Part shown: in pieces, positions 1 to 64,000 of the stretch | Numbering within the stretch: the stretch's first letter is position 1 | How the letters are laid out: the number at the start of each line of letters is the position of its first letter | DNA from: Planctomycetota bacterium | Lineage (GTDB): Bacteria; Planctomycetota; UBA8742; UBA2392 | Reading direction: 5' to 3' | Length of the DNA stretch: 64,000 nucleotides | Assembly: GCA_019636195.1 (NCBI GenBank) | Contig: JAHBYA010000016.1 | Span: forward strand, 14,972 to 78,971 | Notes under the pieces: generated by a model | Databases searched by the model: none | The model's input: only the letters and a program-made list of their open reading frames with translations | Told to the model about the DNA's origin: nothing | Translations under genes and position numbers: made by a program

Positions 1-2
1 CG

Positions 3-866
3 AGCGGCGGAGGCGGTGCCTCCGGACCTACGGTGAGCGGCGGCGGATCAAGCGGCCCCGGCACAGGCGCCTCATCCAGCAAGACAGGCGGCGGCTGAGG
101 TGGCGGCAAAACGGTCGGTCGGGTCGATCGGCCAACAACAGGGGGCGGAACCATTCGTCGCAGTGGCGGCCCCACAGTAAACCCTGAAGACATTCCATCC
201 TGGCAGCGCCCGTCCGTTGAGGCGCTGGAGAGTGCCGGCCGTGAGGGTCGGCCGCTGGTTGTCTGGTTCCCTGCTGAAGATGATTCGGACGCCGCGTTCT
301 CGGGCAAGGAAATCGCCGAGATCAGCAAGGCATCGGCACTGTTCATCAAGATGCCCTACACTGCGGATCGCGAAAAGTCGCCGTGGGCAGTCGATTCGGC
401 TGTGCCCGCGAGCAAGCTTCTGAGTGACAATCCGGCGCGCGACTATGGGGTCCGGGTTGGGCAGAGCACCATCCTTGTCACCGACAGTTGGGGCAACGAG
501 CACAATCGCATGACCAGCGCCCCGAACCACAAGTCATTGCAGGCGATGGTGGACAAGGTCAAGGACAAGACCGAGAAGGACAACACCAAGCTGCAAAAGA
601 CCTACGACAAAGCCAAGGCCGCGCACGAAAGTGGCGACCGCAAGTTGGCGCTGTCGGAGATCACGAAGAACTTCAAGACCGGCCTGGTTGGCCTTGCGGC
701 GCAGGAAGAGACGATTCGCCTTTACCACACCATCATGGATGAAGCTCGCGCCCAGGTGAAGGAACTGGCTGACAAGAAGGACGTGGAAGGTCTCAAGAGC
801 ATGCTCAAGGACCTGCGCAAGACCGACGTTGAGAAAGAAATCAACGAAGCCATCAAGAACAGCTAG
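3..866 (+). CDS. Putative selenoprotein (5' truncated by window edge): Gly/Ser-rich arm with in-frame UGA (96-98) followed by a thioredoxin-like/helical domain
   Basis: The frame of ORF 351..866 is open back to position 3 except for one TGA (KTGGG*GGGKT). Similarity to paralog 953..1729 starts at about 200, upstream of Met351, with no in-frame ATG/GTG/TTG between the TGA and 351. Hairpin at 113-133. Confidence 0.7.
113..133 (+). promoter_or_regulatory. SECIS-like hairpin downstream of UGA 96-98
   Basis: GGTCGGTC-GGGTC-GATCGGCC, 8-9 bp stem with G-U pairs, GGU in the apical loop, about 23 nt after the UGA. Confidence 0.6.
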
Positions 867-887
867 GCGTATCACGCACTGACTCAA

Positions 888-911
888 CGGGGCGCGGGAA
901 ACCGCGCCCCG
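888..911 (+). terminator. GC-rich hairpin, likely intrinsic terminator
   Basis: CGGGGCGCGG-GAAA-CCGCGCCCCG followed by CTTGCGTTT, after stop at 866. Confidence 0.6.
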
Positions 912-952
912 CTTGCGTTTCCGGCGTAATCTGTGGCCCGGCAACTCTACCT

Positions 953-1729
953 ATGAACATGCGAGTCGCACTTCTGCTTACAGTCCTTGCCGGCGCCCTG
1001 ATGGCGCAGGACATGCCTTTTCCTGTGCCGCCCGCGCCGCGCAAGGCGCGTGTCGCACAGCCGGCTGTCCAGGCTGCGCCCCATTGGGTGGAAGCTTCGG
1101 CGCTGACCATGGCAATTGCGCGCGAGACGGGCCTGCCGCTGGTGTTGTGTTTTCCAGCCGACGCGGACAGCGACCTCGCCAGCGACGAGCTGCGGCAGCT
1201 CAGCACCACAAGGGCCCTGTTCATCCGGTTGCAGCGCAATGAGGCTGAACAAGCCGCGTCGATTGTGCCGGGCTGCAAAGTGATGTCCGCCAACCCCGCG
1301 GCGTCGTACCGCGTGAGCGGGCCCCGCGACGTTGCGCTGGTGTGCGACTGCCACGGCAATGAGCACTTTCGGGTAACCGGCACCCCGATCGCCGCGCGCA
1401 CGATTGCGCAAATGCTGGACAAGCTGCCCCAGCAGCTCGGCAGGCAGCAGGCCAGACTGGCGAAGCACCTTGCGAAGTTCCATGAATCCGAGTCGCGCCG
1501 TGACCGCGTGGTGGCCCTGCTGCGGGCCTTCAAGGAAGATGCTTGGGGCCTGGCTGAGTGCGACCAGCTCGCGGCCGGGTATCACAGCCTGCTGGAGGAA
1601 GGCCGCCAAGAGCTCAGGCGGGCGGTTGGCGACCGCGACGCAGCGGCATTGAAGCAGTTGCTGGCCGACTTCAAGGGCACGGAATTGCAGGACGCGATTG
1701 AGGCTGCCCTCAAACAGCAGGGCGGCTAG
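953..1729 (+). CDS. Secreted protein, paralog of the upstream putative selenoprotein (thioredoxin-like fold suspected)
   Basis: Signal peptide; ARETGLPLVLCFPADADSD...ALFIRL and LVCDCHGNEH align with GREGRPLVVWFPAEDDSD...ALFIKM and LVTDSWGNEH of the upstream gene. Confidence 0.75.
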   Translation: MNMRVALLLTVLAGALMAQDMPFPVPPAPRKARVAQPAVQAAPHWVEASALTMAIARETGLPLVLCFPADADSDLASDELRQLSTTRALFIRLQRNEAEQAASIVPGCKVMSANPAASYRVSGPRDVALVCDCHGNEHFRVTGTPIAARTIAQMLDKLPQQLGRQQARLAKHLAKFHESESRRDRVVALLRAFKEDAWGLAECDQLAAGYHSLLEEGRQELRRAVGDRDAAALKQLLADFKGTELQDAIEAALKQQGG

Positions 1730-2153
1730 GCCGCACCCTGAACACCAGGTGCCACACCGGATAGCTGAACACCACAAACACCACGAAAGTGCTGGCCAGC
1801 GCCAGCGCGTCGTGCTGTCCCACGGCAGGCGGCAGCAGCAGGCGCAACAGCCACAGCACCAGCATGTTCAGCAGCAGCGTCATTACTTCTGCCAGCGTGA
1901 ACCCGGCGGCTTGCCGCCCCAGGCTGCCTGCCCGCGCGCGAAACACGAAGTAGCGACACCCGGCAAACTGGACGACGGCCCCTGCAAGCAGTCCGATGTT
2001 GTCGGCGGTGGTCTGCGAAGCGCCGAGCCAATGGCGCATTGGAAGGTAGATCGCAAAGTAGCACAGCGATGCAACGCTGCCGGCCACGCAGTTGCGCAAA
2101 AAGCGCCGAATGCCCGCTTGTTTAGGGGCGTGCACCAGTACCGCTTGGCTCAT
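1710..2153 (-). CDS. GtrA family membrane protein
   Basis: Four hydrophobic helices, RRFLR..AG and RYFVFR motifs, terminal VFR. Confidence 0.7.
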   Translation of the reverse strand: MSQAVLVHAPKQAGIRRFLRNCVAGSVASLCYFAIYLPMRHWLGASQTTADNIGLLAGAVVQFAGCRYFVFRARAGSLGRQAAGFTLAEVMTLLLNMLVLWLLRLLLPPAVGQHDALALASTFVVFVVFSYPVWHLVFRVRPSRPAV

Positions 2154-2248
2154 GGCAGCATCGTACTCCTGCAAAGTCAGCCCCGCGTGAACAATTCAAC
2201 AAGGCCATGTCAGTTGGTTGCCCTGCCCGCGGCTGCTATGCTGTGCGC

Positions 2249-3655
2249 GTGTCCAAGACCGCAACCAACATTGCCACCCCGCGCGACCTGCCCAAGCTGG
2301 ATGCACTGCTTGGCGCCGCACCATTCGCCGCCCTGATCGCTTCCAGCGGACGCGACCTGGTCACGGAAGAAACCCGCCTTGCCTTAGACGCATTGCGGCG
2401 CGAAATCCGCGACGGCAACCACGTCTTTCTTTCCGAGCTTGCGCCGGATGCTCTGGCTGTCCGCGTTCAGCGCCGCCTTGAACGCATGCTGGGGCCCATC
2501 CAGTGCCGCGTTATCAACGCTACCGGCGTCATCCTGCACACCAGCCTCGGGCGCGCGCCCCTGCCGCCCAGCGCCGTCGAGGCCGCCGCGCGTGAAGCCG
2601 CCGGCTACTCGTGCCTTGAGCTGGACCGCGGCAGCGGAAAACGCAGCGACCGCGACAAGCTGGTCAACGCACTGATTGAACGCGTCACCGGCGCCGAAGC
2701 CGCCACCGTCGTCAACAACAACGCCGCGGCCACCATGATCATCTTGAACTCGCTGGCCGACGGCGCCGAGGTCGTGTGCAGCCGCGCCCACATGGTCGAA
2801 ATCGGCGGCAGCTACCGCATGCCGGACGTGATGCGCAAAGCCGGCTGCAAGCTGGTTGAAGTCGGGTGCACCAACAAGACTAAGGCCCGCGACTTTGAAG
2901 ACGCCATCACCGAGCACACGGCCATGCTGCTGAAGGTGCATACCAGCAACTACGCAATTGTCGGGTTTACCGAAGAGCCTTCACTGGAAGAACTGGTCGA
3001 AATCGGCCGCCGCCGCAACATCCCCGTGGTGTATGACCTTGGCGCCGGCAGCCTGGTTGACCTGAAACCCTACGGCATCACCCGCGAACCCAGCGTGCCC
3101 GACCTGGTGGCGACCGGCGCGGACCTGGTCTGCTTTTCCGGCGACAAGCTGCTTGGGGGCCCGCAGGCGGGCATCATCGTGGGCCGCACGGGCCTGGTGC
3201 AGCGCATCAAGAAGAACGCCCTGTTTCGCATGATGCGCTGCGACAAGTTTACGCTCAGCCTGCTGGAACATACCCTGAAGCTTTACCTTGACGCGTCAAC
3301 CGTCACCCGCAGCGTGCCGACGCTTGCGGCCATTGCACGCCCCGCCGAGCAGGTGGCCAAGCTCGCGCGCAGCATTGCAGGCCGGCTAGCCAAGCGCGGA
3401 ATCACGGCGACGCTCGCGAACAGCACCAGCCAGATCGGCGGGGGCAGCACCCCCGGCGAAGAACTGCCGACGACTGTGCTGGTGATTGACAAGCTCGGCG
3501 GATCGCCGGATGCCGCCGCCAAGCGCCTGCGCATGGGCACGCCCAGCGTGTTCTGTCGCATTGAAAATGACGCCCTGGTTTTTGACCCCCGCACACTGCT
3601 GCCCGGCCAGGATGCTGAACTGGTCAATGCCATTGCAGCCGCCAAGCAGGCGTAG
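2249..3655 (+). CDS. selA: L-seryl-tRNA(Sec) selenium transferase
   Basis: VINATGVILHTSLGRAPL, VNNNAAA, EIGGSYRMPDVM, KVHTSNY, FSGDKLLGGPQAGII motifs; start GTG 2249 is inferred. Confidence 0.95.
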   Translation: MSKTATNIATPRDLPKLDALLGAAPFAALIASSGRDLVTEETRLALDALRREIRDGNHVFLSELAPDALAVRVQRRLERMLGPIQCRVINATGVILHTSLGRAPLPPSAVEAAAREAAGYSCLELDRGSGKRSDRDKLVNALIERVTGAEAATVVNNNAAATMIILNSLADGAEVVCSRAHMVEIGGSYRMPDVMRKAGCKLVEVGCTNKTKARDFEDAITEHTAMLLKVHTSNYAIVGFTEEPSLEELVEIGRRRNIPVVYDLGAGSLVDLKPYGITREPSVPDLVATGADLVCFSGDKLLGGPQAGIIVGRTGLVQRIKKNALFRMMRCDKFTLSLLEHTLKLYLDASTVTRSVPTLAAIARPAEQVAKLARSIAGRLAKRGITATLANSTSQIGGGSTPGEELPTTVLVIDKLGGSPDAAAKRLRMGTPSVFCRIENDALVFDPRTLLPGQDAELVNAIAAAKQA

Positions 3656-3657
3656 CC

Positions 3658-4317
3658 GTGCCGGACCTGACTGTCGTTTTGCCCACGATCAATGAGGCCG
3701 GCAACATCGGCCCGCTGATTCGCCAGTTGCGCGAGGCGCTGCCGGATGCCGCGTTTCTGGTGATCGACGGCGACAGCAAAGATGACACGCGCGCGCAAGC
3801 CGCCGCCGAGGGGGCAACGGTTGTCGTAAACGCTAACGGCTACGCGGACAGCCTGCTGCAAGGCCTGCGCGAAGCCGGCACCGAATGGGTGCTGGTGCTG
3901 GATGCCGACGGCAGCCACACGGCGCACGACGCCCGAAAGTTGTGGGATGCGCGCGAGGGGACCGACATGGTCGTTGGCTCGCGCTTTGCGCCGGGCGGCG
4001 GAAGCGACGGCAGCACGTTTCGCAGATTCCTGTCACGCACGCTGGCGGGCATGTTTGCCGCGATGGCGCGCCTGCCCGCGCGCGACGTAAGCAGCGGGTT
4101 CCGGCTGTATCGGCGGGCGATGTTTGCCGACGCCAGCATCACGGCACGCTTCTTTGAAGTACAGCCGGCGCTGCTGGCGTGGGGCAAAAGACAGGGTGCG
4201 CGGGTGAAAGAGGTCGGCATTCACTATCACCCGCGCGGCAAGGGCAAAAGCAAGAACCGCGTGTTGCGGTACGGCATAGCGTTCCTGCGCCAGTTGTGGC
4301 GCCTGCGCAAGGTGTAG
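3658..4317 (+). CDS. Glycosyltransferase family 2 (polyprenol-phosphate glycosyltransferase / DPM1-like)
   Basis: VVLPTINE, IDGDSKD, LDADGSH, VVGSRF, DVSSGFRLYR motifs. Confidence 0.85.
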   Translation: MPDLTVVLPTINEAGNIGPLIRQLREALPDAAFLVIDGDSKDDTRAQAAAEGATVVVNANGYADSLLQGLREAGTEWVLVLDADGSHTAHDARKLWDAREGTDMVVGSRFAPGGGSDGSTFRRFLSRTLAGMFAAMARLPARDVSSGFRLYRRAMFADASITARFFEVQPALLAWGKRQGARVKEVGIHYHPRGKGKSKNRVLRYGIAFLRQLWRLRKV

Positions 4318-4366
4318 CGCACGTCCAGCCAGTCCCGGGCACGATTGCACGCGGGGCCTATGAGTC

Positions 4367-4401
4367 GCGGGCCCGGCACTTGCGTGCCGGGCTGTAAGCG
4401 C
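4367..4401. repeat. REP-like palindromic repeat, copy 1
   Basis: GCGGGCCCGGCAC-TTGC-GTGCCGGGCTGTAAGCGC; 33/35 identical to 35129-35163. Confidence 0.75.
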
Positions 4402-4419
4402 GTTCATGCCTGGATTGGC

Positions 4420-4450
4420 TGGCGGGAGCACATGGGAATAGAACCCACCT
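4420..4450 (-). repeat. Duplicate of the tRNA-Sec 3' end (att-like scar)
   Basis: 30/31 identical to 4575-4605 (T arm, acceptor 3' strand, CCA). Confidence 0.85.
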
Positions 4451-4574
4451 CGCGACAGTCCGGCGGACTGGCGCGAAAGCGAAGCAGCCCGCACAAAGCC
4501 CGCCTGAAGGCGGGCGACTGCGGGCGTAAGCGGAGCGTCCCGTTCAATGACCGGCGACTTTCGACTATGGAGTT

Positions 4575-4667
4575 TGGCGGGAGCACATGGGAATCGAACC
4601 CACCTGACACTTGCGCGTCACTACGGTTTTGAAGACCGAGAGGCCCACCAGGCGCCTTTCTGCTCCC
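4575..4667 (-). tRNA. selC: tRNA-Sec (anticodon UCA)
   Basis: Anticodon loop CTTCAAA, TGGT D-loop, long variable arm TGACGC-GCAA-GTGTCA, T loop TTCGATT, extended acceptor stem GGGAGCA/TGCTCCC, G73 CCA; close to selA. Confidence 0.95.
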
Positions 4668-4717
4668 GTGCTTACTTTATACCAATCGCTCCCTGCCGCT
4701 CACAGGGCGCACACGCA

Positions 4718-6628
4718 TTACCGTGAAACGCGCGAAAGCTTCAGCAGACGCGAGATGCGGTCAATGACCACCGTCAACAGTATGATCATCAGCAGGTGGG
4801 TGCTCGCCTTTTCAAACCGGAACCACTCAAAGTTGAAAGTGAAGAAGAAGCCCAGGCCGCCCACGCCGACAATGCCCAGCACCACGCCTGTGCGCACGTT
4901 GCTTTCGAACTGGAAGAAACTGTAGGTCATCCAGTCGCGCCACGACATCGGCCCGGCTGTGTAGGCAAAGCAGGTCATGCGCGAACCCAGGAACGACTGT
5001 TCAAAGCGCCGGTACGGGATGTTATCGACGGTCTCGCTGAAGACGCGCACGAGCACGCCCATGCTGTGCAACGCGATGGCAACGGTGCCGGCCAGCAAGC
5101 CGGGGCCAAAGAACGCGATAAACAGGAACGCCCACATCACCTCCGGTACGCCGCGAGCCACGAGGCCGAGCCCGCGCGCAACAACCATCTGCAACAAGCG
5201 AACAACGCGGGCAATCGGGTGAGGCGCCTCGCCCGTGAACTGTGAACTCTCCAGCATGAACGCCATCGAGTGCGGGTACGTCAGCGCCATTGCGCCCAGC
5301 ACTCCAAGCAGCGTGCCCACAATCGCCATCGCCAACGGGACCGAGGACGACTTAACCACGCGCCACACAAACCACTTGCGCAGCTCAAGCTCCCAGGCTT
5401 CCCAGGCGGCTGGTCTCCAGAAGTCCAGCGGCCCGTACTGCTCGAAGAGTCGCACGTCCTTTCCGGCATCGCGAACCTTCTGCACTTCGGCGGCATCCCC
5501 CATGCCGATCGCGGCGCCGTCAAAGTCCGGCGACAGCAGGTCTTCAAAAAACGCGAGCTTCTTGAGGTTCTCACCTGACGCAAGCTTGGCCAACGGCTCA
5601 AGATAGTTGCGCGTCTGCCCGTCCGGGCCCGAGCTGTTGCCGTAACCCATGTACCACACAGACCAGACAACGACCATCAACGCAAAACCTACACCGATGT
5701 AGCCGCGCGCGAGTTCAGAGCCTGTGCTGCGCGCCCTGACAGCGCGCGGGTGGTTCGGGTCGGTGCGCAGTTGCCGGCGTATGAAGTTGCTCGACAAATC
5801 GGCTGTCAGCGTCAACGCAAGCGTGAAGATGATCAGCGTCGTCACCTTGCCCCAGCCGCCCATCCCGATCTGGTACATGATTTCGGCGCCCAAGCCGCCG
5901 CCGCCCACCGCGCCGATTACGGCGGCGTTGCGGATCGCGCACTCGGCGCGCATCAGCGTGAACGACTGCACACTGCGCGAAGCTAGCGGCCGAATGCCGT
6001 AAAGGAACGTGTTAAGGCGCCCCGCGCCCAGCGCCCGCACCTGCTCGTACTGCCGCGGCTCTACACTGTCCCACAGTTCGCTGTACACCTTGCCCAGGAT
6101 GCCGGTGATGTTCAGCGACAACGCGACCGCGCCGGTGACCGGGCCAAGGCCCAGCGCGGCAACCAGAATGACCGCCCAGGCAAAGTCAGGAACGGCGCGC
6201 AGCACGTCAAGCACCAGGCGGCATGCGGCGCACAATCCGTGCAGCGGCAGGCGCAAAAGCCGCGACAGCAGATTTCTCCCGCCGGCCTCTCCCACACACA
6301 CCGCGCGGCTTGCACCCATCGCCAGCACATAGGCCAGGATCACCGCAATGAAGGTGGCCATGCATGCTGCTGCCAGCGTCTCAAGCGTCAGGTGCCAGCA
6401 GGTCTCAAGCCACTCGGACGAAAGCTCGGGATCTGAAAACGAAACGACCAGCGACCATGCACGCTCGATGGCACGCTCCCGCTTGGCGGAGTCCGTCAAC
6501 GCGGAGAAGTCCCACTCGGCAGCCCAGAACGCGCCCAGCACCAGCACCGCAATCGCAACCAGCGCGGCGAAGTGCCGCCACGGGCGCTTCGTCGCATACC
6601 GGTCGCGGATGACGGGTTCACTTGCCAT
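4718..6628 (-). CDS. PhnE/PtxC-type ABC permease, two permease modules fused
   Basis: Two PhnE-like halves (LRAVPDFAWA...GKVYSE...ECAIRNAAVIGAVGGGGLG and RGVPEVMWA...RVFSE...ESNVRTGVVLGIVGVGGLG). Confidence 0.85.
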   Translation of the reverse strand: MASEPVIRDRYATKRPWRHFAALVAIAVLVLGAFWAAEWDFSALTDSAKRERAIERAWSLVVSFSDPELSSEWLETCWHLTLETLAAACMATFIAVILAYVLAMGASRAVCVGEAGGRNLLSRLLRLPLHGLCAACRLVLDVLRAVPDFAWAVILVAALGLGPVTGAVALSLNITGILGKVYSELWDSVEPRQYEQVRALGAGRLNTFLYGIRPLASRSVQSFTLMRAECAIRNAAVIGAVGGGGLGAEIMYQIGMGGWGKVTTLIIFTLALTLTADLSSNFIRRQLRTDPNHPRAVRARSTGSELARGYIGVGFALMVVVWSVWYMGYGNSSGPDGQTRNYLEPLAKLASGENLKKLAFFEDLLSPDFDGAAIGMGDAAEVQKVRDAGKDVRLFEQYGPLDFWRPAAWEAWELELRKWFVWRVVKSSSVPLAMAIVGTLLGVLGAMALTYPHSMAFMLESSQFTGEAPHPIARVVRLLQMVVARGLGLVARGVPEVMWAFLFIAFFGPGLLAGTVAIALHSMGVLVRVFSETVDNIPYRRFEQSFLGSRMTCFAYTAGPMSWRDWMTYSFFQFESNVRTGVVLGIVGVGGLGFFFTFNFEWFRFEKASTHLLMIILLTVVIDRISRLLKLSRVSR

Positions 6629-7460
6629 CGGTGTCTAAAGCGACTTCATCGAGGTGCATGGCACGGTACTCCGCGCCGTACAGGTCACGCAGCAGTTCGC
6701 GTGTGATGCCGCCCGGCGGACCCTGCCAGAACAGCCGGCCATCGCGGATCGCGATCACCCGTGAAAAGTGGCCGTGCAGCAACTCAAGAGTGTGCAGATT
6801 GACCAGCAGCGTCGTGCCCATGCGACGCGCGATACCTGACAACAGTTCGATGATCTCGCGCCCCAGACGAATGTCCAGCTGGCTGACGGGCTCGTCGGCC
6901 AGCATGACCTGCGGTTTCTGGACCATCAGCCGGGCGATGGCCACTCGCTGCTGTTGGCCCCCCGACAACTCTCCCGGCATCGACCACAGCTTCTCCGCGA
7001 GTTCAACTTCAGCCAGCGCCGAGCGTGCATCCTTCAACTCTTGCGGCCAGAACAGGCTCAACAGCGCTCGCGGCAGCAGCCAGCGTCCGAGCCTTCCCAT
7101 CAGTACGTTGTGCACGACCCGCAAGTGCGGGATCAGGTTGTCGTTCTGGTACAGGATGCCGATCTCGCGCCGGACGCGCCGCAGCGCCGCGCCGCGCAAC
7201 GTGGCAGTGTCGTGCCCCAACGCCCGCACGCGTCCGCTGGTCGGCTTGATCACGGCGGCCAGCAGGCGGAACAACGTGGTCTTGCCCGCGCCGGAAGGCC
7301 CGATCACCGCGACCCGCTCGCCTTCACGAATCTGGAAGGAAAGGTCGTGCAAAGCCTCGACCCGCCCGAAACTCATGCCGGCGTTCGCCAGCTCGAAAAC
7401 ATTCGGCCCGCTGTCGTCGTGCTTTGCGGCGGCTTGGTCGATCGCTGCTGCAGTTTCCAT
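6618..7460 (-). CDS. PhnC-type ABC ATP-binding protein
   Basis: GPSGAGKTT, VHNVLMGRLG, LSGGQQQRVAIAR, LADEPVSQLD; GGAG RBS before ATG 7460. Confidence 0.9.
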   Translation of the reverse strand: METAAAIDQAAAKHDDSGPNVFELANAGMSFGRVEALHDLSFQIREGERVAVIGPSGAGKTTLFRLLAAVIKPTSGRVRALGHDTATLRGAALRRVRREIGILYQNDNLIPHLRVVHNVLMGRLGRWLLPRALLSLFWPQELKDARSALAEVELAEKLWSMPGELSGGQQQRVAIARLMVQKPQVMLADEPVSQLDIRLGREIIELLSGIARRMGTTLLVNLHTLELLHGHFSRVIAIRDGRLFWQGPPGGITRELLRDLYGAEYRAMHLDEVALDTDGK

Positions 7461-7522
7461 TGCCTGCTCCGCGGTAACAGGGGGCGGCCCGCCCGTGCCG
7501 CCCCCCGAAACGCAATACTGCA

Positions 7523-8437
7523 TCAGCTGCCGATATCTACGCCGGACTCCATGACTGCGCGGATACCGTCCCACTCTTTCATGTCGGCCTGCACGAAGCT
7601 GCCGGCTTTGAAGTAGCCGAGGATCTTCTTGCCCTCTTCACTGTTCGGGTCGAGATCCAGCAGTGCCTTGCGAATCTTGCCGATCATCTCGTCACCCAGG
7701 TCCTTGTGGGCCACAAACGAGTAATCGACGTAGGCCGGTGTCTTGTAGATGATCGGCGCCTTGGCCTTGAGGTCTGCACTGGCCTTGTCGTAGCTGGCGT
7801 AGTTCAACGCGCCCACAGCAAAGCTGCCGTCGGCGACTTGCGCCAGCGTCTTGTCGTGGCTGCCGCTGTAGCCCACGTTGTTGAAGGCATCTTCGGGCTT
7901 CTTGCCGGCCTGGGTGGTGAAAAAGTGCCGGGGCATCAGGTGGCCGCTGGTGCTGCCCTTGCTGCCGAACGTGAAGGACTTGCCGCCGGCCTTTTCCGAA
8001 AGCTCTTTCAGGTCTTTCACTTCACCGACTCCGCTGTCCTTATTGGCGATGAAGTACGTGACGAACTTCTTGTCGATGTCGCGGCAGGCCACAACCACGG
8101 CGTTGCCCTTGGTCTGCATGTCTGACTGGACCGTGGTCACTCCGCCCATCCAGGACATGTGCGCCTGGCCGTTGGCAAGCGCGGTGACGGACGCCGCATA
8201 GTTTTCGACGTGCATGTACTCAACTGGAATGCCGATCTTGCCTTCAAGGTACTTGGCGACGTTGCCGAAGTGTTCCTTCAGTTTGTCGGCGTTGTCGTCG
8301 GGGATGGCGGTGATAATCAGCTTGTCAATCTTCTTGCCGCCCCCGCTGCCGGCCTTGTTGGCGTCGTTGCCACCGCCGCAGGCGGCCATGCTGAAAATGC
8401 CCGCCATCGCGAGCGCCAGAAATAGAAAACGCTTCAT
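7523..8437 (-). CDS. PhnD/PtxB-type substrate-binding lipoprotein, resembling the putative selenate ABC transporter binding-protein family
   Basis: Lipobox MAAC; AIPD, NYAASV, WMGGVT, RDID, FTFGSKGSTSGHLMP, GYSGSHD, GALN motifs. Confidence 0.8.
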   Translation of the reverse strand: MKRFLFLALAMAGIFSMAACGGGNDANKAGSGGGKKIDKLIITAIPDDNADKLKEHFGNVAKYLEGKIGIPVEYMHVENYAASVTALANGQAHMSWMGGVTTVQSDMQTKGNAVVVACRDIDKKFVTYFIANKDSGVGEVKDLKELSEKAGGKSFTFGSKGSTSGHLMPRHFFTTQAGKKPEDAFNNVGYSGSHDKTLAQVADGSFAVGALNYASYDKASADLKAKAPIIYKTPAYVDYSFVAHKDLGDEMIGKIRKALLDLDPNSEEGKKILGYFKAGSFVQADMKEWDGIRAVMESGVDIGS

Positions 8438-8753
8438 CTTGCTCTCCGTTTCGTAAATGGCGGTGCACCGACCGCCGGTCAAATCTTGGTTTGAACAGAA
8501 AAGCCGGGTTTGAAAATCAGCGCCGGGGGCCCGCAGGGCACGCTCAGGCGCTACCGACCGGCAGCGAGGTTATCGCAGTCAGGAAAAGCCGCTGCCCACG
8601 GGCAACAGGCCATGGGCTCAGGTGAAGCCCGGCATCAGCGGCGTGGCCGCCTTGAGGATATGCGCTCTTCCCAGCACGGGCTGCATGCTACACGTTGGGG
8701 GTGTGTCGGCAAGGACAAACCGCCTTTATTGCCCAACCATGCTTGCCGATTGC

Positions 8754-8781
8754 AAAGCCCCGGGCCAGCGCCCGGGGCCTT
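8754..8781 (-). terminator. Intrinsic terminator after atpA
   Basis: GCCCCGGGC/GCCCGGGGC inverted repeat with TTT on the minus strand. Confidence 0.6.
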
Positions 8782-8804
8782 GATACGACTTGGGTAGATT
8801 CACC

Positions 8805-10508
8805 TTACGCGTTCGCGCCTACCGGCTGTTGTTTGGCCTGCTTTAGCTGGTCATTCACGACCTTGGCCGCTTCCTTCAGCGTGGCAACGATCTCGTCGGT
8901 CAGGTCCTTCTTCTCGCGGATCGCGGTCATCTGGGCGGCCTTGTTCGTGGTCAGGTACTCGAGGTAGCTGGCCTCGAACTTCTTGACCTCGTCAATCGGC
9001 ACCTCGTCCAGCATGCCGTTGGTCGCGGCCCAGATGATTGCCACCTGGTTCTCGACCGGCAGCGGCTCGTACAGCCCCTGCTTCAGCACTTCGACCAGCC
9101 GCTGACCGCGGGCGAGCTGGGCCTGGGTGGACTTGTCCAGGTCGCTGCCAAACTGGGCAAACGCTTCCAGTTCGCGGAACTGGGCAAGGTCAAGGCGCAG
9201 GCGGCCGGCGACCTTCTTCATGGCCTTGATCTGCGCGTTGCCGCCTACGCGCGACACGGAAATGCCGACGTCGATGGCTGGGCGGGTGTTCGCGTAGAAC
9301 AGCTCGGGCGTCAGGTAAATCTGGCCGTCGGTAATGCTGATCACGTTGGTCGGGATGTACGCCGACACGTCGCCGGCCTGCGTCTCGATCACCGGCAGCG
9401 CGGTCATGCTGCCGCCGGTCTGCGGGTGCATGCGCAGCTCGTGGCCGTCGCCGGCGGCCTTGAGGGCGTGCTCCGCTTCTTCCCATTCTTCGGGTGTACG
9501 GTTGCCGTAGCGTTTGCCGTCCACGCCGCTGGTGGCGTCCCAGGGCGCGTCCTTGCGCACAACGATGTACTCTTCCTTCAACTTGGCGCTGCGTTCCAGC
9601 AGGCGGCTGTGACAATAGAAGATGTCGCCGGGGAAAGCTTCACGGCCGGGCGGACGGCGCAGCAGCAGCGACATCTGGCGGTACGCGACGGCCTGCTTGG
9701 AAAGGTCGTCATAGATGCACAGCGTGTCACGGATCTTCTGCGGTTTGTCGGTGGCGTACATGAAGTACTCAGCAAACGCGGCGCCCGCGTACGGCGCGAG
9801 GTACTGCAGCGGCGCGGGGTCCTGCGCGTTGGCGCTGACCACGATGGTATAGTCCATCGCGTTGTACTTCTCGAGCGTTGCCACCACCTGGCGCACGGTG
9901 CTGGCCTTCTGGCCGATAGCGACATAGACGCAGACCACGCCCTTGCCCCTCTGGTTGATGATCGTGTCGATGGTGACAGCGGTCTTGCCCACCTCGCGGT
10001 CGCCGATCACCAGCTCACGCTGGCCGCGGCCGACAGGGATCATCGCGTCGATGGCCTTGATGCCGGTCTGCAGCGGCTGCTTGACGGGCTGGCGCGCTTC
10101 AATGCCGGGCGCCTTGAACTCGATCAGCCGGCTGGCGGCGGCCTCAATCGGACCCTTGCCGTCAATGGGCTGGCCCAGCGGGTTGACCACGCGGCCCAGG
10201 AAGCCTTGGCCGCAGGGCACGCTCAGAATGCGGCCGGTGCGCTTGACCTGTTGGCCCTCGCGGATGGTCAGGAAGTCGCCCATGATCACGATGCCGACCG
10301 AGTCTTCTTCAAGGTTGAAGGCCAGGCCGAAGGCGCCGTTTTCAAACTGCACCATTTCGTTGGCCTGTACGTTCTCAAGGCCGTAAACGCGGCAGATGCC
10401 GTCGCCGACTTCCAGCACGGTGCCGACTTCCTCCATGCCGATTTCTTCGCCGAAGGACTCGATCTGCTTGCGGATGACTGATGTGATTTCGTCTGAGCGC
10501 AATTCCAT
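8805..10508 (-). CDS. atpA: F1 ATP synthase subunit alpha
   Basis: [45 protein letters not shown] motifs. Confidence 0.97.
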
Positions 10509-10532
10509 GTTCAGCTACCTCTGTTGTGCGGG

Positions 10533-10982
10533 TTATTCCGCGCCTAGTGCCTGGTATTCCTTGAATGCCGCCTGGTACTCGGCGTTATCTTCAAACTTCT
10601 TCTTGCCTTCCGTGCTCAACCTGCCGTATTCCGACTTCCAGTCTTTGAACATCACGTTCAGGTCCGTCACGTTCGGCAGCTTGTTGGTGTCGTGCTTGTT
10701 GCGGCTGTGCTTGATCTTGTACGTCAACGCCTTGTATATGTGCGCCCCCGTGCGAGCGTAGCTGTCGGGCAACTGGTCCTTCTTGAACTGCGAGAAGGCG
10801 GACTTGGCCTTGCTGTACTCGGCCTTGAACTCGTTGGCAAAGCTCTGGCCCGGCTGCTCAACCACGCCTGGGCCTCCTGTCGGGTTGCTTTTGGTGCCGT
10901 TGGCCTGGGGCGGCGGAGCCACCGCACCGCCGCCGCAGCCGGCCAGGCCGAGCAGCAACATCGCAAGCAGTGCGTATCTCAT
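10533..10982 (-). CDS. Hypothetical lipoprotein inserted between atpH and atpA
   Basis: Lipobox LAGC, GGAGG RBS, typical codon usage. Confidence 0.75.
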   Translation of the reverse strand: MRYALLAMLLLGLAGCGGGAVAPPPQANGTKSNPTGGPGVVEQPGQSFANEFKAEYSKAKSAFSQFKKDQLPDSYARTGAHIYKALTYKIKHSRNKHDTNKLPNVTDLNVMFKDWKSEYGRLSTEGKKKFEDNAEYQAAFKEYQALGAE

Positions 10983-10990
10983 GTCGCCTC

Positions 10991-11533
10991 CTATGCCAAC
11001 GACTGCGCAAGGTGCGTAAGCTTCGTGCGCAACGTATTGTCAATCGAGCGGTCGCCCAGGCGCACCTTTGCGCCGCCGATCAACTCGGGTTTGTGCTGGT
11101 AGTGCATCACCACTTCGCGCCCGCCGGACACAGCCGACAGCGTGGCCTTGAGGGTTTCGACCTCAGCAGCCTCGAACTCGGTGCCGCTTTCAACCCACGC
11201 GTGCACGCGGTTTTCGGCTTGGTCGCGATAGATGTTGAATGCGGCGCAAATGTTGTCGAACTGCGGCTCGCGTCCCTTGCTGATCAGCACCTTCACGAAG
11301 TTCAGAACTTCCGGCGCCACCTTGCCCAGCAACGCGGCCTCCATGCCCTTCATTTTGGCGGGGCGCGGCACACGCGGGCTGGTGAAGAAGTCACGGAAGG
11401 TCTTGTCGTTCCATGCCGCCATCAGCAGTTCAAGGCCCTTCTGGACCTCGCCGACAATACCCTTCTCGCGCGCGGTCTCGTACAGCGCCGTCGCGTACAC
11501 ACGTGCTACCGGATCGGATTTGTTTGTCGCCAC
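10991..11533 (-). CDS. atpH: F1 ATP synthase subunit delta
   Basis: VARVYATALY, LNFVKVLISKGR, PELIGG, IDNTLRTKL; operon position. Confidence 0.92.
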   Translation of the reverse strand: MATNKSDPVARVYATALYETAREKGIVGEVQKGLELLMAAWNDKTFRDFFTSPRVPRPAKMKGMEAALLGKVAPEVLNFVKVLISKGREPQFDNICAAFNIYRDQAENRVHAWVESGTEFEAAEVETLKATLSAVSGGREVVMHYQHKPELIGGAKVRLGDRSIDNTLRTKLTHLAQSLA

Positions 11534-11536
11534 TTG

Positions 11537-11617
11537 CCAGGTTCCAGGTTCCAGGCTTCAGGTTTCGGGGCTGCGTCAGGGCGGTTCCCTGAAATCTCTA
11601 CCCTTAACCTGAAACCA
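11537..11617. repeat. Heptamer tandem repeats with inverted counterpart in the atpF-atpH spacer
   Basis: CCAGGTT CCAGGTT CCAGGCT TCAGGTT, then CCTGAAA and AACCTGAAACC. Confidence 0.55.
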
Positions 11618-11622
11618 GCGGT

Positions 11623-12198
11623 TCAGTTCTTCATCAGTGTTGACGCTTCAATCGCTTCCCGGGCCAAACGCCGGTGGTCTTCGCCGGTCAGGGACTTTTC
11701 CAGCACACGGCCACCCGCCAGCAACGCCAGTTCAATGGCTGATTCGCGCAGCTCGGCCTCGGCTTTGCGGCGCATCTGGTCAAGCTCGCGCTGGGCGCGG
11801 TCGCGGGTCTCGCGGGCCGCAGCCTCTGCATCGGCCGTGATCTTCGCCGCCGCCTCGCGCGCCGCCACCGTCGCTTCGTCGGTGATCTTCTTTGCGTCGG
11901 CGTGGGCGTTGCGCATCATTTCTTCGTGCTTCTTGAGCAGCACTTCTGCCTCGGCGCGCACCTGGTCGGCTTTGTCCAGCGCGTCCTTGATGCGCTCCTG
12001 CCGCGCGCCAAGTTGAGTGAGCATGATCGGGATGACTTTCACACCCAGCACCAGGAAGATGATGCCGAACGTGACGTACTCCCAGAACATCAGGTTGGCC
12101 GAAAAGTGCAGCACCTCATGCTGCGAAGGCTCACCGCCGGCGGCTGCCAGCGGCGCCGCGCAGCACAGCGCAAGCACCATCAGATCGCGAAGTCGCAT
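11623..12198 (-). CDS. atpF: F0 ATP synthase subunit b
   Basis: Single TM helix followed by a long charged coiled coil (RQERIKDAL); operon position. Confidence 0.9.
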   Translation of the reverse strand: MRLRDLMVLALCCAAPLAAAGGEPSQHEVLHFSANLMFWEYVTFGIIFLVLGVKVIPIMLTQLGARQERIKDALDKADQVRAEAEVLLKKHEEMMRNAHADAKKITDEATVAAREAAAKITADAEAAARETRDRAQRELDQMRRKAEAELRESAIELALLAGGRVLEKSLTGEDHRRLAREAIEASTLMKN

Positions 12199-12257
12199 GT
12201 GTGTTCCTTCAGGTCATTGCCGAAGGGGCGGCAGAGCCGCCCCCTCGACGTGCATGA

Positions 12258-12551
12258 CTAGCTCTTGACGCCCTTCAGAATCTCGACGAACTGATCCGCG
12301 GCCGGAATTTTGCCGCCCGCGAAAATCATCGCCAACAGGCAAACCACGATCGCGAACAGCGCCGCACCTTCCACAAACGCCGCCGTCACAATCGTCAAAC
12401 CGCGGATGTCGCCTGTGCTGTCCGGCTGGCGGGCAATGCCCTCCATCGCCTGTCCAGCCAAACGGCCGATGCCGATGCCCGCGCCAATCGCGGCCAGACC
12501 GGCGCCGATGCCGGCTGCGCCGAAGGCCCAACCAAATCCACCAAAGTCCAT
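12258..12551 (-). CDS. atpE: F0 ATP synthase subunit c
   Basis: GAGIGIG, ARQP loop, proton-carrying Glu in FVEGAALF. Confidence 0.95.
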   Translation of the reverse strand: MDFGGFGWAFGAAGIGAGLAAIGAGIGIGRLAGQAMEGIARQPDSTGDIRGLTIVTAAFVEGAALFAIVVCLLAMIFAGGKIPAADQFVEILKGVKS

Positions 12552-12648
12552 GTTCTGCTCCTGTGCTCGTTGTCGGTTTCCCTGTCCTCCGCAGTAGGCG
12601 CCTTCCCGGCCGGCGCCCCGCGCGGGTAACGACCCGCGCGCACGCGGA

Positions 12649-13605
12649 TCAATGTTCCGGTACCAGGTACAAACCAAGGAAAATCGCCGAGAGGTAAGTG
12701 AAAATGTACGCCTGCAGAATGCCCACGAAGATCTCCAGCGCATACAGGGCAACACCCATGAACACCGTGGGTATGCCGGTCGCGATGCGCCAGGTTTCCG
12801 CGTCATTAGGGATCAGCAGGTTGATGAACAGGAATGAAAGCAGCGAGCAGTGCCCCGCCGTCATGTTCGCGAACAGTCGCACAGCCAGCGCAAACGGCTT
12901 GATAAAGATGAAGCCGGCAAACTCAATGCCGAACAGCAGCAGCCAGACCATCAGGTCCATCGGCTTCCATGAAAACTTGTAGGGCACCAGGTTCTTGAAG
13001 AACCCGAAGATGCCCGCGCCAACGCCGCCTTCCTGGCGAATGCTCATGACGAACGCGCCCACGCCGTAAACAGTCAGCGTCATCAATGCCAGCGAGATCG
13101 TCACAAAAATCGCGCTGGTGGGCGTGGTGCTGCCGGGGATCAGGCCCATCAGGTTCAGCAGTGCGATGAAGCAGAACAGGCATACAAAAAACGGCACAAA
13201 CTTGTCCGCCAGCCAGTGCTCGGGCAGCTCGTCGTGCTTGTGGTCGGCGTGGCCGTGATCGCCGTGATCATGACCGTGGTCGTGGTGGCCGTGCGGGTTC
13301 TTGATGCTGGGGCGCACCACCTGGTCGCGGATGAACAGCACAATCGGTTCAAGGAAGTTGCGCAGGCCCTTGGGCACGCGCGTGTTGCGCGCAAATGTCG
13401 CATAGCTGAAGCCGGCCAGCATGATCGCGCCCGCAATCCACATCATGATCACGTGCTGCGTGATATGCATGAACTCGGGCATTGTGCCGTTCCAGCCCTT
13501 TATGAAGGACTCGCCGTGTGCGCCCCAGTAGGTCACCCAGACCGTGTAGCGGTCGTAAAGGTGTTCCACCGGGTTGAAGCCGTCTGCGCCTGCACCAAGA
13601 AACAC
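12649..13605 (-). CDS. atpB: F0 ATP synthase subunit a
   Basis: NLMGLIPG, KPFALAVRLFANMTAGH, LQAYIFTYLS. Confidence 0.95.
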   Translation of the reverse strand: MFLGAGADGFNPVEHLYDRYTVWVTYWGAHGESFIKGWNGTMPEFMHITQHVIMMWIAGAIMLAGFSYATFARNTRVPKGLRNFLEPIVLFIRDQVVRPSIKNPHGHHDHGHDHGDHGHADHKHDELPEHWLADKFVPFFVCLFCFIALLNLMGLIPGSTTPTSAIFVTISLALMTLTVYGVGAFVMSIRQEGGVGAGIFGFFKNLVPYKFSWKPMDLMVWLLLFGIEFAGFIFIKPFALAVRLFANMTAGHCSLLSFLFINLLIPNDAETWRIATGIPTVFMGVALYALEIFVGILQAYIFTYLSAIFLGLYLVPEH

Positions 13606-13620
13606 TGTGTCTCTCCTGAC

Positions 13621-14010
13621 CTAGGCCGCCGCCACTTCGCGTCGCGGCGCGCGCCCGTACCGATAAACCTGCAAACCAAGCGAAAGCAGCACACCGGCAA
13701 AAAACGCCAGCGCAAACATCACCGGGCTGCCTGCACCCGTGAATGCCAGCACGAAAAAGCCGACCGCCAGCGCCACCATGCGCAGCAGAAAACCGCCCAG
13801 CACATGGCCCAGCGCAGCCGCCTTGCGCGGGTCACGAAAGGCCGCCCGCGTTGTGAACTCATTGAAAAGCATCAGCAGAAGCGCGACACCAAAACCGATG
13901 CCGGCACCGTACACCATGCCGCGGTCAAACTCGGCCACCGCCAGCAACAGCACCACCGCGCCCGTCACCAGCAGCGCGAATGCAGCCATTGCGTAGGGTT
14001 GCCAGCTCAT
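13621..14010 (-). CDS. atpI: ATP synthase subunit I-like membrane protein
   Basis: Four TM helices, directly upstream of atpB, ATGA overlap with the preceding gene. Confidence 0.7.
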   Translation of the reverse strand: MSWQPYAMAAFALLVTGAVVLLLAVAEFDRGMVYGAGIGFGVALLLMLFNEFTTRAAFRDPRKAAALGHVLGGFLLRMVALAVGFFVLAFTGAGSPVMFALAFFAGVLLSLGLQVYRYGRAPRREVAAA

Positions 14011-14378
14011 TTCTGTTCCTGCGAGTCCTGCAAACCTGACTTGCCGCGCTTGCCCTGTCCTGACTCCATGCGCGTCACAGTACGCACCAGCCAGGTCATT
14101 GCCGCGATTGCCCCGAGCACCGCCCCGGCCACCATCAGCCAAGGCGTGGTGTCCAACGCCGTGTCTGCCCAGTACCCCGCGCCCATCGGCAGAAGCATCA
14201 GCAGCAGAAACTGCATGCCGATGCCGGTGTAGCGCACATAGGCGTGCATGCCCGCCTGCTGCCTGCTGCGCCTTCGGCTGGCGTCGGACTGTCCCGATAC
14301 CGCCGATTGCCGGAGCTTCTCCGCTTCCTGCTCAAGGCGCCGATACTGCTCGGGCTCAGGTGCCTCGGGCCGCTTCAT
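14007..14378 (-). CDS. atpZ: AtpZ/gene-1 family protein
   Basis: GIGMQF...GYWADTALDTTPW..GAVLG pattern; first gene of the atp operon. Confidence 0.75.
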   Translation of the reverse strand: MKRPEAPEPEQYRRLEQEAEKLRQSAVSGQSDASRRRSRQQAGMHAYVRYTGIGMQFLLLMLLPMGAGYWADTALDTTPWLMVAGAVLGAIAAMTWLVRTVTRMESGQGKRGKSGLQDSQEQK

Positions 14379-14610
14379 TTCGCCGTTCGGAGCCAAAGCC
14401 AAGCCCCTTTCCCGGCTAGGGGCCGGGAACATAGCAGGGGGGGTAGCAGGGGTCAACCGCACAACAAAAAGGGATGGGGCCGCGCTAACCGCTGGCGCGG
14501 AAGTGACTTCCGCACACCTAAAACGACCATACCGCGTGCGCGAAGGGCGGCGTGCCGGTCGTGCCGATGCGCCCCCGAAGAACACCGCTTGTGCACGCGC
14601 CGATCCGGCT

Positions 14611-15738
14611 TCAGTCCGTGCTTGCTGGCTCGACGAAGAAGGCTACGCTTGCCTGCGCGCACGTCTCGCGCATGGCCGTCAACTCAGCTTCCCTATCGCT
14701 GGCGTCGCCGTACGCCAGCGTCATTTCGTGCCCCCGGCGCCATTGCTCACGAGCCGACTGCCTGTCGCCCCGGCGCAAGAGCACCAGCGCGTACCGGCAA
14801 CGGTCGTATCCCTCATAAGACCGATTGCACACGGCCTGGTGCAACTCAAGCGCTTTCGCATAGCTTTCTTCAGCTTCCGCCAGCCGGCCCAACCCGGTCA
14901 GGATCATGCCTACATTTCCACGAACAATGCCGGCTGTGCGCCTATTGTCCGTTTCAAGCGCGACTTGGATTGCCGTTTCGGCGCAGTCCAGCGCTTCTTG
15001 CGCCCGCCCGAAGTCGGACAGGTACACGCAAATGTTGCCCAACGCGACAGACTCGCCGCGCCGATTGCCGGCCTGGCGATACATTTCAAGGGCCTGCTTC
15101 TGCAGCTCAAATGCGGCCTCGCGCCGGCCCCGAATGCGTTGCAGTCCTGCCATGTTGGTAACCGACATCGCCTCGACATCAGACTCGCCCGACATACGCG
15201 CCAACGCGAGGGCCTGGTTCAGCAACGACTCTGCATCTGCAAGTTCGCCAAGGACGAACTTTGCCACAGCCTGCTTGTGGACCACGGACGCCTGAAGCTT
15301 CACGTCGCCCGAAGCCACCGCAAGCTCAAATGCCCGCGCCAGCCGCTGCCCGGCCTGCCGGGCGCTGCCGGTGGTCAACATGACGTCCGCCGCGAGTTGC
15401 AGGGCCTGCGCCTGCCGTGCCGAGTCGGTTTCAAGACTCGCGGCCTGGTCAAACCAGCGCAGCGCAGACGGGTCATGCTTTGCACTTGCGAAACGGGCGG
15501 CCCGCCAGGTGTAGGCCAGCAGCGATTCCCTTAGCGCCGGGTCACCTGAGCGTTGCGCGTGCTCTGCCAACTCGGCTGCAAGCCGGTCCCGCAGCGGGTC
15601 GGGGTGAAGCTGCTCGATCAGTTTCAGCGCCAACCCATGAAGCCGCGCCCTGTCTACGGGCAGTTGCAGGTCATAGGCTGCGTCGCGCAGCACAGCGTGC
15701 CTGAAAACGTAGTCAAGTAGTCTCGCGGGCTCGTCCAT
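14611..15738 (-). CDS. TPR repeat protein
   Basis: TPR_12-like repeats (GNRRGESVALGNI, YAKALELHQAVCNR); N-terminal YVFRHAVLRDAAY motif. Confidence 0.85.
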   Translation of the reverse strand: MDEPARLLDYVFRHAVLRDAAYDLQLPVDRARLHGLALKLIEQLHPDPLRDRLAAELAEHAQRSGDPALRESLLAYTWRAARFASAKHDPSALRWFDQAASLETDSARQAQALQLAADVMLTTGSARQAGQRLARAFELAVASGDVKLQASVVHKQAVAKFVLGELADAESLLNQALALARMSGESDVEAMSVTNMAGLQRIRGRREAAFELQKQALEMYRQAGNRRGESVALGNICVYLSDFGRAQEALDCAETAIQVALETDNRRTAGIVRGNVGMILTGLGRLAEAEESYAKALELHQAVCNRSYEGYDRCRYALVLLRRGDRQSAREQWRRGHEMTLAYGDASDREAELTAMRETCAQASVAFFVEPASTD

Positions 15739-15759
15739 GGATCCATGCGCAACGGGCGC

Positions 15760-16020
15760 TCAAGCCGCTGCCTCGCTGGTTGCATACAGTTCCCAGAACA
15801 GGCCGTAGCCGTACATGCAGATATAGACCATCACCAGTGTGATCGTACCGATCACGTACCACACATAGCGCGCAGCCGGCTGGTTGGTGTGCACTTCAAG
15901 CAGGCGGGCGGGCACCCAGATCCCGGCGACGACGCCCACCGCGGTCGCCATGATCGTGATGATCACACGGATCCATGCAATGTTGCCCAGGAACTCGAAC
16001 AGGTCGAACTCAGCCAACAT
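15760..16020 (-). CDS. Small two-TM membrane protein
   Basis: Two hydrophobic segments; TAAGCT 6 nt before ATG. Confidence 0.6.
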   Translation of the reverse strand: MLAEFDLFEFLGNIAWIRVIITIMATAVGVVAGIWVPARLLEVHTNQPAARYVWYVIGTITLVMVYICMYGYGLFWELYATSEAAA

Positions 16021-16032
16021 GGCGCCAGCTTA

Positions 16033-17055
16033 CTACAAGGCGCGGTCTTTTTCGCGCACCGGCACACTGACCAGTTCCTGCCGCTGCTCCGGCGTCAGGC
16101 GCTTGCCCAGATTGGCGTATCGATCGGGCCACTTCTTTTTGCGGCCTTTAAAGCGTCGATGCACCCAGAAGTACTGCTCAGGGTACTGCCGCACCACGCG
16201 CTCAAGGGCATCACGGTAGTCGCGCACGATCTGCATGGGATCGGTGCCCGGAGCGTAGGTATGCATCTCCGGCGGCAGATACCGGAATGCAAATCGGTCG
16301 CCGTCGCGCACGCAGAAGTGAAAGCACACGTCGCCGCCCGCGCGCAGCACAAGCCGTGTAAAGTCCGCCTGCCATGTGCACGGCACGCCGAAGAATGTTT
16401 CCACAGGCGCAAAGTCGCCGCCGTTCTGGTCAACCAGTGTGCCGACCTGCCGCTTGTCTTTGATCGCGCGCATGTACGCGCGCCCGCCTTCGTCGGCCTT
16501 GACACACTCGTTGCCCAGCGCGGCGCGCGCCCTGACCAGCCACCTGTCAAGCAGCGGCGGGCGCACCGGCTTGGCGATCAGGGTCAGCGGTGCGTGGCTC
16601 TCGGTGCGGCCGATGTTGAACGTGACGATTTCGAAGTTGCCGATGTGTGCTGTCAGGTTGAACACCGCGCGCGGCTGGTTGTACCAGTCCAGAAACTCGC
16701 GCGCGTCAACGTCGGTGTGAAAGTACGGGCTTTCGCTGCCGGGCTTGAAGTAGCGAGGGATCAGCAGGTAGTCCACGAACTGGTACACGCTGTGGCGCAG
16801 CCCCAGCTTTGCAATGCGGGTTCGTTCAGCCCGGGACAGGTCGTGCAAACACAGATCGACGTTGCGCAGCGAGTATCCACGCACTTTGGGCATCAGCAAC
16901 CACCCGATGCGCGCCGCCCAGCGCGCCCAGAAATAGGCCCAGCGCCAGCCGAAGATTGTCCACCAGAGTGCGCACCAGCGCATCGCAAGCTCAATCGGCA
17001 CGCGCACGACCGCGCGATCCAGAAAGTGCACTCCTTTTTGGTTCTGTTCGTCCAC
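16033..17055 (-). CDS. lpxL: Lipid A late acyltransferase (LpxL/HtrB family)
   Basis: TAHIGNFE, LVDQN, FFG, PEQYFWVHRRFK. Confidence 0.85.
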   Translation of the reverse strand: MDEQNQKGVHFLDRAVVRVPIELAMRWCALWWTIFGWRWAYFWARWAARIGWLLMPKVRGYSLRNVDLCLHDLSRAERTRIAKLGLRHSVYQFVDYLLIPRYFKPGSESPYFHTDVDAREFLDWYNQPRAVFNLTAHIGNFEIVTFNIGRTESHAPLTLIAKPVRPPLLDRWLVRARAALGNECVKADEGGRAYMRAIKDKRQVGTLVDQNGGDFAPVETFFGVPCTWQADFTRLVLRAGGDVCFHFCVRDGDRFAFRYLPPEMHTYAPGTDPMQIVRDYRDALERVVRQYPEQYFWVHRRFKGRKKKWPDRYANLGKRLTPEQRQELVSVPVREKDRAL

Positions 17056-17057
17056 CG

Positions 17058-18128
17058 TTAGCCCAGCGCATTTGCCAGCGCACGACGCAGATCCTCTTCG
17101 CCCTTGAGAATCCGGAACTCCACGCGCAGTTCATAGATCGGCAATTCGGCGGTCATGTCCGGCGCCAGCGCACGAAGTTTGACCGCATCTTTCTGTGTGC
17201 ACAGCGCCATCACCGCCCCAGCCTCTTTGCTGGCGCGAAGGAATGGTTCAATCTGGCGCTTGGCCAGGCGGGCGTCCATGTGCTGGTGATCGTCAAGCTG
17301 CAGCACGCCCACACCGCTGATCACGGCGCCCGCGGCCTCAAGCGTGCGCTGGAATCCCAGCGGGTTGCCGATGCCGCAAAAGGGCGCGACGGTCAGTCCT
17401 TTCAGGGCCTGGGGCGACAACTCTTCGTCGCCACCAAGCCGCACCAGCCGCAGGGGCGTGTGCGCGGCATGGGCCACGTCGCCGACGAAACCCTTGCAAC
17501 GGATGGTGTCTTCAAGGTCGCGCAGGCGCTCAGGCGTTGCCACATCGGCGCGCGAAAACACGGCAAAGCGTGCGCGCCGCACACTGCGGATCGGCTCGCG
17601 CAGCAGGCCGCGCGGCAGCATGCGCCCGAAACCGAACGGGTTAAGCGAGTCAAACATCAGCACGTCCAGCCGGCGCCGCAACCGCACATGGCTGAAGCCG
17701 TCATCGAGCACAACCACGTCGGCGCCGTCGGCCTTGGCTTTGCGGGCGGCGGCCACGCGGTCCGGGTTCTGGATGTGCGGCACGCCCGGGCACAACTCCG
17801 CCAGCACGCGCAGTTCGTCGTTGCCGTCGTCGCCGCCCTTGTAGCCCCGTGAAACGATGCAGGGCTTGCGCCCCAGCAACAGCAGCGCGTTCACGACCCA
17901 TGCGACCGCGGGGGTTTTTCCGGTGCCGCCGGTGGTCAGGTTGCCGACGCAGATCACGGGCACGCCCGCGTCATGGCGCTTGAACACACCCCACGAGTAC
18001 AGCGCCAGCCGAAGCCCCGCGCCGCAGGCAAACCACCAGGACGCAAAGCGCAGCCACAGCCGCATCACGGCAGCGAGTACGCCGCGCCGACGGCCCGAGA
18101 TCAATTCAATGAAGTCGCGCTGTTGCAC
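17058..18128 (-). CDS. lpxK: Tetraacyldisaccharide 4'-kinase
   Basis: VICVGNLTTGGTGKTP, VSRGY, LDDGFSH, LPRGLLRE, TQKDAVK. Confidence 0.93.
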   Translation of the reverse strand: MQQRDFIELISGRRRGVLAAVMRLWLRFASWWFACGAGLRLALYSWGVFKRHDAGVPVICVGNLTTGGTGKTPAVAWVVNALLLLGRKPCIVSRGYKGGDDGNDELRVLAELCPGVPHIQNPDRVAAARKAKADGADVVVLDDGFSHVRLRRRLDVLMFDSLNPFGFGRMLPRGLLREPIRSVRRARFAVFSRADVATPERLRDLEDTIRCKGFVGDVAHAAHTPLRLVRLGGDEELSPQALKGLTVAPFCGIGNPLGFQRTLEAAGAVISGVGVLQLDDHQHMDARLAKRQIEPFLRASKEAGAVMALCTQKDAVKLRALAPDMTAELPIYELRVEFRILKGEEDLRRALANALG

Positions 18129-18178
18129 GCATGGGGTTTAGCAAGCCGGGCCGGATTCGTCAGGCTGTGTTCCTGCCG

Positions 18179-19219
18179 CTACTCAAACAGTTTGCGGTAC
18201 AGGTCGTCGATCAACTTGCGCTCGCGGGCGGTGACCTTGGTGCGGTCGATGGGCCGCTCGCCGCCGCCCTTCATGTCCGGGGCGTTGGGCGTTGCGCCCT
18301 CAAGCGGCCTGGCGTCAGGGTTGTAGATCCAGCGTGAACGATCGGTTTTGGCGGTGTCGCCGTCCGTGGCTTCAGGCCGGATTTTGTCAAAGTCGTTCTT
18401 GATGTCCGGGTCCTGCGGGGGCTCGGGCACTTCCGGCTTACCCTGCTGGTCGCCGGTGCCGCCGCTGTCCGGCGTCTGTCCGTCGGGCTTCGGTTGCGGC
18501 TTGCTTTCGGGCGGGGCTTCGCCCGTACCACCTTCAGCCTTGCCGCCGTCGGGCGCACCGGGCACCCTGCCTTCATCGCCGCCGCCGCCGCTGCCTTCCC
18601 CAGGCGTGGCGTCTTCTGCTTCCGCTTCACTGCTGCCGGACTCGCCGGAGCCCTGGCCGCTGCTGCCGCTGGCCGGCTGCGGCGACTGTTCAGGCTGCGA
18701 CGCAGCGTCGGCAATTGTGTCGGGGGGCGGGGCCTCGCGATCAAGCTGTGAAAGCGCCAGCGGCATGAGCGCCAGGATCAACGCCACAAGCAGCGGACCG
18801 AAGTGCCGCACCGGGGCGGCGGCCTTTTCACGCCTGCCATCAAGTCCACCCGTGATCTTGCGCTCAAGGGCAATCTTGAACGGGCCCGTGCTCTCGAGGT
18901 ACGCCGGCAGCGCGTCACCAAGGCCGAGCGCACGGTCCAGCAACAGTGCATAGTCGGGCGCCCCGGCCGCCCCCGGTCGCGCATATGCACGCAACGTGAG
19001 GGCCAAGGTCCCAGCCACCGCGGCCAAGGCCCCAACCGCCAGCAGCGCCAGCCAATACCATGCAGGCGGTCCAGCCAGTACCAGCGCCATGCCTGCGCAA
19101 GCAATCAGTGTGGCAGGCAGCACGGCCCAGCGTCCGCCCGCGTTGATCATCGCCGACAGCAGCCAGCGCCGCCGCGTGCGGTTTAGCGCCTGCAGAATCG
19201 GTTGCCCTTGCTCAGCCAT
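18179..19219 (-). CDS. Hypothetical membrane protein with Gly/Pro/Glu-rich disordered tail
   Basis: Three TM segments, LLDRALGL motif, low-complexity C-terminal half. Confidence 0.7.
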   Translation of the reverse strand: MAEQGQPILQALNRTRRRWLLSAMINAGGRWAVLPATLIACAGMALVLAGPPAWYWLALLAVGALAAVAGTLALTLRAYARPGAAGAPDYALLLDRALGLGDALPAYLESTGPFKIALERKITGGLDGRREKAAAPVRHFGPLLVALILALMPLALSQLDREAPPPDTIADAASQPEQSPQPASGSSGQGSGESGSSEAEAEDATPGEGSGGGGDEGRVPGAPDGGKAEGGTGEAPPESKPQPKPDGQTPDSGGTGDQQGKPEVPEPPQDPDIKNDFDKIRPEATDGDTAKTDRSRWIYNPDARPLEGATPNAPDMKGGGERPIDRTKVTARERKLIDDLYRKLFE

Positions 19220-19291
19220 CAGTATTGAAACGCCGGAGACTCCGTTGCGGTTCCAGTGTCCTGTTGCCCGTGCAGGCGCGCAAGGCCAAAG

Positions 19292-19891
19292 CTACTCAAA
19301 GTCAATGCGCACATCGACGCGCCCGGCCTTGAGCGCAACATCGCGCTTCGTGCCCTCAATCTGGTCAAGGCGCTGCTGCACGGGCTCAAGCTTTGCCTCA
19401 AGCGAGAACAGGGTGTTGATGTCGCCCGCGCGCTCAATCATGTCCATGATGCGCCCGCGCACTGCGCGTGTGCTTTCGATGCGCGCCTCCAGCGACCAGT
19501 ACTCGCCCGTGCGATCGAGCGCGCTGAAGTCCAGCCGTTTGATGTCCCACTTGGGCGTGTTCTCAAGGTGCTGCAACAGAGGTTCAATCTTGGTGGCGGG
19601 CATCTTGAACGTGACGCTGGTTGTGGACATCGACATCACGATCGCATCAAACTCGGCGGCCCTGCGGCGCAGGGTGGTGGCAGCCTCCTGCTCGTCTTTC
19701 GCGCGCACGACAACCACGCCCTGTCGCTGGATGCGATACTCGGCCGGGTCGGGCCGCGCCTCAACCACCGGCACAGCGTCGGTGCGATCAACGAGCCGGC
19801 TTGCAGAATCGTCACCCGGCTTGGCGGGACGGGCAGCCTGGCAGCCGGCCAGCGCCAACGCGAACAGGCATGCGCATAATGCGTTCTTCAC
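19292..19891 (-). CDS. DUF4349-like lipoprotein
   Basis: Lipobox LAGC; DRTGEYWSLEARIES...LEAKLEPVQQRLDQIEG coiled coil. Confidence 0.7.
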   Translation of the reverse strand: MKNALCACLFALALAGCQAARPAKPGDDSASRLVDRTDAVPVVEARPDPAEYRIQRQGVVVVRAKDEQEAATTLRRRAAEFDAIVMSMSTTSVTFKMPATKIEPLLQHLENTPKWDIKRLDFSALDRTGEYWSLEARIESTRAVRGRIMDMIERAGDINTLFSLEAKLEPVQQRLDQIEGTKRDVALKAGRVDVRIDFE

Positions 19892-19942
19892 TTCGCTCTC
19901 CTGTGTTTGAGTGCCCGCCGCTAAAGTCCGGGCAAGGCGCCC

Positions 19943-22420
19943 ATGGGTTCAGAGATTCCTGAAGCTGCTTTCGCACGCCCCCGCCGACCGGCGCTGCTGG
20001 CCGGCGTCGCTGCCGTGTCTGGCTGTACGACGGCGCTGCTGCCCCTGCCGCTGTGGTTTGCTGTCGCGTCGGCATGCATTACGCCTGTGCTGGCACTTCT
20101 CGCGATGGCCTTGCGCCGAAGACCCATCGCAGCGCCGGCACTGCTTGCGACGGCGCTTCTCAGTGCATTTGCCGCCTGGGGATGGTGGCGCGCCGAGCCG
20201 CGGGCGGATTCGCTTCAGGTACGCTTTCCAGCAGGTGCCGATCTGGTGCGCCTGGAAGGCGTAATTGTCGAAGGCGGTGATTACGTGCGGCGCGACCCGG
20301 CGGCATTCGAGTACCCCGACGCCCCGGAGACGCAGGGCGACTTTCCGGTCAAGGCCGATCCCCGCCGCAACGTCAGCTACCTGCTGCGCGCGGAAGGCCT
20401 GCCGGACCTAGACGAGCCCGTCAGCGGCCACGTGAAAATCTACGCGCCGCCGGGCACACGCCTTGTGCCGGGCAGCCGGGTGCGCGTGCTGGGCCGCCTG
20501 CGAACGCCGCGGCGTCAGGGCAACCCCGGCGAAGTGGACAGCCATGCGATCTACCAGCGCCGCGGGATCAGCCACACCATGACACTGAATCACCCCGCCA
20601 ACGCGGTCATCGTTGAACCGGCTGCCGCATGGTCGCCGTCTGCGCTGGCCTACGGCGTGCACGAGCAGTTTCACGAGCTTGTGGGTGCGCGCATGGCCCG
20701 CGACCGTGCGGCCGTGCTGGGCGCGACGCTGCTGGGCGAGCGCGGCAACCTGACACCGCAGCAGCGCGCGAAGTTCGTGCGCAGCGGCACGGTGCACCTG
20801 CTGGTCGTCAGCGGCCTGCACGTGGGCCTGCTGGCGGGCGCGATTGTGCTGATGCTGCGCGTGCTGGGCCTTGACCCGCGAAAGGCGTGGGCGTGCGCGG
20901 CCGTTGCGGCTGTGCTGTACCTTATGGTGACCGGCATGCAGCCCAGTGTGTTGCGCGCGACGATCATGCTGGTCGTGTACGCGCTGGGGCATGTGCTGGC
21001 GCGCCGGCCTGACGCGCTGAATGTGCTGGGCGGCAGCGCGCTGGTGTCGCTGGCGATCAACCCTGCCGACGTGGCCGAACTTGGCTTTCAGCTAAGTTAT
21101 CTCAGCGTTCTCGGCATCTTCTGCCTTGCGCCGGTGTTTCGACTGTTCAAGCCACTGACGCCGTCGCAGCGCGCGACACAGGGATTGCGCGGCCGGGCAC
21201 TGGGCTGGGCCGGCGGGTCTTTGCGCGCGTCGCTGGGCGTGGGCCTTTGCACGTGGCCGCTGCTGGTGTTTACCGTACACGTCTTCAGCCCGATCATGCT
21301 GCTTTCAAACCTGCTTGCCGCACCGTTGCTGGCGGTGATGCTGGTCCTGGGACTGTTGACACCGCTGGCTGTGATCCCCGGCGCGGGCGGTGTGCTTGCG
21401 TGGCTGCTGTCAATGTGCGCCGCGCTTCTGGATGGCATGGCGGGGCTGTTTGCGGCCATCCCCTACGGTCACCTGTTTCTTCCGGCGCCGCCGGTGTGGT
21501 GGCTGGTCGGCTATTACGTTTTTCTGGCGGGCGTGCTGCTGCTGCCGCGTGTCGGCTTGCCCCGCCTAAGCGGCATCATCTGCTGGCTGGTGTGGCTGTC
21601 CGTGCTGCCGGGCACGGCGCTGGCGGGCGGCGAGGGCCCGGGCCCGGCGCGCATGACGGCGCTGGATGTGGGCCAGGGCCAGTGCGTGGTGATCGAAGTG
21701 CCCGACGGGCCGTGTGTGGTGCTGGATTGCGGCAGCACCAGCCTTGGCGCATGCGGCGAGCGCGTGCTGGCGCCCTACCTGTGGTCGCGGCGTCGCACGC
21801 GCATTGACGCGCTGGTAATCAGCCACGCCGACGCCGACCACGTGAACGGCCTGCCGCAACTGCTTGAGCGCTTCCCGGTCGGGGTGATCTACGTAAGCGA
21901 GATCTTTGCCGATGACGAAACCGGCAAGGCGCTGCTTGAATGGCTGAAGCCGCGCGCCGAAGTACGCGTGCTCAAACGCGGCCAGGAGTTGCAGCTTGCG
22001 CCCAGGCTGACACTGCGCTGTCTGTGGCCTGACGCAGAGTTTGTCCGCGGACTGCTTGGCGAACGCGACCATCGCAATGAGGGCGCGCTGGTCCTTGAGT
22101 TGCAAGCCGGGCCGACGAAGGTGCTGCTGCCCAGCGACGTTGAAACACGCGGTTTAGCGGGCGTGCTGCCGCATGCGCGGCGCGCGGACGTGCTGTTTGC
22201 ACCGCACCAGGGCAGCGCCGTGGAACACCTGCCCGAGATACTGACAAGGCTGGGGCCCAGGCACGTCGTAATCAGCGCCCGCGAGACGTTCCCGGCTGAA
22301 AGCGCAAAGCAGGCTTACGACGCGTCAGGCGCGAAAGTATGGAAGACCTGGCAAAACGGGGCCGTTACGTTTGTGCTTGGCGCCGATGGCAGCATTGATG
22401 TGACCCCGCATATTCCCTGA
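19943..22420 (+). CDS. comEC: ComEC/Rec2 competence protein with C-terminal metallo-beta-lactamase domain
   Basis: NPGE, GTVHLLVVSGLHVG, SVLRA, GFQLSY, LDVGQG, ISHADADHVNG. Confidence 0.92.
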   Translation: MGSEIPEAAFARPRRPALLAGVAAVSGCTTALLPLPLWFAVASACITPVLALLAMALRRRPIAAPALLATALLSAFAAWGWWRAEPRADSLQVRFPAGADLVRLEGVIVEGGDYVRRDPAAFEYPDAPETQGDFPVKADPRRNVSYLLRAEGLPDLDEPVSGHVKIYAPPGTRLVPGSRVRVLGRLRTPRRQGNPGEVDSHAIYQRRGISHTMTLNHPANAVIVEPAAAWSPSALAYGVHEQFHELVGARMARDRAAVLGATLLGERGNLTPQQRAKFVRSGTVHLLVVSGLHVGLLAGAIVLMLRVLGLDPRKAWACAAVAAVLYLMVTGMQPSVLRATIMLVVYALGHVLARRPDALNVLGGSALVSLAINPADVAELGFQLSYLSVLGIFCLAPVFRLFKPLTPSQRATQGLRGRALGWAGGSLRASLGVGLCTWPLLVFTVHVFSPIMLLSNLLAAPLLAVMLVLGLLTPLAVIPGAGGVLAWLLSMCAALLDGMAGLFAAIPYGHLFLPAPPVWWLVGYYVFLAGVLLLPRVGLPRLSGIICWLVWLSVLPGTALAGGEGPGPARMTALDVGQGQCVVIEVPDGPCVVLDCGSTSLGACGERVLAPYLWSRRRTRIDALVISHADADHVNGLPQLLERFPVGVIYVSEIFADDETGKALLEWLKPRAEVRVLKRGQELQLAPRLTLRCLWPDAEFVRGLLGERDHRNEGALVLELQAGPTKVLLPSDVETRGLAGVLPHARRADVLFAPHQGSAVEHLPEILTRLGPRHVVISARETFPAESAKQAYDASGAKVWKTWQNGAVTFVLGADGSIDVTPHIP

Positions 22421-22460
22421 CCGTTGTCGCGCCATGCGGTATAATCCAGCCGGAGGCCCC

Positions 22461-22964
22461 ATGCGCGCCGACATCCTGCTGTGCCCCTGCTGCGCCAGCC
22501 ACTTGCGCCCTCCCGCGGGCTTGCAGCTTATGCGTTGCAACCAGTGCGACGCCGAACTTGCCAGCGTGCAGGGTGGCGGCGTGCGCGGCTTGGCGTTGCT
22601 GCCGGCTGTCGGCGACGTGCCCTACTCAACGCCGCAACAGCGCGCGCGCATTTCCCGTGAGCCTGTGGATACATCGGCGCTAGTCGCTGATCGGCGCAGC
22701 CTGATGTTGCAGACCGCCACGCGCCGATTGATCCGCTGGACCACGTTGTTTCGCGTAACCGCGGGGCTCGCGGCAGCGGTGACCACTGTGGGCGCGACCG
22801 GCATGTACGCACTGGTCAACCGGCCGGATACAAACCTGGAAAACGCTACACTGGCTGTACTGGGCGCGATAGTCGTGTTGCCGTTGCTGGGCTACACGGC
22901 AATGTTTCTCCAAAGCCGCGCCGCATTGGCGCGCGCGGACGCCGCAAAGTGGGCAAACGGGTAG
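22461..22964 (+). CDS. Zinc-ribbon membrane protein
   Basis: CPCC...CNQC plus two TM helices; GGAGG RBS; TATAAT upstream. Confidence 0.65.
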   Translation: MRADILLCPCCASHLRPPAGLQLMRCNQCDAELASVQGGGVRGLALLPAVGDVPYSTPQQRARISREPVDTSALVADRRSLMLQTATRRLIRWTTLFRVTAGLAAAVTTVGATGMYALVNRPDTNLENATLAVLGAIVVLPLLGYTAMFLQSRAALARADAAKWANG

Positions 22965-22969
22965 CTTGC

Positions 22970-24784
22970 TCAGTCAACGGGCAAAGCCGCGTTGCGCCAG
23001 TCAGGCAGGCTGGCGCCTTCGGTGCCCTTGGCCATCTCATTGAGGACTTCCGGTACGCTGCTCTGCAACCGGGACCGCAACTCCGGCGACAGTTGGTCCA
23101 GCACTGCAAGACGGAGCAGGGGTGTGATTCCGCCCGGACCCTGTCCGAACCAGCACGTCGGCACGCCGCCGGCGCGCATCTGCTCCAGCCAATTGCGAGC
23201 GTCAGCCACATAGCTTGCGCAGCGTTGCGGATGCTCGGCATGGGCGCACAATTCCGACAATGCGTCCAGCGCGCTGGCGGCCTGTGCCAGCAACTCCGGT
23301 GCAACGCTTCCCGCGTGAAGTCGCTCGTGCATGGCCAGCCCGGACAGCGCGGCTGCGCGAGGAATCAGCCCGAGCTCAACGAGCAGCCGGGGGTGCCGCG
23401 GGGGCTGAAGTTCGCACACGTTGGCATCAAGCAGCGGCAAGGCTTCCGCCATGCGCAGCGTTACGGAGAGTGCCAGCGCACGATATGTTCGAGACGCGCA
23501 ACGCATAAGTTCATCGCCCGTTCCGGCAACCATCTGTTCGGCACGCTCACCGGCGGCAATGCAGCCCTCCGTGCGGCCCAGGGAAAAAAGCACGTACGCG
23601 AGCACGCTGTACAGGGCGGCTTCCGCCGCTACGTCACCGCAGGCACGAGACGCCTTGAACGCCTTGCAGATGTACCCCAAGGCGTCGTCATGCAAACCTC
23701 GCGCCGTGCAGTTGTTTGCCAGGTTTCGCAGCGTGATGGCTTCCGCGCGCTGGTTGCCCGACTCGCGGTGGACCGCCAGGGATCGCGCATAGTAATCAGC
23801 GGCTCGATCCAGATTGCGCCGCCACTCCCAGATTGTGGCGAGGTTCGTCAGGGCAACACCTTCTTCCCGGTGGTTTCCGATTCTGCGCGCGACTTGCGCA
23901 CTTGTTTCCAGCTCGCCCTCGGCCTGGTCGAGTCGCCCTGTGTTCACCTGGCACGCCCCCAGTCCTCCGCGGGCGTAGCACTCAGTGCGCAGGTTTCCGG
24001 CCACCACTGCGAGCCTTACTGCTCTCTCGAATAGAGGCAGAGCCTCTGCCCATTTTCCACGCGCCACCAGCACGCGTGCACGGTTGTTGAACGCTTGCGC
24101 TTCGGTCCCAGGTTCGCCCGCAGCCCGCGCCAGTTCAATCGCGCGATCACCGGCTGCAACGGCAGCCGGCTCATTCCCCAGGTCGCTATGGATCGAACAC
24201 AGCAAGGACAGCAACTGGCTCTCTCGTGAGCCGTTGCGATCACGCAAAGCCTCCAGTGCGCGCTCGCAGACAACCGCGGCATCCCGAACGCGTCCAAGTT
24301 GCAACAGCGAAGATGCTTTGGACTCAAGGACATCTGCGCCCGATGCAGCCGGGAACTCGTGTTCGTGACGTTCAATCCATGCCAGTGCATCGGCCGGGCG
24401 GCCCAGACTCAACAGCGCCGCAGCACAACGGGCGTAGGCGCGACCGGCAAGCGCCGCGTCTGCGCCGGGATGCTCAGCCACGCGTCGGCAATGTGAAACT
24501 GCCCCCTGCAGGTCGTACTCGGAAATGCCGTGCTCTGCTGCCGCCAAGGCATAGCGCAACTCCTTGCCGACAAGTTCAGTGAGGCGCACAGGGTCTGTGT
24601 CGTGCTGGGCTGCCCGTGCATGCCGTGCCAAGTCAATGGCAACCGCGCCATCCCACACTCCCTCGCTCTCGAGGATGTTCAGAACCTCTCCGTGCAATCG
24701 GGCACGCGTGCCGGGCAACTGAAGCTGGTAGGCGGCGTCACGTGCGACTGCATGGGCGAACATGTAAACGGCTTGACTGTGCAA
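22970..24784 (-). CDS. TPR repeat protein, paralog of 14611..15738
   Basis: YMFAHAVARDAAYQLQLP N-terminus; TPR repeats (GNHREEGVALTNLA, GNQRAEAITLRNLA). Confidence 0.8.
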   Translation of the reverse strand: MHSQAVYMFAHAVARDAAYQLQLPGTRARLHGEVLNILESEGVWDGAVAIDLARHARAAQHDTDPVRLTELVGKELRYALAAAEHGISEYDLQGAVSHCRRVAEHPGADAALAGRAYARCAAALLSLGRPADALAWIERHEHEFPAASGADVLESKASSLLQLGRVRDAAVVCERALEALRDRNGSRESQLLSLLCSIHSDLGNEPAAVAAGDRAIELARAAGEPGTEAQAFNNRARVLVARGKWAEALPLFERAVRLAVVAGNLRTECYARGGLGACQVNTGRLDQAEGELETSAQVARRIGNHREEGVALTNLATIWEWRRNLDRAADYYARSLAVHRESGNQRAEAITLRNLANNCTARGLHDDALGYICKAFKASRACGDVAAEAALYSVLAYVLFSLGRTEGCIAAGERAEQMVAGTGDELMRCASRTYRALALSVTLRMAEALPLLDANVCELQPPRHPRLLVELGLIPRAAALSGLAMHERLHAGSVAPELLAQAASALDALSELCAHAEHPQRCASYVADARNWLEQMRAGGVPTCWFGQGPGGITPLLRLAVLDQLSPELRSRLQSSVPEVLNEMAKGTEGASLPDWRNAALPVD

Positions 24785-24810
24785 GATGCCGCCTCGCCTG
24801 TTCAGGTTTG

Positions 24811-25800
24811 CTACGCGGCGACTTCCATGTACTTGCCCATGCCGCGCAGCTTCTGGTAGCGCTGCTCCAGCAGGTCTTCGATGCTCAGCGCCTTCAGGTC
24901 GTTAAGATGCTTCAGCAGGTACTGCCGCACGAAGTCATAGGCTTTGCGCGGGTCGCGGTGCGCGCCGCCGAAGGGCTCAGGCACGATCTCGTCCATGATG
25001 CCCAGTTCAATCAGGTCGTTGGGCGTCAGCCGCAGCACGCGCGCGGCGTCGCTGGCCTTTTTTGCATCATGCCACAAGATCGCCGCGCAGCCTTCGGGGC
25101 TGATGACGGAGTAGTACGCGTTTTCCATGATCAGGTAGCGGTCGCCCACGCCAATGCCCAGCGCGCCGCCGCTGCCGCCTTCGCCGATGGTCAGCGTTAT
25201 CACCGGCACGCGCAGGCCGCTCATTTCGCGGATGTTTTCGGCGATGGCTTGTGATTGCCCGCGCTCTTCGGCTTCGATGCCGGGGTACGCGCCGGGCGTA
25301 TTGATGAAGCTGATGATCGGCAGGTTCAGCTTCTCGGCCAGCTTCATCTTGCGCAGGGCTTTGCGATAGCCTTCCGGGTGCGCGCACCCGAAGTTGCACT
25401 CAAGGCGCTCTTTGAGCGTGCGGCCCTTGCGATGGCCCATGACCATGACCTTGGTGCCCTCAAAGGTGCCGAAGCCGCAAACGATGGCCGGGTCGTCCTT
25501 GTACGCGCGGTCGCCCTTGAGTTCCTGAAAGTCGTCAAACAGGGTCTGGATGTAGTCGGTGACCAGGGGCCGGTTGGGGTGGCGCGAAAGCTGCACGCGA
25601 TCCCACGGGTCGAGGTCGTTGAAGACGCTGGTCATCAGCTTCTTGAGATCTTTTTCAAGGTCGCCGATGTCGGCTTCAAGGCTGGCCTTGCGCTCGCCGT
25701 CGGCGTTGGCGAGGTCCATGCGCAGGCCCTCGATCTTCATTTCAAGCTCAACGATAGGGCGCTCAAACTCGGGTACATTCAGGCGGTCAACACCGGACAT
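24811..25800 (-). CDS. accA: Acetyl-CoA carboxylase carboxyltransferase alpha subunit
   Basis: SRHPNRP, HPEGYRKALR, TPGAYPGIEAEERGQ, GEGGSGGAL, YSVISPEGCAAIL. Confidence 0.97.
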   Translation of the reverse strand: MSGVDRLNVPEFERPIVELEMKIEGLRMDLANADGERKASLEADIGDLEKDLKKLMTSVFNDLDPWDRVQLSRHPNRPLVTDYIQTLFDDFQELKGDRAYKDDPAIVCGFGTFEGTKVMVMGHRKGRTLKERLECNFGCAHPEGYRKALRKMKLAEKLNLPIISFINTPGAYPGIEAEERGQSQAIAENIREMSGLRVPVITLTIGEGGSGGALGIGVGDRYLIMENAYYSVISPEGCAAILWHDAKKASDAARVLRLTPNDLIELGIMDEIVPEPFGGAHRDPRKAYDFVRQYLLKHLNDLKALSIEDLLEQRYQKLRGMGKYMEVAA

Positions 25801-25861
25801 ACGCAGCCTCCTGTCGCCTTGAGACTAACTTGCGAGCGTTGCTCTGCAATCGCCCCATCGC

Positions 25862-26632
25862 CTACGCGATGGGCTCCGGTTTGTGGCCCACATGAATCGC
25901 CATGGTGCCGAGGTTCAGTTTGCGGTAGTGCACGTTGCTGAACCCCGCGCCTTCCAGGCGGGCCTTCAGTGCATCCGCATCCGGAAACAGGGCGATGCTG
26001 TCGGCCAGATAGCTGTACGCGCGATCCTTGCTGCGGGTCAGCCGGTTGCCGACCCACGGGACTACTCGATTGATGTACCAGCCCGCCAGCCGCCCGATCA
26101 CGCCCCGCGCGGGTGTACACTCAAGTATCACCGCCCGGCCGCCGGGCTTGAGCACGCGGGCCATTTCGCGCAGGCCGGCATCAAGCTGCTGAAAGTTGCG
26201 CACGCCAAAGCCGACGCTGACCACGTCAAAGCTGCCGTCGGCAAAGGGCAGTTTCAGGGCATCGGCCACGCACAGCGGCATGGCAATACCAGCCCGTCCG
26301 GCCTTGTCTGCGGCCAGCCGAACCATTTGCGGCGTGAAGTCGCTGGCGATTACGGCCGCCGGTGACGGCTTGGCGAACGCGAACATCAGCGCGAGGTCGC
26401 CCGTGCCGCAGCAGATATCGAGCACGCTTTCGCCGCCGCGAAGGCCGGCCGTTTTCACGGCGCGCCGCCGCCACGCCTGGTCGCGGCCGCCGGAAATGAT
26501 GCGGTTGAGAAGGTCGTAGCGCCCGGCAATGCCCGCGAACATCGCCCGCACAGCCGGGCCGCGCGACTGGTCGCGCGGGTCAACGGCCGAGTCGCCGCGC
26601 AGTTTCGGCTCAGGCTCTGTGGCGGTAGCCAT
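25862..26632 (-). CDS. ubiE: Demethylmenaquinone methyltransferase (UbiE/MenG)
   Basis: MFAGIAGRYDLLN, LDICCGTGD, GFGVRN, AYSYLADSI. Confidence 0.9.
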   Translation of the reverse strand: MATATEPEPKLRGDSAVDPRDQSRGPAVRAMFAGIAGRYDLLNRIISGGRDQAWRRRAVKTAGLRGGESVLDICCGTGDLALMFAFAKPSPAAVIASDFTPQMVRLAADKAGRAGIAMPLCVADALKLPFADGSFDVVSVGFGVRNFQQLDAGLREMARVLKPGGRAVILECTPARGVIGRLAGWYINRVVPWVGNRLTRSKDRAYSYLADSIALFPDADALKARLEGAGFSNVHYRKLNLGTMAIHVGHKPEPIA

Positions 26633-26664
26633 ACACGTGATGTTGCCGGATTATGCACCAAAGC

Positions 26665-26691
26665 AAAAGCCCCGGCGCGGAGCCGGGGCTT
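26665..26691 (-). terminator. Intrinsic terminator after rpsI
   Basis: GCCCCGGC/GCCGGGGC stem with TTTT on the minus strand. Confidence 0.75.
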
Positions 26692-26706
26692 CTGGGTTGA
26701 CTGGCG

Positions 26707-27099
26707 TTAGCGCTTGCTGAACTGGGTGCCGCGCCGTGCGCCGCGCAGGCCGTACTTCTTGCGCTCTTTCATGCGGCTGTCGCGGGTCAGCAGGTCGTGC
26801 TCTTTGAGCTTGGGCTCAAGCTCCTTGTTCACCTTGATCAGCGCGCGGCTGATGCCGAGGCGCACAGCCTCAGCTTGTGCGCCGACGCCGCCGCCGTGCA
26901 CGTTGGCGAACACGTCAAACTTGTCGTTCAGGTCCGTGACCTTGAACGGCTTGCGAACGTTGTTGCGCTGCTGCGCACTGACAAAAAACTCGTCGGCGTT
27001 GCGCTTGTTGATCAGGATCTTGCCGCTGCCCTGCCGGATGCGCACGCGCGCGACGGCGGTCTTGCGGCGGCCAAGGCCCCATGTGTGCTGTTCAGCCAT
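26707..27099 (-). CDS. rpsI: 30S ribosomal protein S9
   Basis: GRRKTAVARV, LTRDSRMKERKKYG, QFSKR. Confidence 0.98.
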   Translation of the reverse strand: MAEQHTWGLGRRKTAVARVRIRQGSGKILINKRNADEFFVSAQQRNNVRKPFKVTDLNDKFDVFANVHGGGVGAQAEAVRLGISRALIKVNKELEPKLKEHDLLTRDSRMKERKKYGLRGARRGTQFSKR

Positions 27100-27102
27100 T
27101 GT

Positions 27103-27573
27103 TTACTCCTGCGCCGCCTTGCGGCCGTAGGTTACTTTGTAGGGCTGGGGCTTCTGGGCTGTGTGCGGGTGCTCGGCGCCTTCGTAGATCTTGAGCTTGC
27201 CCAGCATTTTGCGACCCAGCTTGTTCTTGGGCAGCATGCGACGGACGGCAAGGCGCAGCACCTTCGCGGGGTTGTGTTCAATGACCTCGTCGAAAGTGCG
27301 AAGTTTGCGGCCGCTGGGATAGCCCGAGAAGTCCTGGTAGGTCTTCTGTTTGTTCTTCTTGCCGGTCACAACAAGCTGGCCGACGTTGGTCACAACGACG
27401 AAGTCGCCTGTGTCCACGTGCGCGGTATAGCCGGGCTTGTGCTTGCCCATCAGCATCATCGCGATCTTGTTGGCCATACGGCCGAGGATCTGGCCACTGG
27501 CGTCGATGTGGTGCCACTCGGGCTTGACTTCGCCGGTCTTGGCGACCCATGTCTTCTGTGAGATTGCAACCAT
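27103..27573 (-). CDS. rplM: 50S ribosomal protein L13
   Basis: WHHIDA, LGR, GKHKP, DTGDFVVV, MLPKNKLGR. Confidence 0.98.
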   Translation of the reverse strand: MVAISQKTWVAKTGEVKPEWHHIDASGQILGRMANKIAMMLMGKHKPGYTAHVDTGDFVVVTNVGQLVVTGKKNKQKTYQDFSGYPSGRKLRTFDEVIEHNPAKVLRLAVRRMLPKNKLGRKMLGKLKIYEGAEHPHTAQKPQPYKVTYGRKAAQE

Positions 27574-27739
27574 TGCTGCCTGCCTTGCTGGAATGCCCTA
27601 AACACAATGCCCCCGCGCCCGGCGGAGGGGCGAGGAAGATAGCAGCAAGGGGTACCCTGTCAATAAGGTGGGAGGTATTGTAGCCGTCCAGTTTCGTTGA
27701 TTAGCTGTAAGAACCCTCTTGGCATTGCCAAGGTCGCAC

Positions 27740-28411
27740 ATGAAGTTTGATGCACGAGTCCTGGGCGTTCCGAACCACCTCGCGAACGCCAAGAAGTATC
27801 TCTCCAAGGCCGACTTTGCCCTTGAGCAGGCCAAGCTCAAGGCAGCTGAGGCGCGCCTGCTGGAAAAGCTGCCTGACCAGAAGCGGCAGATCGGTGACAT
27901 GTTCAAGCGCAAGCTTGACTGCATCACGCACTTCCGTTGCGAGCGCTTCAACTTTCTTGAGCCGTTGCAGCAGTTTGCCACCTTTATTGACGGCACTACC
28001 CCCGAAGAAGTCATCCAGGAAAACGCGTGGACCGGCGCGCTGCACATTGTGCTGATGGGCCAGAACGACTGCCTGGTCGTACCCTTTGACTTCGCCGTGC
28101 CCCTTGAGGCGCGCGTCGAGGGCCGCACTCACCCGTACGTCATATGCTCAAGCCAGCGCATGAAAAAAGAACTCGACGGCCTGGACGAATACGTCGCCGT
28201 TGAGCACACCATGGGCATCCGCCAGTTCGACGCGTTCGTTGACCTCAAGCGCGGCGACATGGAGAAGTTTGAAAAGGCCGAAGGCGTCGGCCGCCGCTTC
28301 TGGGCCAAGTGGGGCGTGATGGCGCTGCGCGGCATGATTGAGCGCAGCGTGCGCGCCGGCGTGCCCGTGTTTGTCGATCCGCAGTTTGGCGAAGTGCCCG
28401 CCACCGTCTAG
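27740..28411 (+). CDS. Hypothetical protein
   Basis: Long ORF with typical codon usage; no recognised motif. Confidence 0.7.
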   Translation: MKFDARVLGVPNHLANAKKYLSKADFALEQAKLKAAEARLLEKLPDQKRQIGDMFKRKLDCITHFRCERFNFLEPLQQFATFIDGTTPEEVIQENAWTGALHIVLMGQNDCLVVPFDFAVPLEARVEGRTHPYVICSSQRMKKELDGLDEYVAVEHTMGIRQFDAFVDLKRGDMEKFEKAEGVGRRFWAKWGVMALRGMIERSVRAGVPVFVDPQFGEVPATV

Positions 28412-28419
28412 GAGACAGC

Positions 28420-29139
28420 ATGAAGTACGCAATCCTTGGCCTGCTGTTTCTTGCCGGCTGTACAGCCACGTCTTCAGGAAGCAGCAGCAGCAAGCCCAGC
28501 GCAAGCAAGCCATCTGTTCGCGGTCCCAGCGCAGGGGCTTCGGCCGGTACCAGCGGCGCGTCTGCGTCTGCCAACAAACCTTCCGCGAGCAAGCCCTCGG
28601 TGCGCAAGCCGAACTATCCTGTGTACAAGCCGCCGGTGATTCGCAGCGACATCGGCAACACCAAGGTGACCATCGACCCCAAGTGCGACGACGTGTGGGT
28701 GCAGAACACGCTGGGGCCGTTCTTCGTCGAAAGCAGCAGTGGCGGCGTGAAGCTGAAAAGCGGGACCAGGCGTGAAGACTTTTCCGGCGCCGTGATCGAC
28801 GCCGGCCTGAGCGCAAAGATCGACAACGACGGCGTGCACGTCGCGCAGCCCAACGCCAAGGTGCACAACGACCACATCGGGGCGGGCCTGCGCAACGGCC
28901 ATTTTGACGTGATCTGGAAGGGCGCCACATTCGAGCGCGGGCTGTCCGACCTGAACGACATTGCCGGCGTCCGCCTTGACGCCAGCGCCGACGAGTCAGG
29001 CTTCAAGGCTTCCGCCGTACCGAAGATCCACCTGAAACTGGTGGACGTGAGCGCTGACTACGCCGTGCACCGCTTTGCGGCCCACGCCGGCTTGACCGTG
29101 TACGTGGAAGCGAGCAACAAGTTCGTGCTGGCGCCGTAA
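28420..29139 (+). CDS. Hypothetical lipoprotein with Ser/Lys/Pro-rich linker
   Basis: Lipobox LAGC, repeated KPSASKPSVR, GGAG RBS. Confidence 0.75.
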   Translation: MKYAILGLLFLAGCTATSSGSSSSKPSASKPSVRGPSAGASAGTSGASASANKPSASKPSVRKPNYPVYKPPVIRSDIGNTKVTIDPKCDDVWVQNTLGPFFVESSSGGVKLKSGTRREDFSGAVIDAGLSAKIDNDGVHVAQPNAKVHNDHIGAGLRNGHFDVIWKGATFERGLSDLNDIAGVRLDASADESGFKASAVPKIHLKLVDVSADYAVHRFAAHAGLTVYVEASNKFVLAP

Positions 29140-29321
29140 ACAGCGTCCACTCAATCGTTCATTTTCCGTACGCTTGTACCCGTGTTGGCCCGGCAACTTC
29201 GTTGCCGGGATGAATCCACAACTGCAATATCAATAAATAGTTACGCCGACGTGCTTGCCGCAGACCCCAGTCTGGCACGCATTCGGCACATGTCGGTTCA
29301 CCCAGAACCCCGGAGTGAACC

Positions 29322-30695
29322 ATGAAGACCTTCGCACAAGTTCTGACACTGTCGTGTCTGCTTGGATTGATCCTTTCCGGTTGCGGCAACAGCGGCAGCA
29401 GCGGCAACTCGCTGGCTGGCACAGGCGGCGCCGGCGGCACGACTCCGCCGCCGGGCGGCAACACTCCGCCGACCATCACTTCTACGGCACCGACCAGCGG
29501 CACGGTGGGCACGGCCTACGCTTATCAAGCCACCGCCACAGACGCGCAAGGCGACCCCATTGCGTGGACGCTGCCGACCGCGCCTGCGGGCATGACGGTC
29601 AGCGCCACGGGCCTCGTGAACTGGACGCCGAGCACGGCGGGCAGCTTCAACGTAACCCTGCGCGCAAGCGACGGCCAGGCCAACGCGCAGCAGAACTGGA
29701 CAATCGTCGTGGCCAGCGCCTCCGGCGGCGGCGGCTTGCCGGCCAGCGTGACGCTGACACAGGTCGGGCAGGTTCCTAATGGCATGCTGGTGTTGAGCGA
29801 CATGCAGGAGTTCGATGGCAAGCTCTACATTGCCGCCGCGCAGGTGCCGCTGGGCAGCCCCTTCGGCGCCGGGATTTACTACTACAACGGCAGCACAGTT
29901 CAGACCGCGCACTACGACAGCGGCAGCCAGGGCTACCTGCGCACCAAGGTTTACAACAACAAACTGTATGTGCCCGATGGCGACCCCAACGGCCTGACGC
30001 CCGGCTACGTCTATGTCTTCAGCCCGGGCAGCACCACGCCGCAGCAGACCAGCGTCACCGGTGCGGTCCACAACTTCGACGTGACCGAGTTCGGCGGACA
30101 GTTGTACGTCAGCGGCAGCAACAACAGCGGCCAAAGCACGCTGCATCGCTTCAACTCCAGTACCAGCGTTTGGGACCAGGTCAGCACCGGCGCCTACGGC
30201 CGCCTGAAGTACCTGGCGACCTTCGACAACCAGATCTGGTCCAGCAAGCAGGTGCAGAGCGGCGTTGATGGCGTGTGGGTAGGCAGCAACATGACCCAGC
30301 AGGGCTTTGTCTTCGGCAGCGGCGGCGGCAACTTGATCCCGTGCCTTGAGCAGATCGACAACCGCCTCTACATGGTGGTGTGGGGCAGCAGCGGCCTCAC
30401 CAACATCATCGTAAATCCCGGCTTGACCACCACCGCGATCACGGGCGTCACCGGCATCATGTGGGACATCATCAAGCACACCGACGGCAACTACTACATG
30501 GTCAGCTGGGACGGCACCAACGACAAGATTTACGGCAGCACCGACGGCATCGCGTTTACCCAGCTTTACAGCGCGCCGGGCAGCGTCTTCGGCCAGCCGG
30601 GCAGCAACGCCGACGGGCGCCCCAGCATCGCCAGCTACAACGGCAAGGTGTATGTCGGCAGCAGCACCAACGGCCGCGTCTATCGCCTGGACTGA
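29322..30695 (+). CDS. Lipoprotein with Ig-like (He_PIG/cadherin-like) domain and beta-propeller
   Basis: Lipobox LSGC; PTITS..YAYQATATDAQGD..GMTVSATGLVNWTP; repeated FDGKLY/YNNKLY/FGGQLY/YNGKVY blades. Confidence 0.8.
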   Translation: MKTFAQVLTLSCLLGLILSGCGNSGSSGNSLAGTGGAGGTTPPPGGNTPPTITSTAPTSGTVGTAYAYQATATDAQGDPIAWTLPTAPAGMTVSATGLVNWTPSTAGSFNVTLRASDGQANAQQNWTIVVASASGGGGLPASVTLTQVGQVPNGMLVLSDMQEFDGKLYIAAAQVPLGSPFGAGIYYYNGSTVQTAHYDSGSQGYLRTKVYNNKLYVPDGDPNGLTPGYVYVFSPGSTTPQQTSVTGAVHNFDVTEFGGQLYVSGSNNSGQSTLHRFNSSTSVWDQVSTGAYGRLKYLATFDNQIWSSKQVQSGVDGVWVGSNMTQQGFVFGSGGGNLIPCLEQIDNRLYMVVWGSSGLTNIIVNPGLTTTAITGVTGIMWDIIKHTDGNYYMVSWDGTNDKIYGSTDGIAFTQLYSAPGSVFGQPGSNADGRPSIASYNGKVYVGSSTNGRVYRLD

Positions 30696-30764
30696 ACGGA
30701 AGAGGACTCTGGGCAACAGGGCCCCGTGCTGACGCACGGGGTTCTTGCTTTGCGGCGGAAGGCC

Positions 30765-31193
30765 TTACAGTTTCGCGCCGACAAACTGGATGCGCACTTC
30801 CCCCACCTTCGCGCCCTTCATGGGCTTGCCGGTGGCGGGATCGATCGGCTTGAGCAGCTTCAGCAGCGCAGGGTCAACATGCACGTCGTAAATGCGGCCG
30901 CTTTCAGTGCAAACAAAGTGCTGGTGCGGCTCAAGGGTCGCGTCAAAGCGGCGCAAGCCGTCGCTGCTGGTAAGCGAAGTGATCACGCCGGCGGCGGCAA
31001 GCTTGTCCAGGTTCTGGTAAACCGTGGCGCGGCCGATGCGCCGGCCCCGCGTGCCAAGCCGCGCCGCAAGCTCATCGGCGGTGGGATGGTCGCGTGTAGC
31101 CTCAAGCGATTCCAGAATGGCAACCCGCGCCGCCGTTGGCCGAAGCCCGGCGTCAGCGATCTTGCGTGCGGCGCTGTCATTTCGTGAAGCCAT
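30765..31193 (-). CDS. Fur family transcriptional regulator (PerR-like)
   Basis: GLRPTAARVAIL, HPTADE, RATVYQNL, RRFD, HQHFVC. Confidence 0.88.
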   Translation of the reverse strand: MASRNDSAARKIADAGLRPTAARVAILESLEATRDHPTADELAARLGTRGRRIGRATVYQNLDKLAAAGVITSLTSSDGLRRFDATLEPHQHFVCTESGRIYDVHVDPALLKLLKPIDPATGKPMKGAKVGEVRIQFVGAKL

Positions 31194-31313
31194 CACAAAC
31201 AGCATAACAGTGTGAGCCATGCACAGCCATCCCGCGAAGTCACGCCACAATTGCCTTCCCTGCCATGGCTTCCTACCGTATCAGGGCTGGGTCGATTGCT
31301 AACGGAGATGAAT

Positions 31314-32330
31314 ATGCGTGCCTTGCTATTGCCGGCTTTGATGCTGGCTTGTTTGCCCCTTGCCGCCGAGGTCAACGTTGGCGACGACGTTGCCGAGTTT
31401 TCGCCGCGCAACTGGATTAACCCACCCGCCTTCAACTCGTTTGAAGAGCTGCGTGGCGACGTCATCATGATCAAGGCCTGGGGCAAGAACTGAGGCCCGT
31501 GCATCCGGCAGTTGCCGGCGATGAACGAGTACCACGAGAAACCGGGCCTTCACATCGTCACGCTGTACGCGCAAGTCCACAAGCTGGAAGAAATCGAAGA
31601 GCTGGTAACGAAGCACGAAATCAAGTACCCCATCGCCCTGGACAGCTTCTGGGAGGCCGGCTACGAGGCGCCCGGCTTGCCCAAAATGTGGATCATCGGC
31701 GCCGACGGCAAAGTCAAATTCGCCGGCATGGCGGGCTACTCCAAAGTGCTTGAAGAAGAGCTGGCCAAGGTCAAGTACCCCGGCTTGGGCAAGGACAAGG
31801 TGCATTCGACCCTTGAGCCCGCCGCCAAGCTGTTCAGTGAAGGCAAGTACAAGCAGGCCCACGACGCTGCCGAAAAGGTGTTCGACGACACTGACGACAG
31901 CGCCGCCGAAGACGACGCCGACTACATCATGAAGCGCATCGAGGAGAAACTGCGCAATCTCAAGATGCACGCGGAAACCTTTGAGGCTGAGCGCAGGTAC
32001 GACCGCGCCATCAAGTGCTGGGAGGCCTTGCTGCCGTTCAAGGGCCTCGACGACGCCGAGGAAGCACCCGAGCGCCTGAAGAAGCTCAAGGACAGCAAAG
32101 ACGTCGCCAAAGAGATCGCGGCACGCCGCGCCCTGCTGGCGGAGATGCTGTTGCTTGACCTTGAATTCGCCAAGATCGACGCCGGCGACGAGGCACAACT
32201 CAAGAAGTTCCGTGAGACGTGCCTGGCCGCGTACAAGAAGTTCGCCGATGCCAACAAGGGCACAGCCGCCGCCGACCGCGCCAACGAGCTGATCACGATT
32301 TTCAAAGAGCTGCTCGGCATCAAAGAGTAG
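31314..32330 (+). CDS. Selenocysteine-containing TlpA/redoxin-like secreted protein (UGPC motif; UGA 31491-31493)
   Basis: ORFs 31212..31493 and 31512..32330 share a frame and are joined by WGKN*GPC; the adjacent paralog has WGINCTTS with Cys at the TGA position. Confidence 0.9.
31502..31523 (+). promoter_or_regulatory. SECIS-like hairpin
   Basis: CAT-CCGGC-AGTT-GCCGG-CG-ATG, loop starting 16 nt after the UGA, GU in loop. Confidence 0.65.
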
Positions 32331-32425
32331 GCACCCGCAATCCCGACAACCCGGCGATTCCCGCCGGGTTGTTTCATTTAAAGCCGTATGAAACTACCGT
32401 GGGCCCGGGCTATACGGAGCAAACC

Positions 32426-33463
32426 ATGACTCGACTGCTGCTGATCGCGCTGCTGTGCGCGCCGTTGTGCGCACAAGTGAAAGTGGGCGACAAAGCCCCC
32501 GACATCGCGCCGCTTAACTGGATCAACACGCCGGTCTTCCAGTCCTTCGACGAACTGGAAGGCGACGTGGTTTTCCTGAAAGCCTGGGGCATCAACTGCA
32601 CGACAAGCATGAAAGAACTGGCCGACGTCAATAAACTCGCGGAAACCCCGGGCTTGCACGTCGTCACGTTCTATGCGCAAGCCCACAAACTTGAGCAGAT
32701 CGAAGAAGTGGTAAGGGCCAACAACATCCGGTACCCGATTTCGCTGGACGAAAGGGCATGGGTCGCGGGCTATGAGTCGCCTGAACTGCCGCGCGTCTGG
32801 ATCATCGGCACAGACGGCAAGATCAAGTTCGCGGGCAGCGAAGGCTACGCGGACGTGCTGAAAACCGAGCTGGCAAAGGTCAAGTATCCGGGCCTGGGCA
32901 AGAACGACATTGCCAAAAACCTGCACCCCGCCGCCAAGCTGTTCGTTGAGGGCAAGTACAAAGAAGCCTACGCCGCCGCCGAGAATGTCTTCGACGACAC
33001 CGACGACGAAACCGAAGAAAACGACGCCGACCACATCATGAAGCGCATTGACGGCATTATGAACACCCTGTCCGTCCGCGCAGAAACCGCCGAGGCCAGC
33101 CGCAACTATGAGCTGGCAATCCGCTGCTGGACCGAGCTTGCCCGCTTCAAGGGCCTCGACACAGCCGCTGAGGCGCCGCAGCGACTGAAGAAACTGACCG
33201 ACAGCGCCGAGGTCAAGAAAGGGCTTGCCGCGCGCCGCGCGCTAACTTCGCTGATGTTGGCGCTGGACGTTGAGTTCCAGGCCATCGATGACAGCGAACC
33301 GGCCGCAGTGAAGACTTTCCGTGAGAAGTGCCTGGCTGCCTACGTTGACTTTGCCGCCAAAAACAAGGGCACTGCCGCCGCCGACCAGGCCGGCGACCTT
33401 GCCAAGGCGTTCCGGGGCCTGCTCGGCCTGCCCGAACCCGAGGAAACCAAGCCCAAGGACTAG
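32426..33463 (+). CDS. TlpA/redoxin-like secreted protein (CxxS), tandem paralog of the selenoprotein
   Basis: KVGDKAPD, WGINCTTS, LPRVWIIGTDGKIKF; colinear with the upstream gene over its full length. Confidence 0.88.
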   Translation: MTRLLLIALLCAPLCAQVKVGDKAPDIAPLNWINTPVFQSFDELEGDVVFLKAWGINCTTSMKELADVNKLAETPGLHVVTFYAQAHKLEQIEEVVRANNIRYPISLDERAWVAGYESPELPRVWIIGTDGKIKFAGSEGYADVLKTELAKVKYPGLGKNDIAKNLHPAAKLFVEGKYKEAYAAAENVFDDTDDETEENDADHIMKRIDGIMNTLSVRAETAEASRNYELAIRCWTELARFKGLDTAAEAPQRLKKLTDSAEVKKGLAARRALTSLMLALDVEFQAIDDSEPAAVKTFREKCLAAYVDFAAKNKGTAAADQAGDLAKAFRGLLGLPEPEETKPKD

Positions 33464-33608
33464 GCTGTAAAGGCCTCTGCGCAAAGAGGATGCGACACGA
33501 TCGCGAAGGGAACCAACTGCCCGCCTGCGGGGTCTCTGTAACTGTATTGGCAATGCTGCCACTAAAAGGGACCGCGAAGGCGGTTTTCTACTCATTCAGG
33601 AGAAGCGA

Positions 33609-35057
33609 ATGTTCTGGACACGTTGGCTGGTCGCGGGCGCCGCGGCCATGGCGATCGGCACACTTTCACTGGCCCAGGAAAAGCCCGGCACACGGGCCGA
33701 GGGCAAGACTGCCGAAGGAAAAACAGACGGCAAGACTGATGAAAAGAAGACCGAGGCCGGCGAAAGCGCTCCTGCCTTTGACGTGAACAAGCCCGCGCCC
33801 GGCAAGCTAACGGTGGTCAAGAAGACTGACCTCAAGCTCACCGACGAAGCGCGCAAGAAAGACGTCGAGTACGTTGCCGTCTTCCCGAAAGAAGAGGGCA
33901 AGTACCCTGTCATCCTGTACAGCATCGGCCAGGGCGCCGACGCCAAGACCACGCTGGCCACGCCGGAGTTTCTGGCAAGCCACGGCTACGTTGTGATCTC
34001 GGCTGTGCATGTTGCTCCGCAACAGGGCCGCGGATTTGACGTGGACAGCCTGTTTGACCAATGGGACGCGAACAAGGACGGCAAGCTCAGCAAGGAAGAA
34101 CTGCCGGAACAGATGCGCGAATTCTTTGACACCGTCGATACGGACAGCGACGGCTTTGTCAGCAAGGACGAGTTGCGCGCCGCCATGGGCAGCATGCCCG
34201 GCGGCGGCGGTCGCGGCGGCCAGCAGCCCCCGCGGCGCGAAGAGCGCCGCCCGCCCGAAGGCGAAGATGAATTCAGCACCGGCCACAACGGCGGCGTCAT
34301 CCTGCTGGAAGACCCGGCCCAGCCGCAACCGGAACAACCGCGCGGCGGCCAGGGTCGCGGGCAGGGCCGTCAGGGTCGGCAGCAAGGTCGCGGCGGATTC
34401 GGCAACGACCCGGGCGCCATTGTTGATCGCACCAAGGACCTGCTGCTGGTGATTGACCAGATCAGCAAGGTCGCCGAGCTGAAGGACAAGGTTGACCTCG
34501 AGAATATCGCGGTAGTCGGCCACGGCGCGGGCGCCGCCACAGCGCTGCTGCTGGCAGGTGCGACCTACGACCAGGGCGAAGAAAAGGGCAAGTCGGCGGC
34601 TGACAAGCGCATCAAGGCCGTCGTGCAGTACGGCCCCGCCCAGAGCAGCCGCTTTGGCTTCACCGATGAGTCGTTCAAGAAGATCGCTACGCCGATGCTG
34701 GCAGTCAGCGGCGCGACGCAGATGGCGATGGGCGGCCGCGGCGGCCAAGCCCCGGACCCGGAACTGCGAAAGGCCAGCTTCAAGAACGCACCCGAAGGCG
34801 GCAAGTACTTCGTAAACATTGAGGGCGCAAGTGACTTCGACCTGCCGGGCGCGGCGCAGATGCGCGCCATGGGCGGCCGCGGCGGCCAGGGCAGCGAAAC
34901 ACCGCAGCGCAACGAGACCGCGGCGCACTGGACCCACGCGGTCACACTGCAGTTCCTGAATGCAACGCTCAAGGCCGACGAAGGCGCCAAGGCCTGGCTG
35001 GCCGGCGACAGCCTTGAAAAGGGCACCGAAGGCAAGGCCAAGATCGAACGCAAGTAG
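33609..35057 (+). CDS. Secreted alpha/beta-hydrolase-fold protein with EF-hand insertion
   Basis: Signal peptide; YPVILYS, LASHGYVV, VDLENIAVVGHGAG, DKRIKA; EF hands DANKDGKLSKEE and DTDSDGFVSKDE. Confidence 0.8.
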   Translation: MFWTRWLVAGAAAMAIGTLSLAQEKPGTRAEGKTAEGKTDGKTDEKKTEAGESAPAFDVNKPAPGKLTVVKKTDLKLTDEARKKDVEYVAVFPKEEGKYPVILYSIGQGADAKTTLATPEFLASHGYVVISAVHVAPQQGRGFDVDSLFDQWDANKDGKLSKEELPEQMREFFDTVDTDSDGFVSKDELRAAMGSMPGGGGRGGQQPPRREERRPPEGEDEFSTGHNGGVILLEDPAQPQPEQPRGGQGRGQGRQGRQQGRGGFGNDPGAIVDRTKDLLLVIDQISKVAELKDKVDLENIAVVGHGAGAATALLLAGATYDQGEEKGKSAADKRIKAVVQYGPAQSSRFGFTDESFKKIATPMLAVSGATQMAMGGRGGQAPDPELRKASFKNAPEGGKYFVNIEGASDFDLPGAAQMRAMGGRGGQGSETPQRNETAAHWTHAVTLQFLNATLKADEGAKAWLAGDSLEKGTEGKAKIERK

Positions 35058-35081
35058 CGCAATACCGGCTTGAGGCAGCAT

Positions 35082-35109
35082 AAAGCCCCGGACGCAAGTC
35101 CGGGGCTTT
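35082..35109. terminator. Bidirectional terminator-like hairpin
   Basis: AAAGCCCCGGAC-GCAA-GTCCGGGGCTTT between convergent genes. Confidence 0.75.
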
Positions 35110-35128
35110 CTTGCACCTGAGGCAGTCT

Positions 35129-35163
35129 GCGGGCCCGGCACTGGTGTGCCGGGCTGTAAGCGC
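35129..35163. repeat. REP-like palindromic repeat, copy 2
   Basis: Matches 4367-4401 except for 2 loop bases. Confidence 0.75.
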
Positions 35164-35167
35164 ACAG

Positions 35168-36664
35168 CTATTCCATGTTCTCGTACATCGCGCCCAGCAT
35201 GTCGCAATACAGTATGCCGCGGTCGATGTCTTCCTTGGCCAGCAGGCTGCTCTGGTGCAGGCCTTCAAGCACAAACTCCATGGCCGCGTGCAGCTCGGGG
35301 CCTTTGACGTTCTCCATGTATTGACGGGTCAAGTCCTCGAGACCCGGCACGGAGTCCAGCGCCTTCCCGTAGTCCTTGTCGGTCATTTCGTCCGTCAGCT
35401 CAAGGCGCCTGCCCTTGGCAAACCAGTCGATCACAGGCTTGTACGGGCCTTCCTCGCGCTGGGGCACGCTTTCGCGGCCCTGCTTGCGGCCGGGGCGCTG
35501 GCGCACGGCGTACACGCCGGGAAACAGCCTCTCAAACACTTCGCGCACCGCGCCGCCGATGATGCCGGTGGCAACCTTGTGCGCGCCCTCCTGCTCGCCT
35601 TCATAGACCAGCTCAAGCTTGCCCGACATGGCGGGGATTGCCGCCGCAAGGTCAACCGTGCGCAGCCAGGTGCTGTCTTGACCTGTCAACAGGCAACGGC
35701 GCTCGGCGTTGCTGAGCACACTTTCAAGGGCTGCGATGGTCATGCGCGCGCTTACGCCGCTGGCTTGATCGACAAACTCGGATTTGCGGGCGGCAAACCC
35801 GATCTGCTCAATGGCTTCGCGCAGAAAGGGTGGCACATGAATCTTGGGTGACTTGGGCCGGTCGGTCCAGGCCTCCTGGTCTGTGATCGCGCGGCTGTCG
35901 TCAATGCTGTTGGGGTAGTGCGTGATGACCTGTGACTCGATGCGGTCTTTCAGCGGAGTGATAATGCTGCCGCGGTTGGTGTAGTCTTCGGGGTTGGCGG
36001 AAAAGCACAGCATCAGGTCAAGCGGTATACGCACAGGAAAGCCGCGAATCTGGATGTCGGCTTCCTCCAGGATGTTCAGCAGGCCCACCTGGATGCGCGG
36101 TTGCAGGTCCGGCAGCTCGTTGATCGCGAAAATGCCGCGGTTGGTGCGCGGGATGATTCCGAAGTGGATGACCTCTTCGTCGGCGAACGTCAGCCTTTGC
36201 GTTGCCGCCTTGATGGGGTCCACGTCGCCGATCAAGTCCGCGATGCTCACGTCGGGCGTGGCCAGCTTTTCGGCGTAGCGCTGCTCACGGTGCAGCCATT
36301 CTATCTCGACGTCGTCGCCGTGCTGCGCGACCAGCATGCGCGCGCGCTTACTAAGCGGCTTGTACGGGTCGTCGTTGATTTCGCTGCCCTTGATGACGGG
36401 CATGTGCTCGTCAAGCAGGTTGACCAGTGCACGCAAAATACGCGTCTTGGCTTGCCCGCGCAGTCCCAGCAAAATCAGGTTGTGCCGGGCCAGGATCGCG
36501 TTCACGACCTGCGGGATCACGGTCTGATCGTAGCCGACAATGCCGGGAAACAACTTCTCGCGCCGCGCCATCGCGGCCAGCAGGTTTTCACGCAGTTCGT
36601 CTTTGACGCCGCGCGACTTCCAGCCTGAAGCCTTCAGCGCGCCTATGCTTTTCGGTAGCGACAT
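35168..36664 (-). CDS. Mg-chelatase-related AAA+ ATPase
   Basis: GLRGQAKTR, EKLATPD, NRGIFAINELPDL, ANPEDYTNRG, SGVSAR. Confidence 0.85.
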   Translation of the reverse strand: MSLPKSIGALKASGWKSRGVKDELRENLLAAMARREKLFPGIVGYDQTVIPQVVNAILARHNLILLGLRGQAKTRILRALVNLLDEHMPVIKGSEINDDPYKPLSKRARMLVAQHGDDVEIEWLHREQRYAEKLATPDVSIADLIGDVDPIKAATQRLTFADEEVIHFGIIPRTNRGIFAINELPDLQPRIQVGLLNILEEADIQIRGFPVRIPLDLMLCFSANPEDYTNRGSIITPLKDRIESQVITHYPNSIDDSRAITDQEAWTDRPKSPKIHVPPFLREAIEQIGFAARKSEFVDQASGVSARMTIAALESVLSNAERRCLLTGQDSTWLRTVDLAAAIPAMSGKLELVYEGEQEGAHKVATGIIGGAVREVFERLFPGVYAVRQRPGRKQGRESVPQREEGPYKPVIDWFAKGRRLELTDEMTDKDYGKALDSVPGLEDLTRQYMENVKGPELHAAMEFVLEGLHQSSLLAKEDIDRGILYCDMLGAMYENME

Positions 36665-36721
36665 GGCGCGATCATAACAAGCCGGCTGGGCGTTTGACCC
36701 AGCCGGCCTGTGACCCGGGTA

Positions 36722-37207
36722 CTACTTGCAGCCCTGGCAGCCCCAGCAGGTGCCGGCGCCTTTACAGCCTTCGCAGCCTTCGCAGTACTTTGCGCCCTTG
36801 CAGCCTTCGCAGTCTTCGCAGTAGTCGCAGCCGGCGCAGCCCTCGCACTCTTCGCAGTAGTCGCAACCCTTGCAGCCGATGCAGATCTTGACCACGGTGC
36901 CGTCGGCAAGCTTTTCTTCTTCGACGCGCTCGCAGCCCTTGCATCCCACGCAGTTCTTGCAGCGCTTAGAGCCCTTACAGCCGACACACTTCTTGCACTT
37001 GTCGCAGCCCTTGCAGCCGACGCACTTGGCACACTTGTCGCAGCCCTTGCAGTCGATACATCGCTCGCACTTGTCGCAGCCCTTGCAGTCCTCGCACTTC
37101 TCGACTTTGTCGGGGGCCTTTTCCTGGGCCGTGATCGCCGACGGCGCGCCCAGCCCCATGCCGCCAACCAGGAACGCAAACAGCACCAACAGAATCATGG
37201 CTTTCAT
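36722..37207 (-). CDS. Secreted Cys-X-X repeat protein
   Basis: Signal peptide, about 34 Cys almost all spaced CxxC; GAGGAG RBS. Confidence 0.8.
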   Translation of the reverse strand: MKAMILLVLFAFLVGGMGLGAPSAITAQEKAPDKVEKCEDCKGCDKCERCIDCKGCDKCAKCVGCKGCDKCKKCVGCKGSKRCKNCVGCKGCERVEEEKLADGTVVKICIGCKGCDYCEECEGCAGCDYCEDCEGCKGAKYCEGCEGCKGAGTCWGCQGCK

Positions 37208-37334
37208 GGCAGGTCTCCTCGCATTGATTGCCGCACCGGCAACAACGCGAGTTTACCTGCCGGCCCTTGGGTACAGACAATAGATAATCAGACTTTGTTA
37301 TCTTGTTATTGGACCGTGACTGGACTATGACTGT

Positions 37335-38294
37335 TCAGGCCCGCTTGACGTGCAGCAGCCACTCAAGGTCGGCCTCGTCGCTGGTTTCCCACTCGCCGCT
37401 GATCACGCGCCAGTTGTGGCCGGCGCGCACCAACAGCTTGTGAACCTCGATTTCGCGGCGATCGAGAACCGTCCGGTTGAGCTTGCGCAACAGCCACGCA
37501 AGTCCCGCACCCAAGGCTACTGCTGATGCCACGGCGCCCCAGAACGGCACGCCGAGCGCCGCCAGTCGCTGCGGCCCGGCAATGAATGGCGCCGCCGCTA
37601 CCATTGTGCCGGCAAGGACGGCAACAAACGCCGGCACCCGTCGCACCACGCTGGTTTCAAAGCGCACGCGGCCCAAACCCACGTCGGGCATCGGGCTTTC
37701 GGCGACAAGCTCAATGATCCGGGCGCGATGCACCACCGCGCCGTTGCCGCGCAGCAACGCCCGCCAGTAGCGCGCGACGGCCTTAGCTGAGTCCAACTTG
37801 GGGATTGCAGCCGCGGTCATCCAGTTCAGCACCGGCTTGGGCGGCGGGCCCGGCGTATCAAAACCGCGCAGCAGGCCTGCCAGCCGCCGCGCCCGCGGCC
37901 GGCGCTGCATGGCCGCGCGGTAAAACTCGCGCATGGCGGCCTCCGGTGTGTCGGGCGCGCTGTTGTCCCACTGGTTCATCACACGCCACAAACCCCGCGC
38001 AAAAACAGCCGCTACAACCAGCGCAAACACGGTTGCGCCCGCCGGGTCGATCCACTGCCGCCAGTCGCCGGTGTCGGCTGGCCATGCAGGGGGCAGCATG
38101 GCCAAGACAGCCGCACCGGCGAATGGCAACAACGAAATGGGCGCCAGGCCCAACAGAATGCGATGGTCGCGGCCTGTGCGTTTGAGCGTCAGGTCAGGCG
38201 CCAGGGCGGCCTGCAGCCGAGCTTTGGCGTCGCGGTGCGGGTCAACCGCAGTCCGACGGGGCGAACGTTGTGGTGGGTTCAGGATGAGCGTCAT
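37335..38294 (-). CDS. Hypothetical membrane protein, paralog of 55392..56186
   Basis: TM pairs; TPEAAMREFY and KLLVRAGHNWRVISGEW...DLEWL. Confidence 0.7.
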   Translation of the reverse strand: MTLILNPPQRSPRRTAVDPHRDAKARLQAALAPDLTLKRTGRDHRILLGLAPISLLPFAGAAVLAMLPPAWPADTGDWRQWIDPAGATVFALVVAAVFARGLWRVMNQWDNSAPDTPEAAMREFYRAAMQRRPRARRLAGLLRGFDTPGPPPKPVLNWMTAAAIPKLDSAKAVARYWRALLRGNGAVVHRARIIELVAESPMPDVGLGRVRFETSVVRRVPAFVAVLAGTMVAAAPFIAGPQRLAALGVPFWGAVASAVALGAGLAWLLRKLNRTVLDRREIEVHKLLVRAGHNWRVISGEWETSDEADLEWLLHVKRA

Positions 38295-38384
38295 ACTCAA
38301 ACGCTATCACCCCGATCGGCTGGAAAGCGGCCAGCAGTACAGATTTCAGCAGATTTTATTGCCCCGATCGCACCCGGTTAATGT

Positions 38385-38412
38385 AAAGCGCCCGGCAGAT
38401 GCCGGGCGCCTT
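38385..38412 (-). terminator. Terminator-like hairpin after the Cys-rich gene
   Basis: GCGCCCGGCA/TGCCGGGCGC inverted repeat with TTT on the minus strand. Confidence 0.55.
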
Positions 38413-38428
38413 CTGCAGGTCGCAAAGA

Positions 38429-38944
38429 CTAGTTCTTGACGGCCTTGTCGTCCTTCTTGGCGCTGCCGCAGCCGCCGCAATCCTTGCCGGACTTGTCAGC
38501 CTTGGCTGTACCGCAACCGCTCCCACAGCCGCTGCCGCAACCGTCGCAGCCGCTTCCGCATCCGCCACAGCCGCATCCTGCGGTGTCCGCGGTCACGACC
38601 TGTGCCGCGCTGGCGCGCTTCATAGTTCCCTTACTTTTGCCGTTGGTATCAGCCGCCGTGGTCTGCGCAGCCGAGCCCTTCTTGCAGCAGCCCTTGCCTT
38701 CACAGCAACCCGGCGGGCACACGCCGCCCGGGCAGCAGGAGCTGTCGGCGGCTTTGTCGGTCTTCACGTTGGCCGTGGCCTTTTCAGCCTTCGCAGTTTC
38801 AGCCTTCTTTTCGGCTTCCTTCTTCTCAGCTTCCTTCTTCACAGCCGCTTCCTTGGCGGCGGCTTCGCAGGCGGGGCAAGCCATCAGGTTGCCGCCCATA
38901 CAAAGCAGAAGGGCAGTCAGCGTGGTCAGCAGCAATGTTTTCAT
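38429..38944 (-). CDS. Secreted Cys/Gly/Lys-rich protein, metallothionein-like clusters
   Basis: Signal peptide, CPAC, CC..C..CC..CC cluster, GCGCGGCGSGCDGCGSGCGSGC; GAGG RBS. Confidence 0.75.
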   Translation of the reverse strand: MKTLLLTTLTALLLCMGGNLMACPACEAAAKEAAVKKEAEKKEAEKKAETAKAEKATANVKTDKAADSSCCPGGVCPPGCCEGKGCCKKGSAAQTTAADTNGKSKGTMKRASAAQVVTADTAGCGCGGCGSGCDGCGSGCGSGCGTAKADKSGKDCGGCGSAKKDDKAVKN

Positions 38945-39094
38945 GGTTGATCCTCGGGTCGATCATGCAAGTCTAGTCATGAGTGGCCCTTGGGCCAATA
39001 GGTTTACACTGCTTTTTTCGGCCCTGAGGCTCGTGCTTGCAGCACTGGCCCATTGCGCTAAACTCCGGCCTGTCACCCATTTGTGAGGCTTTTC

Positions 39095-39598
39095 GTGTCC
39101 AAGCGCCTGCTGAAATTCGTAGTCAATGGCCGCCAGGCCGAAGTTGCCGTTGAACCACACCACACGCTGGCCAGTGTGTTGCGCAACGAACTGAACCTGA
39201 CGGGCACAAAGGTCGGCTGCGACATGGGTACCTGCGGCTGCTGCACCGTGCACATTGACGGCAAAGCCAAACTCAGTTGCCTGACACTGGCCCTTGAATG
39301 CCAGGGCGCGCAGGTGCGCACAATTGAAGGCCTGAACGAGTACGAAATGCACCCGCTGCAAAGGGCCTTCGCCGAGTGCGGCGGCAGCCAGTGTGGCTAC
39401 TGCACGCCCGGCTTCATCATGAAAAGCTGCGAGCTGCTTGAGCAGAACCCCGACCCGTCACGGCAAGAGATCAAAGAGGCGCTGGCCGGCAACCTGTGCC
39501 GCTGCACGGGCTTCATGAAAATCTACGACGCCGTTGAGCAAGCCGCCGGCGAGCTGCGCAAGAAAAACACGCAACAGCCGGCCCCGGCTAAAGTCTAG
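39095..39598 (+). CDS. hcrC: Xanthine-oxidase-family 2x[2Fe-2S] subunit (HcrC-like)
   Basis: GTKVGCDMGTCGCCTV, QCGYCTPG, GNLCRCTG. Confidence 0.8.
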   Translation: MSKRLLKFVVNGRQAEVAVEPHHTLASVLRNELNLTGTKVGCDMGTCGCCTVHIDGKAKLSCLTLALECQGAQVRTIEGLNEYEMHPLQRAFAECGGSQCGYCTPGFIMKSCELLEQNPDPSRQEIKEALAGNLCRCTGFMKIYDAVEQAAGELRKKNTQQPAPAKV

Positions 39599-39613
39599 TT
39601 TCTGAAAGTGCGG

Positions 39614-39676
39614 TCTCTCGCAGAGGCGCAGAGCCGCTAAGAACTGCACTCTGCGCCTCTGTGCCTCCACGAGAGA
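39614..39676. repeat. Long intergenic inverted repeat
   Basis: CAGAGGCGCAGAG (39621-39633) pairs perfectly with CTCTGCGCCTCTG (39649-39661). Confidence 0.65.
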
Positions 39677-39692
39677 ATCAAGAAGGGATCAC

Positions 39693-42095
39693 ATGCCGAC
39701 GATATCCGGCTCAGGTGAGACGAAAAACGAGCACCAGCTCAACAAGGGCGTCTGGACCGACAACGGCCCGCCCGCGCAAGCGCCGTTCAACGTAATCGGC
39801 AAGCGCGTGCCTCTGAAAGACGCCTACCGCAAGGTCACCGGCGAAGGCGTCTATGCCGACGACATGAAGTTCCCCGGCATGTTGCACAGCCGCATTTTGC
39901 GCGCCACCCAGCCCCACGCCAGAATCCTGCGCATCGACACCAGCAAAGCCGAGGCCCTGCCCGGCGTGCGCGCCGTTGTCACCGGCGCCGACGCCGCCAA
40001 CCGCTTTGGCGTGCTGCCTGTCAGCCAGGACGAGTTGTCCATGGCCCGCGAGAAGGTGATTTACAACGGCGAGCCCGTGGCCGCCGTCGCAGCCGACACC
40101 GAAGAAATCGCCGAGCAGGCAATCTGGCTGATCGAGGTCGAGTACGAGCCGCTGGAAGCCTTTTTGAAGCCGCGCGACTCGCTGAAAGACGTCGCGCCCG
40201 AGCTGCAACTGCACGACAAGGTCGAAAAGAAGCACCCCAATACCAACATCCACAAGGCCGTGGACCAGGAATTCGGCGATGTTGAGGGCAGCTTCAAGGG
40301 CGCTGAATGCATCGTGAACGCCGAATTCAAGTTTGACGGCATCAGTCACGGCTTTACCGAGCCGCACGCCATTGTCGCCCACTGGGACGCCGACGACCGG
40401 TTGCAGCTTTACACGCCGCAGCAGGTCCCCCACTACACGCACCGGGCGCTGGCCAAAGTGCTTGAGCTCCCGATGCACCGCATTCAGGTCATCCGCACCA
40501 TGGTCGGCGGCGGCTTTGGCGGCAAGAGCGACCCCTTTCAGCACGAGATGATCGCCAGCCTGCTGAGCATGCGCACGCGCCGCCCGGTCAAGTTGACCAT
40601 GGACCGCGAGGAGACATTCCTTACGGGCCGCGGCCGCCACCCCACCGAGGGCAAGCTGGCCATGGCTTTCGACGCGCAGGGTAAGCTGCTGGCGCTCGAC
40701 AGCGACATCATTATCGACGGCGGCGCTTACGGCAGCTTTGGCGTGGTCAGCGCCTACTACAACGGCGTGCTGAGCAACGGGCCCTACGCGATACCGGCTT
40801 TCCGTTATCACGGCAAGCGCGTGTACAGCAACCGCATACCCAGCGGCGCCATGCGCGGCCACGGCAGCGTAAACCCGCGCTACTGCACGGAAACGTTGAT
40901 CGACATGGCGGCTGTGAAGCTGGGGCTGGACCCGTGCGACATTCGCCTGCGCAACTTCATGCCCAGCAACACGCTCACGCCGTATCACAAGTTCCGCATC
41001 ACCAGCAACGGCATCCGCGAAGGTTTGGCTGAAGCCATGCGGCGCAGCGACTGGAAAAGCAAGTGGGGCAAGCTGCCCTACGGCCACGGCATCGGCGTAG
41101 GCTGCGCGTGGTACATCAGCGGCAGCGCGTTGCCGATTCACTGGAACAAGCTGCCCCAAAGCACCGTGCACCTGAAGATCGACATGGACGGCGGCGTGAC
41201 TGTGCACAGCCTTGCCGCCGACATCGGCCAGGGCAGCGACACCATGCTGGCGCAGTGCGTCGCGGAAGTCATCGGGTGCAGCCTTGAGCGCGTACATGTA
41301 AAGAGCGCCACGACCGACACCGCGCCGATTGACCTTGGCAGTTACAGCTCGCGCGTGACGTTCATGGCCGGCAACGCCGCCCGCAAAGCCGCCGAAGAAA
41401 TCCGCGCGAAGCTTGCGTCCGCGGCCAGCAAGCTCACGGGCCAGCCGGCGCAATATTTCGACCTTGTAAATGAAGAAGTGATCTGCCGGACCAAGCCCGA
41501 CGTGCGCGTCACCTTTATGGAAGCGCTGCACGAAGCCCAGGCCGACGTGGGCGCGCTGGTCGCCAGCGGCAGCTATCAAAGCCCGCCGCTGGGTACACAG
41601 TTCAAGGGCAGCAACGCGGGCTTGAGCCCCAGCTACAGCTTCAGCGCGTTCATCTGCGAGTTGAAGGTTGACCCGGAAACCGGCTTTGTCCAGCCGATCA
41701 AAATCTGGGCCGCGCACGATTGCGGGCGCGCATTGAACCCGCTGTCGGTTGAGGGCCAGATTGAAGGCAGCGTGCACATGGGGCTTGGCCAGGCATTGAC
41801 CGAGCAATTGCGTTATCGCGGCGGGCAACTGCTTAATGGGAACTTCCTGGACTACAAGATTCCCACGCCCTTCGACACGCCGGAGATTGAGGTGATCATC
41901 GTCGAGTCAGCGGACCCCGAAGGTCCCTTCGGCGCAAAGGAGTGCGGCGAAGGCGCACTGGCGCCGATTATCCCGGCTGTGGGCAACGCCATCTACGACG
42001 CGGTAGGCGTGCGAATGTTCGAAGTACCCATGACCCCCGACCGTGTACTGAAGGCCATCGAAGCCAAAAAACGCGCCGAAGCAAAGGGCGAGTGA
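39693..42095 (+). CDS. hcrA: Molybdopterin-binding subunit, 4-hydroxybenzoyl-CoA reductase alpha-like
   Basis: VGGGFGGK, AMRGHG, ADIGQGS, GSYSSRVTFMAGNA, GPFGAKECGE. Confidence 0.75.
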   Translation: MPTISGSGETKNEHQLNKGVWTDNGPPAQAPFNVIGKRVPLKDAYRKVTGEGVYADDMKFPGMLHSRILRATQPHARILRIDTSKAEALPGVRAVVTGADAANRFGVLPVSQDELSMAREKVIYNGEPVAAVAADTEEIAEQAIWLIEVEYEPLEAFLKPRDSLKDVAPELQLHDKVEKKHPNTNIHKAVDQEFGDVEGSFKGAECIVNAEFKFDGISHGFTEPHAIVAHWDADDRLQLYTPQQVPHYTHRALAKVLELPMHRIQVIRTMVGGGFGGKSDPFQHEMIASLLSMRTRRPVKLTMDREETFLTGRGRHPTEGKLAMAFDAQGKLLALDSDIIIDGGAYGSFGVVSAYYNGVLSNGPYAIPAFRYHGKRVYSNRIPSGAMRGHGSVNPRYCTETLIDMAAVKLGLDPCDIRLRNFMPSNTLTPYHKFRITSNGIREGLAEAMRRSDWKSKWGKLPYGHGIGVGCAWYISGSALPIHWNKLPQSTVHLKIDMDGGVTVHSLAADIGQGSDTMLAQCVAEVIGCSLERVHVKSATTDTAPIDLGSYSSRVTFMAGNAARKAAEEIRAKLASAASKLTGQPAQYFDLVNEEVICRTKPDVRVTFMEALHEAQADVGALVASGSYQSPPLGTQFKGSNAGLSPSYSFSAFICELKVDPETGFVQPIKIWAAHDCGRALNPLSVEGQIEGSVHMGLGQALTEQLRYRGGQLLNGNFLDYKIPTPFDTPEIEVIIVESADPEGPFGAKECGEGALAPIIPAVGNAIYDAVGVRMFEVPMTPDRVLKAIEAKKRAEAKGE

Positions 42096-42118
42096 CTGCG
42101 AAGTTCAAGGACTGAATC

Positions 42119-43192
42119 ATGACGATGTTGCTTCCGAGGTTTGAACTTCACCAGCCGGCTACTTTGGCTGAGGCTGCGGCATTGGCCAAGATACATGCCG
42201 GGGATTGCGATTTTCTGTCCGGCGGCACGGACTTGCTGCCCAATTACAAGTGCGGCTTGAACGCACACGGCCACGTCATCAGCTTGCAGCATATCGCTGA
42301 GCTGAAGCAGATCGGCCGCGACAGCAAAGGCGCCTTCACTATCGGCGCTGGCGTGACACTGGCCGAAATTGAACGCAACACCGAAGTCCCGCGCGGATTG
42401 GCTGACTGCGCCGCGCACGTTGCTTCGCCGCTGCTGCGCGCTTCGGGCACCCTTGGCGGCAACCTGATGCTCGACAACCGCTGCCACTTCTTCAACCAGA
42501 GTTACTTCTGGCGTCGCTCGCTGGGTTACTGCCTCAAAGCCGACGGAGACCGCTGCCACGTGGTGCCCCAGATCAACGAGGGCGGCAAAAGCGTGCTCAA
42601 CAACAAGGTATGCGTTGCCACCCACAGCAGCGACCTTGCGCCCATGCTGATCGCCCTTGGCGCTGAAGCAACGTTCGTCGGCCCTGACGGCAAGCGCACG
42701 ATCAAGCTCAATGACTTCTACTGGGGCGACGGCATTGCGCGCTTTGACCGCAAGCCCGGCGAGATTCTGTCGCACGTCACACTGCCGCCGTGGGCGTTCA
42801 ATGTCCGCAGTGGCTGGAAAAAGCTGGCCCCGCGCCAGAGCATTGACTTCAGTGTCGTCGGCGTGGCGGCGGTGCTTGAACTTGACGGCGACAAGGTAAA
42901 GACGCTGCGCGTGGCCTTGGGTGCCGTGGACACTACGCCGGTGCTGTTTGATTTTTCGCAGCAGGAAAAGCGCCGCGAACCGGGGCACTACCTGTTTGTC
43001 GATGCCTACAAGAACATGCCCGAAGCAGTCGGCAAGAAGCTCGACGACGCATTGATTGAAACCATCGCCAAACACGTGCAGACCCAGGCCCAGCCGAAGC
43101 TGAACGTGCCCATGGCCCCCGACTACCGCAAAAAGATGTGCGGAGTGCTAACGCGCCGCCTGTTGACTGAACTGCGCGGTGGCGGCAAGTGA
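42119..43192 (+). CDS. hcrB: FAD- and [4Fe-4S]-binding subunit, 4-hydroxybenzoyl-CoA reductase beta-like
   Basis: GGTDLLPN, GTLGGN, RCHFFNQSYFWRRSLGYCLKADGDRCHV...C four-Cys insertion, RQSIDF. Confidence 0.8.
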   Translation: MTMLLPRFELHQPATLAEAAALAKIHAGDCDFLSGGTDLLPNYKCGLNAHGHVISLQHIAELKQIGRDSKGAFTIGAGVTLAEIERNTEVPRGLADCAAHVASPLLRASGTLGGNLMLDNRCHFFNQSYFWRRSLGYCLKADGDRCHVVPQINEGGKSVLNNKVCVATHSSDLAPMLIALGAEATFVGPDGKRTIKLNDFYWGDGIARFDRKPGEILSHVTLPPWAFNVRSGWKKLAPRQSIDFSVVGVAAVLELDGDKVKTLRVALGAVDTTPVLFDFSQQEKRREPGHYLFVDAYKNMPEAVGKKLDDALIETIAKHVQTQAQPKLNVPMAPDYRKKMCGVLTRRLLTELRGGGK

Positions 43193-43262
43193 TCAGTTCG
43201 GCAGCGCGTCCTTCACGTCGTGGGCCAAGGTGACGCCCGCGTCGCGCGGATTCTAATGTTAC

Positions 43263-43563
43263 CTACCCGTACACCGCGCGCTGACCGTCAATCAGGCCGC
43301 TGTCAAGTTCACGCAGGCTTGTGCGGCCGCTTTTGGGCACGCCCTTGGGCGAAACCGAGTACAGCCGCACTTCGTCGCTGCCGCGCAGAAACTCCATGTG
43401 TTCCGGCAGCAGCCGCCGGGTTCCGGCCGGCAGTGCATCAAGCGCAGGCTCATTCGACTTGGCTGAGTTGACACGGGCGTCCGGGCAATGTGTTGGCCGG
43501 GGCATTGCCACCGCAAGCAACCACAAGCGCAGAAAGCCAGGTCAAAGTGAATGCGCGGTACAT
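43263..43563 (-). pseudogene. Probable frameshifted lipoprotein gene remnant
   Basis: ATG 43563 gives MYRAFTLTWLSALVVACGG (lipobox) but stops after 37 codons; a coding-like continuation lies in another frame (ORF 43263..43526). Confidence 0.4.
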
Positions 43564-43639
43564 GGGTGCCTTGTACACCGGTCGCATTGGCCCGTCTGCC
43601 CCCGGTTTCCACGCCTGATTGTCGCGCTATAAGGCCCCC

Positions 43640-44707
43640 ATGCCTGAGCCACTGAAACTTGCCGACATCAAGCTGCGCATGCAGGCCTATGGCGTGAAGC
43701 CTTCCAAGCGTCTTGGGCAGAACTTTCTGGCCGACTTCAACCTTCTGCGCGCCATTGTCGCCGACGCCGAAGTCGGGCCCGGCGACTGTGTGCTTGAAAT
43801 CGGCACCGGCGCGGGCTCATTGACCGGTTTGCTGTGCGATGCCGCCGGTCTTGTCATCAGCGTTGAAGTTGACCGCGGGATGTTTGAGCTTTCGCGCGAC
43901 ATACTCAGCGGCACCGACAACCTGATCCAGGTGCGCTGCGACGCCCTGAACTCAGATGGCCGCGGCTTGAACCCGGCGCTGGTTGATCTTGTCGCCGGCA
44001 GGATTGCCGGTGCCACCGTCGCGGACGACTTTGAAGTTGTTGATCATCGCCATACGAGCAAGCTTGACCCAAATGGGGACAGTCCCCTTCGGGGACTGTC
44101 CCCGGCGTTGAAACTGGTTGCGAACCTGCCCTACTCGGTGGCGACTTCGCTGATCATTGCCGCTTTAGAGTCCGGCCTGCCCTTTGATCGCATGCTGGTC
44201 ATGGTGCAGCACGAGGTCGGCGAAAAAATCGCCGCCCGCCCCGGCGACCGTGAGTGGGGCATGCCGGCGTTGTTGCGCAGCCAGTTCGCGGACGCGCGCA
44301 TGAAGCGCAAAGTGCCCGCGGCTGTGTTCTGGCCGCGGCCGAAGGTTGACTCGGCGTTGGTTGAGCTTCGACCGACCGCGCGCCCTGACATGGCTGCCTA
44401 CCACCGCCTGCGGCGGCTGGCCCATGTGCTGTTTCAGCATCGTCGCAAGTCCGCGGCCAACTCGCTGGCCAAGGCATTGGGCGTGCCCAACAGCCAGGCC
44501 GCCGTGTGGATCACGGCCTGCGGGGGCGATCCCAGCCACCGCGCCGAGCAGCTGGACCCGGCGGTGCTCCAAAGGTTGGCCGATCATCGTGAGATAGAGC
44601 CACAGGTGCGCATGGCGATGCAGGAGCACGAAAGCCAGCTGTCGGCCAAGGCCGACAAGAAGGCCCGCCGCAAGGCCTGGCAGTCGCGCGTATACGGCGA
44701 CGAGTGA
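43640..44707 (+). CDS. rsmA: 16S rRNA m6,2A dimethyltransferase
   Basis: KRLGQNFL, LEIGTGAGSLT, VANLPYS, MVQHEV, FWPRPKVDSA, FQHRRK. Confidence 0.92.
   Translation: MPEPLKLADIKLRMQAYGVKPSKRLGQNFLADFNLLRAIVADAEVGPGDCVLEIGTGAGSLTGLLCDAAGLVISVEVDRGMFELSRDILSGTDNLIQVRCDALNSDGRGLNPALVDLVAGRIAGATVADDFEVVDHRHTSKLDPNGDSPLRGLSPALKLVANLPYSVATSLIIAALESGLPFDRMLVMVQHEVGEKIAARPGDREWGMPALLRSQFADARMKRKVPAAVFWPRPKVDSALVELRPTARPDMAAYHRLRRLAHVLFQHRRKSAANSLAKALGVPNSQAAVWITACGGDPSHRAEQLDPAVLQRLADHREIEPQVRMAMQEHESQLSAKADKKARRKAWQSRVYGDE
44075..44103. repeat. Perfect palindrome inside rsmA
   Basis: GGGGACAGTCCCC-TTC-GGGGACTGTCCCC. Confidence 0.8.
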
Positions 44708-44806
44708 TCTGCCCATTGCCCTTGGACAACGCACAACTTGCTTGCTACAACCCCTGCGCAATTTCCGCACAGTCAGGCACTTGTGTCGTTTCGCACAGAG
44801 GCAGAC

Positions 44807-46093
44807 ATGGTTTCGGTTTTCATTCCGAGAGAGACCGCGCAGGGCGAAAACCGCGTCGCCGCTACGCCAGACACCGTCAAGGCCATGGTCAAGCGCGGCG
44901 TCAAGGTCGCCATCGAAGCCGGCGCGGGCAAGGGCAGCCACTACTCCGACGACGACTACAAGGCCCAGGGCGCTGAGATTGAACCCGAGCGCGACAAGGG
45001 CCTCGCCAACGCAGACATCGTCTTCCACATCAACGTGCCCGAGCCGGAACTGATCCAGGCCATGCGCGAAGGCGCAAGCCTGATCAGCTTTTTGTGGTCG
45101 TTTGAACACCTTGATCTCGTCAAGGCCCTGAACGAGCGCAAAATCAGTATGTTCGCCATGGACGCGATTCCGCGCACCACCCGCGCCCAGAAGGACGACG
45201 CCCTGTCCAGCCAGGCCAACCTGGCGGGCTACAAAGCCGTGATCGTGGCCGCCAACGCGCTGCACAAGATTCTGCCGATGATGATGACGCCCTCCGGCAC
45301 GATCAAGCCGAGCCGCTTCGTGATTATCGGAGTGGGCGTTGCCGGCTTGCAGGCCATCGCCACGGCCAAGCGCCTTGGCGCGATTGTTGAAGCCACCGAC
45401 CCGCGCCTCGAAACCAAAGAGCAGGCCGAGTCACTGGGCGCCAAGTTCCTGCAGGTCGAAGGCGTCGAGGTCAAGCAGGGCACCGGCGGCTACGCGGCTG
45501 AACAGACCGAAGAATACAAGAAGGCGCAGGCCGAGATGCTGGCCAAGGCGTTCAAGAACGCCGACGCGATCATCACGACCGCGCTGATCCCCTACCGCCC
45601 GGCGCCCAAGACGATCACGGCGGATCACGTGAAGTCGATGAAGCCCGGCAGCGTGATCGTGGACCTGGCCGCCGAGCGCGGCGGCAACTGCGAACTGACT
45701 GAGCCCGGCAAGACCGTCGTCAGGGAAGGCGTGACGATCATCGGCGATTTGAACTGGCCCAGCACGGTCAGCGTGAATGCCAGCGACATGTTTGCGCGCA
45801 ACGTGCTGAACATCCTGCTGGACGGCCTGAGCAAGCAGGGCGAGTTCAAGTGGACGTACGACGACGACATCGTGGACGGCGCCATGATCTGCCACGAGGG
45901 CGAAGTTCACCACCCCAAGGTCCGCGAGCTGATGGGCCTGCCACCGCTCAAGAAGCCTGAGCCCGCGCCCGCAGAAGAGAAGAAACCGGAGCCTGCGGCC
46001 GCAAGCCCGGCAGCAGCCCCGGCTGAACAAAAGCCCGCGGAAGGCGACAGCGGGTACGACAAGAAGCCCGACGGCTACGAGAAGAAGGAATAG
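44807..46093 (+). CDS. pntAA: NAD(P) transhydrogenase alpha subunit part 1
   Basis: ENRVAATP, SSQANLAGYKAV, GVGVAGLQAI, GGYA, VDLAAERGGNC. Confidence 0.93.
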   Translation: MVSVFIPRETAQGENRVAATPDTVKAMVKRGVKVAIEAGAGKGSHYSDDDYKAQGAEIEPERDKGLANADIVFHINVPEPELIQAMREGASLISFLWSFEHLDLVKALNERKISMFAMDAIPRTTRAQKDDALSSQANLAGYKAVIVAANALHKILPMMMTPSGTIKPSRFVIIGVGVAGLQAIATAKRLGAIVEATDPRLETKEQAESLGAKFLQVEGVEVKQGTGGYAAEQTEEYKKAQAEMLAKAFKNADAIITTALIPYRPAPKTITADHVKSMKPGSVIVDLAAERGGNCELTEPGKTVVREGVTIIGDLNWPSTVSVNASDMFARNVLNILLDGLSKQGEFKWTYDDDIVDGAMICHEGEVHHPKVRELMGLPPLKKPEPAPAEEKKPEPAAASPAAAPAEQKPAEGDSGYDKKPDGYEKKE

Positions 46094-46095
46094 CC

Positions 46096-46380
46096 ATGAC
46101 CGGCGAAGTGATCATTGCCTTTTACACGTTCGTGCTGGCGTGCGTTGCGGGGTTTCAGCTGATCTCAAAGGTGCCGCCTACGCTGCACACGCCGCTGATG
46201 TCCGGTGCCAACGCCATCTCGGGCATCACAATCCTTGGCGCGATCGCCATGGCCGGCGGCACGGGCGGCTTTGCCGCGCACATCATCGGCATGCTGGCCG
46301 TGCTGTTTGCCACCGTCAACGTGGTTGGCGGGTTCATGGTCACTGAGCGCATGCTCAAGATGTTCGGGTCCAGGAAGTAG
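46096..46380 (+). CDS. pntAB: NAD(P) transhydrogenase alpha subunit part 2
   Basis: VPPTLHTPLMSGANAISG, NVVGGFMVTERMLKMF. Confidence 0.93.
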   Translation: MTGEVIIAFYTFVLACVAGFQLISKVPPTLHTPLMSGANAISGITILGAIAMAGGTGGFAAHIIGMLAVLFATVNVVGGFMVTERMLKMFGSRK

Positions 46381-46395
46381 CCGGGGAGAGACACT

Positions 46396-47838
46396 GTGCT
46401 AGGCGCCGCAAATCTACCGCTGAATGAGCTGCTGGCCCACTTCGGCTACATCGTGTCCATCCTGATGTTCATGGTGGGCATCATGCTGATGGGCCGCGTC
46501 AAGACCGCCAAGAACGGCAACCGCCTGGCTGCGGGCGCCATGTTGCTGGCTGTGATCGCGCAGCTGGTGCAGATGAAGACCATCGACCCGGTCTGGATCG
46601 TGGTCGGCCTTGTAGTCGGCGCGCTGATCGGTGCGGTCGCCAGCATCCGCGTGCAGATGACCCAGATGCCCGAAATGGTTGCCCTGTTCAACGGCAGCGG
46701 CGGCCTTGCGTCACTGTTGGTGGCTGTGGCCGCCTATGCTTACGGCGGCATTCCCAGCCAGCCCCTTGCCGGCGCCACGATTGCGGGCTCGCGCGGCGAC
46801 GTGAACGGACTTGCGGTAATGCTTTCGATCCTCATCGGCGGCGTGACGTTCACGGGCAGCATCATCGCGTTTCTCAAGCTGGCAGAAAAGATGTCCGGCA
46901 AGCCGATCCTGCTGCCGGGCCGCCACGCCGTGAACATACTGCTGGCTGTGCTGGTGGCTGTGTTCATTGCGCTAGGCGTGTGGGTGCTGGGCGGCGGCGT
47001 GGGCCTTGCGCTGCTGGTGCTGGTGATCCTGCTTTCGTTCATCATGGGCATTACGCTGGTGATCCCGATCGGCGGCGGCGACATGCCGGTCGTGATTTCG
47101 CTGCTGAACAGCTACAGCGGCGTGGCTGCAGCCATGGCCGGGTTTGCACTGGGCAGCCACGTGCTGATTGTGTCCGGCAGCCTGGTTGGCGCGGCAGGCT
47201 TGATCTTGACCCAAATCATGTGCAAAGCCATGAACCGCAGCCTTGCCAACGTCGTGTTCGGCGGCTTCGGCGCCGAGGCGGCCACCGGCGGCGGCGGCGA
47301 ATACAAAAACGTCAAGTCCGCCGACGCCGAGACGGCGGCCATGGTGATGGCCGACGCCCAAAGCATCATCATTGTGCCCGGCTACGGCATGGCGGTCAGC
47401 CAGGCGCAGCACGCCGTGCGCGAGCTTGCCAAGCTGCTTGAGGCCAAGGGCGCCAGCATCCGTTATGCGATTCACCCGGTCGCGGGCCGCATGCCCGGCC
47501 ACATGAACGTGCTGCTGGCCGAGGCCAACGTGCCCTACGAGCAATTGTTTGAGATGGACCAGATTAACGAAGAGTTCAAGTCCACCGATGTCGTGCTGGT
47601 GATCGGCGCGAACGACACTGTCAACCCGGCTGCCAAGACCGACAAGACCAGCCCGCTCTACGGCATGCCGGTCATGAATGTCGAGGAAGCCAAGACGGTG
47701 TTCACGATGAAACGCAGCCTCGGCGGCGGTTTCGCACAGGTCAAGAACACACTGTTCGAGTGCCCCAACAACTTCATGATTTACGGCGACGCCCGCAAGA
47801 CGCTCGAGGAAATCGCCAAAGCCGTCAAGGAAGGATAG
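46396..47838 (+). CDS. pntB: NAD(P) transhydrogenase beta subunit
   Basis: MTQMPEMVA, IGGGDMPVVISLLNSYSG, HPVAGRMPGHMNVLLAE. Confidence 0.95.
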   Translation: MLGAANLPLNELLAHFGYIVSILMFMVGIMLMGRVKTAKNGNRLAAGAMLLAVIAQLVQMKTIDPVWIVVGLVVGALIGAVASIRVQMTQMPEMVALFNGSGGLASLLVAVAAYAYGGIPSQPLAGATIAGSRGDVNGLAVMLSILIGGVTFTGSIIAFLKLAEKMSGKPILLPGRHAVNILLAVLVAVFIALGVWVLGGGVGLALLVLVILLSFIMGITLVIPIGGGDMPVVISLLNSYSGVAAAMAGFALGSHVLIVSGSLVGAAGLILTQIMCKAMNRSLANVVFGGFGAEAATGGGGEYKNVKSADAETAAMVMADAQSIIIVPGYGMAVSQAQHAVRELAKLLEAKGASIRYAIHPVAGRMPGHMNVLLAEANVPYEQLFEMDQINEEFKSTDVVLVIGANDTVNPAAKTDKTSPLYGMPVMNVEEAKTVFTMKRSLGGGFAQVKNTLFECPNNFMIYGDARKTLEEIAKAVKEG

Positions 47839-47852
47839 CCGCACAAGCAGAC

Positions 47853-47880
47853 AAAGCCCCGGCCACTGCGCCGGGGCTTT
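47853..47880. terminator. Bidirectional terminator-like hairpin
   Basis: AAAGCCCCGG...CCGGGGCTTT between convergent genes. Confidence 0.75.
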
Positions 47881-47896
47881 GCTTTGAAGCGGGGGG

Positions 47897-49189
47897 CTAC
47901 AGGAAGTTCATTGTCTTGCTCACAGGCTGCGACTCCGGAAACACGCCGGCAGCGCTGTGCCCAAGATGATCTTGCAGCACGTGGCGATACACATCGCGGA
48001 AATCGGTGGTGTAGCCCAGTTGCTCGGCGTTGATGTCGCTTGCCGTGGGCGGGTCACCGTACATTCCGCCATTGACCGCGCCGCCCAGCGCAAACACCAC
48101 GCTGCCGTGGCCGTGGTCGGTGCCGTCGCTGCCGTTTTCATAGTTGCGGCGCCCGAACTCGCTGATCACGAGCACGACGGTATCATTCCAGACGTTCATC
48201 GCCTGCAGGTCCGCACGGAAGGCCGCTACCGCGTTGTCGAGGTCATTCAGCAGGTTGGTGTGCATCGGCTCCTGCGCGCTGTGGGTGTCGAATCCGCCCC
48301 AGATGCCGGTATAGAAGACACGCGTGTCCATGCCGCCATACATCAGTGCTGCAATGTCGCGCAGGTTGCCGCCAAGATAGCCGGTGAAGCCGTTGATCGT
48401 GGTCGGGTAGCTCGCCCACGGGCCCGCGGCGTTGTAGTCCGACAGCGCGGTCGCCATCTGTGTCACCGCGTTGTGCGCCGCCAGCTTGGCGCCGGCAACC
48501 TGCCCCGCCAGTCCCGTGGACGGCTGCTTGGCCAGCATGGCGGCATAGGTGTCCAGCCGCAGAATGTGGTTGTTGCCGTACACCCAGTCGGCCTCGTACT
48601 TGAAGGCTCCGACGCTCTTGATCAGCAGCGGGTGGCCGGTCGCGCCGTCAAAGTCGAGCCTGCGGCCCATGCCGATCGAGATCACGCCCGTCGGCGTGGG
48701 CGCATACTGGTTGGCGTAGCGTGCGACCCAGCCGCGCGCCGTGCCCGATGGCAGGTCGATGCTGCGCACGCCGGTGCTCCAGACGTCTTCGCTGACGAAG
48801 TGGCTCAGGTTGGCGTTGGGATATCCAACCTTCTGGATAATCGCCAGTTCACCGGCGTTCCAGATACCCTGAAGTGTGTCCAGCGCCGGGTGCAGGCGAA
48901 AGTCCGACACGCCCGGCCCGCCGGCCAGCGACAGCCCCTGGCCGGAGGTCATGGCAAGCCCCGGGCGGCGCGACAGGTAGTTGGTCGCCGCTGCGCCGGT
49001 GACCGGGAACACGGTGTTCAGCCCGTCGTTGCCGCCGACAAGGTTGATGATCACCAGTCGCTTGTAGCCCGAAAGCGGTGCGGCCTTCACGGACGTGCCG
49101 CGCGGGCCTGCCAGCGCGCCGGTGGCGATCACGCCCGCGCCCGCTGCACACACCTGAAGAAATCCGCGACGTGAATGGTTGAGTTTCAT
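47897..49189 (-). CDS. DUF1501 family protein (Tat signal)
   Basis: SRRGFL, GGNDGLN, NLSHF, GFDTH, SEFGR, GTDHG, DFRDVY. Confidence 0.88.
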   Translation of the reverse strand: MKLNHSRRGFLQVCAAGAGVIATGALAGPRGTSVKAAPLSGYKRLVIINLVGGNDGLNTVFPVTGAAATNYLSRRPGLAMTSGQGLSLAGGPGVSDFRLHPALDTLQGIWNAGELAIIQKVGYPNANLSHFVSEDVWSTGVRSIDLPSGTARGWVARYANQYAPTPTGVISIGMGRRLDFDGATGHPLLIKSVGAFKYEADWVYGNNHILRLDTYAAMLAKQPSTGLAGQVAGAKLAAHNAVTQMATALSDYNAAGPWASYPTTINGFTGYLGGNLRDIAALMYGGMDTRVFYTGIWGGFDTHSAQEPMHTNLLNDLDNAVAAFRADLQAMNVWNDTVVLVISEFGRRNYENGSDGTDHGHGSVVFALGGAVNGGMYGDPPTASDINAEQLGYTTDFRDVYRHVLQDHLGHSAAGVFPESQPVSKTMNFL

Positions 49190-49198
49190 GGCGGTCTC

Positions 49199-50740
49199 CT
49201 ACTTCAGTTGATAGGTCGCATGCAGCCCGTAAATGTACAGCAGCCCGCGAATCTTCTTGTCGCGCTGCGTCGCGTTGTTGATGTCCCAGGGCTGGCTGAT
49301 CACTCCGCCGCTGTTGCGATCTGAATTGATGTACGTGATTGCATCCGCGCGTTGGTCCGGCGTGAGCTGCACCTGCATCAATCGCGCCAGGTAGTCCACC
49401 ACCTGCTGATCTGTGGTCACGCCCGGGGGCAGCAAGGCGCCCGCACTCCAGCCTGACTGGGGCGGGTCTGTGTAATAGACGTTGCAGTCGCGCAGGAAGT
49501 TGGCGCGCTCAAGCATCTGCTGGCTGCTTAGCCAGCCGGTGTGCTTGGGCCATCCGTTCACGGTGGGTGGCCGCGTCGGTTCCTGGCCGCAACGGCGCAG
49601 GCTGAAGTCAATGCGCTGGCTGTTGATGAACAGGCCGGTGGCGCGCATGTAGCCAACGTGATGCTCCAGTACATTCTTGATCAGCGGCTCGCGAGCCTTA
49701 GCACTGAAGAACGCCTTGCTTAGAAAGATGCGGCGGTACAGCGCCTTCAAGTCGAACCCGCTGGCGACAAACCCCTGCGCGAGATCGTTGATCACGATGC
49801 TGCCGGGGTTGCGATAGGCAAAGTACTCCCACAGTTTGCGGCAGATGAAGCGCGCAACGTGCATACCGCGCGCGTCCAGTGTAAGGTCCACGATGTCGCG
49901 GTACTCCTGCTGGCCGTTGCCGGTGACCGTGCGCCCGAAGATGGTCTTGGTGCCGTTGTCGTGGCGGTTGTTTTCCCAGACCACGCGCCGCGAGTGAAAG
50001 CCCGACCCGAACGCATCGTTCCAGAAAACGTTGCGATAGCCCGTGAAGCTGCGTGCAGCCTGCTCAATGTCCTGCTGGGTATAGCCGTTGTCGGCCCCCA
50101 GACTGAACAGCTCCCAGAATTCGCGGGCGAAGTTCTCGTTGGGCGCGGTCACGGTGCTGTCCACGCCGTTCAGCCAGACAAGCATGAGCTGGTCGGTCGC
50201 CATGCGGTGCAGCAGGTCACCGAGGTTGCCGGTGGTGTGGCTGCGCCACAGGTCAATGTGGTCCCACACCCAGTGCGTGGCCGTCAGGTCGATCGCATCC
50301 ACCGATGTTGCAAAGTGGTCATGCCAGAACATCGCCAGCACTTCCTGAAACGGGTTGGCTGTGCGATTCATGATGTACACCCACCAGCGCAGCAGCTCGG
50401 TCAAGCCGGGGTAGCTCATGTCGCTGATTTCCGCCGACGTGGCGGCGTTGATCACCGACGTTTGCGCCGGCATCGACAGCATCCAGTCCACGTAGGCCGT
50501 GTAGCCCTGCGCCTGCACGGTGGCCAGGTCGGCGGGGTTGAAGCCGAAGTGCGTGCGGTTCAGGAAGTGAATGATATCGGCTTCGCTGACGCTGGTGACG
50601 GGCGTGAGGTCAGTATGCGGGCCGGACGACTCGCCGCCGCCTCCCCCACCGCCGCCGTCGGCGCCTCCGCCACATCCGGGGGTAATGGCAATTGCCAGCA
50701 GACAAACAACGACAAACGGGCAACACACAATCCGGAACAT
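49199..50740 (-). CDS. DUF1800 family protein
   Basis: HFLNRTHFG, FWHDHFATS, PNENFARE..ELFSLG, ARSFTG, PPTVNGW. Confidence 0.88.
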   Translation of the reverse strand: MFRIVCCPFVVVCLLAIAITPGCGGGADGGGGGGGGESSGPHTDLTPVTSVSEADIIHFLNRTHFGFNPADLATVQAQGYTAYVDWMLSMPAQTSVINAATSAEISDMSYPGLTELLRWWVYIMNRTANPFQEVLAMFWHDHFATSVDAIDLTATHWVWDHIDLWRSHTTGNLGDLLHRMATDQLMLVWLNGVDSTVTAPNENFAREFWELFSLGADNGYTQQDIEQAARSFTGYRNVFWNDAFGSGFHSRRVVWENNRHDNGTKTIFGRTVTGNGQQEYRDIVDLTLDARGMHVARFICRKLWEYFAYRNPGSIVINDLAQGFVASGFDLKALYRRIFLSKAFFSAKAREPLIKNVLEHHVGYMRATGLFINSQRIDFSLRRCGQEPTRPPTVNGWPKHTGWLSSQQMLERANFLRDCNVYYTDPPQSGWSAGALLPPGVTTDQQVVDYLARLMQVQLTPDQRADAITYINSDRNSGGVISQPWDINNATQRDKKIRGLLYIYGLHATYQLK

Positions 50741-50931
50741 TGCGCCTCCCCGGAAAGCGGACCAGAATCCCAGCCCAATTGTTACCCGTAACGAGCGTTA
50801 ACGCGCGCGTCACGGACAGGTTCAGAAATTCGCCCGGTTTTGTGGCGGAAAGTTCACAGCCGACTGCACCTTGTTTCACGGGTAGGAACGCCATACTCAG
50901 TCTGTTCAAACCAGCCCGCACAAGGAACGTC

Positions 50932-51984
50932 ATGCGCTATCTGCCACTGTTGGCCCTTCTGCTTACTGCCTGCGCCACCCACCAGCGGGTTGAGATCCCG
51001 TCGCTCGGTAAAGCCCACATCGGCCTGAAGCAGGGCTACAAAGCCGAGATCATGTCCCAGGGGCTCATGAACCCCAGCCACATCTCGTTTCAGCCGGGCA
51101 CCGGCCGTCCCACTGTTTGCGACACCGGCAATGGCCGCGTGCTGCTTCTGCGTGCCGGCGGCTGGGAAGCGATAGATGACTTCAAGACGGAGTACTGGAA
51201 GAAGCTGGAAGACGGGCGCAAGTTGTACCAGGTGGGCCCGCTGGCCACGGCTTGGCTGGACGACACGACGCTGCTGGTAACCGATGCCGGGCAAGCCGAC
51301 GGCCATGAGACGATTCGCTGGATTCATGTCCCGCACCAGCGCGTCAACCGCGGCGGCATCTGGGGGTGGATGGACAAGCAGAGCAACAAACTGGAAGCCT
51401 TGGCCGACGAGCCGGGCGACTTCGGCGAAGGCAACCTGACCGGCCTGTGCTTCAGCGACGACCGCAAGACGCTGTACGTGTGCTGCCATGGCAATGACAA
51501 CCGCACCTGGGTCGCACGGATGGATCTGGCCAGTGGCAAGCTTGAGCGCTTCCTGTCCGCTGACGACCATGGCATTGCCGTCAACTCACCGATGCAGGCG
51601 CGCATGTACAAGGGCAACCTGCTCGTGCTCTATAGTGGCGCCGGCGGCAAGGATGACGGCATACTGGTGCACTGGGACCTGAAAGCCCGCAAACCGCTGC
51701 GCCAGTGGGCACTGCCGGGCCTGACTGACCCGATGGGCTTCGCACAGATCCCCGGCAAAGACGAGTTTGTTGTCACTGCGAACAACTGGGAGCTGGGCAA
51801 GGTCAACCCCGGCAAACTTGCGCGTGTGAAGCTGGGCGAAACCGCAAGCATCGAAATCATCGCCGATAAAGTGCCCGGGCCGGTCAACTGCGACTTCGGC
51901 CCTGACGGCCGCCTGTGGGTCACCTGCCTCGGCGAGCAGATCGACAGCGACAAGGGGCTGGTGCTGGCGATCAGCGGTTTCTGA
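50932..51984 (+). CDS. Beta-propeller lipoprotein (NHL/SMP-30-like)
   Basis: Lipobox LTAC; GLMNPSHI, GLTDPMG, FGPDGRLWV blades. Confidence 0.7.
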   Translation: MRYLPLLALLLTACATHQRVEIPSLGKAHIGLKQGYKAEIMSQGLMNPSHISFQPGTGRPTVCDTGNGRVLLLRAGGWEAIDDFKTEYWKKLEDGRKLYQVGPLATAWLDDTTLLVTDAGQADGHETIRWIHVPHQRVNRGGIWGWMDKQSNKLEALADEPGDFGEGNLTGLCFSDDRKTLYVCCHGNDNRTWVARMDLASGKLERFLSADDHGIAVNSPMQARMYKGNLLVLYSGAGGKDDGILVHWDLKARKPLRQWALPGLTDPMGFAQIPGKDEFVVTANNWELGKVNPGKLARVKLGETASIEIIADKVPGPVNCDFGPDGRLWVTCLGEQIDSDKGLVLAISGF

Positions 51985-52149
51985 TCCCTGTGCCGATCGA
52001 TTAAGCAACGCGACCGAGTCTCGTTTCGATTCCGTTATGCCGCTTCGCGGCGCAGTTGGCCCTACCAGCCGACGCGGAATACAATTGAGACCGCGATGCT
52101 TGAGGACGCCTTTGGGGGCCGGTCGTGAACCTTGGAGGAGGCCACGACC

Positions 52150-53433
52150 ATGTTGTACCGAATCGCCCTGATTTTCCTGTTGCCTGCCTGCGCCTGGGCG
52201 CAGATCACCTATGACCTCTCGCCGGGGTCCGTACCAGTTCCGTCATGTGAAGTTGCAGCGGGCACAAGCAACGCAATTGCGTTGTCCTGCGAACTAATGA
52301 ACAACTCGGGTGTGTCCCAGGTTGCCTATCTGAATGAGCTGCACCTGTCCGTCACCGGCACGGCACAGGGCACAGACGTGACCGCCCTGCATGTCTATCA
52401 CACGCGAACCTGGAGCGGCGGTGCAACCACGACCCAGTTCGTCGGCACCTGCACGCTTGCAAACCCTTCCCTGACAGGTTTGACCACCTTGCTTGGCACT
52501 TCGCTCCTGAACACCATTGACGTGATCGTGGACTTCAGCCCGGCAGCGGTTGCCGGGCGCACGCTGCGCATCTCTGTCCAGGCTGTCGGCATCGTCACCA
52601 ATGGCCACACAATTGTCGGCGCCGATGTGGACGGCGGCCTGTTGACGATCGGTTCCAACGGGCCGGCCTCGGTGCTGGTGCACCCCCAACCGACCGGCGG
52701 CAGCGGCGACTACGTCGGCGACATTGACCCAGCCGGCGAATTGCTGACCTACACGCTGCACAACACCGGCGGGCAGACGCTGGACGTTCACTTCGGCCCG
52801 ACGCTGCTGGCCGCCGGCCAGTCAATCGGCAGTTTCAGCGTCGTGCTGCAGCCCGCCGCCCAGGTGGCGCCGGGCGGCAGCACCACGTTCTCGTTCATGG
52901 TCACGCCGATCAGCACCGGATCGGTGACTTTCAGATTTCGGATTGCGGTCAGCGACCCCGTGGCACCAAACTGGGTCAGGACCGTGACTGTGCAGCGCTG
53001 GGTTGCGGGCGGACCTGCGCCGCGCCTGGTGGTAGTGGGACAACCGCAGGACGGAAACACCAACCAGCCGCTTGGCCCGATTGAGGTGCGGGCATGGAGC
53101 GAAAGCGACCACCTGATCGACACTTACAACCAGCCGATCAGCGTAAGCATCAAGTCCGGCCCGGCGGGCGGCACGCTGGCTGGCCAGACAACGCTGACGC
53201 CGGTGGTGGGCATACTGACGTTCGGTCTGTCTTGCACCAAAGCCGGGACCTATGTGCTGGAGTTCAGCGGCTCGGGCCTGCGTAGCGGGGAAAGCCAGCC
53301 GATCGTTGTTTCAGGCGGCGGTGGCGCCAGCGGTGGCGGCGGCCCGGGCGGCGGCTGTGCAACCGGCGTTGCGGCAAGCCCGTTGGCGCTGGGCCTGTTG
53401 CTGCTGTTCCGCCGCAAGCGCGAACGTCGATAG
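52150..53433 (+). CDS. Secreted Ig-like domain protein with C-terminal GC-TM-basic sorting signal
   Basis: Signal peptide, beta-rich Ig-like segments, C-terminus GGGCATGVAASPLALGLLLLFRRKRERR. Confidence 0.75.
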   Translation: MLYRIALIFLLPACAWAQITYDLSPGSVPVPSCEVAAGTSNAIALSCELMNNSGVSQVAYLNELHLSVTGTAQGTDVTALHVYHTRTWSGGATTTQFVGTCTLANPSLTGLTTLLGTSLLNTIDVIVDFSPAAVAGRTLRISVQAVGIVTNGHTIVGADVDGGLLTIGSNGPASVLVHPQPTGGSGDYVGDIDPAGELLTYTLHNTGGQTLDVHFGPTLLAAGQSIGSFSVVLQPAAQVAPGGSTTFSFMVTPISTGSVTFRFRIAVSDPVAPNWVRTVTVQRWVAGGPAPRLVVVGQPQDGNTNQPLGPIEVRAWSESDHLIDTYNQPISVSIKSGPAGGTLAGQTTLTPVVGILTFGLSCTKAGTYVLEFSGSGLRSGESQPIVVSGGGGASGGGGPGGGCATGVAASPLALGLLLLFRRKRERR

Positions 53434-53499
53434 CCGCTTGTTCGCGAACACCGAGGCCGCCTTTGTCGGCTGACCGGAATCTTTCAATCGTTTCAGGTG

Positions 53500-53527
53500 T
53501 TGACAGGTCAATGCGGTGTGCTACTTT
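53500..53527 (+). promoter_or_regulatory. Sigma70-type promoter
   Basis: TTGACA (53500-53505), 16 nt spacer ending TGc, TACTTT (53522-53527). Confidence 0.7.
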
Positions 53528-53544
53528 GCCGCGAGAGGATTCAG

Positions 53545-53595
53545 ATGCAGCGCAATAACAATAATCGTGCCTTGGCTTGTCGCGGAGCGGCATAG
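53545..53595 (+). CDS. Asn-rich attenuator leader peptide MQRNNNNRALACRGAA
   Basis: GAGAGGA RBS, ATG 53545, AAT AAC AAT AAT at 53554-53565, TAG 53593-53595. Confidence 0.8.
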   Translation: MQRNNNNRALACRGAA

Positions 53596-53634
53596 GTCGA
53601 TTGTTGTGAAAAGACCTTCAGCGCCCTGCGACAA
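53577..53634 (+). promoter_or_regulatory. Antiterminator helix of the attenuator
   Basis: TTGTCGCGGAGCG (53577-53589) pairs 12/13 with CGCCCTGCGACAA (53622-53634), the terminator 5' arm and loop; inner stem AGGTC/GACCT. Confidence 0.75.
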
Positions 53635-53654
53635 CGCAGGGCGCTTGTGTTTTT
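53620..53654 (+). terminator. Attenuator terminator
   Basis: AGCGCCCTGCG-ACAA-CGCAGGGCGCT then TGTGTTTTT, ending 11 nt before the tRNA. Confidence 0.85.
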
Positions 53655-53665
53655 GCGCCGGCCAT

Positions 53666-53741
53666 AGGGGTGTGGTGTCAATTGGTAGCACGCCCGGTTG
53701 TTACCCGGGAAGTGGGGGTTCGAATCCCTCCGCCCCTGCCA
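53666..53741 (+). tRNA. tRNA with GUU (Asn) anticodon, atypical body
   Basis: Acceptor AGGGGTG/CGCCCCT, D stem GTGT/GCAC, anticodon arm CCCGG-TTGTTAC-CCGGG, 4-nt variable loop, T arm GGGGG-TTCGAAT-CCCTC, G73 CCA. Confidence 0.9.
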
Positions 53742-53823
53742 GCGGCACGGACTTCCTCCTCCGCACCAACGTGCATGCGAACACGCGTGCCGCAATTGGC
53801 CGGAATCGACCTATACTCGCACC

Positions 53824-55293
53824 ATGCTGCGCGAGCTGTTTTCGGACAACGCCACCCTTACCTGGACGCTGATCGCCGTTGACTGGACGATCCGGCTGCT
53901 GCTGGGCGCGCGCATCATCCTGCGCCGCAGCAGCGTAGGCTTTACGCTGGCGTGGCTGGCGGTCGTGCTGCTGCTGCCCGTGCTGGGCGCGGTCATTTAC
54001 CTGCTGCTGGGCGAACGCCGCCTTGGCACGCGCCGTGCCCGCCGCATCGCCGAGCTGCGCGCGCCCTACGGCCGCTGGCTTGAACAACTCGCCGCCGACT
54101 TTCCCGTCAACCATACCCCGGGCGGTCCAGCCGGTTTGATTCGCCGCCAGGCCCGCGGCGCGGTGGGCATGCCGGTGTTGCCCGGCAATACCCTGGAATT
54201 GATTGCAGACGCCAACCGGTTTCTGGATCGTCTGCTTGCCGACATTCAGGGCGCCGCCAGCAGTGTGCACCTTGAGTTCTACATCTGGCAGCCCGGCGGG
54301 CGCGTGGACGACGTCTGCGACGCATTGGTCAGCGCGCAGAAGCGCGGCGTCAAGTGCCGCATACTGGTTGACGACGTTGGCGGCTCGCCGCTGCTGGGTT
54401 CTGAGCAGCACCAGCGACTGACCGACGCCGGCGTACACGTTGTGCCCATGCTTGAAGTCGGCGTGGTGCGCACAATGTTCGCGCGGCTTGACCTGCGCAA
54501 CCACCGCAAGATCGCGGTAATTGACGGCGCGATCGGCTACACCGGCAGCCAGAACATGGCCGACCCGCAATTGTTCAAGCAAAGCGAGGGCGTCGGCGAA
54601 TGGATCGATGCCATGGTGCGCGTAACCGGCCCAGCCGTTGAAGCGCTGCAAGTGACGCTGCTGGCCGACTGGGAGTTTGAGACCCACGAAGGCGTCGAAA
54701 GGAAACCCGAGCAATACGACGTCAAACGCCTGTCCCCTACCGGCGACGCACTGGTGCAGGTCATTCCGTCCGGCCCGGGGCTGAGCCTGCTGGCGATTCA
54801 GGAAATCATTCTTGCTGCCATGTACGCCGCCGAGTCAGAGCTCGTGCTGACCAGCCCGTACTTCATACCGGACGAAGCGCTGATCAAGGCGCTGCTGTCG
54901 GCGGCAGCCCGCGGGGTGGACGTGACATTGATGGTGCCTCGCTACCCCGACAGCCGCATCGTGAAGTGGGCCGGCGAAAGCTACTTCGAAGAGTTGATGG
55001 AAGGCGGAGTGAAGGTGCACCGCTACGAAGGCGGGATGCTGCACACCAAGGCGATTGTGATTGACCGGCAGATTGCGATGTTCGGCTCGGTCAACCTCGA
55101 CATGCGCAGCTTTTACCTGAACTACGAGATATCGCTGGTCGTGTATGACAAGGACTTTGCGTGCAAGTTGCGCGACCTGCAACAGCAATACCTGAAAAGC
55201 AGCCAGCAGCTTGACCTTGAACGCTGGATGGCCCGGCCGGCCCTGCTCAGATTTGCACAACAGACTGCACAACTGCTCAGCCCGTTGCTTTGA
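53824..55293 (+). CDS. clsA: Cardiolipin synthase
   Basis: N-terminal TM pair, two HKD motifs (NHRKIAVID, LHTKAIVID), SPYFIPD, GSVNLDMRSF. Confidence 0.92.
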   Translation: MLRELFSDNATLTWTLIAVDWTIRLLLGARIILRRSSVGFTLAWLAVVLLLPVLGAVIYLLLGERRLGTRRARRIAELRAPYGRWLEQLAADFPVNHTPGGPAGLIRRQARGAVGMPVLPGNTLELIADANRFLDRLLADIQGAASSVHLEFYIWQPGGRVDDVCDALVSAQKRGVKCRILVDDVGGSPLLGSEQHQRLTDAGVHVVPMLEVGVVRTMFARLDLRNHRKIAVIDGAIGYTGSQNMADPQLFKQSEGVGEWIDAMVRVTGPAVEALQVTLLADWEFETHEGVERKPEQYDVKRLSPTGDALVQVIPSGPGLSLLAIQEIILAAMYAAESELVLTSPYFIPDEALIKALLSAAARGVDVTLMVPRYPDSRIVKWAGESYFEELMEGGVKVHRYEGGMLHTKAIVIDRQIAMFGSVNLDMRSFYLNYEISLVVYDKDFACKLRDLQQQYLKSSQQLDLERWMARPALLRFAQQTAQLLSPLL

Positions 55294-55391
55294 TCTCGAC
55301 CTTGCCCGGTCGTATGCTGGCGCACCTTGCCCCGGAGGCGACCATGGAAAGTCACCCGAAGCAACCGATCAACTAGCGACCCTACGGCAAC

Positions 55392-56186
55392 ATGCACGCC
55401 GGGCCATCCGGCCCGGCAAGCAGCTTTGAAGAAGCCACTCTGCAACGCGCCCACGCCAAGCTTGCGGCTGTGCGCGGCAACACATCCGGTGACGCACCGG
55501 TGGGGTACAATTATGCGGCGGTGATTCCGCTGGCGATTTTGAGCGCCATACCGGGACTGCTGTTTCTCGTCGGCGCGGTGGCGATGCTGACCGACAAGCA
55601 GCCGTCGCCCGGCGGGGCCGCATTCTTCGGGATCGTGGCGATCTTCTTCCTGGCCATGCCGGTGCTGGGGTTGCTGACTTCAAAACCGGACTCGCCGAAA
55701 AGAGCCCTCAAGCAGTTCTATCGCGACGTGGGCCGCGGCAAACATGAACGCGCGTTGAAGCTGGTAACCAACGCGGACAAGGACGGCTTCCAGCGCCGAC
55801 AGCCGCAAATCGGAAACCTTGGCCAGCCGTCCGGCTACCCGTTCCAGTTCGCGAACAAGGAGCAGTTTGCCGGTTTCTGGAACGAGTTGTTGCGTACTCA
55901 CCCCCTGCCCTACTGCTTTGCGCGATTGAGCAACGTTAGCGTAACAGAACACGGGCCGGACGTTGCGATCGTCGAATACGACCTGACTCTGACCATGAAC
56001 ACGCAACTTTGGTTCATGCTGATCCTGATCGCATGGATCATTGCCCTGATCGTTGACCTTGCAACGCGCAAAGTTGTGAAGGTGCGGCTGCGCAAGGTGC
56101 TGGTCAAGGTCGGCGATGAATGGAAATTGTTCAACGGAGAGTGGCAGGGCTACGAAGAAATGGACCTTCGCTGGCTTGGCAACTGA
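55392..56186 (+). CDS. Hypothetical membrane protein, paralog of 37335..38294
   Basis: SPKRALKQFY and KVLVKVGDEWKLFNGEW...DLRWL. Confidence 0.75.
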   Translation: MHAGPSGPASSFEEATLQRAHAKLAAVRGNTSGDAPVGYNYAAVIPLAILSAIPGLLFLVGAVAMLTDKQPSPGGAAFFGIVAIFFLAMPVLGLLTSKPDSPKRALKQFYRDVGRGKHERALKLVTNADKDGFQRRQPQIGNLGQPSGYPFQFANKEQFAGFWNELLRTHPLPYCFARLSNVSVTEHGPDVAIVEYDLTLTMNTQLWFMLILIAWIIALIVDLATRKVVKVRLRKVLVKVGDEWKLFNGEWQGYEEMDLRWLGN

Positions 56187-56207
56187 CCTGCGCCGACAGC
56201 GACCCCG

Positions 56208-58238
56208 TTACTCTTCTTCCGATTGCATCTTTCGCGTTGTGCCCTGTACCAGCTTGCGCAGTTCAATCACCCGCGTCTTGCCCGCCACGTCCTGCGGCAG
56301 CTTGCGCGCGAAGATGATGCTGGTGGGCCGCTTCTTCTCCGGCAGCTTGGCCGCGAGATACCCGCGAATCTCCATCTGCACCGTCTCGGCCTGTGCGTCG
56401 TTGGCCGGCAGGCGGCCGTTTTCGGGGCCGCCGGGAAAGGTGCCGCGTTTCATCACAACCCAGGTCGTGACCTGCGGGCCCTTGCGCGCGTGGTCAATGC
56501 CCAGCGTTGCCACGTTCTCAACCTTGCCGTGCGCGAACAGCAGTTCGTCGATTTCGCGCGGCATCATGCGCTCGCTGCCCAGGTCGATCGCTTCGCCCTT
56601 CTTGCCCAGCACGCCGACAAAACCATCGCGGTCCAATCGGCCGACGTCGCCGGTATGGAACCACCCGCCCGCAAATGCCTGCGGGTTCAGCTTCGGGCGG
56701 TGCAGGTACTCCTTCAGCACGTTCTCGCCCCAGATGCAGATTTCACCCGGCTCGCCGATCTCCGCGGTCGGGAACACTGCCGGACTCATGCGCAACAGGC
56801 CGGTCGGTTGCCAATCGGTCAGCGGCTGCGGCTGCCTTGACTCGTCAAGAATCGCCACCTTGTTGCCGACCGGAATCCCCACACTGCCGATGCGCCGCGT
56901 GCCGTTGCCGGGGTTCAGCGTCGCGAAGCCCGTGGTCTCCGCCATGCTGAAGCCTTCAATCACCGGAACCAGGAAACACTTCTCGAAGGCTTTCTGCACA
57001 GCCGTCGGCAGCGGGGCGGCGCCGCAGATCACGCGCTCAAGGCTCGCGATGTCATGACCCCGCGCCAGGCCCTCTTGGCGCGCCTCTTTGTCGTCGCGCT
57101 GCGCCAGAGCGCCCGGGCTTTCATGCGCCGCCGGCCATGCCGCTGTGGCTTTGGCGCGCACCCGGCTGGCCTGTCCGATCTCACGGTCCGCGAGAATGCC
57201 CAGCATGCTGGGCACAGCCGAGAGCGTCGTCACGCGGTAGCGTTCAACCGCCTTCCAGACGCGGCTTACACTGAACTCGCGCGACAGCACCACGCTGCCG
57301 CCGGTCAGCAGCGGCAGAAACAACGTCACGATCTGGGCGTTGGCATGGAACAGCGGCAGCACACTCATGTAGCGCTGCTGCTCGCCCAGTCCCAGCCAGA
57401 CCGAAAGCCAGCGTGCTGACGTCAAGAACTGCCGGTGCTGCAAAATCGCGCCGCGCGGCTGATCAAGTTCGTGGCCGGTGTAAACGATCTCGGCTTCGGC
57501 CCACCAGCGCGGGTGTTCAAGGGGTATCGGGGCGGCGGATGCGGCCTCAACGCTGGCATGAAAGTCGAGCACGCGCAGGCCGCTGTCGGCCTTGTGTGTC
57601 ATTTCTAGCGCGGGGTCCAGGTGATCAGTCACGAACACCGCGTCCAGCCCCGGCATGGATTGCAGGTCGCCCAGCGCGCCAAGGGTTGCCGCGTCCGTGA
57701 CCAGGAAGTTCGCGCCGCAGTCTTCAAGGGCAAAGCGCACGGTGTCGATCGACAGCGCCCGGTTCAAGGGCACCGCGATATAGCCGCCCTTCATGATGCC
57801 AAGGAATGCAAACACAAAGTCCGGCGAGTTGGGCGCCAGCACAGCCACCCGGGCGCCTGGCAGCGCGCCGGCTTCGCGCAGCATGTTGGCAACGCGCGTG
57901 GTGCGCTCGTCTAGGCGTGCAAAGCTGTACTCGCGGCCGTCGTCTTCGTGAATCAGGAACGCGCGGTCGCCAAACTTCTGAGCCTGGCCTTCAATCAGTG
58001 AACGAACATTCTCGTACTCGCTGAAGCGCCGCAACGGCTCCGTAAATCTGGGCCGAACATTGACAATGCTTGTGCTGGTGCGACGAGTCGGCGGCTTGGC
58101 CAGTGGCGCAGTCGCCGCGGCAGACTTTCTTGCGGGCTTGGCACCTGCCTTCTTGCGGGGTTTGGCCGCGCGTGACTGCGTCGACTTTTTCGGCGCGCCT
58201 TTCCTCACGCGCACATTCGGTTTGCCCCTGGCTGCCAT
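56208..58238 (-). CDS. AMP-binding (acyl-CoA ligase family) protein with basic N-terminal extension
   Basis: LPLFHAN, EGFSMAET, GWFHTGDVG, C-terminal GK; A3 loop divergent. Confidence 0.85.
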   Translation of the reverse strand: MAARGKPNVRVRKGAPKKSTQSRAAKPRKKAGAKPARKSAAATAPLAKPPTRRTSTSIVNVRPRFTEPLRRFSEYENVRSLIEGQAQKFGDRAFLIHEDDGREYSFARLDERTTRVANMLREAGALPGARVAVLAPNSPDFVFAFLGIMKGGYIAVPLNRALSIDTVRFALEDCGANFLVTDAATLGALGDLQSMPGLDAVFVTDHLDPALEMTHKADSGLRVLDFHASVEAASAAPIPLEHPRWWAEAEIVYTGHELDQPRGAILQHRQFLTSARWLSVWLGLGEQQRYMSVLPLFHANAQIVTLFLPLLTGGSVVLSREFSVSRVWKAVERYRVTTLSAVPSMLGILADREIGQASRVRAKATAAWPAAHESPGALAQRDDKEARQEGLARGHDIASLERVICGAAPLPTAVQKAFEKCFLVPVIEGFSMAETTGFATLNPGNGTRRIGSVGIPVGNKVAILDESRQPQPLTDWQPTGLLRMSPAVFPTAEIGEPGEICIWGENVLKEYLHRPKLNPQAFAGGWFHTGDVGRLDRDGFVGVLGKKGEAIDLGSERMMPREIDELLFAHGKVENVATLGIDHARKGPQVTTWVVMKRGTFPGGPENGRLPANDAQAETVQMEIRGYLAAKLPEKKRPTSIIFARKLPQDVAGKTRVIELRKLVQGTTRKMQSEEE

Positions 58239-58320
58239 GGATCCCCCCGCGCGGGGGTCAGGTTAGCGGCGGAAAGGCTATCCTCAAGGCGTGAGGGGTA
58301 TGTCAGTATCAGCCCTACAG

Positions 58321-58584
58321 TTCCCCACACGGTTTGTGGAAAAAATGTCAGTTAGTCCGCTGGGCAGGCTTGATGTAAAGGCTGGACAAACTCGCGGGCC
58401 GGAACTGCTCGACAAGCAAATGCAGTAACGAATGTCAACATGCACTCTAAGTATAGTTGAGACTAAGCCTTAGGGTCTGTCAGTTTGGATACACTTTATA
58501 ATTTACGATATGTAAAACACGCTCGCACTTAACCTCAATTTCATCAAAATCTTGGGTGCCAAAACCTGCAAGCTTTGTGGATAA
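58321..58584. other. AT-rich intergenic region with DnaA-box matches (candidate oriC)
   Basis: TTCCCCACA 58321, TGTGGAAAA 58335, TGTGGATAA 58576 flanking an AT-rich tract; no ORF in the track. Confidence 0.45.
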
Positions 58585-58646
58585 ACAGTTCAGTTCTGAA
58601 TGGCTGCGCCACCGCGACCCGCGCCGCCAAGCCTTTCCTGAGTTGT

Positions 58647-59624
58647 CTATCCGTGCAGCGCCCTGTGGAACGCCTCAGTTAGTGCGGGCACAACTTCTTC
58701 GACTGTCCCGACGATCCCGTAGTCCGCAACCTTAAAGATCGGCGCGTTTTCATCCTTGTTGATCGCGACTATCACCTTGCTGCCGCTCATCCCCGCGAGG
58801 TGTTGAATCGCGCCGCTGATTCCGCACGCGATGTACAACTTCGGGCTTACCGTCTTTCCGGTCTGGCCCACCTGGTCGCCGTGCGGGCGCCACCCCGCGT
58901 CAACCACCGCGCGCGATGCACCCACCGCAGCGCCGATTGTCTCTGCCAGTTTTTCAAGGTTCTGCCAGTTCTGCTTGCCTTCGCCGGCTGGGTCTTTCAG
59001 TCCACGACCGCCGCTGACAACTACTTCGGCTTCCGCGACATCGAGTCTGCCTCGCACACCCTCAACGATCTCGCGCACTACCGCCAGCAGGTCGCCGGCA
59101 GCGAATGGCGCCTTCACCGCCTCGGGCGCTACATCCGCGCCTGCTGTGGCTTCCGCGAATGCGTTCTGGCGCAGCGTGGCCCACAGCGTCCCGGCCGCCT
59201 GCACCGCGATCAGCGCCTTGCCCGCGTACACGGGCCGGATGGCCACGGGCTTGCCGCCTTCCAGCTTCAGCTCGGTGCAGTCAGCCGCGAGGCCGCAACC
59301 GGCCTTGGCCGCCGCGCGCGCCATGAAGTCCTTGCCCATCGGCGTAGCGCTGGCAAGCACCGCGCCGGCGTTGATCGCCTTGGCCTGGTCAACCGCAATG
59401 CGGGCGTATCCATCGGGGCTGTACGCCTTGACAGCGTCGCCGTTGACCGCAAGCACACGGGAAGCACCCTTGGGGCCCAGGCCCGCGCCGTCGCCGTTGA
59501 TCACCAGCGCGACCGCCTTTCCGCCCAGCTCCGCGGCGAGCCGGCTGCCCGCGCCCAGAGCCTGCAAACCTGCCTTGGCAGGCTTGCCTTCAGCGTATTC
59601 GACAAACACAAGAACGTCGGACAT
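58647..59624 (-). CDS. etfA: Electron transfer flavoprotein alpha subunit
   Basis: RPVYAGK, VSGGRG, GASRAVVDAGW, QVGQTGK, GISGAIQHLAG. Confidence 0.95.
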   Translation of the reverse strand: MSDVLVFVEYAEGKPAKAGLQALGAGSRLAAELGGKAVALVINGDGAGLGPKGASRVLAVNGDAVKAYSPDGYARIAVDQAKAINAGAVLASATPMGKDFMARAAAKAGCGLAADCTELKLEGGKPVAIRPVYAGKALIAVQAAGTLWATLRQNAFAEATAGADVAPEAVKAPFAAGDLLAVVREIVEGVRGRLDVAEAEVVVSGGRGLKDPAGEGKQNWQNLEKLAETIGAAVGASRAVVDAGWRPHGDQVGQTGKTVSPKLYIACGISGAIQHLAGMSGSKVIVAINKDENAPIFKVADYGIVGTVEEVVPALTEAFHRALHG

Positions 59625-59637
59625 CGTTGCTTCCTTT

Positions 59638-60387
59638 TCAGATCACCTTGGCTTCATCGCGCAGCAGGCGCACCAGATCGTTGACGGCTTCGGGGCCTTT
59701 GCCGACGATCTTGCCTTCCTTGCGCGGCGGCGGCGGCATCATGCGCAGCACAGCCACACCATCGGCAGGCGCGTTGGCCGGCGTTTCGGGCACGTTGGTC
59801 TTCTTGGCGGCCATGATGCCCTTCATGTTGGCGCTGCGGTACTTGTTAAGGCCCTTCTGGCAGGTAACGACCGCGGGCAGCCTGACCTGGTACTTTTCGC
59901 GCTTGCCGCCCGCGGCCAGCCGTTCAATCTTCGCGGCGCCATCGGCGACTTCCATGCTTACTGCCACGCTTACACTGGGCAGACCCAGCAGCTCAGCAAC
60001 CATCTGGCCCGTGCCGGCGCTCTGGTTGTCCACGCTGCTCCAGCCGAACAGCACAATGTCGTGGGGGAGCGTCCTGATCTTGGCGGCCAGGGCGCTGGCT
60101 GTGGCCCAGGCGTCATGAAACTGGTCATCCACCAGCAGGTGTGCCTCGTCGCAGCCCATGGCGATGGCGGTGCGGACTTCCTTGGTGGCGGCGGAGGGAC
60201 CCATGCACAGCACGGTGACTTTGCCGCCGTGCTGCTCTTTCAGCAGGATGCCCGCTTCCAGCGCGAACTTGTCGTACTCGCTGATGTCGTAGTTGATGCC
60301 GGCGGCGTCATAGTTCTTGCCGTCAGCGGCGGGTTTGATGCGCGCGTCTGTGGTTGGGGCGCGCCGGATGCAGACCAGGATTTCCAT
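59638..60387 (-). CDS. etfB: Electron transfer flavoprotein beta subunit
   Basis: ILVCI, YDKFALE, AIAMGCD, LPAVVT, KGIMAAKK; upstream of etfA. Confidence 0.9.
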   Translation of the reverse strand: MEILVCIRRAPTTDARIKPAADGKNYDAAGINYDISEYDKFALEAGILLKEQHGGKVTVLCMGPSAATKEVRTAIAMGCDEAHLLVDDQFHDAWATASALAAKIRTLPHDIVLFGWSSVDNQSAGTGQMVAELLGLPSVSVAVSMEVADGAAKIERLAAGGKREKYQVRLPAVVTCQKGLNKYRSANMKGIMAAKKTNVPETPANAPADGVAVLRMMPPPPRKEGKIVGKGPEAVNDLVRLLRDEAKVI

Positions 60388-60491
60388 GCTCGACTCGCTG
60401 CTGGGGTTGATCCGTGGGCTTTTCCAAGCCGCGGGACTATAGTGCGGCCCGGAGCATATTCGCGCCGTCACCGACCGCAAGGAGCTATTCC

Positions 60492-61070
60492 ATGACGCAA
60501 GGCGCCGCCCCGCTTACGCCCGAAGAATGCAGCCGCGCCCTTGAACTGGCGCGCGCCAGCCTCGATCACTATGTGCGCACGGGCATGCTGTTGAAGCCGC
60601 GCCAGCCATTCACCGGCGGGCTTGCCCTGCCCTGTGGCGCGTTTGTCAGCCTGCACACTCAGGGTGGCGAGTTGCGGGGTTGCATCGGCCACATGGAAGG
60701 TGAAGGCCCACTGGGCGAGCTGATCCTTGAGCTGGCGGTGGCGGCCGGCACGCGCGACTCGCGATTTGAGCCGGTGACCGAAAGCGAACTGCCGGACCTG
60801 GTGTACGAGATCAGCGTGCTGACACCTATGCAGCCGATCGACCCCGCCGATGTGACGCCGGGCGTGCACGGCCTGTACATCCGGCGCGGCCGCCACGGCG
60901 GCGTGCTGTTGCCGCAGGTGGCCACCGAGTGGGGCTGGGATCGCGAGACCTTTCTGGATCAGACCTGCCGCAAGGCGGGCTTGCCTCCCGGCGCCTGGCG
61001 TGAGCCGGGCACCGAGGTACTGGCCTTCACGGCCCAGGTGGTGAGTGAGGATCCTTCTCGCCGGGCTTGA
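60492..61070 (+). CDS. AMMECR1 domain protein (AmmeMemoRadiSam protein A)
   Basis: GAFVSL, LRGCIG, DSRF, EISVLTP, LLPQVA, KAGL. Confidence 0.9.
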   Translation: MTQGAAPLTPEECSRALELARASLDHYVRTGMLLKPRQPFTGGLALPCGAFVSLHTQGGELRGCIGHMEGEGPLGELILELAVAAGTRDSRFEPVTESELPDLVYEISVLTPMQPIDPADVTPGVHGLYIRRGRHGGVLLPQVATEWGWDRETFLDQTCRKAGLPPGAWREPGTEVLAFTAQVVSEDPSRRA

Positions 61071-61152
61071 TCAATCCAAAGTAGATGAAGGCCAGGATCC
61101 CGAGCCCGAGCACGAACGACAGCACCAGAAACAGGATCATGTACCACGGCAT
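61027..61152 (-). CDS. Small single-TM protein (41 aa)
   Basis: MPWYMILFLVLSFVLGLGILAFIYFGLIK; -10-like TACAAG 6 nt before ATG. Confidence 0.5.
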   Translation of the reverse strand: MPWYMILFLVLSFVLGLGILAFIYFGLIKPGEKDPHSPPGP

Positions 61153-61251
61153 GCGAACCTTGTAGCAACTCACAGCCGGAATTTCTGATTTTTCGCGGGG
61201 GGTCGCGCCCGCCTGCACGAGTCACTGGTGCAGAACGAATTCGGGGCGACA

Positions 61252-61815
61252 ATGCCGGTCATGACTTCGCCCAGGCCAGCGGCATCGTGCCACCAGCAAC
61301 TGCTTGCGCTGGCTGAGCCGCTGTTTGCCTTCGCGCTGGCCCGGAGTCCTGACCGCGACACGGCGCTGGATGCGGTACAGGAGACCCTGGCCGCCGCCGT
61401 GCGCGAAGAGCGCAGTTGGCCGGACGATGAAGCGCAGTGGGCATGGCTGGTCGCCGTTACGCGCAACAAGCTCGCTGACGCTGCGCGCAGGCGCGGCAGG
61501 CAAGCGGCCACACTGACCGCGCTGGGTGTGGACCCCGCTGAACTGGGCGGCGCGTTTGTCGCCGGCGAAGAAATGCCGGACGCCGGGGTGCTGCGCAACG
61601 AGGTACGGAACGTGTGCCAGGCTGCCCTTTCTGAACTTACGCCGCGCCAGCGCAACGCGCTGCAGATGTTCTATCGCGACGGGATGAGCCACGGCGACAT
61701 CGGCGCCCGCATGGCGCTGAGCGGCAAGGCCGTCGAGTCGCTGCTGGCGCGATCACGCATGGCGTTGCACAGCGTGCTCAAGCGCATGATCGCCCGGCCT
61801 GAGGAGCTGCTATGA
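61252..61815 (+). CDS. ECF sigma-70 family factor
   Basis: DAVQETL, WLVAVTRNKLADAARR (region 2); LSELTPRQR..GMSHGDIG..VESLLARSR (region 4); start uncertain (61252 or 61261). Confidence 0.88.
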   Translation: MPVMTSPRPAASCHQQLLALAEPLFAFALARSPDRDTALDAVQETLAAAVREERSWPDDEAQWAWLVAVTRNKLADAARRRGRQAATLTALGVDPAELGGAFVAGEEMPDAGVLRNEVRNVCQAALSELTPRQRNALQMFYRDGMSHGDIGARMALSGKAVESLLARSRMALHSVLKRMIARPEELL

Positions 61816-64000
61816 CCGACCCGAACCTTCACCAGGCTGCCGCCAACGTCGTGCGAACTGCGCGCGAGGGCAGTGGCCTGTCTGAGTCTGAGCTGGTGCG
61901 CCTTCAAAACGCCATTCAAAAGGAGAGTCCCATGCAGGTTGCAGCCCCCATCTATCGTTTGCCTCAGGTGCGCATCCCGGCGTCGTGGCTGATGTACGCC
62001 GCGGCGGTCGCAATGTTCGCGATTGCGCTGTTACTGATGTCGGTCGTGACACCGCCCGGCGCCGGCCCTGCGCTCGCCGGCGACGAAACACCGGACAAGA
62101 AGCCAGCCGACGACGCCGAGAACGCCGAGGAAAAGCGCGATCCCGCCAAGGGCGTAGTCGATCTTTCGCGCCAGACGGGCCCGGCCTTTGACTTCTTTGA
62201 CTACTACAAGTCCGCGGAAAGCGGCGCTGCGCCGGACGCAAAGCAGTACACATTGCCGCTTGACCTTGAGCTTGTGGCCAATGGCGACCCGCAACGCATC
62301 AAGAACCTGCTGAAGAACGAGGCGGCCGCGGCCATGCTTCGCCAGAACGGATTTGTCGTGTTGCCGACGGCATCCGGCCAGGACATCGGCACGATCTATT
62401 CAATGCTGCGCAACGAGCAGGTGCCGGTGGTCGTTACGCCGGATGTGGTGCTGCACCTGTTTCACATCTGCTTTGATGAAACTCTGAAAGATCTTGAAGA
62501 GCAGGTCCTGGCCTGGGACATGCTGGACCTGACCGTGCAGTTGCTGGAAGGCCAGAAGAAGGGCTACGAGCAGGCAATGGTCGCAATTGCGAACGGCAAC
62601 CTGACGCCCGAGATGCTGGCGCAGCAGCACCGGCTGGCTGATGCCCACAAACACAATGTCGCGTACCTGTCGGTCGCGCACAAGCTGCTGGGCGAAATCC
62701 CCCGCGATCGACAACCCGAGAAAGACCGCTACGGCAGCGCCACCGGCAAAGTCATTGAAAGCAATACGCCGACCATCAGCGTGCCTGACTACGTATTCGA
62801 GATGGTCAACGCCGAGCTGAAGCTCATGGAAGCTCACAAGGGCCCGGATGCCGGTCCGGTGTTCGGCTACAAAGAGGACTACAGCCAATACGTGCCCCGC
62901 GGCCACTACACACGCAGCGAACTGCTCAAGAAGTACTTCAAGGCCATGATGTGGTATGGGCGCATGACGTTCCTTTTCAACGAGATCCCGCGCGACCGCG
63001 GCGACATCCGCACCGATCCGCCGGTGACCCGTGAACTGGCAGATCGCCTGACCCTGCAGGCTGCGCTGCTTGCGCACGACATTGAGGGCGGCAGCGTTTC
63101 CGGGTTGACCCAGCGCCCGAAATGGGCCATGGCGGTCAAGGGCGACGTCACGGTCAAAGACCTGTGGGTTCGAGTTTACTCATCCACCGCGTTCTTCGTT
63201 GGCGCCGCCGATGACCTGACGCCCGCCGAGTATCACGCCACGCTGGGCGGCGCCAAGCCTGACTCGCTGGCTGACACCAAGGTCCTGCGCCAGTTCATGC
63301 AGGGTTTAGAGGCGCTGCCGCTGGCGCGCATCTATGGCGGGACTGCCGGCGTTTCCACTTGGGGCTGGGGCAGTGAGATGTTCAACAAGGCGCTGAAGGC
63401 TGTGCAGGGCATGCGAATGATGGGCCAGCGCTACATCCCCGACAGCGAGGCGTTGGGGCGGCTGGTGTATCCGAGCGTTACGGATTCGCTTGAGCACTCC
63501 GTGCCGGTCGAGCAGCGCTTCACGTACTCGGACTCAAACCTCGGGCCGATCCGCGGAATGCCGCGCGGTTTGGACGTGATGTACGTACTGGGCAGCGATC
63601 GCGCGATGACGCTGCTTGAGCAAGGAGGCGACGCCGCCTGGACCAACTACTTCCCGATCGCCGAGGAGATTCGCCGGCAGTGGGACAAACTGGAACCCAG
63701 GGACTGGAACCAGAACCTGTACTACGGGTGGCTGTACACACTCAAGCCCCTGCTTCAAAGCCGCGATACACGCAAGGGGTACCCCACCTACATGCAGACC
63801 CAGGCCTATGAAGACCGTGCGATCACAGCCGCGCTGGCAAGCTGGGCGCAACTGCGCCATGACACCATCCTCTACGCCAAGCAGAGCTACACCAGCGACG
63901 CCGGCGGCAGCCCCGGCCCCCGCAGGCCGCCGCGCGTGCTGGGCTATGTCGAACCGCTTCCCGAATTCTATGGCCGCATGGAAAGCCTGTGCGCAATGAT
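61812..64000 (+). CDS. Membrane-anchored DUF3160 domain protein (3' truncated; absent from ORF track)
   Basis: ATGA overlap with the sigma gene; one TM; VTPDVVLHLFH, EDYSQYVPRGHYT, YFKAMMWYGR, SWAQLRHDTILYAKQSY, GYVEP. Confidence 0.85.
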   Translation, partial: MTDPNLHQAAANVVRTAREGSGLSESELVRLQNAIQKESPMQVAAPIYRLPQVRIPASWLMYAAAVAMFAIALLLMSVVTPPGAGPALAGDETPDKKPADDAENAEEKRDPAKGVVDLSRQTGPAFDFFDYYKSAESGAAPDAKQYTLPLDLELVANGDPQRIKNLLKNEAAAAMLRQNGFVVLPTASGQDIGTIYSMLRNEQVPVVVTPDVVLHLFHICFDETLKDLEEQVLAWDMLDLTVQLLEGQKKGYEQAMVAIANGNLTPEMLAQQHRLADAHKHNVAYLSVAHKLLGEIPRDRQPEKDRYGSATGKVIESNTPTISVPDYVFEMVNAELKLMEAHKGPDAGPVFGYKEDYSQYVPRGHYTRSELLKKYFKAMMWYGRMTFLFNEIPRDRGDIRTDPPVTRELADRLTLQAALLAHDIEGGSVSGLTQRPKWAMAVKGDVTVKDLWVRVYSSTAFFVGAADDLTPAEYHATLGGAKPDSLADTKVLRQFMQGLEALPLARIYGGTAGVSTWGWGSEMFNKALKAVQGMRMMGQRYIPDSEALGRLVYPSVTDSLEHSVPVEQRFTYSDSNLGPIRGMPRGLDVMYVLGSDRAMTLLEQGGDAAWTNYFPIAEEIRRQWDKLEPRDWNQNLYYGWLYTLKPLLQSRDTRKGYPTYMQTQAYEDRAITAALASWAQLRHDTILYAKQSYTSDAGGSPGPRRPPRVLGYVEPLPEFYGRMESLCAM

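Follow-up and report, generated by a model that had tools for sequence, protein, structure and literature searches.

The gene P4, which overlaps the start of the window (the whole 64,000-nt stretch of DNA that was analysed), very probably encodes a genuine selenoprotein decoded through SelB and SECIS elements. We hold with considerable confidence that it belongs to an unannotated family in which a selenocysteine (Sec) arm is attached to a thioredoxin-like body without CxxC. Judged from our sequence searches, this family is unannotated and confined to one lineage of uncultured Planctomycetota. That P4 is a new selenoprotein, as the original prediction proposed, is supported by the complete Sec machinery of the genome, by the statistics and covariation of the hairpins downstream of its TGA codons, by Cys-containing paralogs and by the lack of Pfam or NCBIfam hits.

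Within the window, the P4 frame starts at base 3 and passes through TGA 96-98 inside SSKTGGG*GGGKTVGR (the asterisk marks the TGA), with Gly/Ser-rich sequence on both sides; frame and homology likewise continue across the in-frame UGA. The next in-frame ATG, GTG or TTG is ATG 351 (ORF 351..866), and similarity to the neighbouring paralog P5, which is 30% identical to P4, begins near base 200. The original prediction had described all this correctly and had placed the N-terminus outside the window, but the single TGA that it reported turned out to be one of two. Extension upstream leads to an ATG at G000:C8:14881 (window -90), preceded at 7 nt by GGAGG, and reveals another TGA, located in a G-U-C context at residues 28-30. 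One frame leads from this ATG through a putative signal peptide and the arm to the body, interrupted by the two TGA codons only, and the family HMM matches P4 over positions 1-308 with both TGA codons inside the match. The coordinates of these and other features are given in Table 1; hairpins resembling the terminator-like one after P4 are also found after P1 and P3.

Table 1. Features of P4 and its surroundings (window coordinates unless stated otherwise)
Feature	Position	Strand	Remarks
Gene P4, whole	G000:C8:14881-15837 (window -90..866)	+	318 codons
P4, part inside the window	1..866	+	last 288 codons and stop
P4, putative signal peptide	Met1-Gly28	+	upstream of the window
P4, predicted Sec29-Cys30	TGA -6..-4, TGC -3..-1	+	from the reading frame
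Candidate SECIS hairpin for the first TGA	8..24	+	CGGAGGC / GGT loop / GCCTCCG; stem begins 11 nt past the TGA
P4, second TGA (predicted Sec63)	96..98	+	context GGG-U-GGG; from the reading frame
Candidate SECIS hairpin for Sec63	113-121 / 125-133	+	GGTCGGTCG / GGT loop 122-124 / CGATCGGCC
P4, Gly/Ser arm	to about residue 88	+	
P4, body	residues 90-318	+	without Cys
P4, predicted thioredoxin-fold domain (about residues 92-220)	183..569	+	AlphaFold2 model, Foldseek, VIA-align
P4, predicted C-terminal helical domain (residues 221-318)	570..863	+	long helix from 207
Terminator-like hairpin after P4	888..911	+	10 G-C pairs, then CTTGCGTTTC
Paralog P5	953..1729	+	signal peptide, Pro-rich linker without Sec or Cys, same body with internal Cys
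selA (selenocysteine synthase)	2207..3655	+	Pfam SelA PF03841, 459.2 bits; directly downstream of the array
Family-2 glycosyltransferase (GT2), between selA and tRNA-Sec	3658..4317	+	position conserved
tRNA-Sec, anticodon UCA	4575..4667	-	sole UCA tRNA among 66 in the assembly

Bacterial SECIS elements share a consensus spacing from the UGA and a G in the apical loop, and the P4 hairpins were judged against these features. Downstream of each P4 UGA, at a distance of 11-14 nt, stands a G+C-rich hairpin whose loop is GGU and which we take to be its SECIS. The hairpin behind TGA 96-98, predicted originally with its GGU loop about 23 nt downstream, has nine pairs, two of them G-U (score 8.0); its stem begins 14 nt and its loop 23 nt past the TGA, and it overlaps the codons of the conserved T-V-G-R-V-D-R-P motif. 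Under a simple rule (perfect stem, at least six effective pairs, start 8-22 nt past the TGA), a hairpin follows 53 of the 68 distinct first TGAs of the family, with a GGT loop in 32 of the 53, and 15/68 have no perfect hairpin; among 200 codon shuffles, the mean was 6.6/68 and the maximum 19/68. Later non-adjacent TGAs are followed by a hairpin in 20 out of 25 cases, compared with 2/13 first Cys codons and 6/57 arm Cys codons in Cys paralogs. Similarly, hairpins at the codons of the T-V-G-R-V-D-R-P motif occur in six of eight genes with a TGA at most 8 codons upstream, in two of 13 genes with a distant TGA and in none of seven Cys paralogs. The stem behind the first TGA displays covariation: across 45 sequences, 89.2% of cells are paired versus 77.8% in shuffled columns, a level reached in none of 500 shuffles, and both sides change in 42 cells, which belong to six of eight pairs. 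Slid controls reach at most 64%. Part of the pairing comes from composition, because the stem lies in Gly/Ala/Ser codons (hence the 77.8% for shuffled columns). A whole-genome search with the covariance model recovered three U-U/U-C long-arm copies (56.3, 54.8 and 32.6 bits), the last being the first-TGA hairpin of P4 (C8:14965-14997, E 2.6e-4); in the rest of the genome the same model gave only matches with E of at least 0.058 and did not recover other selenoprotein genes. Rfam, searched up to E = 1 over C8:11000-17000, returned no matching SECIS model, only weak and irrelevant sRNA matches.

The locus comprises five tandem paralogs, three with TGA, one all-Cys and one without an arm. The all-Cys paralog carries Cys where the others carry TGA. 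Family members, which were collected by HMM (with a heuristic for the N-terminus that leaves about one-fifth of segments unassigned), are found in 22 out of 22 genomes of the same taxonomic family, at 3-9 matches per genome. Sec codons number one to three per protein, amounting to 11 in five genes of the P4 genome, and form vicinal U-C, U-U and U-x-x-U motifs. In most copies the signal peptide is followed at once by [GQ]-U-[UC], in the Cys paralogs by C-S-G-G-G-C or C-P, suggesting that the hallmark of the family is a Sec-Sec or Sec-Cys dyad directly behind the signal peptide. We also considered whether these are lipoproteins in which Sec or Cys would be the lipobox +1 residue. P-L-S-A-C, present in a few Cys paralogs, is a canonical lipobox, but in most copies a further G or Q precedes the U or C, and cleavage by signal peptidase I after P-L-[SA]-A is therefore preferred.

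The expectation that homologs would have Cys or TGA at site 96-98 held only in part. Cys is found nearby in paralogs, and GGG-U-G recurs in two other genera (G006 and G009), but the site is absent from the orthologs in three other genomes of the genus, those in which a copy was read. In eight of 11 Cys paralogs the last arm Cys lies 4-5 residues before a conserved Lys, the corresponding distance for Sec63 being four, and P2 and its orthologs have Cys both after the signal peptide and 4-5 residues before this Lys. In this low-complexity arm column homology is approximate, Sec63 and the P2 Cys being off by one residue and left unaligned by MAFFT. Judged from these comparisons, TGA 96-98 is a recent addition. 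The sister copy P3 has a hairpin at the G-R-V-D-R-P codons and no nearby UGA, and new Sec sites like 96-98 may arise where a UGA happens to be suitably spaced from a hairpin that is already present.

The genome encodes the complete Sec machinery. As predicted, selA and the gene for tRNA-Sec (selC) are located within 5 kb of P4; in addition, selB scores 339.7 bits (cut-off 242) and selD, itself containing an in-frame TGA, 395.7 bits. The order array, selA, GT2, tRNA-Sec is found in all seven other genomes checked, which represent four genera; relative to one of the relatives (G003), tRNA-Sec is inverted. A phosphonate-type ABC transporter, TPR proteins and superoxide dismutase (SOD) are the other neighbours of the array, and a divergent Fe/Mn SOD gene adjoins it in 6/7 of those genomes.

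The AlphaFold2 model of P4 agrees with the earlier proposal of a flexible Sec arm ahead of a thioredoxin-like domain lacking its own CxxC. Residues 1-88 have pLDDT of ~45-58, residues 90-318 above 90, and the model has no contact between arm and body. Foldseek and VIA-align matched the body to DsbH, DsbD-gamma and thioredoxins, all 50 of the structural matches listed being thioredoxin folds; the scores were Z 9.6 for DsbH (2ju5; rmsd 4.2, 110 aligned), Z 9.4 for 7tkv (rmsd 2.9, 108 aligned) and Z 8.4 for 1vrs. At the place of CxxC, residues 120-127 read F-P-A-E-D-D-S-D, and residues 90-318 contain no Cys at all. Column counts show that F120, D192, G195 and N196 are invariant in the family and that E123 is kept in 81/98. 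The C-terminal helices span residues 207-240, 244-256, 263-288, 292-301 and 308-317. A profile search of PDB sequences gave nothing significant (best E 0.052, an unrelated protein; thioredoxins at E 0.3-0.9). With the all-Cys paralog as query, the ESM Atlas returned Thioredoxin_7/DsbH(+TPR) clusters from Planctomycetota and Verrucomicrobiota at scores of 0.82-0.85, which serve as leads only. TPR repeats are located behind the helical domain in 7 of the 21 distant body relatives scanned.

Taken as a selenoprotein, P4 most likely functions through an arm whose Sec-Sec or Sec-Cys residues are redox-active; the rival reading is that the arm binds soft metals. Its frame would be translated through two UGA codons, each served by its own hairpin, and a Sec-type signal peptide would be removed after P-L-S-A to leave G-U-C as the mature N-terminus. 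A disordered Gly/Ser tether of ~55 residues would follow, with the second Sec four residues ahead of K-T-V-G-R-V-D-R-P, and then the thioredoxin-fold and helical body with acidic residues at the CxxC place. The redox centre would have been relocated from the fold to the tether, where the selenol(ate) form of the vicinal Sec-Cys or Sec-Sec dyad would alternate with a selenenylsulfide or diselenide while the body docks a partner or substrate in the periplasm; in the paralogs, this body would be combined with a Sec arm, with a Cys-rich arm or with none. The fold typical of oxidoreductases, the vicinal U-C, U-U and U-x-x-U motifs and the SOD gene next to the array support such a redox tether, to which, given that P4 is a selenoprotein, we assign an even chance; no result separates it from the metal reading. 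More tentatively, at somewhat below even, we propose a periplasmic family centred on an N-terminal vicinal diselenide or selenenylsulfide, in which the codons of the Gly-rich tether double as SECIS, one hairpin serves both UGAs of the U-U forms and new Sec sites arise near hairpins. Because the array immediately precedes selA and tRNA-Sec in all genomes checked, it may, in the same proposal, be the main reason why this lineage keeps its Sec machinery.

The strongest alternative accepts the selenoprotein and, on that condition, is possible though less likely than the redox tether: the arm would be a ligand for soft metals or metalloids and not a redox centre. In the periplasm, Sec and Cys of the flexible Gly-rich tether would chelate Cu(I), Hg(II), Cd(II), Zn(II) or As(III), and the protein would sequester, deliver or sense them. 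Among known selenoproteins, metal-binding ones are listed with U-x-x-U and C-U motifs (PMC13188914, Table 1). Repeated C-P-x-G-G-C-P and C-S-G-G-G-C motifs give the Cys paralogs 5-8 Cys, a pattern that is more usual for metal sites than for one redox pair; the sequencing runs holding P4 are labelled sludge or bioreactor metagenomes; and a zf-HC2 anti-sigma N-terminus, fused ahead of the body in 3/21 of the distant relatives, fits a sensing or binding module. Against this, a single vicinal U-C or U-U dyad has poor chelate geometry and is a known redox unit, the fold is that of oxidoreductases, and the neighbourhood of the array showed no gene for metal transport or resistance.

A role as a selenium store or carrier, in which the multi-Sec arms would be cargo like those of animal selenoprotein P, is very unlikely. 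It would agree with up to three Sec per protein, with the total of Sec codons in this genome and with the tight, conserved link to selA and tRNA-Sec, but 2-3 Sec per 300 residues make a poor store, and the all-Cys and arm-less paralogs retain the same body. Moreover, no Sec lyase or uptake gene was seen near the array, and P4 displays no homology to selenoprotein P, having no Pfam hit at all.

Still less probable is that the P4 TGAs are ordinary stops, delimiting a separate short ORF or a dead gene, in which case translation would start at ATG 351 and give 171 aa, or nothing would be made. Gene callers do take this view, the table-11 ORF being 351..866; among 106 database relatives, 23 have a length of exactly 203 aa and lack the N-terminus; and decay does occur in the family, since one copy in G016 is frameshifted. 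However, the product of ATG 351 would begin inside the thioredoxin fold, past the strand 116-120 and the helices 127-141, and without a signal peptide. By contrast, the all-Cys paralog runs unbroken from signal peptide to body, the hairpins are specific to TGA-bearing copies, and stops within the family matches, kept at the same place in 22/22 genomes, are always TGA and never TAA or TAG. Variation among strains also argues against ordinary stops. An identical DNA contig, from run X1, retains TGA 96-98, and a change of this TGA is absent among the differences listed for a ~95.6% identical strain represented by contigs from three other studies (5 of the 34 differences lie outside those listed, where a TGA change is not strictly excluded). 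Of these differences, as listed, 27 fall at third codon positions and 28 are synonymous in the P4 frame, including all four listed between the two TGAs. At most 0.45 of the sampled words were present in the sequencing runs, uncovered parts in X1 are uninformative, and RNA-library contigs covering P4 may hold DNA.

Equally improbable is a UGA read by a reassigned code (Gly or Trp), a suppressor tRNA or near-cognate read-through, placing Gly, Trp or Cys in the arm: a UGA = Gly code exists in some uncultured bacteria and TGA 96-98 lies within a run of Gly codons, but TGA is the commonest terminator here (987/2217 ORFs of at least 300 codons), the sole tRNA with a UCA anticodon is tRNA-Sec, matching places in paralogs hold Cys and not Gly or Trp, the downstream hairpins covary, and the genes adjoin selA and tRNA-Sec.

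With P4 read as a selenoprotein, its novelty was assessed against known families. The five paralogs gave no Pfam hit up to E = 1 and nothing near the cut-off in NCBIfam. To our knowledge, no bacterial SECIS that serves two UGA codons in a row has been described, and literature searches found none, so for the U-U forms this arrangement is one that we infer. The P4 family is absent from the 119 prokaryotic selenoprotein families in Table 1 of a 2026 review (PMC13188914), in which there is neither a U-U dipeptide nor a Sec dyad directly behind a signal peptide; the sequence scan against listed families covered those given with Pfam or NCBIfam models.

If true, this is an architecture for a selenoprotein family that the current inventory lacks: up to three Sec per protein, in U-U, U-C, U-x-x-U and G-U-G contexts, would be carried by a disordered arm of a secreted protein and not by its fold. 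Nature would here provide an experiment on how strict UGA-SECIS spacing is and on whether two consecutive UGAs can share a single bacterial SECIS, and the Sec-arm, Cys-arm and arm-less paralogs of one array constitute a built-in comparison for the old question of the benefit of Sec over Cys. Furthermore, the selenoproteomes of Planctomycetota would be undercounted, because public records mis-call genes of this family as truncated hypothetical proteins.

Among known systems, the families with multiple or vicinal Sec in PMC13188914 (Table 1), e.g. the metal-binding double selenoprotein MbdU ('CU'), a putative mercuric reductase-like protein ('UxxU') and selenobacteriocin ('SGUG'), resemble the P4 family in the number of Sec per protein (2-3), in motifs of the C-U or U-x-x-U kind and in a Gly-flanked Sec, and they too are usually truncated in databases; none of their NCBIfam or Pfam models, however, matches P4-family proteins. 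In predicted fold, P4 residues 92-220 are similar to DsbH, Thioredoxin_7 and DsbD-gamma (2ju5, 7tkv and 1vrs; Foldseek E 5.6e-4 to 1e-3), and both P4 and the DsbH-type domains are extracytoplasmic by signal peptide. Unlike these domains, P4 matches no Pfam model and lacks the CxxC of the fold, its chalcogen residues being placed on the disordered N-terminal arm. E. coli YbbN/CnoX (3qou), in which a CxxC-less thioredoxin fold is followed by a helical TPR domain, may resemble P4 in its predicted two-domain layout and ranks second in Foldseek (E 6.7e-4, 271 columns), but with TM of 0.24-0.27 and rmsd of 18 A; unlike P4, YbbN resides in the cytoplasm and lacks an arm with Sec or Cys. In animal thioredoxin reductase, a C-terminal Gly-Cys-Sec-Gly arm cycles between selenol(ate) and selenenylsulfide, and the P4-family arm shares with it vicinal Cys/Sec residues flanked by Gly at a flexible terminus (G-U-C-P/G or Q-U-U-G). 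The P4-family arm is, however, N-terminal and secreted, with the order Sec-Cys or Sec-Sec; P4 has no flavin/NADPH domain (no Pfam hit), in contrast to the pyridine-nucleotide disulfide oxidoreductase body of thioredoxin reductase, and its candidate SECIS are of the bacterial kind, inside the coding sequence, whereas the SECIS of animal thioredoxin reductase is in the 3'-UTR. We regard the likeness between the two arms as analogy, not homology.

The in-frame TGA at window 96–98 lies in a glycine-rich context, as originally described: the frame from base 3 reads SGGGGASGPTVSGGGSSGPGTGASSSKTGGG-TGA-GGGKTVGRVDRP... and stays open up to the TAG at 864–866. Past this TGA, the first in-frame ATG, GTG or TTG is ATG 351, and similarity to the next gene (953–1729) starts near base 200, both in agreement with the original prediction. 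Reading the contig upstream supplied the N-terminus that lies outside the window, but the claim of a single TGA did not survive. The gene (P4, 318 codons) starts with ATG at C8:14881 (window −90), with GGAGG 7 nt ahead, and passes a second TGA at window −6 to −4; it therefore has two candidate selenocysteines (Sec, U), U29 and U63. A signal peptide, judged typical by eye (N-terminus MKRYSTLALAAIGAFSLMGLFAQPLSAG), is followed by TGA-TGC (window −6 to −1), a Gly/Ser arm, TGA 96–98 and the body. The sequence makes cleavage after P-L-S-A likely, which would leave G-U-C as the mature N-terminus.

Five paralogs (P1–P5) stand in tandem on one strand, P4 being the fourth; it shares 77% identity with P3, 57% with P2, 48% with P1 and 30% with P5; terminator-like hairpins lie 3′ of P1, P3 and P4. 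Another contig of the same genome (C21) carries two more copies, a U-U form and a three-TGA form. The latter (L041) represents a divergent paralog subfamily, which is kept in at least eight other genomes (L067–L078). In seven out of seven other genomes from four genera (G003, G008, G021, G013, G010, G016 and G007), an array of 2–5 copies has selA, a family-2 glycosyltransferase gene and tRNA-Sec directly downstream, in this order; in six of the seven, the array is flanked on its other side by a divergent Fe/Mn superoxide dismutase gene. TPR proteins are encoded farther upstream and a phosphonate-type ABC transporter farther downstream, with the PhnD-like binding protein also downstream in three of the seven relatives. 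The tRNA-Sec gene is on the minus strand in the source genome versus the strand of the array in all seven relatives checked; the reversed stretch is either a small inversion or an assembly artefact.

Coordinates of the features discussed (C8 is the contig of the window, which spans C8:14972–78971; G000, source genome; G003 and G016, relatives)
Feature	Coordinates	Strand	Description
Fe/Mn superoxide dismutase gene (L001)	C8:10611–11189	minus	~3.8 kb upstream of the window, divergent to the array
P1	C8:11379–12245		after signal peptide ...QPLASQ-U-U-SGG, short arm
P2	C8:12589–13530		...AAQ-CSGCGCGGG...SCPTGGCGGGGK; six Cys, no TGA
P3	C8:13705–14634		...QPLASQ-U-U-GGGGGGG
P4	C8:14881–15837		...QPLSAG-U-C...; second candidate Sec within arm
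P5	window 953–1729		Pro-rich linker; arm without Sec or Cys
Hairpin of TGA 96–98	window 113–121 / 125–133		GGTCGGTCG/CGATCGGCC; GGT loop 122–124; starts 14 nt past TGA
selA	window 2207–3655		Pfam SelA, 459 bits
tRNA-Sec	window 4575–4667	minus	sole UCA-anticodon tRNA among 66 found
Stretch around tRNA-Sec	window 4498–4687		~190 nt, as in G003 in reverse orientation, 89% identity
Phosphonate-type ABC transporter	window 4718–8482	minus	downstream of tRNA-Sec; fused double permease (636 aa), ATPase, PhnD-like binding protein
selD	G000:C22:124213–125136		395.7 bits; one in-frame TGA of its own
Formate-dehydrogenase-like molybdopterin enzyme	G000:C20:341938–343977		one in-frame TGA; scores under TIGR01553 cut-off
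Three-TGA copy (L041)	G000:C21:105322–106014		behind signal peptide HG-U-AS-U-RTGGAGSAQT-U-GQ, including U-x-x-U; two or three TGAs with downstream hairpins
Frameshifted copy (L020)	G016:C1:56315–60082, about 1278–2300		body out of frame with the signal peptide and U-U arm

The hairpin with a GGT loop predicted downstream of TGA 96–98 was recovered, and such hairpins turned out to be a property of the family. Under a rule of perfect pairing, at least 6 effective pairs and a start 8–22 nt downstream of the TGA, a hairpin follows 53 of 68 distinct first TGAs (36 of 68 with at least 7 pairs), compared with a mean of 6.6 and a maximum of 19 of 68 when the downstream codons were shuffled 200 times. 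Of the 53 hairpins, 32 have a GGT loop, and spacings of 13 and 10 nt are the commonest. Non-adjacent later TGAs have a hairpin in 20 of 25 cases; in Cys paralogs, the same rule gives a hairpin behind 2 of the 13 first Cys codons and behind 6 of the 57 Cys codons of the arm. At the conserved G-R-V codons, 6 of 8 genes whose TGA lies at most 8 codons upstream have the hairpin, compared with 2 of 13 with a distant TGA (P3, the sister of P4, among them) and none of 7 Cys paralogs. Furthermore, across 45 aligned sequences (43 distinct), 89.2% of the cells of an 8-pair stem are paired versus 77.8% in column shuffles, a level reached by 0 of 500; 42 cells in 6 of the 8 pairs are altered on both sides, the covariation score is 0.372 versus 0.167, and slid controls pair at no more than 64%. 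The helix is kept while the encoded peptide varies (GGGAS, GGGAA, GGGSP, SSGGG), and the need to encode it may partly account for the Gly-rich composition of the arm.

As proposed, selA and tRNA-Sec lie less than 5 kb away, and the genome also encodes SelB (339.7 bits, cut-off 242) and SelD. The selD gene is itself likely to encode a selenoprotein, as is that of the formate-dehydrogenase-like enzyme. UGA is not globally recoded in this genome: TGA terminates 987 of 2217 ORFs of at least 300 codons (G+C 63.7%). A DNA contig from sequencing run X1 is identical across C8:14700–15097, both TGAs included. Contigs of a ~95.6% identical strain (one DNA run, two RNA-library runs, three other studies) cover 14784–15555; a change at either TGA is absent among the listed differences, 5/34 of that contig being unlisted. 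Third positions account for 27 of 34 listed differences in the ORF; 28 of the 34 are synonymous, including every one of the 4 that lie between the TGAs and the 2 right after the second. Overall, P4 displays every computational hallmark of a bacterial selenoprotein, with Sec as the candidate residue; the feature is real, and it very probably represents a new family of selenoproteins, unusual in architecture.

Searched with a profile built from the five paralogs, 28 of 61 genomes contain the family, among them all 22 of the same taxonomic family (3–9 matches in each). Within that taxonomic family, TGA is the only stop inside matches; one TAA occurs in a weak match from another. Behind the signal peptide, most of the copies cut out read A-Q-P-L-[SA]-[AG]-[GQ]-U-[UC], and Cys paralogs have ...A-Q-C-S-G-G-G-C... 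or ...P-L-S-A-C-P... at the same place. U63 sits 4 residues ahead of the conserved Lys of K-x-x-G-R-V; in 8 of the 11 Cys paralogs examined, the last arm Cys is 4–5 residues ahead of it, a homology that is approximate because MAFFT placed U63 in an insertion. G-G-G-U-G is also present in copies from two other genera (G006, G009). The expectation of TGA or Cys at this site in homologs thus holds approximately for the Cys paralogs but fails in the genus-level orthologs (G001, G003, G004), whose arms have neither, which makes site 96–98 a recent gain in an old Sec family. The frameshifted copy of G016 is either decaying or affected by an error in a G-rich run. In a weak distant match from another family of the phylum (L028, G043:C25), the signal peptide ends F-P-A-C-G-U-GGGGG and includes an in-frame TGA, and Sec arms of this style may therefore exist beyond the family studied.

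The P4 model (AlphaFold2, 59 sequences; mean pLDDT 82.2, pTM 0.69) bears out a flexible Sec arm and a thioredoxin-like domain without CxxC. Residues 1–88 have pLDDT of about 45–58, consistent with disorder, and residues 90–318 exceed 90. Residues 92–220 are predicted to adopt a thioredoxin fold, with F-P-A-E-D-D-S-D at the CxxC place and no Cys in the body, and helices 207–318 lie behind it. In VIA-align, DsbH (2ju5; Z 9.6, rmsd 4.2, 110 aligned) and a Brucella DsbH-domain protein (Z 9.4, rmsd 2.9, 108 aligned) were matched, many thioredoxins and DsbD-gamma scored Z 8.2–8.9, and the 50 matches listed are all thioredoxin folds. Foldseek E-values are modest, starting at 5.6e-4; E. coli YbbN, a thioredoxin fold without CxxC plus TPR, has E 6.7e-4 but TM 0.24–0.27. 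F120, D192, G195 and N196 are invariant in 98 family members, P166 nearly so. Column 191, just ahead of Asp192, holds Cys in 38 of the 98 members, Ala in 41 and Thr in 12, and this Cys is a candidate partner of the arm Sec/Cys in some paralogs; codon 191 of P4 is Thr (window 571–573).

At the sequence level, the family is an orphan, with no Pfam or NCBIfam match and nothing significant among PDB sequences. The 106 database relatives all come from Planctomycetes MAGs and either lack a name or are called ‘hypothetical protein’; 23 are exactly 203 aa by our count, a length consistent with gene calls starting behind the TGAs. Just 168 clusters among 1.84 billion representatives match at E ≤1e-3, and scanning 185,579 species genomes for a pattern returned 21 loci, titled Planctomycetota (18), Planctomycetaceae (2) and ‘uncultured bacterium’ (1). 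ESM Atlas leads for a Cys paralog are Thioredoxin_7/DsbH(+TPR) clusters. Among 21 distant representatives scanned, TPR repeats were found in 7, an N-terminal zf-HC2 anti-sigma zinc finger in 3, DUF3106 in 1 and nothing in 10. The zf-HC2 proteins (P0248, P0257 and P0259, ~490 aa) have the zinc finger at the start and the relative of the body C-terminally. Elsewhere, the body is thus employed as an extracytoplasmic module, and in the zf-HC2 proteins it may act as a sensor.

The signal peptide would direct export from the cytoplasm, and the mature protein, once cut after P-L-[SA]-A, would start with (G/Q)-U-(C/U). The C-terminus of animal thioredoxin reductase uses a vicinal dyad on a Gly tether, and the P4 arm dyad, also on a Gly tether, is chemically the same unit. 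On the basis of this likeness, we propose a redox-active swinging arm, which would have assumed the role of the lost CxxC, with the thioredoxin-like and helical body binding a partner or substrate. Provided that P4 is a selenoprotein, we consider the chances of the arm being a redox centre to be evenly balanced. The main rival under the same proviso, soft-metal binding by the arm, is a tentative possibility suggested by the Cys paralogs, with their Cys-rich C-P-x-G-G-C-P repeats; the superoxide dismutase neighbour and the oxidoreductase fold lean towards the redox reading.

The domain identifiers and Sec motifs of 119 prokaryotic selenoprotein families and subfamilies are compiled in Table 1 of a 2026 review (PMC13188914). 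No entry there contains a U-U dipeptide or places a dyad behind a signal peptide, and the P4 family is matched by none of the Pfam, TIGR and NF models. A term search of PMC12013277 (deep-Sep) gave no hit, and literature searches at the level of listings and abstracts brought up nothing relevant on Planctomycetes selenoproteins, periplasmic diselenides or adjacent Sec codons. The elements of the system already known in kind are SECIS-dependent Sec decoding and the thioredoxin fold.

Follow-up and report, generated by a model that had tools for sequence, protein, structure and literature searches.

Classical leader-peptide attenuators, for which enterobacteria provide the model, control the trp, his, leu, thr, phe and ilv operons. 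In some of them codon choice matters as well as codon identity: the E. coli leuL leader uses a rare codon for sensitivity. Leader-peptide attenuation also acts on E. coli pheST and on other aminoacyl-tRNA-synthetase genes, so that a gene of the translation apparatus comes under the decoding of its own amino acid's codons. T-boxes reach a similar end by a different route, binding uncharged tRNA directly with no need for translation, and an Asn-specific T-box reportedly controls the aspS2-gatCAB-asnS operon of Clostridium acetobutylicum. Bacterial tRNA genes themselves are generally viewed as growth-rate-controlled and not as individually feedback-regulated; an extra tRNA that is expressed developmentally or conditionally is exemplified by the Streptomyces bldA tRNA-Leu(UAA). 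We know of no Asn leader peptide. In openly accessible main texts, our searches found neither a leader-peptide attenuator before a tRNA gene nor an Asn leader, and a term search of Naville and Gautheret 2010 (PMC2965389) returned no mention of tRNA genes.

Here we describe, by computational analysis, a compact cassette of about 240 nt in the window (the whole stretch of 64,000 nucleotides of Planctomycetota DNA that was analysed), in which an Asn-rich leader ORF and an intrinsic terminator precede a paralogous tRNA-Asn(GUU). We consider it likely that this cassette is a ribosome-mediated transcription attenuator that senses the speed of Asn-codon decoding and has the tRNA as its sole conserved target. 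Slow reading of Asn codons would then probably turn on an extra tRNA for those same codons, closing a loop from codon-reading speed to tRNA supply, with a tRNA gene apparently placed under a leader-peptide attenuator. No leader peptide specific for Asn would have preceded this one, and the cassette could serve as a natural sensor of Asn decoding.

The cassette has several traits in common with the attenuators of amino-acid operons. Codons for one amino acid cluster in a short ORF that bears the marks of translation; these regulatory codons sit in the 5′ strand of a predicted first hairpin; the antiterminator strand lies under the terminating ribosome; and the downstream gene follows directly on an intrinsic terminator. 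The cassette differs from those attenuators in that Asn would be sensed, a tRNA and not an enzyme would be regulated and the output would be decoding capacity. The same distinction separates it from pheST, whose product charges a tRNA, while here the product is the tRNA. With the T-box it shares the predicted sensing of a specific tRNA's state by a terminator/antiterminator switch upstream of translation-related genes, yet it carries a conserved translated ORF, and no T-box match was found at E values up to 10 in 52500-54500. Nor did a described Rfam leader family (Trp, His, Leu, Thr and others) match: only tRNA scored above the gathering score and all other Rfam matches were at chance level. 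As in the case of bldA, one tRNA gene would be regulated apart from the bulk tRNA pool. However, no other tRNA is known to read the bldA codon and leader-peptide control is not known for bldA, whereas the paralogue has the same anticodon as a constitutive gene and its expression apparently depends on the codons that it reads itself.

Every element that the earlier note had listed, namely the promoter, the ribosome-binding site, a 16-codon ORF, an 11-bp terminator and a tRNA with anticodon GUU, is present on the + strand. Read directly from the sequence, the cassette opens with a -35 hexamer TTGACA (53500-53505) embedded in the palindrome TTGACAGGTCAA (53500-53511), followed after a 16-nt spacer by a -10 element TACTTT (53522-53527) and by a Shine-Dalgarno-like GAGAGGA (53534-53540). 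The leader ORF, MQRNNNNRALACRGAA followed by TAG, occupies 53545-53595, with the ATG at 53545-53547 and the stop at 53593-53595; its 16 codons and four Asn codons are as previously described, but the ATG lies one base earlier than the frame start implied at that time. The codons run ATG CAG CGC AAT AAC AAT AAT CGT GCC TTG GCT TGT CGC GGA GCG GCA TAG, and the four putative sensor codons (AAT AAC AAT AAT, 53554-53565) constitute region 1 and the 5′ strand of helix P1. An intrinsic terminator with an 11-bp stem, an ACAA loop and a U tract (53620-53654) separates the leader from the tRNA-Asn gene (anticodon GTT, 53666-53741; ARAGORN; Rfam tRNA 57.4 bits), whose acceptor stem is AGGGGUG with A1-U72, followed by G73 and a CCA that is encoded in the gene.

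The search of related genomes that had been suggested as a check bears directly on this reading. The ORF, its Asn codons, the stop, the antiterminator strand, the terminator and the paralogous tRNA are linked in 20 of the 23 genomes of one Planctomycetota MAG family (18 relatives, G017 and the window's own genome), and the cassette is conserved across genera; the three family genomes that lack it are 76-88% complete. All six tRNAs of the AGGGGTGT type found on metagenome contigs carry the leader. There are 22 distinct leader peptides falling into two sequence clades, of which MPLNFNHRALRSRTAA and MSLRNNNRLNNNALSARTWTV are examples. The genomes are related to one another, and these numbers represent only about four independent sequence groups. 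Two contigs assembled from RNA libraries (Logan), X8 record 18 (53006-53740) and X17 record 6 (53006-53763), span the interval from the end of the upstream gene to the tRNA; such contigs may derive from DNA and show no ends or levels, and we do not count them as evidence.

It is conservation that makes the promoter and the terminator credible, and not the single sequence. The motif TTGAC(A/G)nGTCAA is found in all 16 clade A leaders, and the relatives have a TAnnnT hexamer 16-17 nt past the -35. A consensus promoter scan of 52900-54300 flagged no promoter-like site; the leader promoter was missed because its -10 agrees with TATAAT in just three of the six letters. We also considered the palindromic -35 as a specific operator and rejected this idea, as TTGACNNGTCAA occurs 180 times genome-wide against 1.4 expected.

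The leader ORF has the signature of a translated sequence. It starts with ATG or GTG at 20/20 loci, most of the leaders have a purine-rich GGAG, GAGG or AGGA 5′ of this start, and frame 0 is open in all 20, compared with 7/20 for each of the other frames. Length differences are whole codons, and the clade A stop codon, a single alignment column, is TAG in 10 leaders, TGA in five and TAA in one. All of the Asn codons are in frame 0 (64, 0 and 0 across the three frames). They number 2 to 6 per leader among the 22 distinct peptides and make up 64 of 335 leader codons (19%), compared with 3.1% in 1,074 long ORFs of the genome; Arg (61) and Ala (46) codons are common as well. The excess of AAT that the earlier note had seen in one leader of an AAC-preferring genome turns out to be general: AAT accounts for 49 of the 64 leader Asn codons (77%) versus 11.5% genome-wide. 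With regard to the earlier suggestion that the sensor may also read wobble or queuosine status, what we see is limited to the leaders' preference for the rare, wobble-read AAU codon and the presence of tgt.

The terminator stem pairs 53620-53630 with 53635-53645 (11 pairs, nine of them G-C) around the ACAA loop and ends in the tail TGTGTTTTTG. Its energy is -22.9 kcal/mol in the window and ranges from -17.9 to -31 kcal/mol across all 20 leaders. By number alone such a site is unexceptional, one terminator-like site having been found in the region against a mean of 1.6 in shuffles. The window leader as a whole folds better than 200/200 shuffles (z = -3.6).

Two further pairings could be placed on this leader, and both had been foreseen with slightly wider limits. 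Complementarity to the terminator 5′ arm resides in the final five ORF codons. They contain region 2, the predicted antiterminator 5′ strand GUCGCGGAGCG (53579-53589), which pairs with 53622-53632; the pairing with the terminator 5′ arm and loop exists, here at this extent where 53577-53589 had been proposed. Likewise the Asn codons do pair with the segment just past the stop codon, at 53560-53567 with 53598-53605, in place of 53558-53567 with 53598-53607. An RNAalifold consensus extends this second pairing to helix P1, the candidate anti-antiterminator (53560-53572 with 53595-53605, spanning 53560-53605), with the tip GUCGC-GGA-GCGGC at 53579-53591. In constrained folds an inner hairpin AGGUC...GACCU (53594-53617) caps the antiterminator form.

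GTCGC and GCG of region 2 are invariant in 16/16 sequences, synonymous third positions included, and the complementarity to the terminator arm shifts in step between the clades; in a swap matrix region 2 pairs best with the arm of its own clade in 4/4 rows. In the terminated and antiterminated forms 96.5-97.9% of cells are paired (P1 96.5%, antiterminator 97.9%) versus 13-54% in slid controls. The compensatory changes that had been asked of related genomes are present, at P1 pair 40:71 (GC in nine sequences, CG in four, UG in two) and at the terminator pairs 98:123 and 105:116, but covariation in clade A is modest: as many as its four compensatory pairs also arose in 78 of 500 shuffles. Seven of nine antiterminator pairs never vary, and the inner hairpin, whose register differs between subgroups, was left out of the count.

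Folding with the ribosome represented as a mask gave the two states that had been postulated for a stalled and a terminating ribosome. When the Asn codons are masked, region 2 is predicted to pair with the terminator 5′ arm over 7-10 nt in 20/20 leaders. A mask placed on the stop codon, which covers that strand, instead leaves the terminator intact in 20/20 (in L013 with 8 of 9 pairs), and the alternatives that remain are weak, at -6.4 to -15.3 kcal/mol. In these constrained folds the terminator and antiterminator are mutually exclusive in every leader. In the folding models it is position and conservation, and not energy, that argue for the antiterminator. As statistical evidence its strength was set aside: compared by duplex energy with 454 control terminators, the window leader comes 55th, and ranks over all 20 leaders run from 9th to 219th. 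This test has little power, since it gives the genome's own trp leader no better a score. If the full leader is folded to equilibrium and the ribosome is put on the last Asn codon, the terminator still stays intact in 16/20, and therefore read-through would have to be kinetic. In the truncated transcript the antiterminator is favoured even with no ribosome present, in 19/20 leaders, and therefore energy alone does not support an anti-antiterminator role for P1.

Taken together, these features suggest the following course of events. Transcription would start at the conserved promoter and a ribosome would translate the 16-codon leader. When Asn-tRNA(Asn) is plentiful, this ribosome should reach the stop codon and cover region 2, allowing the terminator to form and transcription to end 12 nt before the tRNA. 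When the mostly rare AAU-type Asn codons are decoded slowly, the ribosome would stall on them, occluding the P1 5′ strand and leaving region 2 free to pair with the terminator 5′ arm as that arm emerges, and RNA polymerase would read through. RNase P would then release the tRNA from the read-through transcript, with negative feedback on Asn-decoding capacity as the expected net effect. One consideration speaks against such an attenuator: a cell starved of an amino acid would not obviously be helped by making more of the tRNA.

The strength of the terminator and its persistence in 16 of 20 equilibrium folds with the stalled-ribosome mask would also suit another arrangement, in which the ORF and terminator are an independent small gene, for a small RNA or a peptide, and the tRNA is served by constitutive leak-through with no switching by Asn. 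Attenuator RNAs and leader peptides can act in trans, as described for Sinorhizobium rnTrpL and peTrpL. We regard this arrangement as improbable. The peptide varies outside the Asn positions and a stretch that is fixed at the nucleotide level; a small gene gives no role to the rare-codon bias or to an antiterminator strand lying exactly under the terminating ribosome; and the linkage to the cognate tRNA in 20/20 loci would have to be coincidence.

The attenuator reading gains further from the same genomes. In the window's genome trpEGDCFB is headed by a trp leader (MNNTANNLVRAWWWTPSGCRA) and a terminator, and the same design recurs in family genomes before trp (WWW) and leu (LLLLL) operons. 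The trp/his/phe type of logic to which the earlier note had appealed is in use in this lineage, in trp and leu attenuators of the classical sort that are built like the Asn leader, and classical attenuation operates in Planctomycetota. A model built from the Asn leader matches the trp and leu leaders of relatives, the trp leaders at 25-38 bits. These trp leaders resemble the Asn leader in their C-terminus and post-stop segment, and four of them in the family have Asn at similar positions (near 4 and 6). Such likeness, together with an Arg codon count in the tRNA leaders that equals that of Asn (61 vs 64), would fit an attenuator whose Asn codons are mainly structural, supplying the A-rich P1 5′ strand of a lineage-wide chassis. 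The signal might then be the general rate of translation, the supply of ribosomes, Arg codons or the binding of a factor. We consider this quite unlikely: Asn is AAC in 12/12 cases in the trp leaders, while the tRNA leaders use AAT in 49 of 64. Clade B leaders moreover have 4-6 Asn in two clusters (NNNRLNNN), beyond what a helix needs, and the gene downstream is the cognate tRNA. In the trp leaders themselves the regulatory WWW codons form the 5′ strand of the first hairpin, resembling P1, which makes structural and sensor roles compatible.

The proposal that the tRNA of the cassette is an extra one is borne out by a canonical tRNA-Asn elsewhere in the genome, which at 19/19 loci has a promoter directly 5′ and no leader. 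The 19 paralogue copies checked all have GUU and G73, the discriminator used by AsnRS, as befits an elongator tRNA-Asn, and the paralogue is predicted to be charged by AsnRS. All 19 also have A1-U72 where the canonical gene has U1-A72. GatCAB transamidation substrates have U1-A72 as their first base pair, a feature that the paralogue lacks. Its AGGGGUG acceptor stem is invariant across genera while the rest of the tRNA body drifts, and a pattern scan of 185,579 species genomes saw the paralogue only in Planctomycetota MAGs. Of the 65 tRNA calls the paralogue alone is preceded by a short ORF enriched in codons for the cognate amino acid; leaders on other tRNAs were looked for and discarded (0/64 other calls, 0/19 canonical tRNA-Asn loci).

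In contrast to operons whose genes make or charge the sensed amino acid, the sole conserved gene downstream of this leader is tRNA-Asn. The tRNA is the apparent target of the attenuator, as had been supposed, because the genes after it vary or converge while the leader-tRNA pair stays constant; the gap from U tract to tRNA is at most 22 nt at 10/20 loci. In the window, cardiolipin synthase (cls, 53824-55293) follows 82 nt past the tRNA, in a gap with no evident terminator. The earlier note had given this gene its own -10, and TATACT is indeed present at 53812-53817; a promoter there is not supported by the scan, and therefore cls may be co-transcribed with the tRNA in the window's genus. That cls is the regulated gene and the tRNA a passenger is nevertheless highly improbable, for although cls is conserved downstream in this genus and one other and no promoter was found in the gap, it follows the tRNA in four relatives only (L004, L008, L009 and L010, with their duplicate loci) and a convergent gene comes directly after the tRNA at six other loci (L002, L005, L007, L013, L015 and L017), the leader-tRNA pair being the only constant.

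No synthetase gene is linked to the leader, and asnS, which adjoins gatB, is on another contig. The window's genome (95% complete) has neither AsnB nor AsnA above cut-off and no GlnRS, which brought tRNA-dependent Asn synthesis to mind. As a general explanation we rejected it: AsnB is above cut-off in 10 of 22 family relatives, nine of them with the leader-tRNA, and therefore the cassette is not tied to the loss of asparagine synthetase (AsnRS is found in 22/22). We likewise dropped the idea that the conserved gene upstream (50692-51981) provides a functional link, its product being lipoprotein-like with no Pfam match, only a weak ScyE-like match and no connection to tRNA.

The proposal of an Asn-sensing attenuator on a tRNA gene thus agrees with the linkage of the cassette, the AAT bias, the extra tRNA and the trp and leu leaders, the response itself being what we infer. 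It raises a tractable question, in that a second tRNA-Asn with the same anticodon and a different acceptor stem appears to be under such control. One tentative answer, which we think possible though rather unlikely, is that the paralogue serves as a dedicated reserve tRNA. With its remade A1-U72 stem it would escape the factor that limits the canonical tRNA-Asn or puts it out of action, and the AAU-rich leader would be a direct meter of decoding capacity that switches the spare tRNA on. The limit could be a tRNA-targeting toxin or nuclease, a Q34 modification bottleneck that slows AAU, or mischarging by AspRS/GatCAB. If true, this would be the first natural circuit that measures the reading speed of a codon to set the supply of that codon's tRNA.

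A scan of the whole 3.9-Mb genome for a short ORF with at least three Asn in six residues followed by a terminator returned four places. Two are the leaders of the tRNA and of trp, and the others are short ORFs, on contigs C1 and C3.

Here we describe a cassette in which an asparagine-rich leader ORF and a terminator precede a second, paralogous tRNA-Asn(GUU) gene. The cassette is real and conserved, and it is likely to be an attenuator that senses asparagine and controls a tRNA. On the plus strand, reading of the sequence gives a -35 element TTGACA (53500-53505), a 16-nt spacer, a -10 element TACTTT (53522-53527), a Shine-Dalgarno site GAGAGGA (53534-53540) and the leader ORF MQRNNNNRALACRGAA, with ATG at 53545, the Asn codons AAT AAC AAT AAT at 53554-53565 and TAG at 53593-53595. 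The terminator scan places a hairpin of 11 pairs (9 G-C) at 53620-53630/53635-53645, with loop ACAA and tail TGTGTTTTTG. The tRNA-Asn(GTT) gene (53666-53741; ARAGORN; Rfam tRNA, 57.4 bits) starts twelve bases past the terminator. Every part named in the earlier note, namely promoter, RBS, Asn-rich ORF, 11-bp terminator and GUU tRNA, is therefore present on reading the window. An Rfam search of 52500-54500 at E up to 10 matched only the tRNA family and no T-box. The leader folds at -57.3 kcal/mol, below all 200 shuffles (z = -3.6). The promoter scan made no call at the leader promoter because its -10 agrees with the consensus in just three of six positions, and shuffles give as many terminator-like sites as the one found here; the single sequence alone is thus weak evidence. 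The 12-base palindrome TTGACNNGTCAA at 53500-53511 has 180 copies, both intragenic and intergenic, in this 3.9-Mb genome (26 contigs, with the window on contig C8; 95 % complete), where base composition predicts about 1.4, and looks like a highly iterated palindrome, uptake sequence or global binding site.

A DNA search of 60 relatives gave matches to the stretch from leader to tRNA within the window's family. All 18 relatives' loci having the paralogous tRNA carry a terminator and, also upstream, a short ORF containing 2-6 Asn codons, and a covariance model trained on 16 leaders recovered one further leader, in the relative G017. The set of Asn uORF, terminator and tRNA(GUU), which the earlier note proposed to look for in related genomes, is kept in 20 of 23 family genomes, although these are kin forming only about four independent sequence groups; the three genomes without it are 76-88 % complete. 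Scanning 185,579 species, one genome each, for the 3′-half pattern of the tRNA returned 20 stretches (19 titled Planctomycetota MAGs, one 'uncultured bacterium'), comprising 18 full tRNAs with leader, one cut by a contig end and one 3′ half alone. A metagenome scan gave 10 stretches: six of the paralogous tRNA type, each with a leader, three other tRNAs without one, and one cut at the contig start. In total the leader peptides number 22 different sequences and fall into two sequence clades; clade A follows the pattern xxxNxN(N/H)R....(C/S)RxAA, and clade B includes MSKINHNRLNNRASGART, MSLRNNNRLNNNALSARTWTV, MKLVKNNRLNNDTLLA and MLRLMNNRLNNNRAQVARLLAV. The lone 3′ half (L032:2000-2043), without a tRNA call, lies on a different contig from the full gene of the same MAG (L045) and looks like a repeat left by an element integrated into the paralogous tRNA. 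RNA-library contigs from two studies span 53006-53740 and 53006-53763; such contigs cannot show transcripts or their ends. Related-strain contigs from runs X8 and X17 (53435-53778) have many listed differences from the window up to 53484 and again from 53744, and none among those listed in 53485-53743, which holds leader, terminator and tRNA.

The leaders bear the marks of translation. All 20 leaders keep the ORF frame open (each other frame is open in 7), all 64 Asn codons lie within it, and in clade A the stop codon occupies one alignment column as TAG (10), TGA (5) or TAA (1). Asparagine makes up 64 of 335 leader codons (19 %) as against 3.1 % across 1,074 long ORFs of the genome. The preference for AAT noted earlier in the window proved general to the leaders, with 49 of 64 Asn codons being AAT compared with 11.5 % genomically. 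A genome scan for short ORFs with at least three Asn in six residues and a terminator after them gave four places: the tRNA-Asn leader, a trp leader and two short ORFs (contigs C1 and C3). Among 65 tRNA calls, the paralogous tRNA-Asn alone has a cognate-rich short ORF upstream.

For clade A, RNAalifold predicts two structures, the terminator and a helix P1 in which the Asn codons (53560-53572) pair with the post-stop segment (53595-53605), its tip being GUCGC-nnn-GCGGC. Together they have 96.5 % of cells paired versus 38-54 % with slid partners, and the covariation score of the RNAalifold structure (0.194 versus 0.151) is reached by none of 500 shuffles; compensatory changes occur in four pairs only, a number that 78 of 500 shuffles reach. 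In the alternative pairing, 97.9 % paired, region 2 (53579-53589), the antiterminator 5′ strand in the last ORF codons, joins the terminator 5′ arm and loop (53622-53632), so that both pairings put forward in the earlier note, this one and that of the Asn segment in the P1 consensus, were recovered. Seven of nine antiterminator pairs lack any variation in clade A, and GTCGC and GCG are fixed including synonymous third positions while adjoining codons vary. Between clades the strands co-change (GUCGC/GCGAC, GGUGCG/CGCACC, GGCG/CGCC), and in a swap test region 2 paired best with its own clade's terminator arm in all four rows.

Folding with ribosome footprints masked gave the outcome expected of the noted attenuator logic in 20 of 20 leaders. 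When the masked footprint sits on the Asn codons, as in a stall, the 5′ arm and region 2 pair over 7-10 nt while the 3′ arm has yet to be made. When it is moved to the stop codon, the alternatives are weak (-6.4 to -15.3 kcal/mol) and every leader keeps its terminator (-17.9 to -31 kcal/mol), L013 retaining 8 of 9 pairs. The energy of the antiterminator duplex is ordinary for a GC-rich genome: against 454 control terminators the window leader ranks 55th and the leaders range from 9th to 219th, and the genome's own trp attenuator does no better. When the complete leader is folded to equilibrium under the stall mask, the terminator remains the favoured form in 16 of 20, whereas in truncated transcripts without a ribosome the antiterminator is preferred in 19 of 20. 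It follows that the choice between the two forms must be kinetic; folding energies do not establish a role for P1.

Comparison with other leaders shows that leader-peptide attenuation is in use in this lineage. The genome's trp attenuator (G000:C21:188462-188590, L088) is of the textbook kind and consists of MNNTANNLVRAWWWTPSGCRA and a terminator, followed by trpE, G, D, C, F and B, named by ORF order and N-terminal sequences. In relatives, the Asn-leader model also matched three trp leaders that precede trpE, MHSNLNILGVAGWWWNSSSGSCAA among them, and one leu leader, MIKISTNLGLLLLLAPRGAPG, that precedes a leuA-like ORF; these loci with WWW or LLLLL leaders are L079, L081, L082 and L086. The trp and leu leaders are designed like the Asn leader at the C-terminus and in the post-stop segment. 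In the trp leaders, moreover, the WWW codons take the position that the Asn codons have here, in the 5′ strand of the first hairpin. Asparagine could then be merely part of a chassis common to the lineage's leaders, since trp leaders too hold Asn near positions 4 and 6, but all 12 of those codons are the common AAC. In the tRNA leaders, by contrast, 49 of 64 Asn codons are the rare AAT, and clade B leaders have up to six Asn. This contrast gives the strongest internal ground for regarding the Asn codons as tuned for sensing.

In its structural features and probable working the tRNA-Asn leader resembles the trp, his and leu attenuators, from which it differs in the amino acid, asparagine, and in the regulated gene, a tRNA. 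The full-text literature searched, with subscription journals and supplements outside it, contained neither an Asn leader peptide nor a leader-peptide attenuator before a tRNA gene; the second of these agrees with the earlier note, which knew of no such case. A genome-wide survey of premature terminators (PMC2965389) does not mention tRNA genes in the text covered by a term search. According to a 2026 preprint (10.64898/2026.05.06.723185), queuosine loss induces his genes, presumably via the his leader, so leaders are able to report the modification state of tRNA.

The tRNA is the sole conserved target. In 10 of 20 loci the gap from U tract to tRNA is at most 22 nt, leaving no room for a separate promoter unless it overlaps the terminator. 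A cardiolipin-synthase-like gene (PLDc domains) follows in four relatives only, and a convergent gene lies directly after the tRNA in six loci. The claim that the tRNA is the main target thus stands as regards conservation and is tempered in the window's genus, where cls may be co-transcribed with it. The upstream neighbour, kept in most of clade A, is a lipoprotein-like gene for which a family search gave no informative match. Between it and the leader lies a gene (52132-53433) that no other genome has in the loci compared. Its product has weak CARDB and choice-of-anchor D matches, and its end, made up of a Gly-rich stretch, a hydrophobic segment and RRKRERR, may resemble a C-terminal sorting signal such as GlyGly-CTERM or PEP-CTERM.

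Of three ARAGORN calls for tRNA-Asn(GUU) in the genome, two are real genes; the third lies within a coding region and is false. The canonical gene (contig C22) has U1-A72 and its own promoter and terminator; it is full-length in 19 of 23 family genomes, with one further contig-end-cut copy, and none of the 19 loci has a leader upstream. The paralogue has the acceptor stem AGGGGUG/CGCCCCU (A1-U72), G73 and an encoded CCA. Across the 19 copies compared this stem does not change apart from a single base in L018, whereas the D arm and the anticodon stem vary between clades. By our sequence comparison clade B paralogues are otherwise like the canonical tRNA, which suggests duplication and then replacement of the acceptor stem. 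AsnRS, whose identity elements are GUU and G73, occurs in 22 of 22 relatives and in this genome, and since the paralogue has both elements it is probably charged directly. Elsewhere, some dozen tRNA genes of unusual appearance (Gln, Lys, Val, Pro, Glu, Asp, Ile, Arg, Ala, Gly, Phe, His) are packed closely together at G000:C24:64677-66878. Their bodies are unlike the chromosomal set, and they are possibly a prophage or mobile-element cluster. The tRNA scan placed a selenocysteine tRNA gene at 4575-4667 of the window, minus strand.

An extra tRNA is useful if tRNA, not asparagine, limits, and such limitation could come through fast growth, tRNA damage or poor AAU reading. Because tgt is present, queuosine status could also be an input to the leader. 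A role for the paralogue in tRNA-dependent Asn synthesis finds no support: AsnB occurs in 10 of 22 relatives, nine of them with the cassette, and the paralogue lacks the U1-A72 pair that GatCAB reportedly needs. In the window's genome (95 % complete), AsnA, AsnB and GlnRS gave no match above cut-off. At G000:C12:280331-283882 (L051, L055), asnS, its match lying within an open frame of 1,023 codons, precedes gatB, which has the same orientation, by about 0.8 kb, and a 225-codon ORF separates the two.

Follow-up and report, generated by a model that had tools for sequence, protein, structure and literature searches.

A putative Asn-codon leader-peptide attenuator precedes a second, non-canonical tRNA(GUU) gene in a family of uncultured Planctomycetota

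The control of amino-acid biosynthesis, and of some aminoacyl-tRNA synthetases, by attenuators is textbook knowledge. Saad et al. are said to have described, in 2012, T-box control of a tRNA-dependent amidation operon in Clostridium acetobutylicum. Bacteria that possess AsnRS and GatCAB without AsnA or AsnB have been read as making asparagine on tRNA, with a single bacterial-type AspRS that aspartylates tRNA-Asn (PMC4206432, in the part available). As far as the accessible sections of PMC2330236 extend, reviews leave it as a question how amino-acid synthesis on tRNA can be controlled if several tRNAs draw on the same enzymes. A literature search found no published case of an attenuator controlling a tRNA that reads its sensed codons. 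Here, we describe a candidate for this arrangement in a Planctomycetota bacterium (assembly GCA_019636195.1, contig JAHBYA010000016.1); the window is the whole stretch of 64,000 nucleotides analysed, and all positions refer to it.

The plus strand displays the full anatomy of an attenuator, with a promoter, a ribosome site, a 16-codon Asn-rich open reading frame, an antiterminator and a terminator, about 20 bases 5' of a tRNA gene with the anticodon GUU, hereafter tRNA(GUU). The promoter-like site (53500–53527, plus strand) combines a −35 box, TTGACA (53500–53505), which is part of the palindrome TTGACAnGTCAA, with a −10 box, TACTTT (53522–53527), across a 16-base spacer. A consensus scanner made no promoter call for this leader because the −10 box matches at three of six bases only. 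A −35 box and a TAnnnT −10 box were aligned in all 16 leaders of the form-1 genes (see below), and the promoter segment of this leader profile had further matches upstream of a tRNA array on contig C24, a tRNA-Leu gene on C21 and a tRNA-Arg gene on C4 of the same genome. The leader is thus predicted to be driven by a strong tRNA-type promoter. Downstream, a Shine-Dalgarno-like GAGAGGA (53533–53539, plus strand) is found 5 bases 5' of the leader start codon, and a GAGGA-like block occupies the equivalent place in the aligned orthologous leaders. The leader frame, MQRNNNNRALACRGAA (53545–53595, plus strand), comprises 16 codons and a stop, including four consecutive Asn codons, AAT AAC AAT AAT (53554–53565, plus strand). 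Each of the 20 orthologous leaders had 2–6 Asn codons within 16–22 codons, and the Asn frequency in the long open frames of the genome is 2.7%. The leader Asn codons are biased towards AAT, the rarer Asn codon of the genome (49 of 68, against an AAT share of 0.22 in long open frames).

The 5' strand of the antiterminator, region 2 (53577–53589, plus strand), lies inside leader codons 11–15 and pairs with 53622–53634, a segment that doubles as the 5' arm of the terminator. This pairing appeared in the minimum-energy folds, its core pairs were 100% paired in 16/16 sequences, and one antiterminator position in genome G001 co-varied with both of its alternative partners (triple covariation). The intrinsic terminator (53620–53655, plus strand) consists of an 11-pair hairpin (53620–53645) with nine G-C pairs and the loop ACAA, followed by TGTGTTTTTG. 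Folded alone, the hairpin had an energy of −29.7 kcal/mol (z = −4.06); its pairs were 98.3% paired over 16 sequences, with two pairs changed on both sides, and a comparable terminator was present in 20/20 loci, 15–154 bases 5' of the tRNA. Folding of the naked leader RNA favoured the antiterminator over the terminator, so termination would require a ribosome at the leader stop codon. Judged from its sequence, this combination of an Asn-codon leader with mutually exclusive hairpins is a classical leader-peptide transcription attenuator, which bears out an earlier note on this DNA that had supposed one ahead of the tRNA.

A profile search of the genome returned no second full copy of the leader, and no comparable cognate-codon leader was found ahead of other tRNA genes among the 65 tRNA calls. 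A loose leader filter was passed by 15 of these 65 loci, including tRNA(GUU); the remainder had Arg-, Ala-, Pro-, Ser-, Leu-, Lys- or Gly-rich frames and were set aside as G+C-rich chance. A crude genome scan for runs of at least three Asn codons in short frames, which used stop-to-stop frames and misses the true leader, gave nine places, none of them with a start codon and a terminator.

The tRNA(GUU) gene (53666–53741, plus strand) was called as tRNA-Asn(gtt) by ARAGORN and matched Rfam RF00005 over 53666–53738 with 57.4 bits, versus a gathering score of 29. It encodes CCA and folds as a cloverleaf with the anticodon at 53700–53702 (plus strand); its neighbours encode a surface protein and a cardiolipin synthase. 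The acceptor comprises A1-U72, G2-C71 to G5-C68, U6.G67 and G7-C66 with the discriminator G73, the D arm a GUGU/GCAC stem with a 9-base loop, the anticodon loop UUGUUAC (U32, C38), the variable loop four bases (AAGU) and the T stem GGGGG/CCCUC. All the structural features read by the earlier note (A1-U72, G73, C38, the 4-nt variable loop and the GUGU/GCAC D stem) were present in the drawn cloverleaf. Across 16 form-1 orthologues, 13 of them distinct, standard pairs filled 273/273 cloverleaf cells; compensatory double changes were observed at five pairs (18 cells), and the covariation score was reached by none of 500 shuffles. From these patterns, the second tRNA(GUU) is evidently conserved, foldable and under selection.

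This tRNA is not the only tRNA(GUU) of its genome, which also has a canonical tRNA-Asn with U1-A72 and A38. The same holds for the lineage: the 23 genomes yielded 19 full-length copies of the housekeeping tRNA-Asn, every one with U1-A72/A38 rather than A1-U72/C38; on both points, the premises of the earlier note stood. A third "tRNA-Asn" call, on contig C25, was taken as false, having 92 bases, mismatched stems and no CCA. Elsewhere in the genome, U1-A72 is confined to tRNA-Gln and three tRNAs of an accessory array, which makes an A1-U72 tRNA atypical as a GatCAB substrate. In its T stem, tRNA(GUU) does not differ from the genome's tRNA-Trp, and its D arm and variable loop are closest to those of the two tRNA-Gln genes. 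Its acceptor matches that of tRNA-Asp at five of seven positions; tRNA-Pro, tRNA-Val and tRNA-Gly score equally, and the argument of an Asp-like acceptor was dropped as not diagnostic.

Within one family of uncultured Planctomycetota, 20 of 23 genomes had both the leader and an A1-U72 tRNA(GUU); neither of two genomes from the sister family of the order gave a match at E 1e-6. A1-U72, the GUU anticodon and the D-loop ending GGUA were present in all 20 orthologues. The acceptor stem was invariant over seven genera, whereas canonical tRNA-Asn varies at pairs 4–7. Position 38 and the body separate two forms: C38 occurs in 16 of the 20 (form 1), and the remaining four genomes have A38 with a canonical body, about 87% like canonical tRNA-Asn, and no Gln-like core (form 2). 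Seven RNA-type runs contained part of the stretch, and in the four of these that were examined, the locus present on the contigs is that of a near relative (45–62 differences over 0.8–1.8 kb). The points close to the tRNA at which RNA-library contigs stop match loose ends with the sequence of other tRNAs, for which reason they were taken as assembly breaks.

According to a review table, the complete bacterial AsnRS identity set is G73, G34, U35, U36 and A37; tRNA(GUU) has all five, so far as charging can be predicted from that table. The "non-Asn identity" of the earlier note was thus an overstatement, since tRNA-Asn likewise has G73 as its discriminator. Anticodon and discriminator both point to Asn, and the mismatch is limited to elements for GatCAB and AspRS. 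U1-A72 and A38 of canonical bacterial tRNA-Asn are absent. The AspRS set of the same table comprises G73, G10, G34, U35 and C38, with G2-C71 as a minor element, all of which are found in form 1; form 2 lacks C38. Where AspRS elements would be C36 and G1-C72, tRNA(GUU) has U36 and A1-U72, and U36 is tolerated by non-discriminating AspRS. The earlier note's assignment of C38 to Asp identity, and of U1 as the main GatCAB determinant, agrees with published work: U1 is the major determinant in two systems, in which, among the mutants compared, G1-C72 costs 100-fold and U1-G72 6.4-fold. In the available part of PMC4206432, U1-A72 tRNA-Asn occurs in every genus that depends on GatCAB for Asn-tRNA (186/186 and 98/98), and tRNA-Asn without U1-A72 is confined to genera having AsnRS. 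An extra D-loop base, 20A or 20B, blocks GatCAB; such bases are carried by tRNA-Asp and tRNA-Glu of the genome where tRNA(GUU) ends GGUA, and the latter is free of this antideterminant. Lastly, the acceptor of tRNA(GUU) (A1-U72, G2-C71 to G5-C68, G73) fits the bacterial Trp row of the review table, with the anticodon GUU rather than CCA. The Trp-like acceptor reported earlier therefore holds against the published identity set and not against the genome's own tRNA-Trp, whose acceptor strand is ACGGCGG.

Among the enzymes, the presence check for asnS, a non-discriminating aspS and gatCAB proposed in the earlier note gave an AsnRS over the cut-off, one bacterial-type AspRS and a GatB; the genome also has LysRS, one GluRS and GluQRS. 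GlnRS, AsnA and an AsnB over the cut-off were not found in the genome. AsnRS exceeded the cut-off in 22 of 23 genomes of the family. Compared with solved structures, the AspRS scored almost equally with 4wj3 (non-discriminating, 474 bits) and 1c0a (discriminating, 471 bits), which favours neither type. The 3-10 turn through which GatB reads the first pair is retained. Classes IIb and Ib yielded no additional synthetase in the genome; class Ib genes number only two, leaving no extra TrpRS. At the locus, there is no dedicated synthetase beside tRNA(GUU), and in the orthologous loci no conserved transferase gene. AsnB-like genes of 10 of 23 relatives stand directly 3' of other genes, several of them glycosyltransferase-like by translation, and none of their 11 upstream regions contained an Asn leader.

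For the 18 orthologues that could be computed, the predicted contribution of the T stem to EF-Tu binding (ddG) was always between +0.6 and +1.4 kcal/mol; the other two of 20 have pairs absent from the model table. In the same genome, the values were +0.4 for canonical tRNA-Asn, +0.8 and +1.1 for tRNA-Gln, and −1.1 for tRNA-Asp. Values of +1.0 to +1.4 were obtained for 13 of the 18, compared with a tRNA-Asn class mean of about +0.5, and 13 of the 16 form-1 genes retain G50.U64, the most destabilising pair of the model. In seven of the 20 orthologues, A-U or U-A at 51-63 accompanies G-C or C-G at 49-65, the pair combination by which Asp-tRNA-Asn is excluded from EF-Tu (PMC1904265); Asp-like G51-C63 was found in 13 of 20. 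The T stem is thus predicted to be weak in the manner of GatCAB substrates, which hold back an Asp or Glu intermediate.

As best explanation we tentatively favour, at rather less than even confidence, an Asn-starvation-induced tRNA that is aspartylated and then amidated to Asn-tRNA, such that tRNA-dependent Asn synthesis would be regulated through its only Asn-specific part. With plentiful Asn-tRNA, the ribosome would reach the leader stop and cover region 2, the terminator would form and transcription would stop about 20 bases before the tRNA. With scarce Asn-tRNA, the ribosome would stall on the leader Asn codons and leave region 2 free to pair with the 5' arm of the terminator, allowing RNA polymerase to enter the tRNA(GUU) gene. 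Because AsnA and AsnB are absent, asparagine would be made on tRNA by the single AspRS and GatCAB, with AsnRS re-using free Asn; since AspRS and GatCAB also serve Asp-tRNA and Gln-tRNA, the tRNA would be the only Asn-specific part open to regulation. Once induced, tRNA(GUU) would be aspartylated via G73, G10, G34, U35 and G2-C71, plus C38 in form 1. The Asp form may then be amidated by GatCAB, given a weak first pair and no extra D-loop base, to which form 1 would add a tRNA-Gln-like D arm and a 4-base variable loop. Meanwhile, the very weak EF-Tu T stem would keep the Asp intermediate off the ribosome, and the end product would be Asn-tRNA decoding AAY codons.

Several observations sit uneasily with this reading. 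It leaves unaccounted for why the first pair is A-U rather than U-A, and the need for a second substrate is not obvious when canonical tRNA-Asn is already GatCAB-substrate-like. U1 is the main determinant and the GatB of this genome retains its first-pair-reading turn. Moreover, C38 is not universal, the four form-2 genomes having A38.

The same switch might instead release a tRNA charged directly by AsnRS, a demand-driven spare tRNA-Asn that A1-U72 keeps off the GatCAB route. This we consider unlikely, even though it would explain the entire AsnRS set, the AsnRS of 22 of 23 genomes, the A38 and canonical-like body of form 2, a weak T stem, which fits Asn as the esterified residue, and, within the available text of PMC4206432, the restriction of tRNA-Asn without U1-A72 to AsnRS-bearing genera. 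An extra tRNA would be useless, however, if free Asn is lacking, and an AspRS that is non-discriminating, as expected without AsnA/B, would aspartylate tRNA(GUU) too. In 16 of 20 orthologues, C38 adds an Asp determinant and removes the A38 context of t6A37. The t6A37 modification is listed in a review as part of the Asn identity set. In addition, an acceptor invariant over seven genera points to a sequence-specific partner, and AsnRS is not known as such. The earlier note had proposed a tRNA that is aspartylated, escapes amidation and delivers Asp where Asn is encoded, which would allow a conditional bypass when Asn or amide nitrogen is short. The foundations of this proposal survive in part, namely a second, non-canonical tRNA behind an attenuator, with C38 and without U1, but the complete AsnRS set, the lack of a GatCAB antideterminant and the A38 of form 2 do not favour it. 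In this starvation-gated recoding, the attenuator would free a tRNA(GUU) charged by AspRS and beyond GatCAB repair, and Asn codons would be read as Asp until supply returned, a decidedly doubtful scheme. C38, G10, G73 and G2-C71 fit AspRS, as does G51-C63 in 13 of 20 an Asp cargo, damage would be confined if induction occurred only under Asn-tRNA shortage, and there are precedents in the accessible parts of two papers: Asp at Asn codons in mycobacteria when GatCAB is limiting (PMC11415595) and dedicated mistranslating tRNAs in Streptomyces (PMC10404621). Against it stand a T stem that falls into the weakest class wherever it could be computed (18 orthologues), with G50.U64 in 13 of 16 form-1 genes, the EF-Tu-excluding pair combination in seven of 20, the permissive D loop, the missing adjoining synthetase and an accurate GatCAB route at hand. 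Asp misincorporation is, in our judgement, not the best reading.

Very unlikely is a role outside elongation, either as aminoacyl donor or as uncharged decoy amplifying a starvation signal at Asn codons. By its predicted affinity for EF-Tu, tRNA(GUU) falls at the weak end of the tRNA-Asn class or below it, and a donor function has been proposed for such outliers in the part available of an EF-Tu affinity paper. Yet tRNA-Gln and tRNA-Trp of this genome have ddG values in an overlapping range, the neighbourhood contains no conserved transferase gene, and the anticodon loop and GUU are invariant, as expected of a decoder. Charging by another synthetase, TrpRS through the acceptor or a non-discriminating GluRS through the form-1 core, appears highly improbable. 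The Trp row is matched at A1-U72, G2-C71 to G5-C68 and G73, and the T stem equals that of the genome's tRNA-Trp, while the D arm and variable loop approach tRNA-Gln and the form-1 core has U11-A24, U13.G22 and no base 47. U11-A24 and U13.G22 are details of Glu identity. The Glu row of the review table lists "tertiary interactions" and the absence of base 47. Both enzymes are strongly anticodon-dependent, however, and GUU shares nothing with CCA and only U35 with Glu/Gln; the genome's tRNA-Trp acceptor differs, its two class Ib genes include no extra TrpRS, and form 2 lacks the Gln-like core. Finally, it is hardly credible that the attenuator serves the downstream gene, here cardiolipin synthase, with an incidental or decaying tRNA. 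In this genome and in G013 there is no terminator after the tRNA, and cardiolipin synthase starts about 80 bases later. The flanking genes vary by genome, however: most of the 20 loci have a different downstream gene, frequently on the opposite strand. This leaves the tRNA as the only constant target of the attenuator, and the stems of the tRNA remain fully paired, with compensatory changes.

A tRNA gene as the target of an attenuator, sensed via the codons it decodes, would be new wiring. If tRNA(GUU) feeds AspRS and GatCAB, it would act as an inducible biosynthetic cofactor and answer how tRNA-dependent synthesis with shared enzymes is regulated; the arrangement may then show how some bacteria regulate asparagine synthesis on tRNA. 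If its cargo is Asp instead, this would be the first case of a mistranslating tRNA that is expressed only when the correct aminoacyl-tRNA runs short, its induction governed by the same codons that get misread. Under either reading, the invariant A1-U72 acceptor offers a direct test of first-pair reading by bacterial GatCAB, AspRS and AsnRS.

Like the trp, his, leu and thr attenuators, the locus has a promoter, a short cognate-codon-rich frame, exclusive antiterminator and terminator hairpins and a U run. Unlike them, its target is the tRNA reading the sensed codons instead of a biosynthetic enzyme or synthetase, and, in contrast to amino-acid-operon attenuators, its naked RNA favours the antiterminator. 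As in the C. acetobutylicum T-box operon, shortage of charged tRNA-Asn would turn on the indirect route to Asn-tRNA; there, a riboswitch reportedly senses uncharged tRNA and induces the enzymes, whereas here a translated leader would sense stalling and induce the tRNA substrate. Within the available parts of PMC10404621 and PMC11415595, tRNA(GUU) resembles tRNA-ProX of Streptomyces/Kitasatospora, whose body and anticodon also point to different amino acids, and the GatCAB-limited Asn-to-Asp errors of mycobacteria, both with a possible benefit under stress. It differs from tRNA-ProX (PMC10404621, same part) in that its anticodon, discriminator and T stem fit Asn and no dedicated synthetase isoform adjoins it. 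Lastly, following the available part of PMC4206432, the genome shares with Bdellovibrio and Staphylococcus an AsnRS, a single bacterial-type AspRS and GatCAB without AsnA/B; those genera have one U1-A72 tRNA-Asn, to which the Planctomycetota family adds a second, apparently regulated A1-U72 tRNA(GUU).

ARAGORN called two tRNA genes in the window, a tRNA-Sec at 4575–4667 (− strand) and a tRNA-Asn(gtt) at 53666–53741 (+ strand), the latter scoring 57.4 bits with the Rfam tRNA model, for which the gathering score is 29. The drawn cloverleaf comprises an acceptor stem with pairs A1-U72, G2-C71 to G5-C68, U6·G67 and G7-C66, followed by G73 and a CCA encoded in the gene, a D arm with stem GUGU/GCAC and a 9-base loop, the anticodon loop UUGUUAC, the variable loop AAGU and the T stem GGGGG/CCCUC; all the tRNA features listed in an earlier note are seen in it. 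The surrounding assembly (3.9 Mb in 26 contigs, 94.9% complete), in which the window is part of contig C8, gave 65 ARAGORN calls. That note's proviso that this might be the only tRNA(GUU) of the genome is void, because contig C22 carries a textbook tRNA-Asn (U1-A72, C2-G71, 7-base D loop, CUGUUAA with A38, 5-base variable loop and G73). On contig C25 a further 'Asn' call was set aside, being 92 bases long, mismatched in its stems and lacking CCA. Across the family, i.e. 23 genomes of uncultured Planctomycetota in genera g1–g7, the canonical tRNA-Asn was full-length in 19 and partial in 2 more, with a nearly invariant body, unchanging U1-A72, C2-G71 and C3-G70, and acceptor pairs 4–7 that vary with compensation.

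Upstream of the A1-U72 tRNA(GUU), a perfect −35 box (53500–53505) within a palindrome is separated by 16 bases from a TAnnnT −10 box, followed by the ribosome site GAGAGGA and a leader ORF of 16 codons (MQRNNNNRALACRGAA) with its ATG at 53545, Asn codons at 53554–53565 and stop at 53593–53595. A terminator follows, consisting of an 11-pair G+C-rich hairpin at 53620–53645 and, after it, a U run; the tRNA begins 20 bases beyond the hairpin. Leader codons 11–15 (53577–53589) are complementary to the terminator 5′ arm (53622–53634); the full leader folded into an antiterminator (−57.3 kcal/mol, z = −3.3), and the part past the stop codon into the terminator (−29.7 kcal/mol, z = −4.1). A ribosome stalled at the Asn codons would leave the antiterminator 5′ strand within the leader ORF free, and one at the stop codon would cover it. 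This arrangement matches the working principle of a classical leader-peptide attenuator sensing Asn, in agreement with the attenuator that had been proposed before the tRNA. Because a consensus scanner called no promoter (the −10 box has 3/6 consensus bases) and one terminator is the chance yield in shuffled sequence, the case for the attenuator rests on conservation.

For this, the 23 genomes were searched at the DNA level and ARAGORN was run on the matching loci. The A1-U72 tRNA(GUU) was found in 20 of them, the exceptions being metagenome-assembled genomes (G011, G016 and G017; 88, 76 and 87% complete). All 20 loci have a terminator 15–154 bases 5′ of the tRNA and a short ORF with 2–6 Asn codons. 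These codons are AAT in 49/68 cases, compared with only 22% of Asn codons in the long open frames of the genome, where Asn accounts for 2.7% of all codons (both from a rough frame set). When 185,579 species, each represented by a single genome, were scanned for the exact pattern, 19 stretches were returned, 18 labelled as Planctomycetota or Planctomycetaceae MAGs and one as 'uncultured bacterium'; the 2 genomes of the sister family, in an order of only 25 genomes, gave no match. Contigs from RNA libraries carry a close relative's locus and give no evidence of expression.

The tRNA occurs in two forms that have the acceptor stem, G73 and the GUU anticodon in common. Form 1, that of the window, was found in sixteen genomes (g1, g2, g3, g4 and g6), and form 2, which differs in its D stem (GCUC/GAGY), A38 and 5-base variable loop and has a body ~87% like the canonical tRNA-Asn, in four (g5 and g7). 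The form-1 cloverleaf is paired in 273/273 cells, with compensatory changes in five pairs of the anticodon and T stems, a covariation score reached by none of 500 shuffles, and seven acceptor pairs without any variation. Judged by these patterns, the canonical tRNA-Asn and the A1-U72 tRNA(GUU) are both under selection, differently. Pairing in the terminator amounts to 98.3% over the form-1 leaders (n = 16), where two pairs have both bases altered, and the antiterminator core is paired in all 16; in one genome (G001), a base of the shared arm is altered jointly with both alternative partners. The flanking genes are not conserved (surface protein and cardiolipin synthase in the window; in relatives, a gene for an NHL-repeat protein on the upstream side and various genes on the downstream side), so the tRNA is the constant target of the leader. 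We regard as established a second tRNA(GUU) that is conserved and under selection and has an Asn-codon leader attenuator that would gate its transcription.

The −35 palindrome, TTGACA(G/C)GTCAA (53500–53511 in the window), is kept in 16/16 form-1 leaders and might be where a regulator of stable-RNA promoters binds; the promoter segment of the leader profile also matches 5′ of other tRNA genes in the genome. The full leader occurred once in a profile search of the genome, with no convincing cognate-codon leader before any other of its tRNA genes, and no second Asn leader was found there or before the relatives' AsnB-type genes (0/11).

Both asnS and gatB, which the earlier note had proposed looking for, are present. 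On contig C12 (locus L009, ~6300–9922) they lie head to tail with a gene for a HAD-family hydrolase between them, a neighbourhood in which the direct and the indirect route to Asn-tRNA meet. AsnRS scored 483.8 bits against a cut-off of 414 and exceeded it in 22/23 family genomes. The genome further encodes one bacterial-type AspRS, LysRS, GatB, and one GluRS plus a GluQRS; no GlnRS, no AsnB over the cut-off and no AsnA were found in it. A weak fourth class II match proved to be HisRS, and there are two class Ib genes and therefore no extra TrpRS. AsnB-type genes over the cut-off are present in 10/23 family genomes and lie only a few bases behind other genes, of which several are glycosyltransferase-like in our reading. 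According to the available part of a survey (PMC4206432), tRNA is the sole route to asparagine in bacteria with AsnRS and GatCAB but no AsnA/B, and their lone bacterial-type AspRS aspartylates tRNA-Asn. The AspRS of this genome scored almost alike against a solved non-discriminating enzyme (4wj3, 474 bits) and a solved discriminating one (1c0a, 471 bits).

What the tRNA carries is inferred here from identity sets in the available portions of a 2023 identity review (table and passages) and of primary papers. The AsnRS set (G73, G34, U35, U36, A37) is complete, so the 'non-Asn identity' of the earlier note was too strong. Together with form 2, this set agrees with direct charging by AsnRS as a spare isoacceptor, a reading nevertheless unlikely, being at odds with C38 and with the logic of an Asn shortage. 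AspRS elements are present in G73, G10, G34, U35, the minor G2-C71 and, in form 1, C38, with C36 and G1-C72 absent; they may allow aspartylation. U1, the major GatCAB determinant, is missing; in published mutants, a first pair of G1-C72 costs 100-fold and one of U1-G72 6.4-fold, A1-U72 not being among them. The genome's GatB retains the 3-10 turn that reads the first pair, and U1-A72 is found among its housekeeping tRNAs only in tRNA-Gln and the canonical tRNA-Asn. The GatCAB antideterminant is an extra D-loop base at 20A/20B. The genome's tRNA-Asp and tRNA-Glu have extra D-loop bases; the D loop ends in GGUA in 20/20 orthologues, as in tRNA-Gln and tRNA-Asn, and the extra form-1 base is on the 5′ side. 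The form-1 D arm is nearest those of the two tRNA-Gln genes (scores 13.5 and 11.5; next best 9.5), which also share its 4-base variable loop. EF-Tu affinity was estimated by summing averaged values of the Schrader-Uhlenbeck table over T-stem pairs, giving +0.6 to +1.4 kcal/mol for 18 computable orthologues (two others carry pairs outside the table), +0.4 for the canonical tRNA-Asn, +0.8 and +1.1 for the tRNA-Gln genes, +1.0 for tRNA-Trp, −0.7 for tRNA-Glu and −1.1 for tRNA-Asp. Given these weak sums, class means for Asp and Asn that lie 1.6 kcal/mol apart in their source paper, and the finding of Roy et al. that T-stem pairs of this kind keep Asp-tRNA-Asn off EF-Tu, the T stem is of the kind that suits a tight binder, Asn for instance, rather than Asp.

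Delivery of Asp to Asn codons by a tRNA aspartylated but not amidated, the reading of the earlier note, thus keeps the missing U1 and C38 on its side and has the T stem and D loop against it; it ranks next after direct AsnRS charging and is likewise unlikely. A Trp-like acceptor had also been noted: every element of the Trp acceptor set published for bacteria is indeed present, and A1-U72 with G73 is confined among the housekeeping tRNAs to this tRNA and tRNA-Trp (C21:267505–267580), whose T stem is identical, but the latter has a different acceptor stem and the anticodon does not match the Trp set. An Asp-like acceptor (5/7 identity to tRNA-Asp) carries no weight because tRNA-Pro, Val and Gly have the same identity. 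Charging by another synthetase is very improbable, a role outside decoding somewhat less so, and an incidental tRNA the least credible of all. We tentatively place foremost, as possible rather than probable, a regulated component of tRNA-dependent asparagine synthesis. Production of Asp-tRNA and Gln-tRNA depends on AspRS and GatCAB in any case, so the tRNA would be the one component specific to Asn on which a switch could act. Lacking the D-loop antideterminant and, in form 1, having a tRNA-Gln-like core, it could serve as a GatCAB substrate once aspartylated, while its T stem would hold back the Asp intermediate. The main argument against regulated synthesis is the missing U1, for which we have no explanation.

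Several side observations were made. At its 3′ end, the ORF upstream of the leader (52132–53433, + strand) encodes a Gly-rich segment, then a Cys, a hydrophobic helix and finally a tail of Arg and Lys, an arrangement resembling a C-terminal sorting signal; the ORF's sole Pfam match is a weak CARDB. A GluQRS gene (tRNA glutamyl-Q34 synthetase) lies at C12:327850–328647 (locus L090), and the form-1 anticodon loop (G34, U35, A37, C38) is similar to that of its usual substrate, tRNA-Asp. For 11 of the 65 tRNA genes, the final 20 bases, from T loop to CCA, recur without a mismatch 114–142 bases downstream, in many cases together with part of the flank. These loci share a ~90-base conserved element with two G+C-rich hairpins between the tRNA and the copy, exemplified in the window at ~4420–4574 (− strand) downstream of tRNA-Sec and found at 10 other loci, with two units at tRNA-Lys(UUU). 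The element matched no Rfam family at the gathering threshold and has the appearance of a small repetitive or mobile element targeting tRNA 3′ ends. The window's tRNA(GUU) has no such unit; orthologues at L022 (G012), L018 (G014), L014 (G019) and L032 (G022) have one to three. Outside the window, 12 tRNA genes lie close together on a single strand at C24:64677–66949, with a TTGACAnGTCAA-type promoter upstream, as at the tRNA(GUU) leader. Several of these genes depart from the usual first pair, with U1-A72 in Val, Arg and Gln and A1-U72 in Ile, and have bodies that diverge, which suggests an accessory or mobile tRNA set.

No description of a tRNA gene under a leader-peptide attenuator was found in searches of a full-text collection with few subscription journals, and 'attenuat' and 'GUU' do not occur in a 2024 review of tRNAs in mistranslation. 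The nearest known systems are classical attenuators, a T-box-controlled amidation operon, dual-route bacteria and tRNA-ProX mistranslators. The operon is reportedly that of Clostridium acetobutylicum. Dual-route bacteria are described in PMC4206432 and tRNA-ProX in PMC10404621.
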